A stretch of 54,877 nt of DNA, the filler included, from Malassezia furfur (Eukaryota): the NCBI GenBank assembly GCA_052055015.1. It is 2 parts of 2 records of this genome, joined end to end, with 100 filler letters (N's around TTAATTAATTAA, not from the genome) between each part and the next. Parts side by side here need not be neighbours in the genome. Positions count along the whole stretch, not along the records: positions 27,492 to 54,877 come from JBQJIT010000117.1; 1 more part is not named here. One strand, given 5' to 3'. The notes under the pieces were generated by a model. The model worked only from the letters and a program-made list of their open reading frames with translations, did not search any database and was not told where the DNA came from. The translations under genes were made by a program, and so were the position numbers. This document shows positions 1 to 54,877 of the stretch, piece after piece; positions within the stretch are counted from its first letter, which is position 1; each line of letters begins with the position of its first letter.

Positions 1-1
1 G

Positions 2-1051
2 CCGCCGCCGCCCGAGCCGAGCCGCACGCGCGAGGAGCTGCCGAGCGAGCAGGCGCCCGTGTGGCGCCAGTTCCGCGTGCAGTTCCCCACGTTCCACCAC
101 CGCCGCCGCGCCGCGTCGGACGCCGCTCACCGCCAGCGTGCGCCGCGCGACGGCGCCGCGCATGCGTGTGCATGCGATCCGCCGCTCGGCTACGGCACGC
201 TGCGCACCGTGCACACCGAGGTGGAGTGGCTCTTTCCGCCGGCCGCGCCCGTGGTGCATCTGCCGCGCGCGGCCCAAGGGGCAGCGGACCGTACACGCGC
301 GCCGCCCGAGCGTGCGCCGAGCGCGCATGCGCGCGCGCCGCTTGACCAGGACGCGATGGCCGCTGCGATCGTGGGCGACGTCGACACGGGCGCGGACGCG
401 GCGCTGTTTGAAGACGAGGCGCTGCAGCAGTTGCCCGCGCACCTGCGCCGGCCCGTGCCGCGCGTCAAGCTGCCGGCGGTCGCGTCGTGGCGTGCGCCCC
501 GTACACTCTTGCCGACGTACGCCAACGGCACGGACGGCGCGCGCGGCGCGGGGCTGTTTGAGCCGCGCACACACGGCGTGCCGCTCGTGTCGCTGCCCGA
601 CCGCATCCTGCCCGAGACGCCCGTGACTGCTGCGGCGTCGGCGACATGGGGTACCGGCACGCTGGGGCTGCCGCTGCTCGACAACAACCACCACCTGAAG
701 CGTGTGTGGTCGTCGTCGGCGCCACAGAGCGCGACGCAGCCCAAAAACTCGCTCGAGGGGCTCGTCGACGATACGCTGCCCGAGCCCGTCGCGCTGCACG
801 AGCTGCACGACACGCCGCACTCGTCGACGCACGAGCTGGATGCGATTGCGGCCCCCTTCCAGCCCGCGGCCAAGCGCGACGACGCGCAGCCGTGGCCGTA
901 CCTGGCGCGCGAGCGTACCAACCCCACCGCGTACCGGAACATGCGCCCGCCGTACACCACCACGCACACGATGCCCACGCCGGACCAGGGCGCGATCCCC
1001 TACATGCTCCCGGCGGACTACTCCGACTTTGTCCTGTCCGACACCTGGTAG
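2..1051 (+). CDS. Hypothetical protein, 5'-partial (frame open from window edge)
   Basis: Stop-free frame from position 2 to TAG at 1051 with GC3-rich codons; no family recognised. Confidence 0.65.
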   Translation, partial: PPPPEPSRTREELPSEQAPVWRQFRVQFPTFHHRRRAASDAAHRQRAPRDGAAHACACDPPLGYGTLRTVHTEVEWLFPPAAPVVHLPRAAQGAADRTRAPPERAPSAHARAPLDQDAMAAAIVGDVDTGADAALFEDEALQQLPAHLRRPVPRVKLPAVASWRAPRTLLPTYANGTDGARGAGLFEPRTHGVPLVSLPDRILPETPVTAAASATWGTGTLGLPLLDNNHHLKRVWSSSAPQSATQPKNSLEGLVDDTLPEPVALHELHDTPHSSTHELDAIAAPFQPAAKRDDAQPWPYLARERTNPTAYRNMRPPYTTTHTMPTPDQGAIPYMLPADYSDFVLSDTW

Positions 1052-1148
1052 TCGCGCTGCGGGCAGCGATGCACACGCGCCGGGCTTGGACGGCGCGCCG
1101 TGCCGCGTCGTTCGTCACATAGGTCGTTCGTTGCTTCCTACCCCCTGA

Positions 1149-2155
1149 CTATCTCCCCCGTGCAAACTGTAGCGCCGGGCCCAGGCGCGCGGCATGCGGC
1201 GCAGCCACACGCCCGCCGGCGCCACGCACCGCCGTCGCAGCAGGCGTGGAGGTGCGTGCATGCGTGCGCTTCCGCTTGGGGCGCGCGAGGTGCGCAAATT
1301 CACCGCCCTCCTGGAACGCAGGGTCGTTCAGACCGAGCGGGTCGTCGGGGTCCTTGGCACGCGGCTTCCTCTGGGCCGCAGGCGCACGCTTCACGGCATC
1401 GATCGCACTCGCACGCACGTCGTTCGCGCGCAGACCCAGCTTGCGTTTCCGGTACGCCCGCTCACGCGCCGACGGCAGCGCACGGCTGGGGTCCAGCGGC
1501 TCGTGCTCCAGCGCCGCATCGACCACATCCACCTCGCGCTCAGGCGCCAACGCACGCACGAGTGTCGCCTCGTGGGCCACGCGCACCATCGGCTGCCCAT
1601 CGCGCCCGCGCGCATACCGCCTCTTGGGCGCAGGCGCCGGAGACGGCGCAGAGTGCTGCAGCGCCGCACGCGCTTGGGCATCGCGGTGCGCAAATGCCGC
1701 GGCAAACAGCGCGGGGTCCAATCGCGACGCAACGCGCTCGCCCGATGATGCGGACGCCACCGCGTCCTCTTCGTCCTCTTCGTCCTCGTCCGCCTTTTCG
1801 TCCGCCTGCGCGCGCCGAGCACGGCGCGACGCCTGGGCGGGTTTTGCGCGCCGTTGTTGCTTTTCACGCCGCGCCTCATGTTCACTGAATGAGCTCATGC
1901 CACGTACCGCTCCCTGCGCTTCTGCTCCGCCGAGGCGCTCGCACGCGCCGCTTTCCGTGCCGACTGCGTCGTGATTTCTTCCACCTCGGACCCCGAATCG
2001 GACTCGGGCTCGTCCTCACTTGCAGCGGACGCAGAGGGCGTGGCATCTACCTCCTCGTCCGAGTCGTTAGGATCGAGCGGGCCGGCATCCTCACCGAACT
2101 CCTCCTCCTCCAAATCAAACGTCTTATGCGCACCAGTCGACTTGGGCGCCGGCAT
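1149..2155 (-). CDS. Acidic/basic low-complexity protein, possibly nucleolar (Bud21/Utp16-like); 2 exons
   Basis: ATG 2155 (MPAPKSTG...); 23-nt intron 1885-1907 (GTACGT...CTCATTCAG) joins ORF 1895-2233 in frame to ORF 1149-1898; family assignment is weak. Confidence 0.65.
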
Positions 2156-2216
2156 CGTGGCGAGGCGACAAATTTTTGCGATCGGGCGCCCGATGGGTGC
2201 ACGTCCGATGGTCGTC

Positions 2217-3091
2217 ATGCAGCCAACGCTCACCGAGGTGTTTGGCGCGTACCGGGACGAAATCGATGCATATGTGCGTGCCGCACACTCACACAGAACG
2301 ACAAACGCGAGCGCCTGATCAAGACATCACGCGACGTCACGTCGCTCTCGAAAAAACTCATTTTTCACCTGCACCGCTTCTCTGTCGCGGCCGGATGGCC
2401 TGCCGCGGCACGCGATACCAAGAATGCGAAGCTCTTTGACGACGCACATGCCAAGTTACAAGAAGTATATACAATCCTGCGCACCTGCGCCGAAGCGGAG
2501 CAGCTGCACAGCGACACGCGCAAACCGAGCCCCACCATGCTCCGGTTCGAGCGATTCATCGGCGCGTCCCTCGAGGAGATGGTGCGTGCGCGCCTGCTCA
2601 CCCAGATCGAGGCCGCTACATTTCTGTATATCCTCCAGCACGATGCCCTGATGCCGCTGGACGCTATTCAGGCGCCTCTGCGTAGCGACGCCCACCCATT
2701 GGTACGTGTTTCTCCGCCCTGACGCGATCAGCTGCTCTACATTACACCCGAACGGTATCTGTTGGGCCTCTCAGACCTCACCGGTGAGCTGATGCGGTTT
2801 GCCATCAACTCGGTCGGTAGCCCGGATGCACCTGCCATTCTCGAACGTGTCGTGGGGATGCAACGGGCCATCTACGACGGTACGAGCCACTGACTCACAC
2901 CAGCGCTCGAACCGCTCGCGCCTTTTCAAAACGAGATCCGGAAAAAGCAGCAGGTTTCGCTTACATCGTTACGAAAGGTCGAAGATGCTGCCTATACGCT
3001 GCGTGTACGCAGCTCCGAATACTCTGATCCGGCCATGGTCCAAGAGATGGTCCGCCGAGCATTGCAATCCACCGAGCCGGAAGATTCATAG
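2217..3091 (+). CDS. TSNAX: Translin-associated factor X (TRAX, translin family); 5 exons
   Basis: Spliced product has RERLIKTSRDVTSLSKKLIFHLHR, SLEEM-IEA, YLLGLSDLTGELMRFAIN and SLRKVEDAAYTLRVRSSE; introns 2274-2296, 2582-2605, 2702-2731, 2880-2903; in-frame alternative ATGs at 2193 and 2208. Confidence 0.9.
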
Positions 3092-3097
3092 CAATGT

Positions 3098-3354
3098 TTA
3101 GAACACGGGGGCCAACATCCAGCCAGCCTTGCGCATGAACAGCACACCCAGGCCAAAGAAGGCGACGCTCCAGCCGACCGCAACGTTGCTCCAGAACTTG
3201 GCGGGGTTCGTGATCTCCTCACGCCACCAACGCACGAGCCACGAAGGCTGCGGCTGCTGCGGGCGACGCGACGGGTTGTTCAGGAAACCTTGCTGGGCAG
3301 AGCTGGGATGAGCCGCGGTTCCACCTACAGATACGATCCACCTTTCTGCGACAT
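3098..3354 (-). CDS. Small C-terminally anchored membrane protein, Tom6-like (mitochondrial outer-membrane translocase subunit)
   Basis: ATG 3354 plus a ~32-nt intron gives ~74 aa with a single hydrophobic segment VAVGWSVAFFGLGVLFM and C-terminal MLAPVF. Confidence 0.55.
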
Positions 3355-3425
3355 GGTGTGGCGACACGAGAAGAAGTGGTCACGTGCAGGCACCCGCTGG
3401 TGTGTGCGCTACGCTGTGGGCCAAC

Positions 3426-6196
3426 ATGTCCGGGGGAGAGGCACGGTTCGAGGTCCCGCGCTATGCGCTCGAGGAGCTGCGTGCCGAGCCGCAACGGCTT
3501 ATGCACTACTTACAAGCCCCAAGTACACAAGACACAGAGCGTAACGCGTACACAGCGGCAGACTTGCGTCTCTTGCCCCTCCTGAATACGCACGCGGAGC
3601 ATCCCGACCGCAAGGCGGCGGTCGAGCACGCCAACCACGCCAACCACGAGGCCCTGCAAACACTCCAAAATGTCGAGACGAATCTGCGTACGATCCTTTC
3701 TTCCGTGCTCCATGAAGATTACAACGACGAGGATTTGGCTGAGCCGCTGCAACACTTGGCCGAGCAACTGCAGGCGCCAGCCTCTAGCACCGCCGCCCAA
3801 CAGCGCGAGGAAGCGAATGGCTTGCACAACGAAACACTAGAGCAACTCTATATTGCACGCAACTGCACACAGCTTCTTGCAGAGGCCGACGAGGTGGAAG
3901 CGCATGCGTCGGCGCACGCGGATGACGTACAGGCCCAGATGAATGCACTGCAACGACTCGCAGCGCTGGTGGATGGCATCTCGCTGAGTAGTCAGGATGA
4001 TGGGCTTCATCTTCCGAAACGCGCACGCGAGGAACTTGTCCGCCGTCGTGACACACTGTACGGCCAGTTGGAGCAGCGCTACCATACTGCTCTGCGGGAA
4101 GCATTGCACGCCATACACTGGCCACCGCCGGAACTCGAGAACCCTGAATCGACCAAGAACCGTGATGCAAAACCTGTGCACCTCTTGGGTAATGCGCGAT
4201 TGGAGGGTGCCTGGTCTGACGTTTGCGAGCTACAGCTGACGGGCGCGGAGCTGGGGCTGTGCGGAGCGCCCAGCTGCATTAAGCCATTGCCCTTGGTCTC
4301 CACGAGTGAGGTCCCTCGGAGCACGTCGGAACAGCCTGGATCCGATGCTTACGTGCCTCTCACAGCGGCAACCATTCTTTTCCAGCCGATCCTGCTGCGG
4401 TTCCGCTACCACTTCGACAGCGACCGTTCCACAAATCGGCTCGACAAACCAGAATGGTTTTTGCGGCACATGCTTGCGCTTGTGCAGATGAACAGCGAAC
4501 TTTTTGCACCGGCGCCAGATGCATGGCATTCAGGCGGCCAAGTCGCTGAGCTTACGCGGCTTCGCCGGCCCACGTCACCGGACCAGCCGTTCCGCAAGCG
4601 CCACATCTTTGCTGACACGTCCGCAGAGCTGCTCCACAATGCGCTGTATCCCCTGCGTAAAAAGATTCACGCCTCGATGCCGCTGCTAGCTCCGGAGCCG
4701 GCCTTGTTGGCGCACAGCATCTTCCAATACCTCACCTTTGATGCCGATCTGCGAGAAATGTATCGTCCCGCTTTGTTGGTTGCCGATGGACGGGGGGCTG
4801 TACGACTCGCTGATGATGTTCTGGGCAACGATACTTGGTTCAAGCAATGGCTCGACGGCGAGCGCGTCTTTGCACAGCGCCGCTTCGACGCGGTGCTGGA
4901 GTCGCCTACGGCGTGGACGTTGGTGCAAGCAGACACACTCACGAACGAAAACGATCCCAGCCTCGATTCAGTTACTGACCCTGCAAGAGATGCAGACGCC
5001 GCAGCGGATGCATTGACCACAACTTTGTCTGCCTGCACGTTGACCAACATCTTGGCCGGTGTCACCGAGCGCTATCAGCCGCTCCATTCGCTTTCCCAAC
5101 AGTGTGCATTCGTTATCCATGTCCAACGCCCACTTTTGTCCCAGTTTGAAGTGCGCCTTTCGCGTCACATGGATGCGGTGGAAACCATGAGCAGCGTCTT
5201 TTCACGTGCCATTCCTGGTGAAATCGGATCTCTGGCGGCCTCGTCTAATAATGACGAGGTGCGTGGGACGAAGGGAATCACCCGCGTGGTCAAGGCACTA
5301 CTTTCCGCGGAGTTTGTGTGCCATCAACTTGAAGAATGGTCGGAGACCTCCTTCTTTTTGGACATGAACGAAAACATTGCGTCGCTGGACAAGTCGTCGA
5401 CCTTGTACCGGTTGATGATGCCATCCCAGTCGCAGGATGAATTGGACTCGGCCAGCCTAATCTTGGCAATGAAGCGCGGATTCCAACGAGGTGCTCATGT
5501 TGCAGCAAACTTGCGACCCTTGGCCTCTTCGAACTCGGAGGAACCAGAAACTGGTGCTGCCACTACGCCGGACAAGCAGGCTTCGGGCGTATGGGACAAG
5601 TCACGATCGCAGTTCCAGGATATCTCCGATCGTTCGAAACGTGCCTTGGAACGCTTGGTTGTATCAGAAGTGCTGGAGTCTTTGCGCCCTTACATACAAC
5701 GGTATGCCAGCATACTAACACACAGTCGATGGGATCGTGAACAAACCCCCGAAGTGAGCACAGCCGAAGAGGAGAAACAGGACGAAGACGTACCGCAGAA
5801 TCTCGAAATACCAAGCAAGGAGCTTCTACCAGCTTTGGCCAAACTCTCAATGCTTTTGTCTCACCTGGTCAAATTATGCCCTCCTCGACTTCTCCTACCA
5901 TTGTACCGGCAAATCGCGGGGTCGCTGAGCAAAGCAGTCATCGAGAGAGTGTTGATGCCAAGTACGTTCTCACTTTATCTGACCTTACAGATGTGCGCAT
6001 ATCACAGCAATTTGCGTCAGGGCAAGCCAGACGTTTCCAGCTGGATGTCCAACAAGGGTGGCTCCATGTGGTCAAGGAGTTGTCTGAGTTGCCTCAAGTA
6101 ACGACCCGACGTGCCAGACATGAGCCAACAGGCCTTGGCAATAACCCGGAATCGGCTTGGAGATTGCTGATTGATGCTAGCCAGCAAATGTCATAA
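3426..6196 (+). CDS. TIP20: RINT1/TIP20 family ER-Golgi tethering protein; 3 exons
   Basis: Signature RFRYHFDSDRSTNRLDKPEWFL; introns 5702-5725 (in frame) and 5962-5990. Confidence 0.9.
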
Positions 6197-6325
6197 GTAC
6201 ATATACATCATATCCTACGTCCTTTTTTACTCCATACTAGTGGGAACCTACCACAAATGCTCTCGCGGATTTCAAAAATTCTCTCTCCACTTGCATGCAA
6301 TAGAGATTTTTACCGCAAAAAAAAG

Positions 6326-6410
6326 CTTCCGCGCCGGGAATTGAACCCGGGTCTGGTCCGAACCAAGTCGTAATGACAAGGACCCGTCATAGCCACTAAA
6401 CTACGCAGAA
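6326..6410 (-). tRNA. tRNA-Asp(GTC) with 13-nt intron
   Basis: Acceptor stem TTCTGCG/CGCGGAA, anticodon stem GGTCC/GGACC, GTC anticodon 6375-6377, intron 6361-6373, GGTTCAATTCC T-arm, downstream oligo-T Pol III terminator. Confidence 0.93.
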
Positions 6411-6741
6411 CGCTCTGTACAGGTGGCTGCATTTTCGATATATATGCCTTCCAAAGGGTAGAGCACACCAGCTTCCTCTGGCTTTTCATTAAGAATTAAT
6501 GTGTTGCATTCTATGATGGCGCGCAATCCACGATGATAATCTTTACACATAGTATTGATGCTTATATAGAGCGATACTTTATCTGAAATCTCATGCTATG
6601 TGCACCATGAAATAGAGAACTGAGCATTAGGGTACATTAGTACACAAGCGTCACTGGCGTATTACCCAGAACATGTAGGATTTGTATAAAACCTGTACAC
6701 ATGATTATATTGGCATATTCCCAACTCGTATTGTATCCCGA

Positions 6742-6826
6742 AGCTCGGTGGTGCAGTGGATAGCATGTGGGGCTCATATTAATATGCGGCACCCCAAGGT
6801 CGACGGATCGAAACCGTCCTGAGCTA
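6742..6826 (+). tRNA. Initiator tRNA-Met(CAT) with 12-nt intron
   Basis: A1-U72 pair, GGGG/CCCC anticodon stem, CAT 6775-6777, GATCGAAA T-loop (A54/A60), intron 6779-6790, downstream oligo-T. Confidence 0.9.
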
Positions 6827-6904
6827 CATTTTTTTCCTCCAGCATACTTCGCTGCCCACAATTGTGGAGGGAACTGATTTTTTATTTCATGACATGGAAC
6901 ATAT

Positions 6905-8386
6905 TTACGGCATGCTATTTCCAGCGCGTATGGAAGGTGATACGCAAGGGTATCGATAATCTCCGAAAGGAAGCTTTCGAGCGAGGTCGTATAATCGGTC
7001 CTCCTCTTTCGTCGGATCGTCGAACTTCAAAATGGAGATGTCGTCGGGGCGATTGTCATTGCGTGAATTTGCCATATAGGATGGGAATCTGGAATCTTGA
7101 TTCAGTTGCGTTCTCTCGTTAGCCTCTTGGGTTCCTCCATTATGGTCGGGGTCACCAGTGCTTTGTGGCTTTGATGAGTTTTGAATCCAATATTTCCCTT
7201 TCCCTTGATCAATGTAGCGCAGTCCTGCTCGGCTTCGTCGACTCAACGCACGCGATTGATAAACCGTGGTGTCGTTGGGCTCGACTGCTTGATAAGTATA
7301 GCCTGTTCCTCGGAATGTTGAAATGGTGTCCGAAATGATGTCACCAATCTCAAAGCTGTCGCGTAGCGCGTACAAGAATGGCATACGCCCAGCGAGTTTA
7401 TAAGGAGGCTGGACGAAATCAAGATATGAGAACGCATAGGCATGGCCCACAGCGAAAAAAGGCATCTCCAGGCAGATGAGAGCATCCTGTAAAGCGGCAG
7501 AGAGATAAATATCATCTCGAACGGAGCCAACTGGAAGTTAGTCGCTTGCGCTTAAGTATACGCACTGTGACGGATAATGCCAGCGGCAACCAAGATGGAG
7601 ATAGTGAGACCTTGCCAGAAACTGAAGAAGATCACACCCTTCACACACATAAACTTGCCAGCGACATGGAATGGCTTCAGTTCAGAGCGGAGGCACATCC
7701 AAAAGATGGTCAGAGAATATAATGCAATGAATACTGAGACATCTAGGGTTAATAATGTGTAGCACATACTGTAAAGTAGGGAGATCCATGTGTAGCCGTT
7801 CTCAAGGCCTAGTCGACCATCTTGGTATTTACCAAGGAACTTCAACAATACCGTAGCAATGGCCAAGATAGGTTTAAATTGAACGTATTCTAGAGGTCAG
7901 AAATCCGACGTACGTTGGACGCCACGCTTAACCCAAAGGAAAATGTATGGGTCGCTCAGATCAGCCGGCGCCAAGAACAGACTGAGCGGAAAGATATGAG
8001 GTGTAGGGTTTCTCCCACGAAGCATGGTCAAGATTTCACTCTCGCCTGAAAGATATTCCACCAAGAGGTTGAAGAAGCAGTAGATCACAAATGCTTCGTA
8101 CAGATCACGAACCAACCCGATCATCTCGGCAAGTTGAAGGGAATAGAGCGAAATGGCCGAAGTGATAGTATACAATAGGGGCCTAGCGTTAGCCTTGTAT
8201 GTGCACATACATGACAAGAATTCGTACGACATATCGTTGGAGAAAGGGCTTGTAATAATGCTTTAATTGCAGCCAGATAGAATATGAAGAGTACACTGTG
8301 GTGAACAGTGTGGCACAAGTACACAGGAGAAGTAGACGGATAGGAAGAGACCTACCCGACCCTTCGTCTCTGTCACTTAGAAACAT
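6905..8386 (-). CDS. TMEM184/OST-alpha (DUF300) family membrane protein; 5 exons
   Basis: Motifs LQRYVVRILVM-P, VRDLYEAFVIYCFF, KRGV-QYVQFKP, KFMCVKGVIFFSFWQG; introns 8183-8210, 7890-7913, 7743-7769, 7531-7565. Confidence 0.9.
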
Positions 8387-8701
8387 GACGAGGTGTGCGC
8401 GTTGAACGCCGGTCCGCACCAAGTGTGTTACAAATTGTTGGCGCCCACGGTCGTGTGGAGAACTACACACGGCCAATCCATTCCCGGATGTCTGAAGGCC
8501 CGCCAATTCACATAGCCCAAAGAACAAGGAGTCAGGCTCAAAGATGCATCACATTGGGTGCATAAGTCATCCCAGCCAATCCCCACGCAAGTCTGTTCAC
8601 GATGCTCAGCCTTTCGTTGATCCATCTTTTCATACAGGGTCAAATATGGGATGCTACGTCATGGTGAGGTAACACGATATGCAAACGCGTAAGTAGGGCG
8701 T

Positions 8702-9227
8702 TTAGTGCGTCTTCTTCACGCTGGCAGTGTCCCAGGCCTCGCGCTCGTCATCGGCGCGCTGGATCTCCCTGAGAAGCGGGGTCAAATAGCGAATGTCCTG
8801 GGGTCAGTCTCATTAAAAGTGACATACGTTCTCAGGAGTGGTCCACTCCTCCTTGGCAAGCGGGCGCTGCAGGATGGAGCACTGCATCGCGCGCCGGAAG
8901 CGGTAGACACGGTCATAGGCCTCGCGCGACTCGAGACGGGAAATGGCCTACACGTTAGTCATGTTCTTTCGTGCGCTAACCAAGGCGCACATATTAAGTA
9001 GATACGAACCTTCTGTGCTTGCGCATTCTCCTCCTCGAGAAGATCGTCGTAACGGAGACCGAACTGACGGTAGCCAGCGGTCTGAGCGTACGCGTTCGCG
9101 ACGGGCTTGAAGAACTTCAGGAGCGTCGGGGACGACTGGATGTACTTCGCGAACGAAATGGACTTCTGTAGTGAGTAAGTTTGGTTAGTATCACGCCAAA
9201 AGACCGCAGACGACGTACCGAGGCCAT
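8702..9227 (-). CDS. QCR7: Cytochrome bc1 complex subunit 7; 4 exons
   Basis: AGYRQFGLRYDDLLEEEN, EAYDRVYRFRRAMQCS, DIRYLTP; three GT-AG introns. Confidence 0.92.
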
Positions 9228-9384
9228 GGTTCAAATTACGCTAGCACCGTAGCCAGGTGGAAGATGATTGAAAATAGCTGTAATGCCAATGAATCCGGTC
9301 TGTCCCGCGCCGGTGATTACCAACTCGTTTTCACGTGACCATACCTCCGCGTCACCTCCACCTTCGTGCTTCTGACTGGGTGGG

Positions 9385-11066
9385 ATGTCAGGCCAAGCAC
9401 GTCCCAGGACAATTGCGGTGCTAGGCGGAGGCATATCTGGCCTTACTGCAGCATATTCTTTGTCCAAGTCACTTCTAAACCATCGTATTATTGTTCTTGA
9501 AGCAAGCTCCCGGCTAGGCGGCTGGGTGCACAGTGAGCGAGTCCGTGTGCACGAACCACCTGTTCAACAAGATGCTACGGCCTTGTTAGAATCGGGTCCA
9601 CGGAGTCTAATGCCGGGGAAATACAAAGGGATTCGTACATTGGAAATGGTGCGTAGTAACAGAAGCTTACACAGGTTGCGGATCTGGGCCTTGCCGACCG
9701 CATGGTGCTCGTTCCCCGCACCTCCAAGTCCGCCAAGAACCGATTTCTGTATTATGGCGGGAAACTGAACCGTTTGCCATCCTCACTATTTGGGGCAATT
9801 GGTGCAGCTATGCGTCTTCCAGTGATACGAGAAACGTTGTCGGGTGTGATTCGCGAGCCATGGGTGCAGCAGAAAGCAACTACGCATGAGGACGAATCCG
9901 TACACTCGCTTGTCTCCCGTCGTTTTGGGCAGCCACTCGCAGACAACTTGGTGTCTGCTATGATGCATGGAATCTATGCGGGGGACTCGCGCGAATTAAG
10001 CGCTCAAAGCATCGTGCCGTTCCTCGTGGACTTGGAAGAAACGCACGGAAGTGTACTGCGAGCTCTTATACCCTTTCCTTCGAAACTGAACAAGAAGTTC
10101 AAAGAGGGAATGAAGAGCCGTTCTGCTGAAGACAAACAAAAGGCACTGGAGGTTGCTAAGCGAATGGACCCTCAGTTTGTGGAAAAAATGCGCAAGACAA
10201 GTATCTATTCTTTCCCTAATGGACTGCAAGAGATCATTGACGCATTGAATGACCGCGTAATGGCGACACAAAATACAGAATTTCGGATGGGATCAGCTTG
10301 CACGCAGATCGAACTCAATGCAGATGGGTTTGCCCTTGGCGTACAAAATGAAGTCGGTAAACTTCAGGTGGACCGCGTAGTGGCGGCGCTTCCGAGTGCT
10401 AAACTGGCCACACTCTTGCCTAATTTGCCGCATCTTGGCCACAATCCAGCGGCAACATTGAGCGTGGTGGATGTGATATTGGCGCCCCCAGATGGATCGC
10501 CCATGCAGTACAAGTTACCTATCGAAGGATTCGGATTTCTGGTACCTCGCAGCGCAAAAAACAACCCCGATGAGATTCTTGGAGTCGTATTGGACAGCGA
10601 CGCTGTACCGAACCAAGGTCAAGTCGATGCCAGCGGCAAGCCACCATTTATTAAGATGACCGTTATGATGGGGGGGCCGTATTGGCGGGGAAAGAAACAC
10701 AGCGAACTCCCCACGGTCAAAGAGGCAGAAGAGCGAGCGCTTCGTGCTCTCCACAACATGCTCGGAATTCCTATGTCTATCCTTGAAACACATGTGCGAT
10801 ACCTTTCCGGACACATTTTGAAAGACACCATTCCACAATATCTTGTCGGGCATCCCAAGCGGATGCAAGAGCTACACGATGCACTTATTTCCGATCCTCG
10901 TTGGCGGGACCGACTTACCCTCCTGGGCTTCAGCTATGCGGGTGTTGGGATCAACGATTGTGTTGCCAATGCGCTTGATGCAAGCGATGCCATTATCCAA
11001 CAAGAGCTTGGTATACACAGTGATGATACAACGAGTGTCGGAACAGGGCTGAGTTTGGCAATGTAA
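9385..11066 (+). CDS. HEM14: Protoporphyrinogen oxidase; 2 exons
   Basis: FAD motif VLGGGISGL, RLGGW, LESGPRSL, GIYAGD, GFGFLVPR, IPQYLVGH, GVGINDC; 26-nt intron 9649-9674. Confidence 0.93.
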
Positions 11067-11139
11067 TGAAGAAAATATACTCCGGGAACCCTGTTATTTA
11101 CCAGTCCTATGTATGATAGGTGTTGAAGGGCGCGTGTAT

Positions 11140-12165
11140 TTATTCCTTGAAGAAGCTCAGCAGGTCTTGCACATCTTCCTTGGAACCGAGGAAGATAGGG
11201 CAGCGCTCGTGGATGCTCGTGGGCTCCACGTCCAACACACGCTTCTCACCAGTCGTGGCGAGACCGCCAGCCTGCTCAGCAAGGAAGGCCATAGGGAAAG
11301 CTTCGTAGAGCATACGGAGCTTACCCTTGGTCGACTTCTTGTCCGCGGGGTAGCAGAAAATGCCGCCATACAGGAGCGTACGGTGCACGTCGGCAACCAT
11401 GGAACCGATATAGCGAGCCGAGTACGGCTTCTTGGGAGGCTCAGGGAACTTGATCGACTCCAGGTACTTGGTAATAGGAGAGTGGTAGTACATTGCGTTA
11501 CCCTCGTTGATCGAGTAGATTTGGCCGCGGGGCGGAATCTGGATCTTCGGGTGCGTCAAAATGAACTCGCCAATGCTGTTGTCCAGCGTGAAACCATCGA
11601 CACCGGTACCCGTCGAAAGGACGATGTTTGCCGAGGATCCGTACATGCAGTAGCCGGCAGCCACCATCTCGCGGCCAGGACGCAGCACGTCCTTAACAGA
11701 GCCCGTCGAGCCTGGCTGGACCTGGTAGATACCGAAAATGGTACCAACGTTGACACCAGCGTCAATGTTGCTCGAACCATCCAGCGGGTCGAAGACGAGG
11801 CAGTACTTGCCGGTCTCGGCGGAGCGGCGATCAGAAACAATGATCGCCTCCTCCTCTTCCTCCGATACGAGCACAGCCGACTGACCCGAAGCAACCAAAG
11901 CGTTGACCATGACCTCGTTAGAGATCACGTCAAGCTTCTTTTGGTCCTCACCCTGCACGTTCTGCGCGCCGGCCACACCGGTCATATTGTTCAGACGCGC
12001 TTTGCGGACGAGGTTCTCAATGACTTTGCACGTAGTCTGCAGCGAGTTCAACAGAAGCGTGAACTCGCCAGTGACCTGCTTTTGGTTCGCCATCTTGAAC
12101 CCTTCGTTCAGCACATGGCGCGAGAGCGTGATAATGTCCGTCTCCGGCGGTTGGAAGTCACCCAT
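11140..12165 (-). CDS. FBP1: Fructose-1,6-bisphosphatase
   Basis: NVQGEDQKKLDV, FDPLDGSSNID, RYIGSMVADVHRTL, GKLRMLYEAFPM. Confidence 0.97.
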   Translation of the reverse strand: MGDFQPPETDIITLSRHVLNEGFKMANQKQVTGEFTLLLNSLQTTCKVIENLVRKARLNNMTGVAGAQNVQGEDQKKLDVISNEVMVNALVASGQSAVLVSEEEEEAIIVSDRRSAETGKYCLVFDPLDGSSNIDAGVNVGTIFGIYQVQPGSTGSVKDVLRPGREMVAAGYCMYGSSANIVLSTGTGVDGFTLDNSIGEFILTHPKIQIPPRGQIYSINEGNAMYYHSPITKYLESIKFPEPPKKPYSARYIGSMVADVHRTLLYGGIFCYPADKKSTKGKLRMLYEAFPMAFLAEQAGGLATTGEKRVLDVEPTSIHERCPIFLGSKEDVQDLLSFFKE

Positions 12166-12486
12166 CTTGAGTATGTTAGGAAGAAACCCCGGACGGTAAT
12201 GACACGCACCCTTTTCCCGGTTCCGGTAGGCCAATGCGAGATAATCCAATGCCCACAAAGCACGCGGCATTTCCCGACGCGGAGAAATCCGGGGTTGGCA
12301 TAACAACACGTGGCAATCCTATGAGAAAACGCCAAGATGGAGTTCAAGGAACGCACGGGCCATGGGCCGTGCATTTTACAACCTGTGGCAAACTCAGGGT
12401 CCGTCTACATAACGACCCCGATTATTGATATAACAGATATTTGTACGAATGCTAATGTGAGTCTATCAAACAATTATGTGCTTCCT

Positions 12487-13419
12487 TTACTTGGCGTCCA
12501 GCTTCTTGGACACGTCGTCAGCCTTCGACGACAGCTCCTCCTTGGCCTTGCTAGTCTCCTTCTCGGCAGTGTCAACTGCGGTGTCAACCGAGGAAAGAAT
12601 CGACTTGTGCAATGCCGGAAGCGTGTCAGTCTTAAGATAGTTGATGATCTTTCCGACACGCTCTTGCACAGGAGCCTTGGAGTCAAAGGCCTCCTTGTAA
12701 GCCTCCTGGTACGTCGACTGGAACGTGTCGATGACAGGGGCAAGGCGCTTTTGGCCCTCAGCAGGAAGGCTTTTGGCGTACTTGTTCAGGTTGTCGAGTT
12801 CGGTGAACAGGTTGTTAACAAGACCCTGCGCCTTCTCCTCGCCTTCGGCAACGTCAGCCTTGCCCTTCTTCGACCAGTCCTGGTAGAGCGAGGTCAGCTT
12901 CTCGTTAATAGAGACAATCGTGTTTCCAGCCCGTTGCAGATGAACGTTTTCATTCTGCTGAAGTTGCTGAACGGCCTTGTTCGTCTGATCATAAAGGTGC
13001 TGAGCATTGTCCTTAGCAGAGTTCTTGTAGGTCGTCATGATATCGTCCGCCTTGACGAAAGGATGCTTCGCCAGCGAGTACAGATCCTCCCACTTCACCT
13101 CGAATGGATAGGGGAACTTGCCCTTCACAAAGTCGAGCGTCTGCAGGCAGACGTGGTCCACCTTGTGCAACGGCGTGCTCAGACGAGTGGTTACAGGCTC
13201 AGCCAGCTTGAGCGAGACAGCAAGGACCTCCTCGCCCAGCAAAAACGAACGGTAGAGAATGCCATGTGCCTTGATAACAGAGTAGGTGTAGTCCACAGCC
13301 TGGGAAACGAGCGGAACTTTGGAAATGAAGCCGATCGTTTCGCTCTCCTTGAGCGAGTTCAGCGCAGCGTGCTGCTCGCTGGAGAGTTGAGGTGCGGTAG
13401 ACGTCTGCGTGCTAGTCAT
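12487..13419 (-). CDS. Perilipin/CAP20-like lipid-droplet protein
   Basis: N-terminal PAT-like segment (SKVPLVSQAV...PLHKVDHVCLQTLDFVKGKFP) followed by amphipathic helices; strong codon bias. Confidence 0.65.
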   Translation of the reverse strand: MTSTQTSTAPQLSSEQHAALNSLKESETIGFISKVPLVSQAVDYTYSVIKAHGILYRSFLLGEEVLAVSLKLAEPVTTRLSTPLHKVDHVCLQTLDFVKGKFPYPFEVKWEDLYSLAKHPFVKADDIMTTYKNSAKDNAQHLYDQTNKAVQQLQQNENVHLQRAGNTIVSINEKLTSLYQDWSKKGKADVAEGEEKAQGLVNNLFTELDNLNKYAKSLPAEGQKRLAPVIDTFQSTYQEAYKEAFDSKAPVQERVGKIINYLKTDTLPALHKSILSSVDTAVDTAEKETSKAKEELSSKADDVSKKLDAK

Positions 13420-13793
13420 TTCTGATGATTGCAACAAGATGAGAGAGTCTAACCTGAGATACAAGATGACAACGTAGTTATACGTGCTCAGTTAGTCCGT
13501 GAAACCTGCACCAGTAACGCTAAAACGTGCATGGATTGGTGTTTTATTGGCAGCTTTATCCTATTTCTGCCAAAATAGTGTATTCACCGTGACACCCAGG
13601 GTCCAAGTACTCATTCTATTCGCTGGAATTTACGCCGACCACGTGGAGGCCGAGCCTTTTTTTCCGATAAGGACACGGCGCGCATGATTGTGGTGCTAAG
13701 TCGTCTTGGGCGCAGCCAATTGTATGGGCCAATCTTGGCATGACTCTGGTGGTACGACTTATGGCGGTACATTGCTGATGCGCTAGTTGTATT

Positions 13794-14646
13794 TTAGTTG
13801 TCTATCTCGTCATCATCCAATTGGAAGACCGATTCAGTGCCCACTTGACCAGGCGCATTTTCGTAGGGCTCATCAAGCCAGGCACCATTGGTGCGCTCAG
13901 GTGCGTGATCGACACTGGAGGCATCCCAGTCGTTCACCTCGTAAGCATCCTCGTCCTGCCTCATGCCTGTTCCAAGAGGTGCATAGAGTGGCTCAATCTC
14001 GCGGTTGGCTCTGTATTGACGCTCAACGTGGTAAGCAGCGTAGAGTCCGATCGAAGAGCCGGCCAGATTGGCCAAGATATCGCCGAGCTGGAACGTTTTG
14101 TACTGTCATGAGTGCCTTCTGAACTCACTGGCAGCAGACTTTGGACAAATTCTGAGCCAATTGCTCCAACGACAATACTCGCCACGAAGGAGATGGCCAG
14201 AGGGGTATAACGCCAAATCGATATTCTGCGCACGGACTCTCGTCAGAATCATATTAAACGCACTTCATCGAGATCCCAAATCATATAGCACAAGAAGGAT
14301 GCCTGGATTAGAATTGTCGTGGGTCACATACAAGCATGAATCCAAAAAAATGCATCACCTTGTCGTTCACATAAATGTACCCTTGCGCGGAGGGGTGAAA
14401 ACTGACATTAGGTCGAGTAACATACCCAAGAATACCAAGAAGCACCATGACGAGTACAGTTAGCCCTATAATTACGGGTCTCACGCGGATAGGCAGGGTG
14501 TATTGTTCGTGTGAGCGGTGCCAAAGCAACAATTGGGGCAGCGGTATGGATTGCATGGTGTAATGCTTAATGCGCTGCCAAAGACGGGGATTGTTGGGCA
14601 TGATACCCCGGACTTGATCCAGCGCATCATTGAGTAGTATAGGCAT
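13794..14646 (-). CDS. VanZ-like membrane protein; about 5 exons
   Basis: NDKVMHFFGF, SEFVQSLLP, FQLGDILANLAGS; introns include 14402-14425, 14237-14263 and 14103-14128; start uncertain. Confidence 0.8.
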
Positions 14647-15087
14647 GTTGTCGAGTGGCAAAGACGCGTCACTTCTCGACTGTTGAACTTGCAGGAGACG
14701 CCCGTGCACACAGCTCCACGGCTTTGGTCTCCGAACGAAACTTGAAATCGGCCGAACTAACACGCTTAAATGGGGCGCAATTATTCTTGCAGTGGAGAAA
14801 GTGTCAATTCCCTACATGAAGAGGAAATGGGTAGCTGAGGACAGTGGTAGTAGGGTGGGTGGGGAAAGCTATGGACTTCTAAAAAGTACGGAGGGTCTTG
14901 CCCTGACATTCTCGCAAATACATTCTAGGCATGGACCTGCCACCTAGAACGGTATCGCGATCCCGACATAGAAGCTTCTTTCATTGACCAGCATCGTGGG
15001 CGGGGTGGGGGAGGAAAAGGCGGGAAAGATGGGTGACAATCGTGATTTTGCACGTTACAGACTCGAGGCCGAATTACCATGCAAAAA

Positions 15088-16371
15088 TCATTCAGCGTAA
15101 TAGGGAGCATCTGTTCGTGTCCGCAGCTGTACCCGTGAGCCCGTCCGCTTGAGACCAGATGGGATGACATTAGTCAGGTACCGCTGCATGCCATCAGATG
15201 CAACCTGAATTGCCCGCACCGTTTTACCGTTGCGCACAGGAGTCCCTTCCTGGGACCCCGGTTGCACATATGCAGCCGGTTTAGTGGTAGCCTGCATGTT
15301 CTGCACACTCTGATGAGATGCCATCACACGCGTGGGGGTGGTGTTGATGGTGTTGATCGTCGACATCATTGCCGACTGTGACCGCGGCGGCAAACTCCCA
15401 TCCAGTGAGCTGAGCTGCATTTGGCTGACAAGTCGGGAGGTAGCTTGGAAGCGGTCGTGCTCGTCCAGTTCGCGCGCCTCATCCTCAGGCGACGACATGG
15501 CAGAACCATTGTCGTCCGTCAGCTCCGCCTCCGAAGAAATAGACGAGTTGCTGCGCGAGTGGTACGTCATGGACTTGAGTGCCGCAGTCGGAGTAAGCAG
15601 TGGTGCCGACACCCGCTTGGTCTCGGTCTTCGACGTCCGCTTCGGTGTGTCTGGTTTAGCGTTCTGGTTCCAGCAAGGCACTTGCGAAGCAGGCAGGTTG
15701 CGCAACGCAATACGGCGCTCCGAGGCACGTGCGTACCGGTCGCACTCCCGTCCAGCCTCACATCCGCGCAGGAACATCTCGCGGCGACCAGCGTCCGCGC
15801 GGCTCTCGAAACGCCGGAAAAAGGGGCTGAAGTGGAACATGATCTCCTCTTCCTCAATCCGCAGGTCGTAATCCAGAAGATAAAGCAGTTGCTTCTCCAT
15901 GAGGTTCACCTCTGCTTGGGAGAAGTAGACACAGTACCGCGTCCAGTGCTTGTTCTTTGGAGACGAGTCGTTCAAGTTTTTCGCAGCGACAATGAGCGTC
16001 GCAAGGAACACGCGGTGGAGCGTACAAGGCATGCCCTTGGCGACTCGGGGCAGCCGGAATTTCAGACGCTCCAGGTACACTAGCGTGCTGAGCAGCGTTG
16101 GGACCTGGACGTTGCTCTTCTCCACCAACATCATAATAAATGCCTCCAATGTTGGCAGGTTCTGAATCCGGGGCGCACTCGAGGACTCCTGCGACTGCTC
16201 ACCCGGACCAGCCGGCGAGCACTGGATCACATCACTGGCTTGCTTCGCAATGTAAGCCACCATGTCGCGAGACACAGGGCACCGGATGAGATCCGTCAGG
16301 GAAGGGCTGTGCGCGATGCGCGGCAGCAGACTTGCCGGGTGACGGCGCATAGCACTGCTGGGAATTGACAT
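15088..16371 (-). CDS. Pho85-type cyclin (Pcl1/Pcl2 family)
   Basis: [64 protein letters not shown]. Confidence 0.92.
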
Positions 16372-17074
16372 GGTATAAAGTATCCACGCAGCGTTTCAGG
16401 AGAGGTTAAAGGGGCGGCGTAGGCTTGTGGTGCAAGTGCACAATCTCCGTGTCTAATGCGAACCAGCGACAATAGACCCGAGAGACACCAAGTCTAGGAC
16501 GGAATTGAGAAAAGGGAGGGTCGTCGAACCGAGCAGATGGAAGGCGCTGCTGGGGCTGACAGTGTTAGATTCCCCGGGGTAAATGGCAGTGCGCCGTAGT
16601 GCGTACCAGCCGACACTTAACACAGCTTACTTCGCTTGATCGCGTGTCCGTGCAGCGAAGCACTAAAAATGCGCGGCAAGGCTAGGTTCAGGGGGGGTGC
16701 ACGAGAGCCGCACGAGATGCACTTCACACGTATAATGAGCAGTGAGTATGCCAGGGGGGCAGGACGCTGCGTGAATCGAGACGCCGCCGCAGGCGTTCTG
16801 CTCGACAAGGGGAGGAGACAACCTGCAGGTGTCTGCAACAGCCGCTTCTTTAGTTTGGATCTGGACGGCTCCCATGGCAAACTCTCTGCAGCATCGTTCC
16901 GCTGCATTCCCCTGCATAGAAGTTACATACGTGTGCATATGAGTGGAGGAGCATGCACCCCCTGCGAAAATTGTTCTACCCCTGCAGACTCCGCGCATCT
17001 CCACACCCATTTAATTTGTTCTGAAAAATGCAGGGGTATGTAGGACGTCATTTTCTACGAAAGGCCCGTGCGCG

Positions 17075-19474
17075 TCAGGCGGTGGGAAGCAGGACACGAT
17101 CGTAGACGGTCCACTTGTGGAGCTCGCGGGCCAAATAATTCATACGCGCTTCCCAATTGGCGAGGGCACGAAGTCGTACAGCTGCACTAGCATTGCCCCA
17201 ATATGCGCGCAGCGGCTCTCGAAGGTTCATGTGATTTTGTAATAGCATTTCCAACGCACGCTTATGCTGTGCAACGCACGCCTGTTGTTCGTCTCTGCTC
17301 TGGTCACAAGACTGCAATGCCAGCAGCGGAGGATTCCAGACAGGAAGGGTGCCTTTTTCCGACTTGCTGAGCCGATCAAGTAGTCGCCTCCATAGATGGG
17401 TGGAACGCGTGGCCTGCCATGGAGGCGGTTGGTCCAAGCACGCCCAGCCGAAATCAGTGCCGTCTTCAGGGGGTTCTGCTTGGACTGAAGTACAACGCGC
17501 CGCATGGACCAGGATGGTCTGGACCCAATTGCGCACCTGTAGATCGTCACTCACTTGGAAACGGTGCTGAGTACCATCCACGAGCACAACATCAAATGCG
17601 TAATACGGTTCGGGGCTGGCCGAGACCGTGTCGGCCACCGCATGGACCAGGGAAAACTCTTTGGACGCACCATTGGCCGGGAGCTCCTCTGCATACGGTG
17701 CTTGGTCCGCATCATACAGGACGAGTCGACCCGGATGAACGGCTCCCCAATACACCGTCGCACCAGGTCTCCCAAACCTTCTCTTGGGGTACACGACAGA
17801 GTGCGCCACATATCCACGCAGCGTAGGAAACGGGTCCGTTTCCAGCGCTTCTGTACTTGGACTGCGGGATGCCGCAGAGCTCTCTGCACGCAGAGATCGC
17901 GAGCGCATCCTGCTCAACAAGCCTTTCGAGCGGCTGCGGGTTTCGCGGCGGAGCACCGGAAACGACGAAACGCGCGATAGTCTGCCCAGCGGTTCCGTGC
18001 AAATTCGATCGTACATATTTTTCAGCAGCAACTCGACCTGCGTCCTGGAAATGTCAGAATAAAGCTGCGGGGTAGCCACGCCGAGGTCGGGCGAGGCAAC
18101 CGGCTCTGCCTGCATCACTGTCACCGACGGAGGCACAGGCGTCTGAATCGAGTGAAGCGTTGCCATAGTATTGTCCACGAACTCTTCGCGGCTCATTTTA
18201 TCCGATTGGCTCGTATTCAAATCCGTGTTCAACAGAAGTAGCGCAAAGGTTACAGCGTACACTGCATCCACGGACCCCAAGAGATGAGCCGGGTTGCACA
18301 CAAAGTAGCGCTTGCTGAACTCGTTCAGAATTCGGTCAATTTGTTGTGCTTCGGCTCGCAGCGTGAGTCGGACACATAAATCGCGCAGGGCCACGTCCAA
18401 TTCCATACCATGGAAGGAAAGTTGAGCCATATACCGTTCTCGCGCGCGCGCCTGTGCCTCTGTGGCCCCCCCAAGCCACTCTGCCGTATCCTTGTGGGGC
18501 CATGATGGATCATTGGACTTGGGCATGTCCGCCCCCACACCTGCCACTGCTTCTGTGCTAGCCGTGGTGGGCATCGGATCGTAAAGTGCCTGGGTCGTTG
18601 CTGGACGCGTGGGGTTGATTACTTGTTGACTCTTGTCAGTGTTCAGCACAGCAGGTTTCGTGCTTGGTATAGCAGCGCCCAGCATGGGGAGTCCATGGAG
18701 TCCCGTGAGTGAAGGCAATGGCGCTGGCCGTGCCTCTGGGTTTAGAGAAGCCATATTTGCTGCATATACATTCATATCAGGCGATCGTGGCTCAGGCGAT
18801 GCCAGACCTGCCGGCTCTGCACGTAAACGACGGCTTGTTTCGGCGTGGTCCAGCATTTTTTCTTCCCCATCGAACTGGTCCTTGGCCTTGTAAGCCAGGG
18901 GCCCTGTCGCATGTGCCGAGACTGACGGCTTGGATGGCCCTCCTGCGACATGCAGGCCCAAACCTATCGCAGCGCCGTCGTCGAGGTCGTGTTTTGTGTC
19001 TTGCCCCAGAGGTTGTGTGAATTTTCCAGGCACACATGTGTCACTTCCTTTCTTTCGTACAAAGGATAGGGAAGACATGGGCCGCCTTGGCTCCATCCAT
19101 TGTTTTGATTCGCGAGGGGGGTCATTCTGTTTGAGCAAGGGGCGATAAGAATGCGTTGAGCGGGGTGAAGCGAGTGAGGTCGAGGGGCGATAGTCATGAA
19201 ACGTGGTCATGGATGACCTGTGATGCATATGTTCCCAGAATTTCGGCGATGGCGCCCGCTTCGCAGATGGCCATGGTGGCACGTCGGCGAGACTGTCTGG
19301 TGTCGCCTTTTGCTCACGTTGGGCGATGCTCGGTGTGAGGGACAGGCGGCGCGTTCCTGGCATGAGGATCGCCTCTTCAAAGCTCATTGCTGGCACCATT
19401 TCCATGCCTGGAGAGCGGGGCCGTGGCGTGCCGAGGGGCAGCGAAGGCACGCGTCCTGACCCTGCCCCCTCCAT
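17075..19474 (-). CDS. Sec7-domain ARF guanine-nucleotide exchange factor with PH-like domain (Syt1/Yel1/EFA6-like)
   Basis: LRAEAQQIDRILNEFS and FALLLLNTDL Sec7 motifs; PH-like region ending FQVSDDLQVRNWV. Confidence 0.85.
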   Translation of the reverse strand: MEGAGSGRVPSLPLGTPRPRSPGMEMVPAMSFEEAILMPGTRRLSLTPSIAQREQKATPDSLADVPPWPSAKRAPSPKFWEHMHHRSSMTTFHDYRPSTSLASPRSTHSYRPLLKQNDPPRESKQWMEPRRPMSSLSFVRKKGSDTCVPGKFTQPLGQDTKHDLDDGAAIGLGLHVAGGPSKPSVSAHATGPLAYKAKDQFDGEEKMLDHAETSRRLRAEPAGLASPEPRSPDMNVYAANMASLNPEARPAPLPSLTGLHGLPMLGAAIPSTKPAVLNTDKSQQVINPTRPATTQALYDPMPTTASTEAVAGVGADMPKSNDPSWPHKDTAEWLGGATEAQARARERYMAQLSFHGMELDVALRDLCVRLTLRAEAQQIDRILNEFSKRYFVCNPAHLLGSVDAVYAVTFALLLLNTDLNTSQSDKMSREEFVDNTMATLHSIQTPVPPSVTVMQAEPVASPDLGVATPQLYSDISRTQVELLLKNMYDRICTEPLGRLSRVSSFPVLRRETRSRSKGLLSRMRSRSLRAESSAASRSPSTEALETDPFPTLRGYVAHSVVYPKRRFGRPGATVYWGAVHPGRLVLYDADQAPYAEELPANGASKEFSLVHAVADTVSASPEPYYAFDVVLVDGTQHRFQVSDDLQVRNWVQTILVHAARCTSVQAEPPEDGTDFGWACLDQPPPWQATRSTHLWRRLLDRLSKSEKGTLPVWNPPLLALQSCDQSRDEQQACVAQHKRALEMLLQNHMNLREPLRAYWGNASAAVRLRALANWEARMNYLARELHKWTVYDRVLLPTA

Positions 19475-19548
19475 GTGCTGCTGGTCCGAGCGACGAGCGT
19501 CCGAAAGGTGCTGAGTCAGCTACAAAAAAAACTTGACCGGACGCGACG

Positions 19549-22182
19549 ATGAAGTCGTCGTTCCAGTTTTCGAATCTGTGCGGTACAGTGTACCAGCAGG
19601 GCAATGTGCAGTTTGGTGGCGATGGCGACACGCTGTACTCGCCCGTAGGCAACCGAATTTCCGTCTTCAATTTGGTGCGGAACACCTCGTTCACGCTTCC
19701 CTTTGAGACGCGCAAGCCGATCGTGCGCGTCGCAGTGTCCCCCGCGAACACCAATTTGGTGCTCGTCGCTGACGAGGACGGACATGCGCTACTGATGAAT
19801 GTGCAGCGGCGTGCTCTGCTCGCGCACATGAGCTTCAAGCTCCCTGTGCGTGATGCCCAGTTCTCGCCCGACGGCCGTTACCTGGCCGTGACGCACGGCA
19901 CCCAGGTGCAGGTCTGGCGCACGCCGAGCGTGCTAGTGCGCGAGTTTGCGCCATTTGTGCTGCACCGCACCTATGTGGGTCACTTTGACGACGTGCTGAG
20001 CATCACCTGGTCCAAGAACGGGCGTTTCTTCCTGACCACGTCCAAGGACATGAGCGCTCGCCTGTTCAGCCTCGACCCTGTTGCGGGCTTCCGCCCCAAG
20101 ACCTTTACGGGGCACCGTGATGCAGTGCTGCAGGCCTTTTTTTCTTTGGATGAAGAGACGATCTACACCGTGTCGCGCGACGGTGCGTGCCTGACGTGGG
20201 GCAACAAGGACAGCGACGCCGACGTCGTACAGGACGAGACGAGCGAGCACGACGCTGGTGCGAGTGCCGCGGCGGCGCTCCCCGAGAACCGCATTGGCTT
20301 CGTGCGCTGGGGCGTGATGCAGCGCAACTACTTCCACCAGGCGCATACGCAGGTGGTCTGCGCCGCGTTCCATGCGCCGACGTCGCGTCTCGTTGTGGGC
20401 TTCAGCAGTGGCCTCTTCTCGTTGTGGGACATGCCCGACTTCCAGTCGGTGCACGCACTGAGCATCAGCCAGGAGAAGATCACCAGCGTGGCGATCAACC
20501 CGTCCGGCGAGTGGCTCGCGTTTGGCGCACAGCGCCTTGGGCAGCTGCTGGTGTGGGAGTGGGCGAGCGAGTCGTACATCCTCAAGCAGCAGGGTCACTT
20601 TTTCGACATGAATACCCTGGCGTACGCACAAGACGGGCAGATCGTCGTGACGGGCGGCGATGATGGCAAAGTCAAGCTATGGAACACGGCGTCCGGCTTC
20701 TGCACCGTGACCTTCTCGGATCACACGGCGCCGGTGAGCTGCGTCGAGTTTGCCAAGCAGGGCCAGGTGCTGTTTAGCGCGAGCTTGGATGGCACGGTGC
20801 GTGCGTACGACTTGGTGCGCTACCGCAACTTCCGCACCTTTACGAGCCCCAACCCGGTGCAGTTTGTGAGTCTGGCGGTGGAGCCGAGTGGCGAGGTGGT
20901 GTGTGCGGGGAGCGCCGACGTGTTCGAGGCGTACATGTGGAGCGTCCAGACCGGCAAGCTGCTCGATGTGCTTGCGGGGCACGAAGGGCCTGTCACTGCG
21001 CTCCAGTTCGACCCGGCCGGCAGTGGGCTGCTGGCGAGCACGGGATGGGACCGCTCTGTGCGTTTCTGGGAGGTATTCCGGCGCAGTGGTGCGACAGAGG
21101 CCATGCAGCTCAATGCCGAGGGTCTCGCGCTTGCCTTCCGCCCCGACGGCCGCGAGCTGTGTGTTGCATCGCTCGATGGCCACCTGACCTTTTTCGATAC
21201 GCAGAACGGCGCAAGCCGCGGCGTGCTCGACTGCCGCCGCGACATTTCTGGCGGGCGGAGCATCAACGACAAAGTCGCGCGGCGCAACAATGCAGCAGGC
21301 GCGGCGTTCACGAGCCTGTGCTACTCTGCGGACGGCTCGTGCGTGTTGGCTGGCGGGAATGCCAACTACGTGTGCTTGTACGACGTGCGCGAGCGCGTCC
21401 TGCTCAAGCGCTGGAAGCTCAGCCTGAACGTGGCGCTCGACGGGACGCAGGACCGCCTCGATTCGCGGCAGGTCACTGACGCGGGCAACGTTGCGCTCAT
21501 CAACGACCAGTCGGACGAGGACGAGCTGACCCTTGCTGAGCGCCAGGATCGCAGTCTGCCCGGCGCGCAGCGCGGCGACCTAAGCAAGCGGTCGACGCGC
21601 CCGATGGCACGCTCCAAGTGCGTCCGCTTCGCGCCGACGGGCCAATCGTGGGCCGCGGCGACCACGAGCGGCCTGCTCCTGTACGCCCTGGACGCAGGGG
21701 CGACGTTCGACCCGACCGATCTCGACATGGACCTGACGCCACAGGCGGTGCGCAGTGCGTCGCTCGCGGGCGATGCGCTCGTGGCGCTGCTGGGCGCGCT
21801 GCGGCTCAACGACCCCGTGCTGCTGGCCGAGGTATATGAGCGCGTGAAGCCGCACGAGATTGTGCTGGTCGCGCGGCAGCTGCCGAGTCTGTACGTTGCG
21901 GACGTGCTGCAACTTGTCGCCACCCGGCTGGACCCCGCGAGCCAGAGCCCGCACGTCGAGTTCCACCTGCAGTGGCTGCGCGCCCTCTTCAACGCGCACG
22001 GCGAGGAGATCCGCGCAAAGAGCAGCACGGCGTATGCGCCCGTGCTGCGTGCGACGCAGATGGCGCTCAACGAGCTGCGTGCCAACGTCAAGACCGTGTG
22101 CGACCGCAACACGGCCACGATGCTCTACGTCTACAACGGGCTCGCGACGCAGCGCGCGCAGGAGCTCGACGATACCCCGTAG
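19549..22182 (+). CDS. PWP2: U3 snoRNP/UTP-B WD40 protein Pwp2/Utp1
   Basis: FQFSNLCGTVYQQGNV, LLVWEWASESYILKQQGH, VRAYDLVRYRNFRTF; C-terminal Utp12-like domain. Confidence 0.96.
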   Translation: MKSSFQFSNLCGTVYQQGNVQFGGDGDTLYSPVGNRISVFNLVRNTSFTLPFETRKPIVRVAVSPANTNLVLVADEDGHALLMNVQRRALLAHMSFKLPVRDAQFSPDGRYLAVTHGTQVQVWRTPSVLVREFAPFVLHRTYVGHFDDVLSITWSKNGRFFLTTSKDMSARLFSLDPVAGFRPKTFTGHRDAVLQAFFSLDEETIYTVSRDGACLTWGNKDSDADVVQDETSEHDAGASAAAALPENRIGFVRWGVMQRNYFHQAHTQVVCAAFHAPTSRLVVGFSSGLFSLWDMPDFQSVHALSISQEKITSVAINPSGEWLAFGAQRLGQLLVWEWASESYILKQQGHFFDMNTLAYAQDGQIVVTGGDDGKVKLWNTASGFCTVTFSDHTAPVSCVEFAKQGQVLFSASLDGTVRAYDLVRYRNFRTFTSPNPVQFVSLAVEPSGEVVCAGSADVFEAYMWSVQTGKLLDVLAGHEGPVTALQFDPAGSGLLASTGWDRSVRFWEVFRRSGATEAMQLNAEGLALAFRPDGRELCVASLDGHLTFFDTQNGASRGVLDCRRDISGGRSINDKVARRNNAAGAAFTSLCYSADGSCVLAGGNANYVCLYDVRERVLLKRWKLSLNVALDGTQDRLDSRQVTDAGNVALINDQSDEDELTLAERQDRSLPGAQRGDLSKRSTRPMARSKCVRFAPTGQSWAAATTSGLLLYALDAGATFDPTDLDMDLTPQAVRSASLAGDALVALLGALRLNDPVLLAEVYERVKPHEIVLVARQLPSLYVADVLQLVATRLDPASQSPHVEFHLQWLRALFNAHGEEIRAKSSTAYAPVLRATQMALNELRANVKTVCDRNTATMLYVYNGLATQRAQELDDTP

Positions 22183-22218
22183 ATATGCCATACGTTACTA
22201 TACAAGCTCGTGTGTCGA

Positions 22219-23724
22219 TCACTCGACGCGCTGGCGCTTGGCGGGCGCCCCGTGAGTGTGCGGCTTCTCCTTGGCCTTGAGGCCGGTGCCGTGCGTGACG
22301 TTCACCTTGGGCGGCACCGCAAAGCCGAACGCCTTGGCGACCTTGGCGAGGTCAAGTTGGTTGATGTCGTAGATCCGCTTCAGCGAGTAGGAGCCGTACG
22401 CCTGGATGTACGACCGGTAGCCCTCCTTGGCGGACTGGTGCAGGTAGTAGTTCTTGGCGATCAACTTTTCGAGCTGGTTCTGCACGTTGGCAATCTTGTT
22501 CGGCGGGAAGGAGTACTCGTTCAGCGGCACCTTGGCGACTTTGAGGAAGCGCAAGAAGCCCAGCTCGCTCGGCAGCAGGAACAGCAGCGAGCGGCCGCCC
22601 TTGCCGCCACGCGCCGTACGCCCGACGCGGTGGATGTAGTCGCGCGGGTCGTCCGGCGGGTCAAACTGGATGATCCAGTCGACCGCCGGAATGTCCAACC
22701 CACGCGCCGCCACATCGGTACACAGCAGCGTGCCGTGTTGTGCGTTGCAGAATTCGAAGAAGGTCGTGCTGCGCTTCTGCTGCTTCTGCTTGCCGTGCAA
22801 ATCGAGCACGGGGACGTCGATGTAGTTGAGCAGCTCCGCGTAGTACTTGACGCTGTTGCAGCTGTTCATGAACACAATCACCTTTTTGCCCGCGTTGCGC
22901 TTCAGGAACGTGAACAGGAGCAGGAAGCGCTTGTCGCTGTCGCACACCACGTAGCCCTGCTCGAGCTTGGACACGGTCGAGGCAGCAAGCTGCTGGTGCA
23001 CGTTGATGTACAGCGGCCCCGGCCGCAGCGAAATCCGCGCCAAGTCCTGCACCTTGGTGGTCTGCGTCGCAGAGAACAGCATCGACTGGCGGTTCTCGTT
23101 GGGCAAAATGCGCACAATCTCGCGCATCTCCTCCTCGAAACCAATCTCGAGGATGCGGTCGGCCTCGTCGATGATGAGCGCCTTGAGGTTGCTAAACACA
23201 AAGCCCTTGGTGTTTTGCAGGTGGTCGAGCAGGCGGCCGGGCGTTGCAATGATGAGGTTGACGCCCTTTTGCAGCTTGTCTGCCTCCGCCTTGCGGTTCG
23301 CACCGCCCATGACGATACCGAGCGTCTGGCTGTGGTGCGCCATGAGCTCCTTGGCGACACCAAAGATTTGCAGCGCCAGTTCGCGCGTCGGCGAAATGAC
23401 AATCGCGCCCGTGCCGTTGCGCGGCTTGAACTTGAGCCGGTGCAGCATCTCGATCGCGGGGATGAGGAAGGCGAGCGTCTTGCCACTGCCCGTCTGCGCC
23501 GCACCGAGCACGTCCTTGCCCGCGAGCAGGGGGGGAATGCAGCGCGCCTGGACTTCGGTCATCGTCTTGAACCCCATGGCGTCCAGCGCACGCGCGGTCG
23601 GCGCAGTGAGGTCCAGCTTGGAGAAGGGCACACGCTCCGCGACCTCGGCATTCTCGCGGTGCGTCGCGTCCTCGTGCAGCTCGCGCTCGAGCTTGGCCTC
23701 CTCGGCATCCGCAGGCGCCTTCAT
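22219..23724 (-). CDS. HAS1: DEAD-box RNA helicase Has1/DDX18
   Basis: [51 protein letters not shown]. Confidence 0.96.
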
Positions 23725-23791
23725 CGTGGCGATTTTCCACGGCAAAAATGGCTTAGTCAGACTTTTTTTGTCGGTAGCTGCGTCTTCCGTG

Positions 23792-26614
23792 ATGGTCCAG
23801 GAGCGAGAAAAGCGCGCGAGGGCCGAGGAGGCGCCCGCGACGCCGCCGCGCTCGCTGATCGAGCGCGCGCCGCTCTATGCGCCCTTTAGGATGCTGGGGT
23901 GCATCACGAACGGCACGCCCTTTGTGCTGCAGGCGCGCTTCGGCGGAAAGGACGCGCAGACGCCCGACGTGAACCTCATTACGAGCGTCGGCGACGCCTG
24001 GGCGATGTGGAACGCGGACCGCATGACCCTGCTGTTTGTCGGGCCCATGCTGCAGCATCCGATCTCGAGCATGGCGGTCTCGACCTCGCCGGATAGCCTG
24101 CTCGTGGCCGCCGGCCCCAGTGTGCACCGGTACGTGCGTGGGCGCCAGGTGGCCCAGTACGACACTGAGGACGCGGACACGCTGCTCAGTGCACTCCTCG
24201 TGTTTGGCGATTACGTCGTGGCGCTCGCCGCGGACGGGCTGAGCGCGTTCGTGTGGTCGCTCACCACCAACGAGCTGCTCCAGGTGCTGTCGTTTGGGGG
24301 GTGGGTCGCGTCGTGTGCGGTGCACCCCGCGACCTACCTCAACAAGATTGTGCTGGGCGGCGCCGACGGCAGCGTGCAGATCTGGAACGTGCGCACTGGA
24401 CAGCACATCCACACGTTCGCGCGCGACCAGGTGCGGAGCAAGTCGCAGGCGGGCGTCGTGCAGCTGACGCAGTCGCCGGCCGTGGACGTGCTGGCGGTGG
24501 CCTACGCGGACGGCTACGTGGTACTGTTTGATGTCCGCCTTGGGCACACACTCTTTTCCGTGCACGTCGACGGCGGGCTTGCGGCGGGGTGCGTCGCGTT
24601 CCGCACGGACGGCGAGGCACATACGCTGGCTGTGGCGACGCGTGCCGGACGCCTCGTGCTGTTTGACCTCGCAAGCGCCGAGGACGGCGGCGTGCCACGG
24701 CTGCTGCACTCGGTGCAGCACGCACACGACGGGCCAATTGGCTCGATCGAGTTCGTGCCGGGCCAGCCGCTGATGCTGTCGAGCGGCGCGGACAATGCGG
24801 TGAAGGCGTGGTTCTTTGAGTCGCCGACGCTGCCGCCGCGCGTGCTCAAGTCACGCAGCGGGCACGCCCTGCCCCCCCACCTGATCCGCTACTATGGCGA
24901 GGACGGGCGCGACATGCTGACGGCGTCGCGTGACCGCAGCGTGCGGTGCCTGTCGGTGGTGCGCGACAGCCGGTCGTTTGAGCTGAGCCAGGGCGCCATC
25001 GCGAGCAAGGCGTCCAAGCTCGAGGTGGATGCGGCGTCGCTGAAGGCGCCGCCCGTGTCGGCGCTGTCGTACAGCACGACGCGCTCGCGCGACTGGGACG
25101 ATGTGCTCACGACGCACGCGGGCGACCGGTTTGCGCACACGTGGACGGTGCGTGACAAGCACATGAACCACGACCCCGTCACGCTCGGCGCCAAGAAGCA
25201 CCGCGCGGTCGGTACCGCGGCGTGCGTGAGTGCGTGCGGCAACTTTGGCCTGATCGGCACGACGCGCGGCGTCGTCGATGTGGTCAACATGCAGAGCCAC
25301 ATCCGCCGGCGCACGCTCGACACGGGCAGCACCGCGCCGATCACCGACGTGGTGAGCGACGCGGTGAACGCCGTGTGCCTCGTCAGCACCCAAGAGCCGG
25401 TGCTGCACGTGTTCGACTTCCATACCGGCAAGAAGACGACGAGTGTGCCGATGCCTGCGCCCGTCGTTGGCCTGCGCCTTCACCGCGAGTCGAATTTGGT
25501 CGCGGTGCTTGGCGAGGACCTGGTGCTCTCCATCCTGGACCTCGAGACGCTGCGCATTGCGCGCCGGTTCACGGGCTTCCGTGGGCGCCTCCTCGACGCG
25601 ACCTTTTCCGCGGACGGGCGCTGGGTGGTGGTGTGCAGCACGGATAGTGTGGTGCGCACGTTTGACATTGCCACGGCACAGCTCATCGACGCGTTCCGCA
25701 CGCCGAGCATGGCGACGAGCGTGACCTTTTCGCCGCTCGGTGACTTTTTGGCGACTGCGCACGTCGACAGTGTGGGTGTGCACCTGTGGGTGAACTGCGC
25801 GCAGTTTGCGCCCGTGGCGCTGCGTGCGCTGCCGCAGGGCGAGGCGGCCGTCGAGCGCGACGCGGTGCTCCCCACCATGCAGGGCGTCGAGCTCGAGGCG
25901 GCGGGCGATGCGCGCGACGCGATCGCCGAGCCGGAGCTGCAGCGTACCTATACGAGCCCGCCGCAGCTCGAGAGCGAGCACGGGCCGCTGCTCACGCTCA
26001 GCACCATGCCGCGCGCGCGGTGGATCTCGCTGCTGCACCTCGACACGATCCGGCAGCGCAACAAGCCGACCGAGGCGCCCAAGAAGCCCGAAAAGGCGCC
26101 CTTCTTTTTGGACGCCGCGCCTGTGGCCGCGCAGGGGGGTGGAGAGGCGGCACAGGAGGAGCCGCGGGCGCCGCTGTCGCACCGCACGCACCTGCCCGTC
26201 GCGGTCGAGTCGGCGTTTGAGCGCCGGCTGCGTGTGGCGGTCGAGGCGCGCGACGTCGCGCCGCTGTTCACCTACCTGCACACGCTGTCCACGCCGCAGC
26301 TCGACATGACCATCCGCGAGCTTGAGACGCCGGCGCAGCAGACGCTCTTTTTGCAGGCGCTTGCGCTGCGCCTCGACGCGCGCCGCGACTGGGAGGCGGT
26401 GCAGGCGATGCTCGCGGTGTTTTTGACGGTGCACGCCGAGTCGGTGCAGCAGCACGGCGCGCGCGCGGACGCCGACGACGCCGAGGGCGCCGCGCTGGGG
26501 CAGGCGCTGCGGACGCTGCTCGCCGAGCAGCAGCGCGTCACGGAGCACATGGTGGATTCGCTGGATTATTGTATGGGCACGCTTTCGTTGCTACGGAATG
26601 TGCCGCTCCTGTAG
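23792..26614 (+). CDS. UTP21: U3 snoRNP/UTP-B WD40 protein Utp21/WDR36
   Basis: [26 protein letters not shown]-terminal [20 protein letters not shown]; real start taken as ATG 23792. Confidence 0.94.
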
Positions 26615-26654
26615 AGTAGGTAGCACCGGAGCGCGGCCAACGCACGCACGGCAC

Positions 26655-27391
26655 TTAGGCGTCGCGGATCTTTTCGGCCCACTGGCGCAGCGTGCTGGCC
26701 AGCACGCCGGGAAGGGCCTGGACGTCGCGCACGATCACGTACGAGTCGAACGGGAAGGTATCGATGTACCGCTGCATCTGGAGCTGCAGCTTGCCCGCCG
26801 CGTCGGTGTGATACGACACCTGGTTCATCGTCAGGATGGAGCTGCGCGACGGCTTCTCGTCGTCGTCCGCCGCGTCCACCACGACAAACACCAGCATCAC
26901 GCGCTCGGCCATGGCGCGCCGGATCTGCGCACGGAGGCGCTCGTGGTCCTGGCACACGCCGTCCGAGATGATGATCTGCAGCTGCCACAGCTCGGCACCG
27001 GTCGCGGACGCGCGCGTCGCACGCGCCGTGCGCAGCACCTCGAGCGTGCTCGAGAGCAGCGCATGCACGTCCGTCGACGTCTGGTCGAAGCGCAGCTTGC
27101 TCAGAATCTGGCCGCCGTGTGCGTCGCTGAACGACGCGGCGCCAAACTCGTGGAGCATCTCGACGTCGCGTCCAAAGCGACACACGGCCACGTCGCCGAC
27201 CTCGAGGCGCATCATGGCACCGGTCACGAGCGCGAGCGTCTGGTACGCAAGGTGGATGTTGCGCCCCTCGGCCATGCTCTTGCTGTCGTCGATCGACAAC
27301 AGGACTTGGTACTCGCGCGCGCTCGGCTTGGTGCGCCGCAGCCAGATCTTGTCCTTGGCAAAGTCGGACGCAATGTACGGGATGATCTTGC
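26655..27391 (-). CDS. MDN1: Midasin/Rea1 C-terminal MIDAS (vWA) domain; gene cut by the assembly gap
   Basis: KIIPYIASDFAKDKIWLRRTKPSAREYQVLLSIDDSKSM, QLQIIISDG, YIDTFPF, LRQW. Confidence 0.93.
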
Positions 27392-27491
27392 NNNNNNNNN
27401 NNNNNNNNNNNNNNNNNNNNNNNNNNNNNNNNNNNTTAATTAATTAANNNNNNNNNNNNNNNNNNNNNNNNNNNNNNNNNNNNNNNNNNNN
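27392..27491. other. Artificial contig-join linker (44 N + TTAATTAATTAA + 44 N)
   Basis: Exactly 100 bp with a six-frame stop cassette in the centre. Confidence 0.95.
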
Positions 27492-27614
27492 CAGGCCCCC
27501 CGCCCGTGCCCCCGAACCGCCGCTGGTAGCGTAAGAGCATAGCATCCATTGACCTTATCCAAAAACACAACCGCGTTGCGGCACTACTAGTACATGGCGA
27601 GGCGTCTCGCGTCA

Positions 27615-30153
27615 CTACGTCTCCTTGGAGCGCTGCGCGGACGCAGACCGCCCGGGCGTCGGCACACGCCCTTGGGTCTCGCTCGATGGCGCGCGCGACG
27701 GCGCGTGCGACGTGCGCGCCGTAATCACATCCAGTAACGAAATCCCTGTGCTTGACGCCGCGCCCGGCAGCGGGCGGCTCAGGCTCGTTTTGCCGCTGCC
27801 CCAGCGCAAATTGCGCCGCGCCGGCAGCCGGGTCGGCGCGCCGCTCGACTCGGGCGCGGGAGACAGCCCCGGCGACGCCGCGTGCTCCCGCTTCACCTGC
27901 GGCACGGCCTCGGGCGGTGTCGCGGTGCCGCGCGCCTCGGCGGGCGCCGTGGTGGGCTCGGGTGCATCGGTCGGCACTTTCGCTGGCGCCGGCGGCGTCG
28001 CAGGGCGCGGGGAACTCGTCGACGCGCTCGGCGTGCGCGCATGCGCGCGCTTCGGCGGCGCAGCACGCGCGGCCGTCGGCTCCTTGGGCGCGCGCACCCG
28101 CTCGCTCGCTCGCGGCTCCGACGTGGCGCGCTGCGTACGCGCCTGCTGTCGCGTACGCCCCTCGACGCCGCCCGACCAAAAGAGCGCGAGGTTGGACACC
28201 GAGGTGCGCTCCGGGCCCTTGGTCGCGATCTTCGGCGAGGCGGTCGACGGCGGCGGCGCATGCTCGGTAGTCGAGGCACTCCGCTTGTGCGCCACATCCG
28301 CCGACGCGACCGGCGGTGTAGACGCGCGAGGCGGCGACGCCGGGCCCGGCGTCGGCGTCTCGCGCTTGATCGGCTCCGACTTGGTGCGCATGCCGCGCGG
28401 CGGCGCATCGCTGGCCTTGGCCTTCGGCGCGCGAGTCGCCGGAGTCTGGACAGAGACGGCGCGTGCGGCGCGGCGGTCCGTGAGTGGCTCCGGGTGCGGG
28501 TGGACCGGCCGCCGCGCACGCCGTTGCCCACTGGGCGCACCCCAGTAGGCGGCCAACACATCCGTGCGGGCGTCATGGCCCAGAATGCGGGGGACCTGTG
28601 CGACCTTGCTCTCGTCAAAGTCGCCGTCGCTGTCGTCGCTGCGCACTTCGTACTTGCGCCGCTTGTTGCGCGCAGCGGTTTTGGCGGGCGGCGCAGCGTC
28701 CTCGTCCCGCGCCGCGCGGGCCTGCGCCTTGTGCGGCGATCGCGACCGCGGCTTGGGTGGCCGCGGCGGCGTGTCCACGTCCGATGTGTCCTCCGCATCG
28801 CCGTTCAGCGTCCGGATCGGGCTGAGCTTGACGGGCGACGTCTCGGCGCTGCTCACGGACGAGTCGCTGAGCAAGAGGCGCTGCTTGGGCCCGCGCGGCG
28901 GCGGCGGCGGCGGCGCGCCGCGTTTCACCGGGCGCACGTTGGTGTGCGACTCGGCAGGGTTCTCGGTGGGATACCGGTTCGGCCAGTCCGCCTTGTACAG
29001 CTTGTAGTGCCGCTCGCACCGCGGGCACTCGTCCGGCGTCCACCATCGCTCCGGCGCACGAAAGGCGATCTGGCACGTGAGGCACGTGCATTCGGGACCG
29101 AGGGCGTCGGGGTCCATGGCGTACTGGATGGGGCTCGTAAGTGCCGCAGGCTCGGCCTCGACAGCCGCATGCTGCGTGGAGCTGCGTAAGGTGCGCGCAT
29201 CCTTCGGCGGCGGGGTGTGCGCCGCCGTGCCATTGGTGTCGTGCGCGTCGCCGGACACGTCTTCGTCGGGTGGCGCAAAGAAGCCGCGGTGCCGCCGCTC
29301 GCAGGTGGCGCACATGCACTCGCGGTTGCCCGGCTCAAAGTAGTTTTCGCCATAAAACGTGGTGATTTCTTCATCGCGCTGGATGGGGCGGATGCACCGG
29401 ATCGTGAGCTGGTGCCCCGAGCGCCGAAACTCGGCGTTGGGCTGGCAGTCGTGGTTGATGAAGCGCGCGGGCCCGAGTAGCAGCTGACTCTGCTTGCGAC
29501 TTGACGAACGAATGATGGAAAAGTCGCGCTGAGGACGCGCCGGGCCGCTGCGTGGGTCGGCCGTGCGCGCCAGCATCGCTTCTTCGCGCAGCGCTTCGTC
29601 ATCGGCACGAGTCAGGTCCTTGAGTGCCGCACGGCAGTGCGTAATCACTTCATCGGGCTGGAACGAGCGTAGCGCCAGCACACACAGATCCGTGCGGTCC
29701 GGCGCACGCGCCAAGGCGCCATGCTCGGCATGCTCGCGTCCGAGCGCCTCGATGCGCCGCCGCCGCGCGGTAGCGTACCGGTACGTGATGGCGTACTCGA
29801 ACCCGGCATCCGGCAAATAGGCCTGTAGATACCGCTGGACGTGTGCCTCAAAGACGCGCAACTGCGGGGGCGTCTTGCGCTGGACATGCTTGCGCACCAC
29901 GAGGAGCCTGTGTGAGGATACCGACGTACTGCATAAAAGCGGCAAGCGCGGCGGCAATGTCGCGCTCCCATATAACGTGCTGCCGCACCAGGAGCGACAC
30001 GGCCTCGCGGTCGAAGCGTGCGGGGCGCTGGTGCGGGTTCATTTTGTGCGTCGCAATCGCAGGCTCAAACTCGAGCGTGCTGGGTGAGTGTGGGACGACG
30101 TACTCGAGCAGCATGCAGGAGAGCAGATCGTCATCTGCCGGGAGCTCGTCCAT
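27615..30153 (-). CDS. SET9: Histone H4K20 methyltransferase Set9/Suv4-20; 3 exons
   Basis: DFSIIRSS, LGPARFINHDCQPN, EITTFYGENYF, CMCATCE post-SET; introns 30080-30103 and 29908-29929. Confidence 0.9.
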
Positions 30154-30358
30154 TCTGGACCCGGCAGAACGAACGGGCAAGGCACACACTCTCTACGACG
30201 CTGGCGCGAACGGGTGCATCGCGTGCACGACGGCACACTCTAACATGCCACGCGCCGCGCGGACGGACCTCGGCAGCGAGCTTTGTAAGCATGCAGGCGC
30301 TGCAGGAGCGGCTCGTCGTGCAGCGCTGTGCAGTGCGCCGCAAGGATCCATTCGAAGA

Positions 30359-31619
30359 CTACTGGTAGAACTCCATACGGCCGTCGTCCGGCTTCTTGGA
30401 CAGCTGCTTGATGGCCTCGTCAAAGTCAGCCGGCAGCACCACATAGCGGTTCTTGCGCACGGCCTGCAGACCCGCAGCCTGGCACACCGACGCAATCTCG
30501 GCACTCGACAGCTTGTCGGGCCGGTTCACATAGTCCTCCAAGTCCACGTCCGGACTCAGGTTCATCCGGCTGCAGATTGTCTGGAAGATGAGACGCTTCT
30601 CCCGACGACTCGGCAGCGGGAACTCAATCTTGCGGTCCAGACGACCGGGACGCAGAAGCGCAGGGTCCAGCGTGTCAGCACGGTTCGTGGCCATGATCAC
30701 CTTGACGTTGCTGCCCTGGTCGAAACCGTCCATCTGCGTGAGCAGCTCCAGCAGGATACGCTGCACCTCGCGGTCGGCGCCAGTCTGCGCGTCGAAACGC
30801 TTCGTCGCAATGGCGTCAATCTCGTCGATGAAGATGATCGCGGGCGCATTTTCGCGCGCAAGGCGGAACACGTCACGCACCATGCGCGGGCCCTCACCGA
30901 GGTACTTCTGCACAAACTCAGAGCCCACAACACGGATGAACGACGCAGTGGTGGCGTTCGCCACTGCTTTGACCAGCATCGTCTTACCCGTACCGGGCGG
31001 GCCGTAGAGCAGCACACCGCGCGGCGGGTCGATACCGATCTGGCGGTACAGGTCAAACTGCACAAGCGGAAGCTCAACCGCCTCGCGGATCTCTTGCTTC
31101 TGGACGTCCAAACCACCAATGTCCTGGTAGGTCTCGGTGGGCCGCTCGTTCTGGCCCATCATCATGATGCTCGAGTCGGCCTCGGGTGGCAACACCTCGA
31201 CTAGCGAGTTCGAGTGGCGGTGCAGTGCCACACTGCTGCCGGGGCGCAGCAGTTCCCGGTCAATTGTCGAGAGAATGCGGACGACGTAGTTGGAGCCGGT
31301 CGTGGACCCCACAATGCCGGTCATTTGGTCAATCGGCTCCAAGAACTGGCCGATGACGAGTGGAACAGACTGAATACGCTTTACTTCTTCCTGTGCGCGC
31401 ACCAGCTCACGCTTCAGGTTGCGCTGTTCATCTTTCTGTCATGAGCGGGGGGAAACATACCACATAGTCCTCCATCGTGTTGAGGAACTCGAGCTGCTGC
31501 TGCAGCTTCTTGAAGTAGAGGAATGCATCACGTCCGCTGCGCTCCGTCGTGGGCGCAGCAGCCGGCGTAGCCGACGTCGACGCGTACGACTCGGTCGGCA
31601 CGATCCCAATCTCCTCCAT
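30359..31619 (-). CDS. RPT3: 26S proteasome AAA ATPase Rpt3; 2 exons
   Basis: [39 protein letters not shown]; 25-nt intron 31436-31460. Confidence 0.96.
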
Positions 31620-31689
31620 CGCAAAAGACAAGGGACAACGACGCGTGGCGTCCAGTGGAGGTGGATTTCCCGGGTGTGATCGAGCCACC

Positions 31690-32240
31690 ACGACCGCGAA
31701 AATTCGCAAAGTACCGGCCGGCGGCAGAAGATCGCCGCTGGTGCGTGCCTTCGCCGGGGAAGTCTCGGTATAGGGTTTCTGCAGAAACGAAAGGTATGGA
31801 TGTGGTTTTTTTCAACGCATACGCCAGTGGTAAGCGGCGTGCTATCCATTGTCATGTCAGTACAGGTCAGAGACACCCTGTGTCGCACAGCGTCTATACT
31901 TTCCTTGCGGTCGTGACAGAGGACCGATGTAGGCTACGGAAAGACGCAAGAGCTTTGCCTCCTCACTCCCAAAGTGTCTTGTGGCATCGCGGGAAGCACA
32001 TTTAGTTGCTTCGAGGCAAAATTTTTATAGCCTAAATATACCGTACGCAACAGATGCTTGTTTTGCTCCTAAGCACTTCTCCGGATGATGATACTCTATG
32101 AGTATGAACTTTGCAGGGCCATGCAAAGCCCGGCGTACATAGGCGTACAAAGGGTGGTTCAGTCACGCGCTAGACTGGTTCTCCGCATTCGCGACGCTCT
32201 CCACGCGGTGCTGAGTCATTCCAGTCCGGGGCTTCCTCGT
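31690..32240. ncRNA. Candidate structured ncRNA locus, class and strand unresolved
   Basis: Unusually long ORF-poor intergenic space with several stems, C-box and D-box-like words, and an 11-bp long-range complement (see findings). Confidence 0.35.
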
Positions 32241-32251
32241 TCTTCGATATC

Positions 32252-33154
32252 ATGACGGCCTACAACACTATGGCCGTGCTGGCCTGCGGCACCATGGGCA
32301 CTGCGATTCTTTCTGGTGTGCTTGACTGCCGCCGTAGTCAGGAGGCAGGCGACCAGCCGCCCGAGCTGTCGTCCTCTGTGATCTCGGAAGAAGAAACCGT
32401 GCCACTTCCGGAAAATTACATTGCGACCGTGAACCGTGCGGAATCGAAGCGGCGCCTGGAGCGCACGTTCGAGGAAGAGGGCCACCAGGTCGAGGTGCTC
32501 CAGCAGAACAATGTCGATGCAGCGCGCCGCGCCGATGTTGTGCTGATCTGCTCGAAGCCCCAGCTGCTTCCCCACGTGCTGCAGGAAGAAGGCATGCAAG
32601 ACGCGCTGAAGGACAAGCTGCTGATCAGCATCGCTGCGGGCGTTACTATCAAGCAGATTGAGAAGTATGCGCCGACCGCGCGTGTTGTGCGTGCGATGCC
32701 CAATACGCCGTCCAAAATTCGCGAGGGCATGACCGTCATCTCGCAGCTGTCGTCGAGTTCGCCAGAGAGCGACAAGGCGCTGCTCAAGACCATCTTTTCG
32801 GCCGTGGGGCGCTGCCGCTTCCTGGACGAGAAGCACTTTGATGCAGCAACGGCGCTCGCTGGCTCGGGCCCTGCATTTACCACGCTCTTCTTGGAGGCTA
32901 TGACCGATGGCGGCGTGATGATGGGTCTTCCGCGCCCCGAGGCACTCGAGCTTGCTGCGCAGACTATCCAGGGTGCCGCGCGTATGGTGCTGCAGACGGG
33001 TCGCCACCCTGCAGCAATCAAGGACAGCGTGACGACGCCCGGCGGCTGCACCATCGCCGGCCTGCTGCAGATGGAAGACGGACGCCTGCGCTCCACCGTC
33101 GCACGCTCCATTCAGACGGCTGCCGAGCACGCTGCGGGTCTGGGGAAAGATTAG
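32252..33154 (+). CDS. PRO3: Pyrroline-5-carboxylate reductase
   Basis: ACGTMGTAI, VVRAMPNTP, ATALAGSGPAF, KDSVTTPGGCTIAGL. Confidence 0.96.
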   Translation: MTAYNTMAVLACGTMGTAILSGVLDCRRSQEAGDQPPELSSSVISEEETVPLPENYIATVNRAESKRRLERTFEEEGHQVEVLQQNNVDAARRADVVLICSKPQLLPHVLQEEGMQDALKDKLLISIAAGVTIKQIEKYAPTARVVRAMPNTPSKIREGMTVISQLSSSSPESDKALLKTIFSAVGRCRFLDEKHFDAATALAGSGPAFTTLFLEAMTDGGVMMGLPRPEALELAAQTIQGAARMVLQTGRHPAAIKDSVTTPGGCTIAGLLQMEDGRLRSTVARSIQTAAEHAAGLGKD

Positions 33155-33168
33155 AGTACATAGGGGTA

Positions 33169-34593
33169 TCAACTATAATAGACATCGGAGTGTACCACAA
33201 ACAAGCCATCGGCCAAGCCTGGGAACACGAGCGAATCCGGAAGCCGGTTCGCTTCCGACCAATGCGTGAGCGACATCGCAGCGCGGCGGAGCACCAGGAA
33301 ATACAACCAGATGCCCAGCCAGATGCCCAGCAGTACGAGGCCCACTGGGAGTGACCATCGCCGAATTAATGCAGTAAGCGCGTGGCGCGACGCAGGGGGG
33401 AGCTTAGCGGTGGGACTGGCCTTCTGCGTGGAGTCCAGCCCTGCACGCTTATTGGTCGCGGCCAAGACGAGGTCCTGTGCGGTGGTTGAGGTCGGTGCCT
33501 CTTGTGCCTCTTCGCTCGTTGCCTCCATGCGATCGCCCTCGCTCTCGTCACGACGCTGCCAGCGCGTAAGCGGCGGTGCGCTCTGTGACCGAGCGCGCCG
33601 GGTTGGCAGCTCCCACGCCAGGCTCCATGTAGACTCTTCGCGCCGAAGAGCCGCTACCTCATTCTCGAGCTCGGCGTGCATGGAGTGGAAGGCAGCGTAC
33701 TCGCTCTGGAGCTGCTCGACGGCCGCCAGCGATTTCTCGAGTGTGTCGATGGTCTCCTCCAGCTTGGTGATCGCCATGCGCTGAGCGACACACGTATCCT
33801 GTAGCGCAGCGGCATCGGCTTGCGCAGCATCGACTTTCTCGCGCATCCGTGCCATCTCCTGGCCTTGCTCTTCGAGCTGGTGCTCGAGGGCGACAGCAAC
33901 GTGCTGCTTGACAGCCAGTTCGGCCTGCACCCGCTCGATGCGGCGCTTGTGCGTCTGACACTCGGCCTGCGCCTCGGTAAGACACGTTGTGAGCTCCACA
34001 GCACGCGCTGTGCTCGCCTGGTCGTGTGCATGGGCTCGCTGGAGGTCTCGCTGGAGGCTCGCGCACTGCCGTTCTAAAGCTTGCTTGGCTGTCGCCTGCT
34101 CATCCTTGGTCGCGACGACTGCGTCATGCTCCGACTGGAGCCGCTCGAGCACATCGTTCACCTGTGCGAGTTTGCGTATGAGCACCGAGCGCCGCTCGTC
34201 CTCACCCCGCATTGAGGCAATGTCGCGCTCGGAAAATGCGGTGCGAGGCAGTCCCTTTGTCTTTGGGGTGCCATGCGAGAACGATTCAAATGTCGTGTCC
34301 GGCGACGCGGCGTCGGTGTCGGTGCACAGGCTGTTGTCCAGCAAGTCGTCTGTGTCTGACACGTCCGAGTCGGCGGTGTCGTGCAGCGCACGCACCATGG
34401 CAATGAATGCGTCGCAGTCAATGTCTAAGTGCGCGTTCTCCGAGGCAAAGGCCTCGACCTGGTGCCGCAGATCGGGTGCCATCATAGGAACACCGCACTC
34501 GTCTTCGTATGCACGTAGTAACTGCGGGAGCTCTGCGCTCTCGAGCGCGGTGCGCCCAAAGAGGCGCCGCACGACCCCCTCATCAAAGCCCAT
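33169..34593 (-). CDS. Coiled-coil, C-terminally membrane-anchored protein (Kms1/KASH-like architecture)
   Basis: Helical N-terminal domain, long heptad region, one TM segment LPVGLVLLGIWLGIWLYFLVL, ~40-aa tail; start taken at ATG 34593. Confidence 0.6.
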   Translation of the reverse strand: MGFDEGVVRRLFGRTALESAELPQLLRAYEDECGVPMMAPDLRHQVEAFASENAHLDIDCDAFIAMVRALHDTADSDVSDTDDLLDNSLCTDTDAASPDTTFESFSHGTPKTKGLPRTAFSERDIASMRGEDERRSVLIRKLAQVNDVLERLQSEHDAVVATKDEQATAKQALERQCASLQRDLQRAHAHDQASTARAVELTTCLTEAQAECQTHKRRIERVQAELAVKQHVAVALEHQLEEQGQEMARMREKVDAAQADAAALQDTCVAQRMAITKLEETIDTLEKSLAAVEQLQSEYAAFHSMHAELENEVAALRREESTWSLAWELPTRRARSQSAPPLTRWQRRDESEGDRMEATSEEAQEAPTSTTAQDLVLAATNKRAGLDSTQKASPTAKLPPASRHALTALIRRWSLPVGLVLLGIWLGIWLYFLVLRRAAMSLTHWSEANRLPDSLVFPGLADGLFVVHSDVYYS

Positions 34594-34648
34594 CGGTGGG
34601 AGAGAGTAGCTTACATAAATCCCGACCAGGTCCCTGCGTTGCACCTGC

Positions 34649-37600
34649 ATGCCGCAACGGATCCTCTCGGAGCTGCAGGCACTCGCCGCCGAGACGCGGC
34701 GGAAACACCCCGAGGTGCGGCATGCAGCGGAGCAGGTGCTCCAGCAGGTCCAGAGTTCCGACCATGCCACTACGCTCGCCTCGCTCGGGCACGATGTCGC
34801 GGCCGATCAGGCGCTCGTCCGGCCGATTGTGTTGGCGTGCAAGACGCGTGCACCCAAAGTCGTGTTGATTGCGCTGTCGCTGCTGCAGCGCAGCGTGGTG
34901 CTGCATTTATTGCCGCCCTCGTCCCTGTCCGAGATCGTCGACGCGCTGCACGGCCTGCTCACGAACGTCGCGCGGACCGACGTCGATGTGCAGCTCAAGA
35001 TTCTCCAAACAGTGCCTGCACTGCTGGCCGACTACCCCAGCATCACGTCGGCGCTGCTCTCCAATACACTGATGCTCTGTTTTACCCTGTACGAGCAGTC
35101 GCGCGTCACGGTCGTGAGCTCGACCGCCGCTGCGACGCTGCGGCAGAACATCATGACGGTATTCGACAAGGTGCATGACGAGGACCGCACGTTTGACGCA
35201 ATCAAAGACGGCGGTGAGGACGCCGCAGCGGCAGCCCCGTTGCCGGTGCATACGGCGCACACGCCTGACGGAAACGTGACGCTCTTCCCCGCCTCGTCCG
35301 ACGCCTACTTCCTGCTGAACGACCTGTGTGCGCTGGCCAACGGCGAGCCTGCATCGTTCTTGCCGCTGCACAGCCTGTCCAAGCCGTTTGTTCTCGAGCT
35401 GCTCGAGAGTGTCTTGACGAACCATGCGCGGCTGTTTGCCGGGAGCTCACCCAAGACTGCCCGGCACCCCGAGCTGTTGTATGTGCTGCGCAGCGCCGCA
35501 TGCCCCTTCCTGCTCAAGGCACTGAGCGAGCCGCCGGCATTCCCCGTGTTTGTGCGCATCATGCGCCTTGTTCTGCTGCTGCTGCGCCAGTTCAGCGAGG
35601 AGCTCGTGCTGGAGATCGAGATCCTGCTGCGCATGATCCTCAAGACACTGCAAGGCTCCAAGAGCGTCCCGCTGTGGCACCGTGTGCTGGCACTTGAGGT
35701 GCTGCGCAGTCTGTGTGCGGACGGCTACTTTATGCGCCGCGTGTACCGCTGGTACGACGCGGGTGACGCAGGCCCCGTCAACGTGCCGGCGACGCCGCTG
35801 TTTGCTGACGTCGTCACGGCACTGACGGCATCCCTGACCGAGCTGCAGCCGCATTTAAGCGTCGATGCGACGCTCACCGCGGCGCACCAGCAGATACCCG
35901 AGCAGGCGGCGCCGCGGCCGTCGCAAGACAAGAGCTACACGCTGTATGGCGCGGCGAGTGCTGCTGTGGCCGGCGTACGCAATGCGGCCGAAGGCCTCCT
36001 TAGCACGCGCACCGAGGCACTGACCGCGAACAGTGCCCCAGCAATCCAGCTGCTGGACCAGCTGGACAAGACCGAGGCGCCAGCGCCCGGCTCGCCGCCG
36101 CTGCCGAGCACGTACTTGCCGCTGCTTGTGCTGTGGTCACACGTTCTGCTGGCACAGTCGCTTGCGCTGTATGTCCTGCGGCGCTACGCCGAGGTGTATG
36201 CACACGTCGAGTACGCGCCGCCCGCACTGCCCGCGAGTGACGACCTCGCTCATGTCACGGCAATGCTACAGATGTACGCGCGCCCGGCCAACGATGCGCT
36301 CGCCTTCTTCCTCACCGTGCAGGGCACCGACTACGTATATGACCAGGCACTTTTGGCGCTCGCAAACCTCGGGCAGGCGGTCGGCGCCGTGGGCCTCGCG
36401 CGCGACCGCGACGCAGTGCTTGCGACGCTCAGTGACCTCGGCCTGCCGAGCGCCGCTCTGCAGGGGCGCACGCTCAGTGCGCGCAGCTGGGCATGCCAGC
36501 TCGCGCTTGGCAGCACCGCCATTGCGCTCGCGGGCAGTCTCGGCGAGCGGTGGCGCACGGTGCTCCAGACGACCGCGACCGCGCTGTCGTTTGTGCCGAG
36601 CGAGCGCACCGACGGGCACGCGCCCACGACCGCCGCTGCACCGCGCGTGCCGTCCGGCCCCGGGATGATTGGCGACGAGGTCGCAGGGAAGGCCGAGCTG
36701 CACTTCCTTGCGCGCAGTGCGCTGGAGCCGGGGGCGCTGTATGCGGCGCTCGACCACGTGTTTGGGCACAGCGTGTGGCTCGCGGACGAGGCACTTGCGC
36801 AGTTTGTCACGCTCCTTGCGCAGCTCACGGCGGAGCGTGCACGCGACGGTCCTCCGGCGGTGGTCGGCGTGCTGCTCGACGAGGTACAGCGCGTGGTGCT
36901 CGCCAACACGCAGCGCATTGCCGCGCAGCTGCCCGAGGGCGCATGGGGACCCATCGCCGAGCACCTCTTTGCGCTCATCGAGGCACCCGATGTCTCGGCG
37001 GCGTACCGCACGCATGCCGCGCGGGTGCTGGACGCCATCGCGTACGGCGTACTGCGTGCAGTGCCGAGCACGGCGCATGCGCGGCAGCGCACGCTGCTCG
37101 CCGCGATTGACCGCCAGGCGCGCGCACATGGGCGCACGTCGCCGACCGACGTCGCGGTGCGCAAGGCGGCGATCGATTTGCTGCTCCGTGTCCTCGAGAC
37201 ACACGCGCACCGGCTCCAGGCTGGCTGGGACATGGTGTTTGGCATGTGCCGCGCGGCAGCCGAGGCGGCGCCCGAGGTGCGTGCGCAAGGTACGTCGCCG
37301 CTGCCGCTGCTCAAGGTGGCGTTTGTGTGTGTGCAGCTTATTTGCTCCGAGCACCTTGCGGCGCTCTCGAACGAGGAGCTGGAGCTGTGCATCGCGTGCC
37401 TGCCGAGCTTCTGCACGCAGACCGAGGACACAAACCTTGCGCTCACGGCGAACGGCGTGCTGTGGGACATTACCGCTGACGTGCACCGCCGGCAGGCCAC
37501 AAGCTCCGCCGAGAGCATGTCGGCGCTGTGGCTGTTTGTGCTGCATCGCATGCGCGACACTGCCGAGGTGCCGCACGCCGACGTGCGCAACGGCGCGATC

Positions 37601-39427
37601 GCCAACCTCTTTCAGGTGCTCGTGCAGTACAGCAGCGCGCTGCACCCCGGCGACTGGCAGCGCATCTTTTTCGAGATACTGTACCCGCTGTGCGACGCCG
37701 CGTCGGGTGACACGTCGGGCGGCAGCGACTGGGACGCAAGCCACACGCTCGTCCTGCAGGGCACGGCGCGCATCCTTGACGCCACCGTGCTGACGCTCGC
37801 CAACGACGCGGCGTTTGCGCAGATCTGGTCCATGTTTGTCACGCGCGTCGTGCACACCTACCGCACGGCGTCGGCGCCCGTGGCCCAGACGGCGCTCGAT
37901 GCACTGCTCAAGGTGCTGCGCTCCTCGGCGAGTGCACCGCCGCTACGCGCCGCATGGCACGAGACGTGGGACGCATGGGTCGCCATCGGCACCACGCCGC
38001 GCGCCGACCTCACCCTCACCGACCTTGTGACCGTCGTCGCGCTCCTCGAGCCATTGTATGCCGCCAAAGGTACCGACCTCGACAGCGACCAGCTCCATGT
38101 ACTCCTGCGCACGCTCGAGCAGTGCGTCGAGCATGGCATCGCGCATGGCGACGTCGGCTCCACCAAGCAGCTGTACACGCTTGTCGGTGGCGTACACAAG
38201 GCGCTCGAACGCCTGCCGGCGAGGGATGAGGTGCCGGCGTTGCGCCTGCACAGCCTGGCTGTGTATGTCCGGTGCGCGCTCGACGCTGCCGCCGAGACGT
38301 CGCTTGCGCCGCCGCTCAAGGCGCTGCGCGTGCAGCTCGCCGAAGACCTCTTGCTGTACTGGCAGACGACCTACCTCGCCGACCCGAAAGACGCCGCCCT
38401 GTACCAACAGCCAGTGTTGACGATGCTCGACGTGCTTCGCGCGCCACTTCAGCACGGCGATATCCAGGCGCCCCCGCTCGCATCGCTCGCGCGCGACACA
38501 CTCTACCACATCAGCCACCTCGGCGCGCCGGTCGTCTCGCGACGCGCGCAGGACATCAGTGCCTGCGACTTTTACGCACGCGTCTTTGCGTGTATGCACG
38601 ACGTGCTCACGGCACGTGCGCTGTCTAGCACCCGCACCGACCGCGATGCAATCGAAGTCCAAACCTTCCCGCTGCTGGTCGCGCTGGAACGCGACGTGCT
38701 GCCGACCGCCGGCGCGGACGCCGACGCCTACGACACCCTGCGTCCGTTTTTGGCCGACCTCGTGGATGCGACACAGCTGCACACGCGCAATACGCTCGAT
38801 CCGGAGCACGGCTCGCTGCTCCCGATCGACGTGAGCCAGAAGGAGCGCGTCGCGTACTGGACGTACGATCTGCTCTTTGCGCTGTGCCGTGTCGACGCCT
38901 CAGCTCAGGTCGGCCGTCGTCTGCTGTGCGTGTTGGTGCTGCCGCTGCTGCTCGCACAGTGCGCACGCGTACTGACAGCGTATGCGTCCGATGTAGCGGT
39001 GCGAGGCAAGATGCCGCTCCCGCGCGTGCGCCTCGAAGAGGTCAACTACGTTTTGCACCAGCTCATTCACCTGCGGCTCGCGCAGGGGACCCTACGCATT
39101 GCGCTTCGCACGCGCGATCCTGCGACGGCATTTGCAGCATTGCAGACGTACACGCCGCCGACCCAGACGCTGCCCATCCAGGAGATGCTGCAGCAGTCGC
39201 CCGTCGGCCATCTGTTTTATTTGCACAAAGAACTCGATCGGTGCGCGGCCCTCACGACAACGCAGCAAGGCACGATCGGTACAAGCCTCGCACCGCTCGA
39301 CCTCGCTCTCTTCCCCAAAGTTGACAAGGCACTCCTCGCACGCGCGACGCGTGTGCCTACGGCGCGCACCACACCCACAGCGCTTGCGCTCCAAACTCAG
39401 ACGCTGCGCAGCGACTTCCTCCAGTAG
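34649..39427 (+). CDS. MON2: Mon2/Ysl2 endosome-Golgi trafficking scaffold
   Basis: LQALAAETRRKHPEVRHAAE, DVQLKILQT, VVSSTAAATLRQ, LLDQLDKTEAP, QTEDTNLALTA, VAVRGKMPLPR. Confidence 0.92.
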   Translation: MPQRILSELQALAAETRRKHPEVRHAAEQVLQQVQSSDHATTLASLGHDVAADQALVRPIVLACKTRAPKVVLIALSLLQRSVVLHLLPPSSLSEIVDALHGLLTNVARTDVDVQLKILQTVPALLADYPSITSALLSNTLMLCFTLYEQSRVTVVSSTAAATLRQNIMTVFDKVHDEDRTFDAIKDGGEDAAAAAPLPVHTAHTPDGNVTLFPASSDAYFLLNDLCALANGEPASFLPLHSLSKPFVLELLESVLTNHARLFAGSSPKTARHPELLYVLRSAACPFLLKALSEPPAFPVFVRIMRLVLLLLRQFSEELVLEIEILLRMILKTLQGSKSVPLWHRVLALEVLRSLCADGYFMRRVYRWYDAGDAGPVNVPATPLFADVVTALTASLTELQPHLSVDATLTAAHQQIPEQAAPRPSQDKSYTLYGAASAAVAGVRNAAEGLLSTRTEALTANSAPAIQLLDQLDKTEAPAPGSPPLPSTYLPLLVLWSHVLLAQSLALYVLRRYAEVYAHVEYAPPALPASDDLAHVTAMLQMYARPANDALAFFLTVQGTDYVYDQALLALANLGQAVGAVGLARDRDAVLATLSDLGLPSAALQGRTLSARSWACQLALGSTAIALAGSLGERWRTVLQTTATALSFVPSERTDGHAPTTAAAPRVPSGPGMIGDEVAGKAELHFLARSALEPGALYAALDHVFGHSVWLADEALAQFVTLLAQLTAERARDGPPAVVGVLLDEVQRVVLANTQRIAAQLPEGAWGPIAEHLFALIEAPDVSAAYRTHAARVLDAIAYGVLRAVPSTAHARQRTLLAAIDRQARAHGRTSPTDVAVRKAAIDLLLRVLETHAHRLQAGWDMVFGMCRAAAEAAPEVRAQGTSPLPLLKVAFVCVQLICSEHLAALSNEELELCIACLPSFCTQTEDTNLALTANGVLWDITADVHRRQATSSAESMSALWLFVLHRMRDTAEVPHADVRNGAIANLFQVLVQYSSALHPGDWQRIFFEILYPLCDAASGDTSGGSDWDASHTLVLQGTARILDATVLTLANDAAFAQIWSMFVTRVVHTYRTASAPVAQTALDALLKVLRSSASAPPLRAAWHETWDAWVAIGTTPRADLTLTDLVTVVALLEPLYAAKGTDLDSDQLHVLLRTLEQCVEHGIAHGDVGSTKQLYTLVGGVHKALERLPARDEVPALRLHSLAVYVRCALDAAAETSLAPPLKALRVQLAEDLLLYWQTTYLADPKDAALYQQPVLTMLDVLRAPLQHGDIQAPPLASLARDTLYHISHLGAPVVSRRAQDISACDFYARVFACMHDVLTARALSSTRTDRDAIEVQTFPLLVALERDVLPTAGADADAYDTLRPFLADLVDATQLHTRNTLDPEHGSLLPIDVSQKERVAYWTYDLLFALCRVDASAQVGRRLLCVLVLPLLLAQCARVLTAYASDVAVRGKMPLPRVRLEEVNYVLHQLIHLRLAQGTLRIALRTRDPATAFAALQTYTPPTQTLPIQEMLQQSPVGHLFYLHKELDRCAALTTTQQGTIGTSLAPLDLALFPKVDKALLARATRVPTARTTPTALALQTQTLRSDFLQ

Positions 39428-39509
39428 CGCACAGATCATGTGGAGAACAAAGGAACGAAACAAAGGCCCCACCGCGCCAAACGGCCGCGCCGGCGCGCGA
39501 AGCTTCCGT

Positions 39510-41215
39510 ATGAACGTCGTAGTCTATACTGCTACTGCACTGCTCGGTGTGTGCATTCTGTGCATAGTCGGTGTATGTGTGCGTCTCCAACTGCGGTGGC
39601 GTGCGTGGCTCCGCGACGTTCCAGGGCCACAAGCCACGTCGTTCTGCTACGGCAACCTCTATGAGCTAATTTGCCGCGACGTGGTCCCTGTGTTTCTCGA
39701 GTGGAAAGCCACATACGGCGATGCGGTCCGCATCTGGGGAACGTTTGGCGTACGTGCGGTCTACTGACGCAGGAACCTCGGCTGGTGCTCACTGATCCTG
39801 TCGGCATTGACTACATTCTCCGAAAGCGCGCGTACGCCTACCCCAAGGTACGGATCGTGCGGCGAATGCTGGGAAAAGTCATGGGATATGGACTACTCGC
39901 CGTCGAGGGTGACGTCCATCGGCGGCAGAAACGCGCAATCCAACCGGGATTTTCCACGCGCTCAATCCGCAAACTCACACCACTCTTCCACCGGTACGCG
40001 CACAGACTCCGTGTGCAGCTTGCACGTCAGGTCGCTGACGAAGGAGCGCTCGTCGATCTGTACCGCTTTGTGGCCTGTGCAGCACTGGATGCCATCGGCT
40101 CTGCCGGCTTCAATGTCGAGTTTAACACGCTCGCACATACCGAGACGCAGACGGACGGGCAAGTGCACGTAGGTCACCCCTTGATTGTGGCATTTGAGCA
40201 CACGCTGGAGATCGCGACGGGCAACACGATGGCACGAAACCTGTTTGATGCCGTCACGATGGTCTTTCCGTGGCTCGAGCGGCTTCCCATTGGCGTTGAG
40301 TCCGGTCGGTTCCGCAAGGCCGCCGATGTCCTATTTCGGGTCGCCTCGGAGCTTGTCCAGGAAGCCAAGGATGCCGTACTGGGCCCTGCTTCTGCGTTGT
40401 ATCGCACGCGACCCAGTGCTGAGCGTCCCGATCTATTGGCGGCATTGCTGCGCGCCAACGCCAATATGACGCGCAATAATGACGAGAAGCACAGCGTACT
40501 GGACAAGACAGAGCTTTCGGACGACGAGTTGGCCGCGCAGCTCTCGACGTTCATATTTGCCGGGCACGAGACCACCGCGACGCAAACGACGTGGTTACTG
40601 TGGGCCTTAGCGCAGCATCCAGAAGCACAGGACAAGCTGCGCGCCGAGCTACGCGCGGCGCGGCGGGCGCACAACCTGGCGGAACAGAGCGAGTACGGCG
40701 CGTGCGACGAGCGACGTGACCTGACGATGGACGAGCTCGAGGCGCTGCCATATTTAGATGCGTGTGTGCGTGAGTCCTTGAGGCTGCACGGCGCGATTCA
40801 CACGACGTCGCGTATGGCGACTGAGCGCGATGTGGTGCCGTGTGCCGATGGGCGCCGCATCCTGGTCGACAAGGACACGGTGATCATGATCCCTCTCGCG
40901 GCAATCTCGCAGGACTCTGCGCTGTGGGGCGAGGATGCACACTGTTTCCGTCCCGAACGGTGGTTTGAAGAGATGCCCGGGAAGGACGTGTACAGCGCGT
41001 ACGGCGGCATTTCGTTCCTGCTCGGTGCGCACGCATGCATTGGACGGCAGTTTGCGACGGCTGAGATGAAGTCGTTTGTGAGTGTGTTGGTAAATGCACT
41101 GCGCTTTGTGTCGGATGGGCGGCGCACGATCGTCAAGCGGTGGATTGTGTCGCGCCCCTACGACCTGCGCACGCATCAGGACGCATGCATGTTGCGGGTG
41201 TGCCGTGCGCCATAG
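39510..41215 (+). CDS. Cytochrome P450 monooxygenase; 2 exons
   Basis: N-terminal TM plus PGP hinge, FAGHETT, ESLR, FRPERW, heme motif FLLGAHACIG; 23-nt intron 39750-39772. Confidence 0.93.
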
Positions 41216-41255
41216 TGTGGAGGTAGGCCGGCGTGGACGGTTGGTCTTTTCCGTC

Positions 41256-41703
41256 ATGACGCTCACGACCGTTTTCCGTGGCGCGGCGCGTGCGTCGCGC
41301 GTGTGCCGCGCGATGCCGACGCTGCTCATGCAGCAGGTGCGCACCAACACACAGCGTGCGCCGAGCGGCCCGAACCCGCTGGACGCGCCCACGCTCGAGG
41401 CCGTCAAGCAGCAGTGGAAGAAGGCACGCTTTGCCAAGGACGCCGACACGGCGGCGGTGCTCGGTGTACGTGTCACCACTCACCCAGGGAATCCTCACCG
41501 ACTTGCAATACGCGCAAAAGACCAAGGCGCAGGCGAACCAGAAGCCGCCATCGGTGATCAAGATGATTCAGAAAGGGATCAAGAAGCGCACCGACGCTGC
41601 GCGTCAGTTCCGCGCCGCCAAGCCCGAGCCGCGCGAGGACCTGGCCGAGAAGGAGGAGCGCCAGATCGAGCTGCTCCGCTCGTTCCTTCCGAAAGAGGAG
41701 TAG
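41256..41703 (+). CDS. AIM41: Mitochondrial GatB/YqeY-domain protein (Aim41-like, short form); 2 exons
   Basis: Arg-rich presequence, KKRTDAARQF, REDLAEKEERQIELLRSFLP; 22-nt intron 41466-41487. Confidence 0.8.
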
Positions 41704-41712
41704 TATCGTACA

Positions 41713-44433
41713 CTATGTAGTCTGCTTCGACTCGCACGCCTCGCTCGCGTCTGCCCAGCCCTGCGGCGCAAAACTCCACACCCGCACGTCCCCGTCGTCG
41801 CTGCCACTCACCACCTTGTCGTCATCGAGGGCGATGCAGGTGACTGCTGCGCGGTGGCCGACAAGCGTGTTTTGACACTGCGCCGTGTCGCGGTCCCATA
41901 CCTTGACGGTGCGGTCGTGCGACGCCGAGACGATGCGCAGGGTGTCGACATCGACGCCCCACACCCCCTCGACATGCCCAAACAGCGTGCGGAAGCACTG
42001 CCCGGTGCGCACGTCCCAGAGCTTCAGTGTATTATCGAGTGAGCCAGAGACAAGCACCGGGCGCTTGCACTTGCTGCGTTTGGACGCGGCAGTGTGCGCC
42101 GTGTCGTGGGGTTGGAAGAGGCCGTCTTCGATGTCGTCGAGCGTCGCCGTCGCCGGCAACTGCGGCACGAGGCCCGCAGCGCTCAGCCGGCGCTGCGTCA
42201 GCGCCACCATCGGGGGAATGGTGCGTGCGTCGTCGCCTGTGCTGTGCGCATTGTCAGCAGGACGGTAGTAGAAGCGCTCGGGCAGCGCCGGCGCCGACGC
42301 ATTCGACACGTCGGCGTCCTGCGCGTTGCTCGGCGTGTAGCTGCAGCTTGCCGCCGAGCGGGCGGGCGGCGCCACTGGCGCGACGCTCTCCGTCTTGCTC
42401 GCCGTGGCAGTGCGCGAGCCGTCGGTGGCTGCCTCGCTCACGTCGGGGCGCGCGACATCGCTCGGCAGCGCCGCAGTGCCGCGGCTCAACTTCTCGACCG
42501 AGGCGCGGTCCATCATGACCAGCTTGAGCGACTGCACCTGGCCGACATGCCCACGGTACACGAGGATGCACTCGCGCGTCTGCAGGTCCCACAGCCGGAT
42601 CGTGCCGTCGTCCGACGCGCTAAACAAAAACATGGGCGGTGCGCAGCCCTTGCACGACGCGGGCGCCGACCAGAGCTGCACGGCATTCACCCAGTCGCGG
42701 TGGCCCTGCAACGAGTAGCACTCGCCCGTGTGGAAGTTCCAGATGCGGATGTTGCTGTCGGCGCTGCCACTGGCGAGCACCGACTCGTTAAAGTTGAGGC
42801 TCACGATGCCCTCGGTGTGCCCCTCGAGCGTGCGCAGCAGCTCGCCGGTGCGCCAGTTCCAAATCTTCAGGCTGCGGTCCATCGAACCGGTGATCAGCTT
42901 CACGTCGTCAAACTGAAGGCACCGCACGCCGCGGGCATGGCCTGTGAGCGTTCGGAGCACCTCGCCGGTGCGCATGTTCCACACCTTGATGGTCCGGTCG
43001 TAGCTGCCCGTGATCAGCACGGGGTACGGCAGGCCGCTCACCGTCTCGCGGAAGCTGAGGGACATGATCCCGTCGGTGTGGCCCTGCAAGAGACGCACCG
43101 AGTGCCGCCCGCGCCGCCAGTTGCGCTCGATCGCCAGGCGCTCGCAGTACACGGCCTTCCACGGGCGCGTCTTGTGCTTGTCGCGCGTCTCCGTCTCGCT
43201 ATGCTCCGAGCCTGAGTCGCGGTCGATGCGTCGCCGCTTGCTCGAGGCGCCTTCGTCGCCGCTGTGCGTCGACGCATACGAACTGCTCGGCGAGGACGAC
43301 GCGCGCGTGCGCCGTTCGATCGCCGCCGCGTTCGCCGCCGCGGTCACGGTGCGCCGCAGGCTGCCGTCGCCCGATGCGTGCGCAGCCGCACGGTACTCGT
43401 CGTCGTGCGCGAGGCCCATCAGCTCCGACTGGCTCAGCGCGTCGGGATTCTTGAGCCGGCGGCGCTCGGTGAGCAGCGGCAGGCCCCAGCCGCACTTTTC
43501 GCACTTGCGCTCAATGTGCTGCTCGCACATGTTGCGCCAGAGCAAATCGTTGTCGGCAAGCGTGCGCCACAGACGGCTGACCTGTGCGGCACGCCCGAGG
43601 CTGATGGCGTCCAGGTAGCCCAGCACACGCAGCGACACCTCGCGGGGGAACAGCGTGAATGGGTCGATGCGGATCGCCATCGTCAGCTCGGACGAAAGCA
43701 GCGACAGCTGGCTAAAGCAGCACATGGTCAAAATGCCCCGCAAAATCAGCGCACGCTGCGAGTGCGACGACGAGGAAAAAAGCGACCAGACCGTGTTGAC
43801 CGCGGTCTGCTCGGCCAGCGAGAGGGTATCAATTGACTGTGGTTAGTATGTGCCGACACATCTATAACTAGGGCCCGGCTTCGGACAGGCCCTAGCCTCA
43901 AACCGTGCGGTCTAAATCTGCTCTCGCACGGGGTAGTTCCGCCGCAGTCATGCTGCGGCGGCCGACGCTAGCCAGGCGCGTGGGATGCGGCGCCCGGCTA
44001 CGGCAGCCCCTGCGGACCACACGGTCGAGGAAAAGGGTGCACGTACCTTTTGTAGTCGTGCCGTAGCATCCTCGTCGGCCATGCGCTGATGGCGCACACA
44101 CAGCTTCTCGGAGCGCGACAGCAACGGCGAAATCACGCTGCTGCACTCTTGCTTGTCGCGTGACGTCGACGCGGCATTCTCGCCGTCGCCGTGGACCGCC
44201 TCGTTGTGAACAAAGCCATGGGCTTTGAGCGCCGCCTCTTTTTTCTCTTCGTCGGAAGGCGCTACGCTCGGCCCGGCCACAGCATCGCGCGAGGAGCCCG
44301 CTTTGCGTGCATCCGATGGCGATGCAGATGCGTCGACCGGCGCCGCCTCTGCCGACACCTGCTTGTGCGCTTCGACTAGCGCGCGGCTGACAGTGTCTTG
44401 CGAAGAACTTGGATCAATATGGTCTGGTACCAT
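41713..44433 (-). CDS. MET30: F-box/WD40 sulfur-metabolite repressor Met30/SconB/Scon-2; 2 exons
   Basis: LCVRHQRMAD, LWRNMCEQHIERKCEKCGWGLPLL, TRPWKAVYCER, LFGHVEGVW; 210-nt intron 43837-44046. Confidence 0.93.
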
Positions 44434-44777
44434 CACCACACGTCCCGTCCGTATGTGTGTCGAATCGGCAGATGGTAGAGGAAATTTACAAGTAGTGGTA
44501 CACCCTCTAGTACATCCCACTCGGTCCTACGCACGACCCGGTGGCGGAGAGCACGGTGAATCGCGAGATAGCACGCCTGCGCACGCAACGCCACGCGAAC
44601 TGCGCTCGCCTCGTCAATGCTGACTAAACGGACACGCAACCGACCTTAACACCGCATCAGACATATAGCATCAGAGCTGCTTTTTCACGCTACAAGGGGG
44701 TAACGTCGTGCACGCGCGGCGCGTGCATGTGCCATGCGGCGGAAATACTACAGTACGAGAAAGAGCATAGACAAAGT

Positions 44778-45587
44778 TTAGGCAGTGGCCTCCTTCGCGC
44801 TCTTACCCGACTTGCGCTCAAGCAGCGCAGTGCTATCGGTTAGAACATGACCAAGCGAGGCAATACGTACCGGTCCTTGTCCATCTTGATCTTGGTGATC
44901 ACCACGTTCGACGGGTGGATGGGGATCGCGACAGTGGCGCCGTTCACCTTCTCGCGCTGGAGACGCTCGAGGTGCACAACCCACTTCTTGCGGTAGACCT
45001 GCACAACGCGGCCCTCAGAGCCGACCGACGAGCCACGCACAACGACGACCTCGTCGTCCTTGCGGATGGGGAGCGAGCGGATCTGCAGGGTTAGTAACTG
45101 CATCACAAGGGAACAGTCAAAACAGCCAAGGGGGACGCGGAATCTGGGAGGCACGACCGTCACTTTAAGGGCAAAAATGGTGCACAGCAGTTAGTGGCAA
45201 GTCAAGGTCATGGAAACGTGCGTATTCTCAGCTCATCCGATGCATAGCGCATGATGAGAGATGAATTCGCATAACCAAGAAAAATTGACCACAGCACTCG
45301 GATGTCACACGAATTAGCGACACAATGATGTTCACAATGGCTGCACATATGCTGCAATACCATGTAGGTGTGCACAGAAGCCATCCCAATTCCATACTCG
45401 CACAAGCGACATAGGTCCTCTAGAGACCACCTTCGCACGCCCCTTGACTGCTTCGACCGTTAGTTGTACGTACGCCGTGCTCCTTGCGCAGCTCCTTGTT
45501 CAGAGGAGCCGACATGATCTTCCTCCTGATGTGGCCCGGGGCATCGAAGTGGGCCTTGCGGTTGACACGACGCGAGGAGCTGACCAT
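44778..45587 (-). CDS. RPL26: 60S ribosomal protein L26 (uL24); 3 exons
   Basis: [45 protein letters not shown]; introns 45083-45473 (391 nt) and 44833-44870. Confidence 0.96.
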
Positions 45588-45813
45588 GATGATATGTGCC
45601 TTGAGACGTTGGTCGTGAAGCACGGCTCGAAGAGCCACTGGCACGAGGATCGCCCGTACTAGCATATCACGTGATAGTACTCAGCAACTGTATGTACGAA
45701 GAGGCGTATTAGGTCATGCTGATAAAATATTACGCAAATCGCCATCGGGCGATGGACGTGCACTACATGAGGGGGGCCTACCAGAGCACACACGGGTGGT
45801 GGGACGAAAGGGC

Positions 45814-46669
45814 TTAGATCTGTGGGCCGCGAGCGGATGTGGTTAGCATTTGTTCTCAAACATGCATGTAGCATGTATCCAATACGTACGTAGCTAGAGA
45901 GCCACCGGAAGCCTTCGCCGTAGCCCTGGCGCATCACGACAGAGCACATAAACACCTCAATAGGGCGGATGTCCTTGAGAGGCACGTTGCCCTGGATATT
46001 AGCCAAACGATCAGTATACACGTACCTTGCCGGTGGTCTGGTACAGACCCAGCGCCTGCCTGAGCTCCTCCTCCGAGACAGCGCCAGGAGCGTCGATCTT
46101 GTTGCCGAGAATCAGGAACGGCACCTTGTTCAGCTCCTCGATGGCCAGCAGCTGGTCCAGCTCGGCACGAGCCTCAGGGAAACGCTCTTGGTCTTGGGTG
46201 TCGACCAGGAAGACGATGCCGTCGACCTCGGGGAAGTAGTCCTTCCACAGACGGCGCGCTGAATAAGTGTCAACACGTACCCTGCTGGTGACCACCCAGG
46301 TCATAGGTGGTGAACTTGACGAGGCCAATGGCGAGTTCCTCCGAAGCTGCACGGTGAGATGGAAGACATACTAGGGTGGAGCGTGGGCTGCAGTGTAGCC
46401 AGACGGTCGTTCTTGAGCATGTGCAGCAGCGTCTGTGGGTCAGTTCTGTGGTACTGTGCATACCGTCTTGCCGGCATTGTCAAGACCCAGGAACAGAATC
46501 TTGGCGTTTTTGTGCGTCAGACCTGGCGATTAGCATGGTGTTCTTAGGACGTGTCCACTCAGGCACGCCCACACATACCCAGCTGCGCAAGGATATCCTA
46601 CAGGTGTTAGTACACGTTCTTTTGTATTGTGTGTCGCAGACATACCCAGAACCAGTTGATAATGAACAT
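45814..46669 (-). CDS. SAR1: Sar1 small GTPase (COPII); 8 exons
   Basis: [52 protein letters not shown]; last coding exon is only ATC TAA. Confidence 0.95.
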
Positions 46670-46898
46670 CGTGAATAGACGCTAGTGACCAACGATAGCA
46701 GTAGCAGTGGACGCGTGAATCGTCTCCAGATGGTGCGGCACTGGGGGACCAGCCGTTTCTCGGCCGACAGTGGGGGTGCCCCGTGCACCAGCCCTGCCGT
46801 GCCCGGACGCTACAATTATTCTAGAAGTACGAAGGTCACGGTGAACGTGCGCTGCTAGGACAGTGCTGGAAAAAAATCGCATGTTTGGCTCAATACAA

Positions 46899-48196
46899 TT
46901 ATTCAAGAGTAACCCGTAAGGACTCCGGTGCCGCAGGCTCGAAGTTGTTCACATCAATACCGCGCTCAAGCAGCGCAGGCTCTGCCCGCTTCGGCACGAG
47001 GTGCTTGATGAGATCCGGGCGAATAGACAGCTCCTCCCGCGTGAAGTTGAAAAGATCGGGCATAGGCCTGCCGTTCGAGAGAATGACGTCCTCCTCGCGC
47101 AATTCGTCAAAGAACGGATGGCAGAGCGCCTCCACCGCGGTTAGCCGGGCGTGCGGGGTGTATTGAAGCAGGTTGGTGATCAGGTCGATCGCATCTGCGG
47201 GCGTGCGCGGGCGGAAGATCTTGGAGAACGGATGCGGGCGAATTTGCGGGAACTTGTGCTCCATATAGTTGGGGTTCATCGTCTTAATCTGCTCACGCGA
47301 AGGCGTGCCGAGGACCTTGATGATCTCCACCAGCTGGTCGATTCCGCTCTCGCCCGGGAACAAGGGGAGGCCCTGCATGAGCTCAGCCATAACACAGCCC
47401 GTGGACCAAATATCTTACGGTTAGTTGCAGTTGCACGTACCAATATTCGTCGTGTAGTTCGTGGCGCCAAAAATCAGCTCCGGGGCGCGGTAATAACGCG
47501 AGCAAATGTAGCTCACGTTGGGCTCGCCAGGGACAAGAATCTTTGCCGAGCCAAAGTCGCACAGCTTCAGCACACCGGTGCGCGGGTCAAGAAGAAGGTT
47601 TTGCGGCTTAATGTCGCGGTGGCAGATACCGAGCGAATGGATATACGCCAGACTGCGAAGGATCTGGTACATGTACAGTTTGACCAAGAGCATGGGCATG
47701 GTCTGTTTCACCTTCGTGTAGTGACGGGTGGCACGGTATACCGTTTCCGGTACGTATTCCAGCACAAGGTTCAAAAACACCTCATCCTTCTTGTCCCCAT
47801 TGGTGTAGAAAAAGGCGCGCAGGTCCACGACGTTGGGGTGTTTGATGACACGCATTATCTGCAATTCACGGTTCTGGGTAAGTAACAAGACGTACCTTGA
47901 AGCGCTTATCTTGAAGCACCTTCTTGATCGCGATGCTGTCGTTGCCTTCTGCGTCTTCGTCGCCGCGCGCTGCCTGTGCAGCATCGCCGCCTGTATGCAC
48001 AAGACGCGCTTGAAACACCACACCGAAACTTCCATTTCCGATGATGCGGCAGTTGGTATAAGCAATCTCACGCTGTTCCCCCGTCTTTCCGTCCGACGCG
48101 AGGACTTTGACCACCTTATTGGGATCCTCCAGACCTGCCGGTGTTAGAATGGGCCGAAATCACACCACACGTACCTTGGAGTTTGGCACCACTCAT
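46899..48196 (-). CDS. GSK3: Glycogen synthase kinase-3 family kinase; 4 exons
   Basis: [45 protein letters not shown]; introns 48135-48174, 47874-47895, 47414-47440. Confidence 0.95.
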
Positions 48197-48479
48197 TATG
48201 GAGGTGTAAGTCTTCGTGGGTTGCTCCTAATTCAATTCACACAATAAAGTCTCGTTCTGGACACGGGACGCGGATTAACAAACACGTCGGATCTCACTGT
48301 GGGCGCTTCGGGTCCCACAAGTTCAGTTGTGACCTCCCGTGCGTAGCCCAACGTATTAGCGGGGCAGACTCGGCCGACGCGTCAGCCGATCGGAGATACG
48401 TGGAAGCTGTGCACGCGAATGTGGGGATGCATGCAATTTAGTGCCTTGTAGGGCGCCAAGGCCTAACCAGACGCGTCCT

Positions 48480-49574
48480 ATGCGCCAGGCACGTTCATAT
48501 GCGCAGGGACAGGCGTTTCTGCGCAGTGCTGCTGCGCCAGGCGAGGTGGGCGCGCCAATCTTCTCTCATTTAGAGGGCAAGTTTCCCTTACGCCTTTTAA
48601 CCCCGCGCGCTTCGAGCCAAAACGCAACTCGCAATGCTGCAGCGTATGGAACAGCGCCGGTGAAGGGTGTTGGCGTGCTTTTTGTGCTGAATTACGGCGG
48701 AGGACTGGTCAGTGGTGACCACATCGATCTCAACTTCGATGTAGGATCCCACACGCGGCTCCTGAGCCTCACTCAGGGCAGCACGAAGGTATACTGCGAG
48801 CGGCGAACGGGCGATCCACCAGCGGTCCGCAACCAGGCGCAGCCCGCGCGGCCCGTGTCCAAACAATACTTTCGTTACATTGTTCGCCCGGACGCTACGT
48901 TGATTATTCTTCCGGCACCCGTGACATGTTTTGCTCGGTCGCGTTATGACCAAACGCAACTTGTGGACTTGCGCGACGCTCATACGTCGTCTCTCATATT
49001 GCTCGACTGGTTCACGTCGGGTCGCCTGTTTGTCGATGGACCAAAAGAGAGCACAGACATGGATCGTATCCCTGAGTTCTGGCATTTCTACCAGTATCGC
49101 AGCCGCAACGAGGTGCGGGTGAACGGGCAGGTCATTGCGCGAGACTGCCTCGACCTGTCTCAGGACTTGCCCGAGAACATGAAACGCGACGAGCCCACCG
49201 ACTTGTCCCGCCGATGTGCTCCTTACACATGTTATGCCACGCTCATTCTTTACGGGCCCGAAACTCATGCTATCTGTGACGCCCTGCAAAGCGAATTCGA
49301 CGAGATTCAGCAAGCGCAGCCTTTGCTGCGATCAGGTACCACTACGGGCCCGACGCGTGTCGACTTGCCTCCTTTGCTGTGGAGCACGAGTTCGTTGGCC
49401 TCGAGTGCCCCTGTTCCCGGCAGTGATCCCAAGGCCGCCAAGAACACCCAGTCTGGCCTTGTCGTCCGCGTTGCGGGCATTGACACCGACGAAGTGCGCA
49501 ACTGGCTGTATCAACATTTGCAGCCTGTGTGCCATCTGGTGGGCAGTGACATGTATCGAATGGCATTGGGATGA
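48480..49574 (+). CDS. ureD: Urease accessory protein UreD (fungal Ure4)
   Basis: FPLRLLTP, YGGGLVSGD, LTQGSTKVY, LPAPVTCF, LLDWFTSGR. Confidence 0.9.
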   Translation: MRQARSYAQGQAFLRSAAAPGEVGAPIFSHLEGKFPLRLLTPRASSQNATRNAAAYGTAPVKGVGVLFVLNYGGGLVSGDHIDLNFDVGSHTRLLSLTQGSTKVYCERRTGDPPAVRNQAQPARPVSKQYFRYIVRPDATLIILPAPVTCFARSRYDQTQLVDLRDAHTSSLILLDWFTSGRLFVDGPKESTDMDRIPEFWHFYQYRSRNEVRVNGQVIARDCLDLSQDLPENMKRDEPTDLSRRCAPYTCYATLILYGPETHAICDALQSEFDEIQQAQPLLRSGTTTGPTRVDLPPLLWSTSSLASSAPVPGSDPKAAKNTQSGLVVRVAGIDTDEVRNWLYQHLQPVCHLVGSDMYRMALG

Positions 49575-49594
49575 GGAGTAGCATACATAAAGGA

Positions 49595-50226
49595 TTACGA
49601 CGGCGCACCTTGGTCAGGCAGGCGCTCAATACGACATTGGCGGCGTGCAATGTACATCAGTGGGATACCAGGGACCTGACGCACGCGGCGACGCAGTTCA
49701 CGATCACACGTGGCGACAATGTAGCACTTGTGGCTCTTTATCCGCTCAATGATGCAATCGTCCGCATAGGTGCCCTTGTGCGTGCACTCGAGGCGCTCGA
49801 ACCGTGGGTCCCGAGCGACCCGAAGGGCAATGCGGTATTTGGGACCCAACTTCTCCAATTCAGAGATCACACAACTGGTAATGCAAGGAATGGCTGCGTG
49901 AGCAAAAACACGTACTCTTGGCATAGAGACAGTCCATCATGCCTTGAATAAGCTCAATCTTGTTCTGCAGCGCAAAGTTGATAAAGTTTGTGTCCACAAG
50001 AACCCGGTACGGCGGGCCCAGGGCCGCGTTATGCTGGAAGAACATGGAGGATGCAGCAAGTTCAACATGCCTCTTCTTGTCGTCCTCCTTTTTTGCCTGA
50101 GCCACGGCTTTCTCTTTGTTCTCTTTCCTGTCATTAGTTGGTGGTGGAAACGTACAGTCGCTGGTCATTCGGGTTCAAGAGGCGCTTCACCGCGCCAAAC
50201 TTGCGCACCTGCTTCTGCTTGCCCAT
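49595..50226 (-). CDS. FCF1: PIN-domain rRNA-processing endonuclease Fcf1/Utp24; 3 exons
   Basis: LGPPYRVLVDTNFINF, CTHKGTYADDC, YIVATCDRELRRR; introns 50128-50155 and 49894-49915. Confidence 0.95.
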
Positions 50227-50638
50227 GGCGCTGGGTCTACTCCACTTGCCACCGACGCTTTGGAAAAAAGTTGGCAGCCACGTGATGCGGTGCGGAAGCC
50301 CTTAGGGCTGCGCGTACAGTGCGCTTGGCACGGTGGCTGGGGCTAAATTTCTCGGCTGCGCCAAAGTGTGGGGGTCCCCCGCTGACGGGATCCAAACTTG
50401 GCAGGAGGGAGGAGGGTGTGTGCTTCGTTCAAAGCAGTCCATAGCCACAGATAATACATGGATGCATGTGGGAGATACTACAAGACAAGCTCACTCCGGC
50501 CGATTACGTAGACACCATAGAACGAGGCGTGAACATGGAGAAGGTATGGGCCATAATCAGACCGAGTGCGCAGCTGCCAGTGTAAAGAGCAGCGACTCGT
50601 GCGCCCAAGGTGACCACGCGTCCTAAACTTGACCGCGT

Positions 50639-51124
50639 TTAGAAACCGTGCACCTTGACATCCTGCTTGGGGATGCCCTCCTCAATCCTGACGGTCAGTT
50701 TGTGGGTGGCAACGTACAGGAACATGGAAATTTTCTGGCGCTGGTCACCCTGAAGCTGGATAACCTGACCGAGCTCCTCGTCATCCACAATGGTGCCATT
50801 GCAAGCAAACTCCTTCTTGAACGCCTTGAGCAGCTTCTTGGCGTCGTACTCTGTGGTCAGCGTACCATTTTGCCACCCCCACATACCCTTCGGAAGACCT
50901 TGCAGGGTCGTAAGCGTCTTACGACCGTTGCGCTGCTGGATACGGATGTGAACGTAGTTGTTCACCTGGGAGGCCTTCTTCTTGTCCTCCACGGGGTCCT
51001 CAGCAATGGGTTGGTCTTCGCCAACGTCCGCGAAGGGGTCTGTGCGTATGTGTTAGCCCTGTCCTTTCTATCCAGCAACGTGATGCTTGTACATACCGTA
51101 GCTTGCCAGATTCTGAATGCTCAT
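50639..51124 (-). CDS. SUI1: Translation initiation factor eIF1; 4 exons
   Basis: YDPFAD, HIRIQQRNGRKTLTT, KKEFACNG, IQLQGDQR, KVHGF; introns 51040-51096, 50851-50886, 50688-50717. Confidence 0.96.
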
Positions 51125-51233
51125 AAGCTGTTCCACGAGACGATTAAAGCTTGCTTTTTGGTGGGATGCGAAGCCGTACAAAAAGTGCGGCGATGCGTTT
51201 CACTTCACGTGACCAACTAGCTGGCTCCTCCTG

Positions 51234-51841
51234 ATGGCTGGACCAGATGCCCACAAGCGGAGCGTGGTCAAGCATCGTACGCGCGCTCCGCAAAAGCCGC
51301 GCTCGCATGGTGGCTTTGCGGTAGGCGCGACAAACGTGCCAACCGGCGCGTACATTGGGCGAGGTACGTGCGCATGACTCACGCAGCGAAGAAACTCAAG
51401 GCCGACCTTATCCACAAGGCCAAGGTCAAGAAAGCCTACTACAAACTGCTAGAGAAGGAAGGGGCGCCTCAGCCCTCGCACGCTGAAGAAGAAGAACAGA
51501 AGGAGGAAGAAGAGGAGCAGGAGCTGGGCCGTTTTGCGCCCGAGGACCCCGAACACGACCTGCTCGAGCGCGTTTCGAAAAAGGACGAGCGGCCCCGAGC
51601 CGCGCCCAAGCCCAAGGCGCCGGCGAAAAAGAAGCTGTCCTACTTCTACACCCCCCCAAAGCAGGAGAAGACCAAGCAGGATGCGCCAAAGCGCACGCGC
51701 GAAGAGGCGCTGGCCGAGCGTGACGAGCGGCGGAAGCTGTGGAACAAGAAATCGCCGAGCCAGCAAGGCCGTGCGCGTGGCCAACCCGATCTGGGTGCGC
51801 GCATGCAGGTCATGCTCGACAAGATCCAGCGCAGCTCCTAG
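51234..51841 (+). CDS. Fyv7/TAP26-like rRNA-processing protein; 2 exons
   Basis: GFAVGATNVPTGAY-KKLKADLIHKAKVKKAY and C-terminal RGQPDLGARMQVMLDKIQ; 23-nt intron 51364-51386. Confidence 0.75.
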
Positions 51842-51871
51842 ATACCCGTTCATGTTTATAATTGCTTCATT

Positions 51872-53485
51872 CTACGTCGCATGTACATCGTAGCGTGCCA
51901 CGCGGCCGTGCCGCGCGAGGTGGGCGTGGAGGTCGTTGAGGCGCGTCGCCTCGGCCTCGAGGGAGTCGATCGATTCGTGGAGGTGCTCGGCCAGGATCCG
52001 GCGTTTCATACGGTCCATGGTGGGGTCCATGCGTTTGAGCTCGTCTGCGAGCTCCGAGTAGAGCCGCTTTTGATGCAGGAACTCGCGGCGGTGCTGCTCA
52101 AACACCTGCTCCAGGACGCGCAGCTCGGCGTCCGAGAGAAAAGGCGCCGGCGACTCTTGCAGACGGCGGAGCAGGACCTCGCTCGTGATGTCCGCCGCCT
52201 CGCGCGTGCGCAGGCCGGCGCGGATCCGGTCCTTGCGCGAACGACGCAAATGCGGGTCCGGGCTGTTGGGTAATCCCATGGCCTCGGCCACGGCGCGGCA
52301 AACTTGCTCGTAGCGCTCCTGTGCCGTGTGGATGCCGTTCCGACCCGGGTCCGGGACATGCGGTATTTCGGCAGCGCGCCAGTTGGCGTCGTCGGCGCGC
52401 GCAGGCGCGGCGCGGCTCGGTTCAAAACGAGCCGGGTCCGCCTGCCACGGGGCGTGGCTCGGTTTTTCGTATGGAGGCGTGAGCGGCGCGCCCCGGCGAG
52501 AGGCAGGAACGTGGCCCTGGAGCTGTTCGAGAGTCTGAGAGATGCGCGCAAGCTCCTCGTAGAGCCGCGCAATGTTCGAGGCCATCTCGGGGCCCATCTC
52601 GGTAGTAGGCAGCGGACGGGGACTGCGGACCGGTGGGTCGGACCGTGGTGGGTCGGACCGTGGTGGGTCGGACCGTGACGCGCCCTGCAGCGCAGACGCA
52701 AGCTGGCGCGCGAGGCGGTCCATCGGCTCAGGCGCACACTGCGCCTCGTGCACATGGAAGGATGCGGCAAGGTGCGCGAGCTCCTGCTTGTGTGCGTCGA
52801 CCTCGGCTTCCAGCGCCGAGGTGCGCTGCATCAGCGCCTCGAGCCCCGTCTTGGCCAAGGGTGTCCCCGAGCGAATCTCGCTGACCTCGCGCTCCATGTT
52901 GCGTATGCACGAGACGAGTGCCTCGAGCTGGTGCTCGGCCCATCGCACATGCTCGGGGAGGTGTGCCGGCGTTTCCTCGTTCACCTTGGTCTCGGCGCTG
53001 GAGTGCCGGCTGCCCTGGGGGCTGGGCCTGCGAGTGTAGGTGCGCGGCTGGGCCGGCGGCTTAGCAGGAGCGTCGTCGTCTGACGCATCCTCGACGCGCG
53101 CGATGCGCGAAATGTCGAGGTGCTCCTTCGCCTCGCGGCTCAGGCGCGGGCGGACGTGATGGTTCAGACGGCGTCCCTTGTCGCGTGGTGTCGCAAGGAA
53201 CACGGTATGGTTTCCGGTAGACTGGGAGAGCAGATGCGGGATCTGGTCCTCGTCAGACGTCTCGGACGCCTCCGAGTCGCTGGCGCGGCGAGCGCGCGCA
53301 AGGCGGTGGGCGTAGGCCTTGCGCGTCGTGCTGTGCCGCAGGCTGTTTTCGTCGAGGAACGAGCTGGTGCGCACACGTTCCGGTGCATCAAAATGCATGT
53401 CGAGCTCGCGTTCAACGTCGCGCCTGTGCTGCTCCTCGGCGGACGCCGGGATCGAGAACGAGGCGCCGAGACGCGCCCACGACAT
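51872..53485 (-). CDS. Spindle-pole-body protein with C-terminal Cep57 microtubule-binding-like domain (Ppc89/Cep57-like)
   Basis: EFLHQKRLYSELADELKRMDPT...KRRILAEHLHESIDSLE matches the Cep57_MT_bd pattern as I recall it; central coiled coil. Confidence 0.7.
   Translation of the reverse strand: MSWARLGASFSIPASAEEQHRRDVERELDMHFDAPERVRTSSFLDENSLRHSTTRKAYAHRLARARRASDSEASETSDEDQIPHLLSQSTGNHTVFLATPRDKGRRLNHHVRPRLSREAKEHLDISRIARVEDASDDDAPAKPPAQPRTYTRRPSPQGSRHSSAETKVNEETPAHLPEHVRWAEHQLEALVSCIRNMEREVSEIRSGTPLAKTGLEALMQRTSALEAEVDAHKQELAHLAASFHVHEAQCAPEPMDRLARQLASALQGASRSDPPRSDPPRSDPPVRSPRPLPTTEMGPEMASNIARLYEELARISQTLEQLQGHVPASRRGAPLTPPYEKPSHAPWQADPARFEPSRAAPARADDANWRAAEIPHVPDPGRNGIHTAQERYEQVCRAVAEAMGLPNSPDPHLRRSRKDRIRAGLRTREAADITSEVLLRRLQESPAPFLSDAELRVLEQVFEQHRREFLHQKRLYSELADELKRMDPTMDRMKRRILAEHLHESIDSLEAEATRLNDLHAHLARHGRVARYDVHAT
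52632..52676. repeat. Coding minisatellite, 3 exact copies of 15 bp GGTGGGTCGGACCGT (RSDPP repeat)
   Basis: Read directly from the sequence. Confidence 0.9.
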
Positions 53486-53563
53486 GGCAGCTCGTGTTTC
53501 TCTCCGGCGCGTCGGCCGCGTCGGTCACGTGCCATACGCACGGACGGGCTGGCCCCACTCACC

Positions 53564-54877
53564 ATGAAGCCGAGTGTTGGGTTCGTGCACCCCGACCTGG
53601 GGATCGGCGGCGCGGAGCGGTTTGTCGTGGATGCGGCTGTGCGCTTGAAGGAGCTTGGTCATGATGTGCGCATCTTCACCTCGCATTATGACCCGTCTCA
53701 CGCATTTGAGCCCACGTTCGACGGCACGCTGCCGGTCGAGCACGCGGAAACGCGCGTGCCCCGCTCCATCTTTGCGCGACTGCACTTGCCGATGGCGATC
53801 CTGCAGCAGCTCTCGTTAGTGTGGCAGCTGTGCTGGGCGACGCACGGCGCGAAGCTCGCGCAGCGTGCGCCTATGCTCTATGCGATGCTGACGAGCCTGC
53901 CGCCTTCGGCGATGCCCGACGTGTTTGTGATCGACCAGCTGCCCGTGGCGATCCCGCTGCTCAAGCTGCTGTGTGCGCGGCGCATCCTGTACTACTGCCA
54001 CTTCCCTGACAAGGAGATCAGTGCATCGCTCGCGGCGCAGCGCAACGCGACGGGCTGGCTGCGTTCGCTGTACCGCCTGCCGCTCGACGCGCTCGAGGAA
54101 GTCACGACGGCGTTTGCCGACCGCACTGTGGCCAACTCGCAATTCACCGCTTTACATTTCCGGCGCGCATTCCCTCGCATCCAATACACGCCCCATGTGA
54201 TCTACCCCGGCGTGGACGAACAGGCCTACCAGTCGGCACAGGTGTCGCGTGCGCTGCTGGCGTATGAGGCCAAGCATACGAGCAGCGTCGACAAGCAGGT
54301 GTTTGATGCGGTGAGTGCCGTGCTCTCGGTCAACGACCGCCCGACGTTTGTCTCGGTGAACCGCTTCGAGGCCAAAAAGAACATTGCGCTCGCGCTCGAC
54401 ACCGTCGCGCGGCTGCGCTCCGTGTCGCAGAGCGACCTGCCGCGCCTGCTCGTCGCAGGCGGCTACGACCACCGCGTGCACGACAACGTCGAGACGCTCG
54501 CGGCGCTGCGCGCGCAGGCAACGCGTCTCGGCCTGCCGCATGTCACGCTGTGGTGTGCCCCGCCCGCCTACAAGCCGCCGCAGTCGCCGCCGCCGCTCGA
54601 GGCGGTGCAGCATGCGGCGGTGGTTTTCTTCCCGTCGCTTCCGAGCCCGCTGCTGCACACGCTGCTGCTGAACAAGTCGGTGTGCGCGCTGCTATATACC
54701 CCGAAGAATGAGCATTTCGGGATCGTGCCACTCGAGGCGATGGTCTGCGGCGTGCCGGTGATTGCGACCAACACCGGTGGCCCGCTCGAGACCGTGGTCG
54801 ACGCCGACGTGGACGCGCGCGGCCTGCCGCAGGCCGCCGACGCCACGGGGCTGCTGCGCGCGCCCGAGCCGCGGGCA
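53564..54877 (+). CDS. ALG2: Alpha-1,3/1,6-mannosyltransferase Alg2, 3'-partial
   Basis: FVHPDLGIGGAERFVVDAA, YYCHFPDK, SVNRFEAKKNI, AGGYDHRV, LLYTPKNEHFGIVPLEAM; missing from the ORF track because there is no stop in the window. Confidence 0.95.
   Translation, partial: MKPSVGFVHPDLGIGGAERFVVDAAVRLKELGHDVRIFTSHYDPSHAFEPTFDGTLPVEHAETRVPRSIFARLHLPMAILQQLSLVWQLCWATHGAKLAQRAPMLYAMLTSLPPSAMPDVFVIDQLPVAIPLLKLLCARRILYYCHFPDKEISASLAAQRNATGWLRSLYRLPLDALEEVTTAFADRTVANSQFTALHFRRAFPRIQYTPHVIYPGVDEQAYQSAQVSRALLAYEAKHTSSVDKQVFDAVSAVLSVNDRPTFVSVNRFEAKKNIALALDTVARLRSVSQSDLPRLLVAGGYDHRVHDNVETLAALRAQATRLGLPHVTLWCAPPAYKPPQSPPPLEAVQHAAVVFFPSLPSPLLHTLLLNKSVCALLYTPKNEHFGIVPLEAMVCGVPVIATNTGGPLETVVDADVDARGLPQAADATGLLRAPEPRA

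What the first reader, a model, noticed from the sequence alone, without database searches (positions are those of the whole stretch)
43837..44046. Hairpin-tiled long intron in the sulfur regulator MET30 with competing pairings over its splice signals (candidate splicing switch)
Seen: this intron is 210 nt while most here are 22-40 nt. It is nearly tiled by stems: ctagggcc/ggccctag (43868-43895), ccgtgcg/cgcacgg (43903-43931), a perfect 9-bp ccgccgcag/ctgcggcgg (43939-43961), tagcc..ggcg/cgcc..ggcta (43969-44000) and gacc/ggtc (44016-44027). On the sense strand the donor GUACGUGC (44046-44039) can pair 7/8 with GCACAUAC (43853-43846), which abuts the CUAAC branch point. The same GCACAU can instead pair locally with AUGUGU (43861-43856), so the two folds exclude each other. 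A proximal CAG lies 37 nt in (44010), and intron retention truncates the protein before the F-box (stop 43948). Known: Met30/SconB/Scon-2 F-box proteins control sulfur amino-acid genes, and fungal TPP riboswitches act by occluding splice sites. Inference: a SAM/Met/Cys-responsive or protein-responsive splicing element, an intronic small RNA, or a scaffold that shortens the intron for a short-intron spliceosome.
Basis: partly seen in the sequence, partly recalled or inferred. Interest (0 to 1): 0.75.

Follow-up and report, generated by a model that had tools for sequence, protein, structure and literature searches.

The report
Intron-hosted H/ACA snoRNA in MET30
The unusually long, hairpin-filled intron of this Malassezia MET30 gene is long because it carries a small nucleolar RNA that most likely guides one pseudouridine in large-subunit ribosomal RNA, which is an ordinary arrangement, not a sulfur-sensing splicing switch.

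Summary
A 210-nt GT-AG intron (44046..43837, minus strand) splits a MET30/SconB-type F-box/WD40 gene, and it folds far better than shuffles (z -5.17).

The intron consists of a 33-nt 5' flank, a 168-nt box H/ACA snoRNA (44013..43846) and a 9-nt 3' flank. Rfam gives one family, SNORA9, full length (33.8 bits; E 1.9e-5 locally, 3.2e-3 window-wide; below the curated cut-off of 85). Both guide strands of the 3' pocket are identical to the SNORA9 consensus.

Five distinct orthologous introns from metagenome contigs (216-409 nt) carry the same element. It has an ANANNA H box and an ACA box exactly 14 nt from the upper stem in 6 of 6. The pocket strands are invariant and the stems covary.

The pocket strands are complementary to CUAU-UC-UCAAAC in a published 28S rRNA primer.

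The donor/branch-site pairing proposed as a switch is not conserved in relatives, and no riboswitch family matches.

Verdict: a new member of a known kind. No RNA data or rDNA were available here.

The parts
44047..44433 (-). Exon 1 of the MET30/SconB-like gene (129 codons, ends ...ARLQK)
   Evidence: Translation. The C-terminal part LCVRHQRMADEDATARLQK is shared with annotated Malassezia proteins P0002, P0004, P0005, P0008 and P0009. No Pfam family.
43837..44046 (-). 210-nt phase-0 spliceosomal intron (GUACGU ... UACUAAC ... CAG)
   Evidence: An intron at the same position is present in 43 of the 44 related loci in which the exon-1 motif could be found.
43846..44013 (-). Predicted mature box H/ACA snoRNA, 168 nt (ends inferred, not measured)
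   Evidence: Rfam SNORA9 hit 43955..43846. The 5' end is set by the P1 helix shared with the orthologues. The 3' end is set as ACA+3.
44007..44013 (-). P1 helix, 5' strand (GCAGGGG). It closes the 5' domain and pairs with 43933-43926.
   Evidence: Constrained folds of 5 of 5 Malassezia-like orthologues close the 5' domain with this helix. Relatives have GCAUGC/GCAUGC, so two positions changed on both sides.
43969..44000 (-). Hairpin A of the 5' domain (10-bp stem, 12-nt loop)
   Evidence: An equivalent long hairpin with different sequence is present in L001, L005, L007 and L009.
43939..43961 (-). Hairpin B of the 5' domain (perfect 9-bp stem, 5-nt loop). Its base lies 14 nt before the H box.
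   Evidence: An equivalent short hairpin is present in L001, L005, L007 and L009.
43926..43933 (-). P1 helix, 3' strand (CCCCGUGC, one bulged G)
   Evidence: It aligns with the ..UGC N AGANNA stretch of the SNORA9 consensus.
43919..43924 (-). H box AGAGCA (ANANNA)
   Evidence: An ANANNA at the equivalent place in 6 of 6 sequences. It aligns to the SNORA9 H box.
43853..43910 (-). 3' hairpin: lower stem CCGCAC (43910-43905) with GUGuCGG (43859-43853), then the pocket, then the upper stem 43897-43866
   Evidence: The lower stem shows G-C to A-U or U-A exchanges on both sides in the orthologues.
43898..43904 (-). Pocket 5' strand GGUUUGA (guide)
   Evidence: GTTTGA is invariant in 6 of 6 and identical to the SNORA9 consensus. 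It is complementary to UCAAAC(U) of the 28S primer sequence.
43860..43865 (-). Pocket 3' strand AUAGAU (guide)
   Evidence: TATA is invariant in 6 of 6 and ATAGA is present in 5 of 6. It is identical to the SNORA9 consensus. AUAG is complementary to CUAU of the 28S primer sequence.
43846..43851 (-). ACA box (43851-43849) plus 3-nt tail UAC
   Evidence: ACA lies exactly 14 nt from the 3' base of the upper stem in 6 of 6 and is invariant in alignment A1.
43842..43848 (-). Branch-site heptamer UACUAAC. Its first three bases are the predicted 3' tail of the snoRNA. The 3' splice site CAG is at 43839-43837.
   Evidence: In the relatives the spacing from ACA+3 to the 3' splice site is 21-129 nt, against 9 nt here.
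41713..43836 (-). Exon 2 (F-box plus WD40 propeller, stop UAG at 41715-41713)
   Evidence: Pfam F-box-like PF12937, E 1.4e-13, and WD40 PF00400, E 2.5e-51. The relatives are named 'related to MET30' or 'sconB'.

Best explanation
The intron hosts a box H/ACA small nucleolar RNA of about 168 nt (44013..43846, minus strand), a distant counterpart of human SNORA9/ACA9.

Shown here:
- The architecture: a 5' domain closed by a helix next to an ANANNA H box, then a 3' hairpin with lower stem, open pocket and upper stem, then an ACA box 14 nt from the upper stem.
- The pocket strands are conserved while the stems covary in five other species.
- The two pocket strands are complementary to CUAU-UC-UCAAAC(U) of large-subunit rRNA.

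Inferred from what is established for intronic H/ACA snoRNAs:
- The RNA is transcribed as part of the MET30 pre-mRNA.
- Cbf5/dyskerin, Nop10, Nhp2 and Gar1 assemble on it.
- The intron is spliced out, debranched and trimmed by exonucleases down to the protein-protected RNA.
- The 3' pocket then pairs with LSU rRNA and Cbf5 converts the first unpaired U (CUAU-U*-C-UCAAAC) to pseudouridine.

The 5' domain has no conserved guide strands and probably serves only in particle assembly. The hairpins that 'tile' the intron are simply the helices of this RNA. Without the snoRNA the intron would be 42 nt, close to the size usual here.
For: (1) Rfam: SNORA9 (RF00411) is the only significant family on the intron. 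It matches on the sense strand over the full model, at 33.8 bits, with E 5.3e-5 in 901 nt, 1.9e-5 in 321 nt and 3.2e-3 over the whole 54.9-kb window. At E<=0.1 the only other hit in the window is a tRNA. The alignment shows GGUUUGAGGC and GUUAUAGA identical to the consensus pocket strands, plus the H box and ACA.

(2) An orthologous intron gives the same best family independently: L005, 24.4 bits, E 0.0039, full model, with the P1 helix at both ends of a long insertion.

(3) Orthologues: of the 71 MET30 loci from metagenome contigs, 9 carry the element (5 distinct sequences: L001-4, L005/6, L007, L009, L012). It is always inside this intron. The pattern occurs once in the window, and 0 of 100 shuffles had a match.

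(4) Geometry: in 6 of 6 sequences the base of the upper stem is 14 nt from ACA, and an ANANNA box lies in the hinge.

(5) Covariation: RNAalifold on the 3' half gives 18 pairs, 5 of them with changes on both sides. The two pairs at the base of the upper stem switch between G-U/G-U (window, L005) and A-U/G-C (L001, L007, L009, L012). GTTTGA, TATA and ACA are invariant.

(6) With boxes and pocket strands held open, 5 of 5 Malassezia-like sequences fold into the same P1 / hairpin A / hairpin B / hinge / 3' hairpin architecture, although their sequences differ.

(7) The near-identical pair L007 and L009 differ at 11 places. Three are in stems and all three keep the pair; 8 are unpaired; none is in a pocket strand or a fixed box position.

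(8) Target: the published sense-strand 28S rRNA primer 28S4.8a/Rd4.8a reads ACCTATTCTCAAACTTTAAATGG (passages of PMC7596027 and PMC3691250). AUAG of the 3' strand pairs with CUAU. GGUUUGA of the 5' strand pairs with UCAAACU. Two bases, UC, are left unpaired, as in H/ACA guide-target duplexes. Human SNORA9 is assigned to 28S-U1670 and 28S-U1769 (supplementary table of PMC6984369).

(9) Size: introns at this position are 49-157 nt in the 34 loci without the element and 216-409 nt in the 9 with it.
Against: - The Rfam score (33.8 bits) is far below the curated gathering score (85).
- When six whole related loci (23,366 nt) were scanned, nothing reached E<=0.1.
- The L007 hit on its own is not significant (10.9 bits, E 7.4).
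The RNA, its ends and its stability are therefore inferred.
- No genome is held, so the organism's own rDNA was not checked. The target match rests on a metazoan 28S primer, and the target numbering is not verified.
- Which SNORA9 hairpin guides which human site is not given in the table I saw.
- The unconstrained MFE fold pairs the guide strands into a long helix and is 10.5 kcal/mol better than the H/ACA-compatible fold (-106.4 against -95.9).
- The 5' domain is atypical: two internal hairpins and no conserved pocket.
- Only five distinct orthologues were found, two of them near-identical, so the covariation counts carry little statistical weight.
Confidence: 0.9

Rival explanations
1. Splicing switch. 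Alternative helices over the 5' splice site and the branch site are selected by SAM, methionine, cysteine or a protein. This would set the ratio of spliced MET30 mRNA to an intron-retaining form that truncates before the F-box.
For: The donor GUACGUGC can pair with GCACAUAC next to the branch site (-8.5 kcal/mol; present in the centroid fold). L005 can form a weaker version (-4.5). Retention would meet a stop at 43950-43948. The host gene regulates sulfur metabolism (names).
Against: The pairing is weak or absent in L001, L007, L009 and L012 (-1.0 to -3.0 kcal/mol). No riboswitch or other cis-regulatory family matches at E<=10. Every stem and every conserved block is accounted for by the snoRNA. 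GCACAUAC contains the ACA box, which explains its conservation. The ccgtgcg/cgcacgg stem would enclose the H box, excludes both P1 and the lower stem, and has no counterpart in the relatives (sequences).
Confidence: 0.03
2. A snoRNA that also acts in cis. Because the predicted snoRNA tail (ACA-UAC) is the start of the branch-site heptamer UACUAAC, H/ACA protein assembly and branch-site recognition would compete. MET30 output would then depend on snoRNP assembly.
For: The overlap of the ACA+3 tail with UACUAAC, and only 9 nt from the snoRNA end to the 3' splice site.
Against: The overlap is special to this species. The relatives keep 21-129 nt between ACA+3 and the 3' splice site, so it looks like intron compaction and not a conserved device. 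No expression data.
Confidence: 0.08
3. An H/ACA RNA with a different job: an orphan, an snRNA guide (scaRNA-like), or a processing snoRNA, and not an rRNA pseudouridylation guide.
For: The organism's rRNA could not be inspected. The 5' domain has no conserved guide.
Against: The pocket strands are identical to those of SNORA9, an rRNA guide. They match a universally conserved 28S segment, with the usual two unpaired bases and the 14-nt spacing.
Confidence: 0.04
4. Neutral GC-rich intron whose hairpins have no function.
For: GC is 0.61 in the window. The antisense strand also folds better than shuffles (z -3.24).
Against: Conserved blocks and compensatory changes across five other species whose intron sequence is otherwise unalignable. 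The Rfam match. Introns with the element are about 160 nt longer than those without.
Confidence: 0.01

Closest known systems
Human SNORA9 / ACA9 (Rfam RF00411), box H/ACA snoRNA assigned to 28S-U1670 and 28S-U1769
   Same: The hairpin-hinge-hairpin-tail plan. The P1 3' strand ..UGC, one base, then H box AGANNA. The 3' pocket strands GGUUUGAGG and UUAUAGA are identical. ACA sits at the same spacing. It aligns over the full model. The target assignment comes from the supplementary table of PMC6984369.
   Different: Only 33.8 bits against a cut-off of 85. The 5' domain is about twice as long (81 nt inside P1 in L005 against 43 in the model), Y-shaped, and without a conserved guide. The host is a protein-coding regulator gene.
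Fungal intron-encoded snoRNAs, e.g. H/ACA snR191 in the NOG2 intron and C/D snR59 in the RPL7 intron, reported also for Malassezia sympodialis (PMC8476143, passages read)
   Same: In intron-poor fungi the retained, conserved introns can be explained by an embedded snoRNA that is processed from the spliced intron.
   Different: Different host gene (MET30, not a ribosome-biogenesis gene), different snoRNA and different target. The MET30 case is not mentioned in the passages I read.
Yeast snR82 (recalled from memory as the guide for the equivalent 25S site, psi-1110; not confirmed by any search)
   Same: It would guide the same conserved LSU position, if my recollection of the site equivalence is right.
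   Different: The fungal snoRNAome paper calls the snR82 family Saccharomycotina-specific (passage of PMC5824354). Rfam matched SNORA9 here, not snR82.
Fungal TPP riboswitches that control alternative splicing
   Same: A structured RNA inside an intron, with helices that touch the splice signals.
   Different: No aptamer family match. The competing helices are not conserved. The conserved parts are snoRNA boxes and guide strands.

Membership tests
Box H/ACA snoRNA (class) | Hairpin-hinge-hairpin-tail secondary structure | tested here: met
   With boxes and pocket held open, 5 of 5 Malassezia-like sequences give a 5' domain closed by P1, a single-stranded hinge, a 3' hairpin and a tail. The 5' domain is branched, which is atypical.
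Box H/ACA snoRNA (class) | H box ANANNA in the hinge | tested here: met
   AGAGCA in the window. An ANANNA at the equivalent place in 6 of 6. The only change between L007 and L009 in the box is at an N position.
Box H/ACA snoRNA (class) | ACA box three nucleotides from the mature 3' end | tested here: inconclusive
   ACA is invariant and correctly placed after the 3' hairpin in 6 of 6. The real 3' end could not be measured because RNA reads were not available.
Box H/ACA snoRNA (class) | Pseudouridylation pocket whose two strands pair with the target around an unpaired U-N, 14-16 nt from the H or ACA box | tested here: met
   The spacing is 14 nt in 6 of 6. The strands are complementary to CUAU / UCAAACU, flanking UC, in the published 28S primer sequence. 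The organism's own rDNA was not available.
Box H/ACA snoRNA (class) | Stable RNA bound by Cbf5, Nop10, Nhp2 and Gar1 | not testable with these tools
   No expression or binding data.
Rfam RF00411 SNORA9 | Score at or above the curated gathering threshold (85 bits) | tested here: not met
   33.8 bits (window), 24.4 bits (L005) and 10.9 bits (L007). The E-values are significant for the window and L005 only. I therefore call it a distant counterpart that works like SNORA9's 3' hairpin, not a formal family member.
Rfam RF00411 SNORA9 | Same guide sequences in the 3' hairpin | tested here: met
   GGUUUGAGGC and GUUAUAGA are identical to the consensus.
Riboswitch-type splicing switch | Conserved ligand-binding aptamer | tested here: not met
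   No such family at E<=10 on either strand.
Riboswitch-type splicing switch | Mutually exclusive helices over the splice signals, conserved in relatives | tested here: not met
   The donor/ACA-region duplex is -8.5 kcal/mol in the window and -4.5, -3.0, -2.6, -2.2 and -1.0 in the five relatives.
MET30 / SconB F-box protein (host gene) | F-box followed by a WD40 propeller, with orthology to named MET30/sconB proteins | tested here: met
   PF12937 E 1.4e-13 and WD40 E 2.5e-51. The best named relatives are Malassezia F-box proteins, then Ustilago 'related to MET30' and 'sconB'. Function was not tested.

The most novel reading that the evidence does not exclude
In this species the intron has shrunk until the snoRNA's ACA+3 tail is itself the first half of the branch-site heptamer (ACA-UAC-UAAC). 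Loading of H/ACA proteins on the nascent intron would then compete directly with branch-site recognition. The amount of SCF-Met30 made would be tied to snoRNP assembly capacity, giving a cis link between ribosome biogenesis and sulfur/SAM control.
Probability: 0.07. Interest if true: 0.55.

Novelty: new member of a known kind. Interest (0 to 1): 0.27.

Why it matters
It explains an outlier without any new mechanism. In a genome whose introns are mostly 20-40 nt, a 210-nt intron is retained because it carries a pseudouridylation guide.

It adds a probably unannotated H/ACA snoRNA to Malassezia. Annotation pipelines that apply Rfam's curated cut-off would miss it at 33.8 bits.

It shows that MET30 has been this snoRNA's host across several Malassezia-like lineages.

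It warns that 'hairpin-tiled' introns in compact genomes should be tested for snoRNAs before regulatory switches are proposed.

The snoRNA end overlapping the branch site is a small curiosity for people who study intronic snoRNP processing.

Tried and rejected
- Whole genome of the window: not held. The organism's rDNA and a genome-wide intron census were therefore impossible.
- Rfam on six whole related loci (23,366 nt): no hit at E<=0.1. Short scans then gave SNORA9 for L005 (E 0.0039). For L007 the hit was not significant (E 7.4).
- Covariance model R1 was built from the six 3' halves. I searched it over 64 of 72 sources (331,889 nt). The eight left out were the duplicates L002-L004, L006, L019 and L063-L065. 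Only the six training sequences matched at E<=10. No diverged copy was found near MET30 in the other basidiomycete loci, nor in L008, which lacks the intron.
- Literature:
  - snR82 together with SNORA9: 0 papers.
  - MET30 + snoRNA + intron: 2 papers, both irrelevant by title and abstract.
  - Malassezia + snoRNA + intron: 11 papers. Only PMC8476143 deals with intronic snoRNAs in M. sympodialis (RPL7, NOG2), and I read passages of it only.
  - 'The fungal snoRNAome' (PMC5824354): its main text has 0 mentions of Malassezia or SNORA9, and its supplements could not be read. They may list the fungal family for this LSU site.
  - rRNA-lettered target strings: 0 papers.
- A conserved guide in the 5' domain: rejected. 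The single-stranded linkers differ completely between species.
- Earlier scan notes: nothing on this genome or sequence. Only analogous cases in other compact genomes turned up.
Full report
**What is there**

The finding lies on the minus strand, in a two-exon gene.
- Exon 1 runs 44433..44047 and ends ...CVRHQRMADEDATARLQK.
- Exon 2 runs 43836..41713 and begins SIDTLSLAEQTAVNTVW.
- Exon 2 carries an F-box (PF12937, E 1.4e-13) and a WD40 propeller.
- Its best named relatives are Malassezia F-box proteins (M. yamatoensis, 84% identity over the region searched). Next come Ustilaginomycotina proteins named 'related to MET30' and basidiomycete 'sconB' proteins.
- Annotated proteins of five Malassezia relatives read straight through K|S. 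The 210 nt between the exons (GUACGU ... UACUAAC ...

**Check of the observation**

- The sense strand folds at -106.4 kcal/mol, against -82.9 +/- 4.5 for 200 dinucleotide shuffles (z -5.17, none as good).
- The antisense strand is less exceptional (z -3.24).
- A crude census of compact GTRHGT..CTRAY..YAG elements finds 15 of 20-39 nt, where shuffles give about 2.3. A review states that Malassezia introns are very short (passage of PMC7426719). The intron is therefore an outlier.
- It is not the only one: the neighbouring RPL26 gene has a 38-nt and a 391-nt intron.

**What it is**

A scan of the region against Rfam returns one meaningful family. It is SNORA9 (RF00411), a box H/ACA snoRNA, matched on the sense strand at 43955..43846 over the full model.
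- The score is 33.8 bits. E is 5.3e-5 in 901 nt, 1.9e-5 in 321 nt and 3.2e-3 over the whole window.
- This is well below Rfam's curated 85 bits, so it is a distant relative and not a formal member.
- The alignment is informative all the same. The two single-stranded sides of the 3' pocket (GGUUUGAGGC and GUUAUAGA) are letter-for-letter the consensus. The H box and the ACA box are in register.

**Relatives**

The N-terminal part of exon 2 retrieved 71 MET30 loci from metagenome contigs.
- I tested 68 loci, leaving out L051, L069 and L071, whose matches did not begin at the start of exon 2. In 44 of the 68 the exon-1 motif could be found upstream.
- Of those 44, 43 have a GT-started intron at exactly this position and one (L008) has none. 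The intron is therefore old in Basidiomycota.
- It is 49-157 nt long in 34 loci and 216-409 nt long in 9.
- Those nine are L001-4 (identical), L005/6 (identical), L007, L009 and L012, giving five distinct sequences at 87-90% protein identity to the window.
- They are exactly the loci that contain the pattern GTTTGARG..YTATAR..ACA, and always inside this intron.
- The pattern occurs once in the window. None of 100 shuffles had a match.
- A covariance model of the 3' half found no diverged copy in the other 58 sources.

**Anatomy across the six sequences**

- In 6 of 6 the 3' base of the upper stem is exactly 14 nt from ACA, and an ANANNA box lies in the hinge.
- GTTTGA, TATA and ACA are invariant, while the rest of the introns is barely alignable (43% mean column identity).
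- RNAalifold on the 3' half gives 18 pairs, 5 of them with changes on both sides. Three of these are in the lower stem (G-C to A-U or U-A).
- The two pairs at the base of the upper stem switch between G-U/G-U and A-U/G-C. That exchange fixes the pocket as GUUUGA on the 5' side and AUAGA on the 3' side.
- When boxes and pocket strands are held open, all five Malassezia-like sequences fold the same way. A helix P1 next to the H box closes a 5' domain that holds one long and one short hairpin. A hinge follows, then the 3' hairpin and the tail.
- P1 itself covaries: GCAUGC/GCAUGC in the relatives, GCAGGGG/CCCCgUGC in the window.
- L005's intron independently gives SNORA9 as its best Rfam family (24.4 bits, E 0.0039), with P1 at both ends of a long insertion. 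L007 gives the same family but not significantly (E 7.4). A scan of six whole loci found nothing at E<=0.1.
- The close pair L007 and L009 differ at 11 sites. Three are in stems and all keep the pair; eight are unpaired; none is in a pocket strand.

In the window this gives the following:

| Part | Coordinates (minus strand) |
|---|---|
| 5' flank | 33 nt |
| snoRNA (168 nt) | 44013..43846 |
| P1 helix | 44013-44007 with 43933-43926 |
| Hairpin A | 44000-43969 |
| Hairpin B | 43961-43939 |
| H box AGAGCA | 43924-43919 |
| Lower stem | 43910-43905 with 43859-43853 |
| Pocket strands | 43904-43898 and 43865-43860 |
| Upper stem | 43897-43866 |
| ACA box | 43851-43849 |
| Tail | to 43846 |
| 3' flank | 9 nt |

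The gacc/ggtc hairpin lies in the 5' flank. The ccgtgcg/cgcacgg stem would compete with P1 and the lower stem, and it has no counterpart in the relatives.

**How it most likely works**

The pocket strands specify a target of the form CUAU-U-N-UCAAAC.
- The published sense-strand 28S rRNA primer 28S4.8a/Rd4.8a reads ACCTATTCTCAAACTTTAAATGG (passages of PMC7596027 and PMC3691250).
- AUAG pairs with CUAU and GGUUUGA pairs with UCAAACU. UC is left unpaired, the usual H/ACA geometry, with the 14-nt spacing to ACA.
- Human SNORA9 is assigned to 28S-U1670 and 28S-U1769 (supplementary table of PMC6984369).
- I recall, but could not confirm by any search, that U1769 lies in this segment and corresponds to yeast 25S psi-1110.
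- The rest is inferred from what is established for intronic H/ACA snoRNAs: co-transcriptional binding of Cbf5, Nop10, Nhp2 and Gar1, then splicing, debranching, exonucleolytic trimming, and isomerisation of the unpaired U.
- The 5' domain has no conserved guide strands. It probably serves assembly only.

The donor/GCACAUAC duplex is real in the window (-8.5 kcal/mol). It drops to -4.5 (L005) and to -1.0 to -3.0 in the other four relatives. GCACAUAC contains the ACA box, which explains why it is there. No riboswitch family matches. I therefore give the switch about 3%.

One feature is special to this species. ACA+3 (ACA-UAC) runs into the branch heptamer UACUAAC, leaving 9 nt to the 3' splice site, where the relatives keep 21-129 nt. 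This is most simply extreme intron compaction. A cis competition between snoRNP assembly and branch-site recognition is possible, but nothing supports it (about 7%).

**Limits**

- No genome and no RNA reads were available. The RNA's existence, its ends and the organism's own target sequence are inferred.
- The unconstrained MFE pairs the guide strands and is 10.5 kcal/mol better than the H/ACA-compatible fold. That is expected for a naked RNA in silico, but it is not evidence for the snoRNP fold.
- There are only five distinct orthologues.
- Searches for a prior description found none. I read passages of PMC8476143 and PMC5824354 only, and the latter's supplements could not be read.

**Verdict**

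This is an intron-encoded box H/ACA snoRNA, a distant counterpart of SNORA9, hosted in MET30 across Malassezia-like lineages. It is a new member of a known kind and of modest interest.

Noticed in passing
window 45083-45473 (minus strand): The RPL26 gene just upstream has a 391-nt first intron (GUACGU...UUACUAAC..CAG) beside a 38-nt second intron (44870-44833). It folds with z -4.46 (390 of the 391 nt, 0 of 100 shuffles as good). No Rfam family matches on the sense strand at E<=10, and a crude scan found no C/D box pair and only one weak H/ACA-like arrangement. It may host an unrecognised small RNA.
   Followed up: partly
window 45247-45273 (plus strand): A C-box-like GCGCAUGAUGAGAG motif lies antisense to the RPL26 intron. 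It gives a weak, non-significant match to the archaeal C/D family sR41 (10 bits, E 7.5).
   Followed up: no
window 6326-6410 (minus strand): The only other Rfam hit in the window at E<=0.1 is a tRNA (45.6 bits). It spans 85 nt against a 71-position model, so it may contain an intron or a long variable arm.
   Followed up: no
L008:226-660: A relative at 81% identity has no intron at the otherwise conserved LQK|SI position, and no copy of the snoRNA within the 3.6 kb held. Its snoRNA, if it has one, must lie elsewhere.
   Followed up: partly
L012:192-600: A more distant relative (87% identity in the exon-2 start) has a 409-nt intron. It carries the same 3' hairpin and ACA box but has a very different, longer 5' part and 129 nt between ACA+3 and the 3' splice site. 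Its 5' helix could not be assigned.
   Followed up: partly
proteins P0001, P0007, P0012, P0016: Public prokaryote-style gene calls for this gene and its orthologues start at an internal Met of exon 2 or translate the last codons of the intron (for example MLEYLHIQ|SID...). Exon 1 is missing from many database entries.
   Followed up: no
window 39665-41215 (plus strand): A long open frame ending with an FxxGxxxCxG-type motif (FLLGAHACIG) looks like a cytochrome P450. It converges on the 3' end of the MET30 gene. It was not analysed.
   Followed up: no
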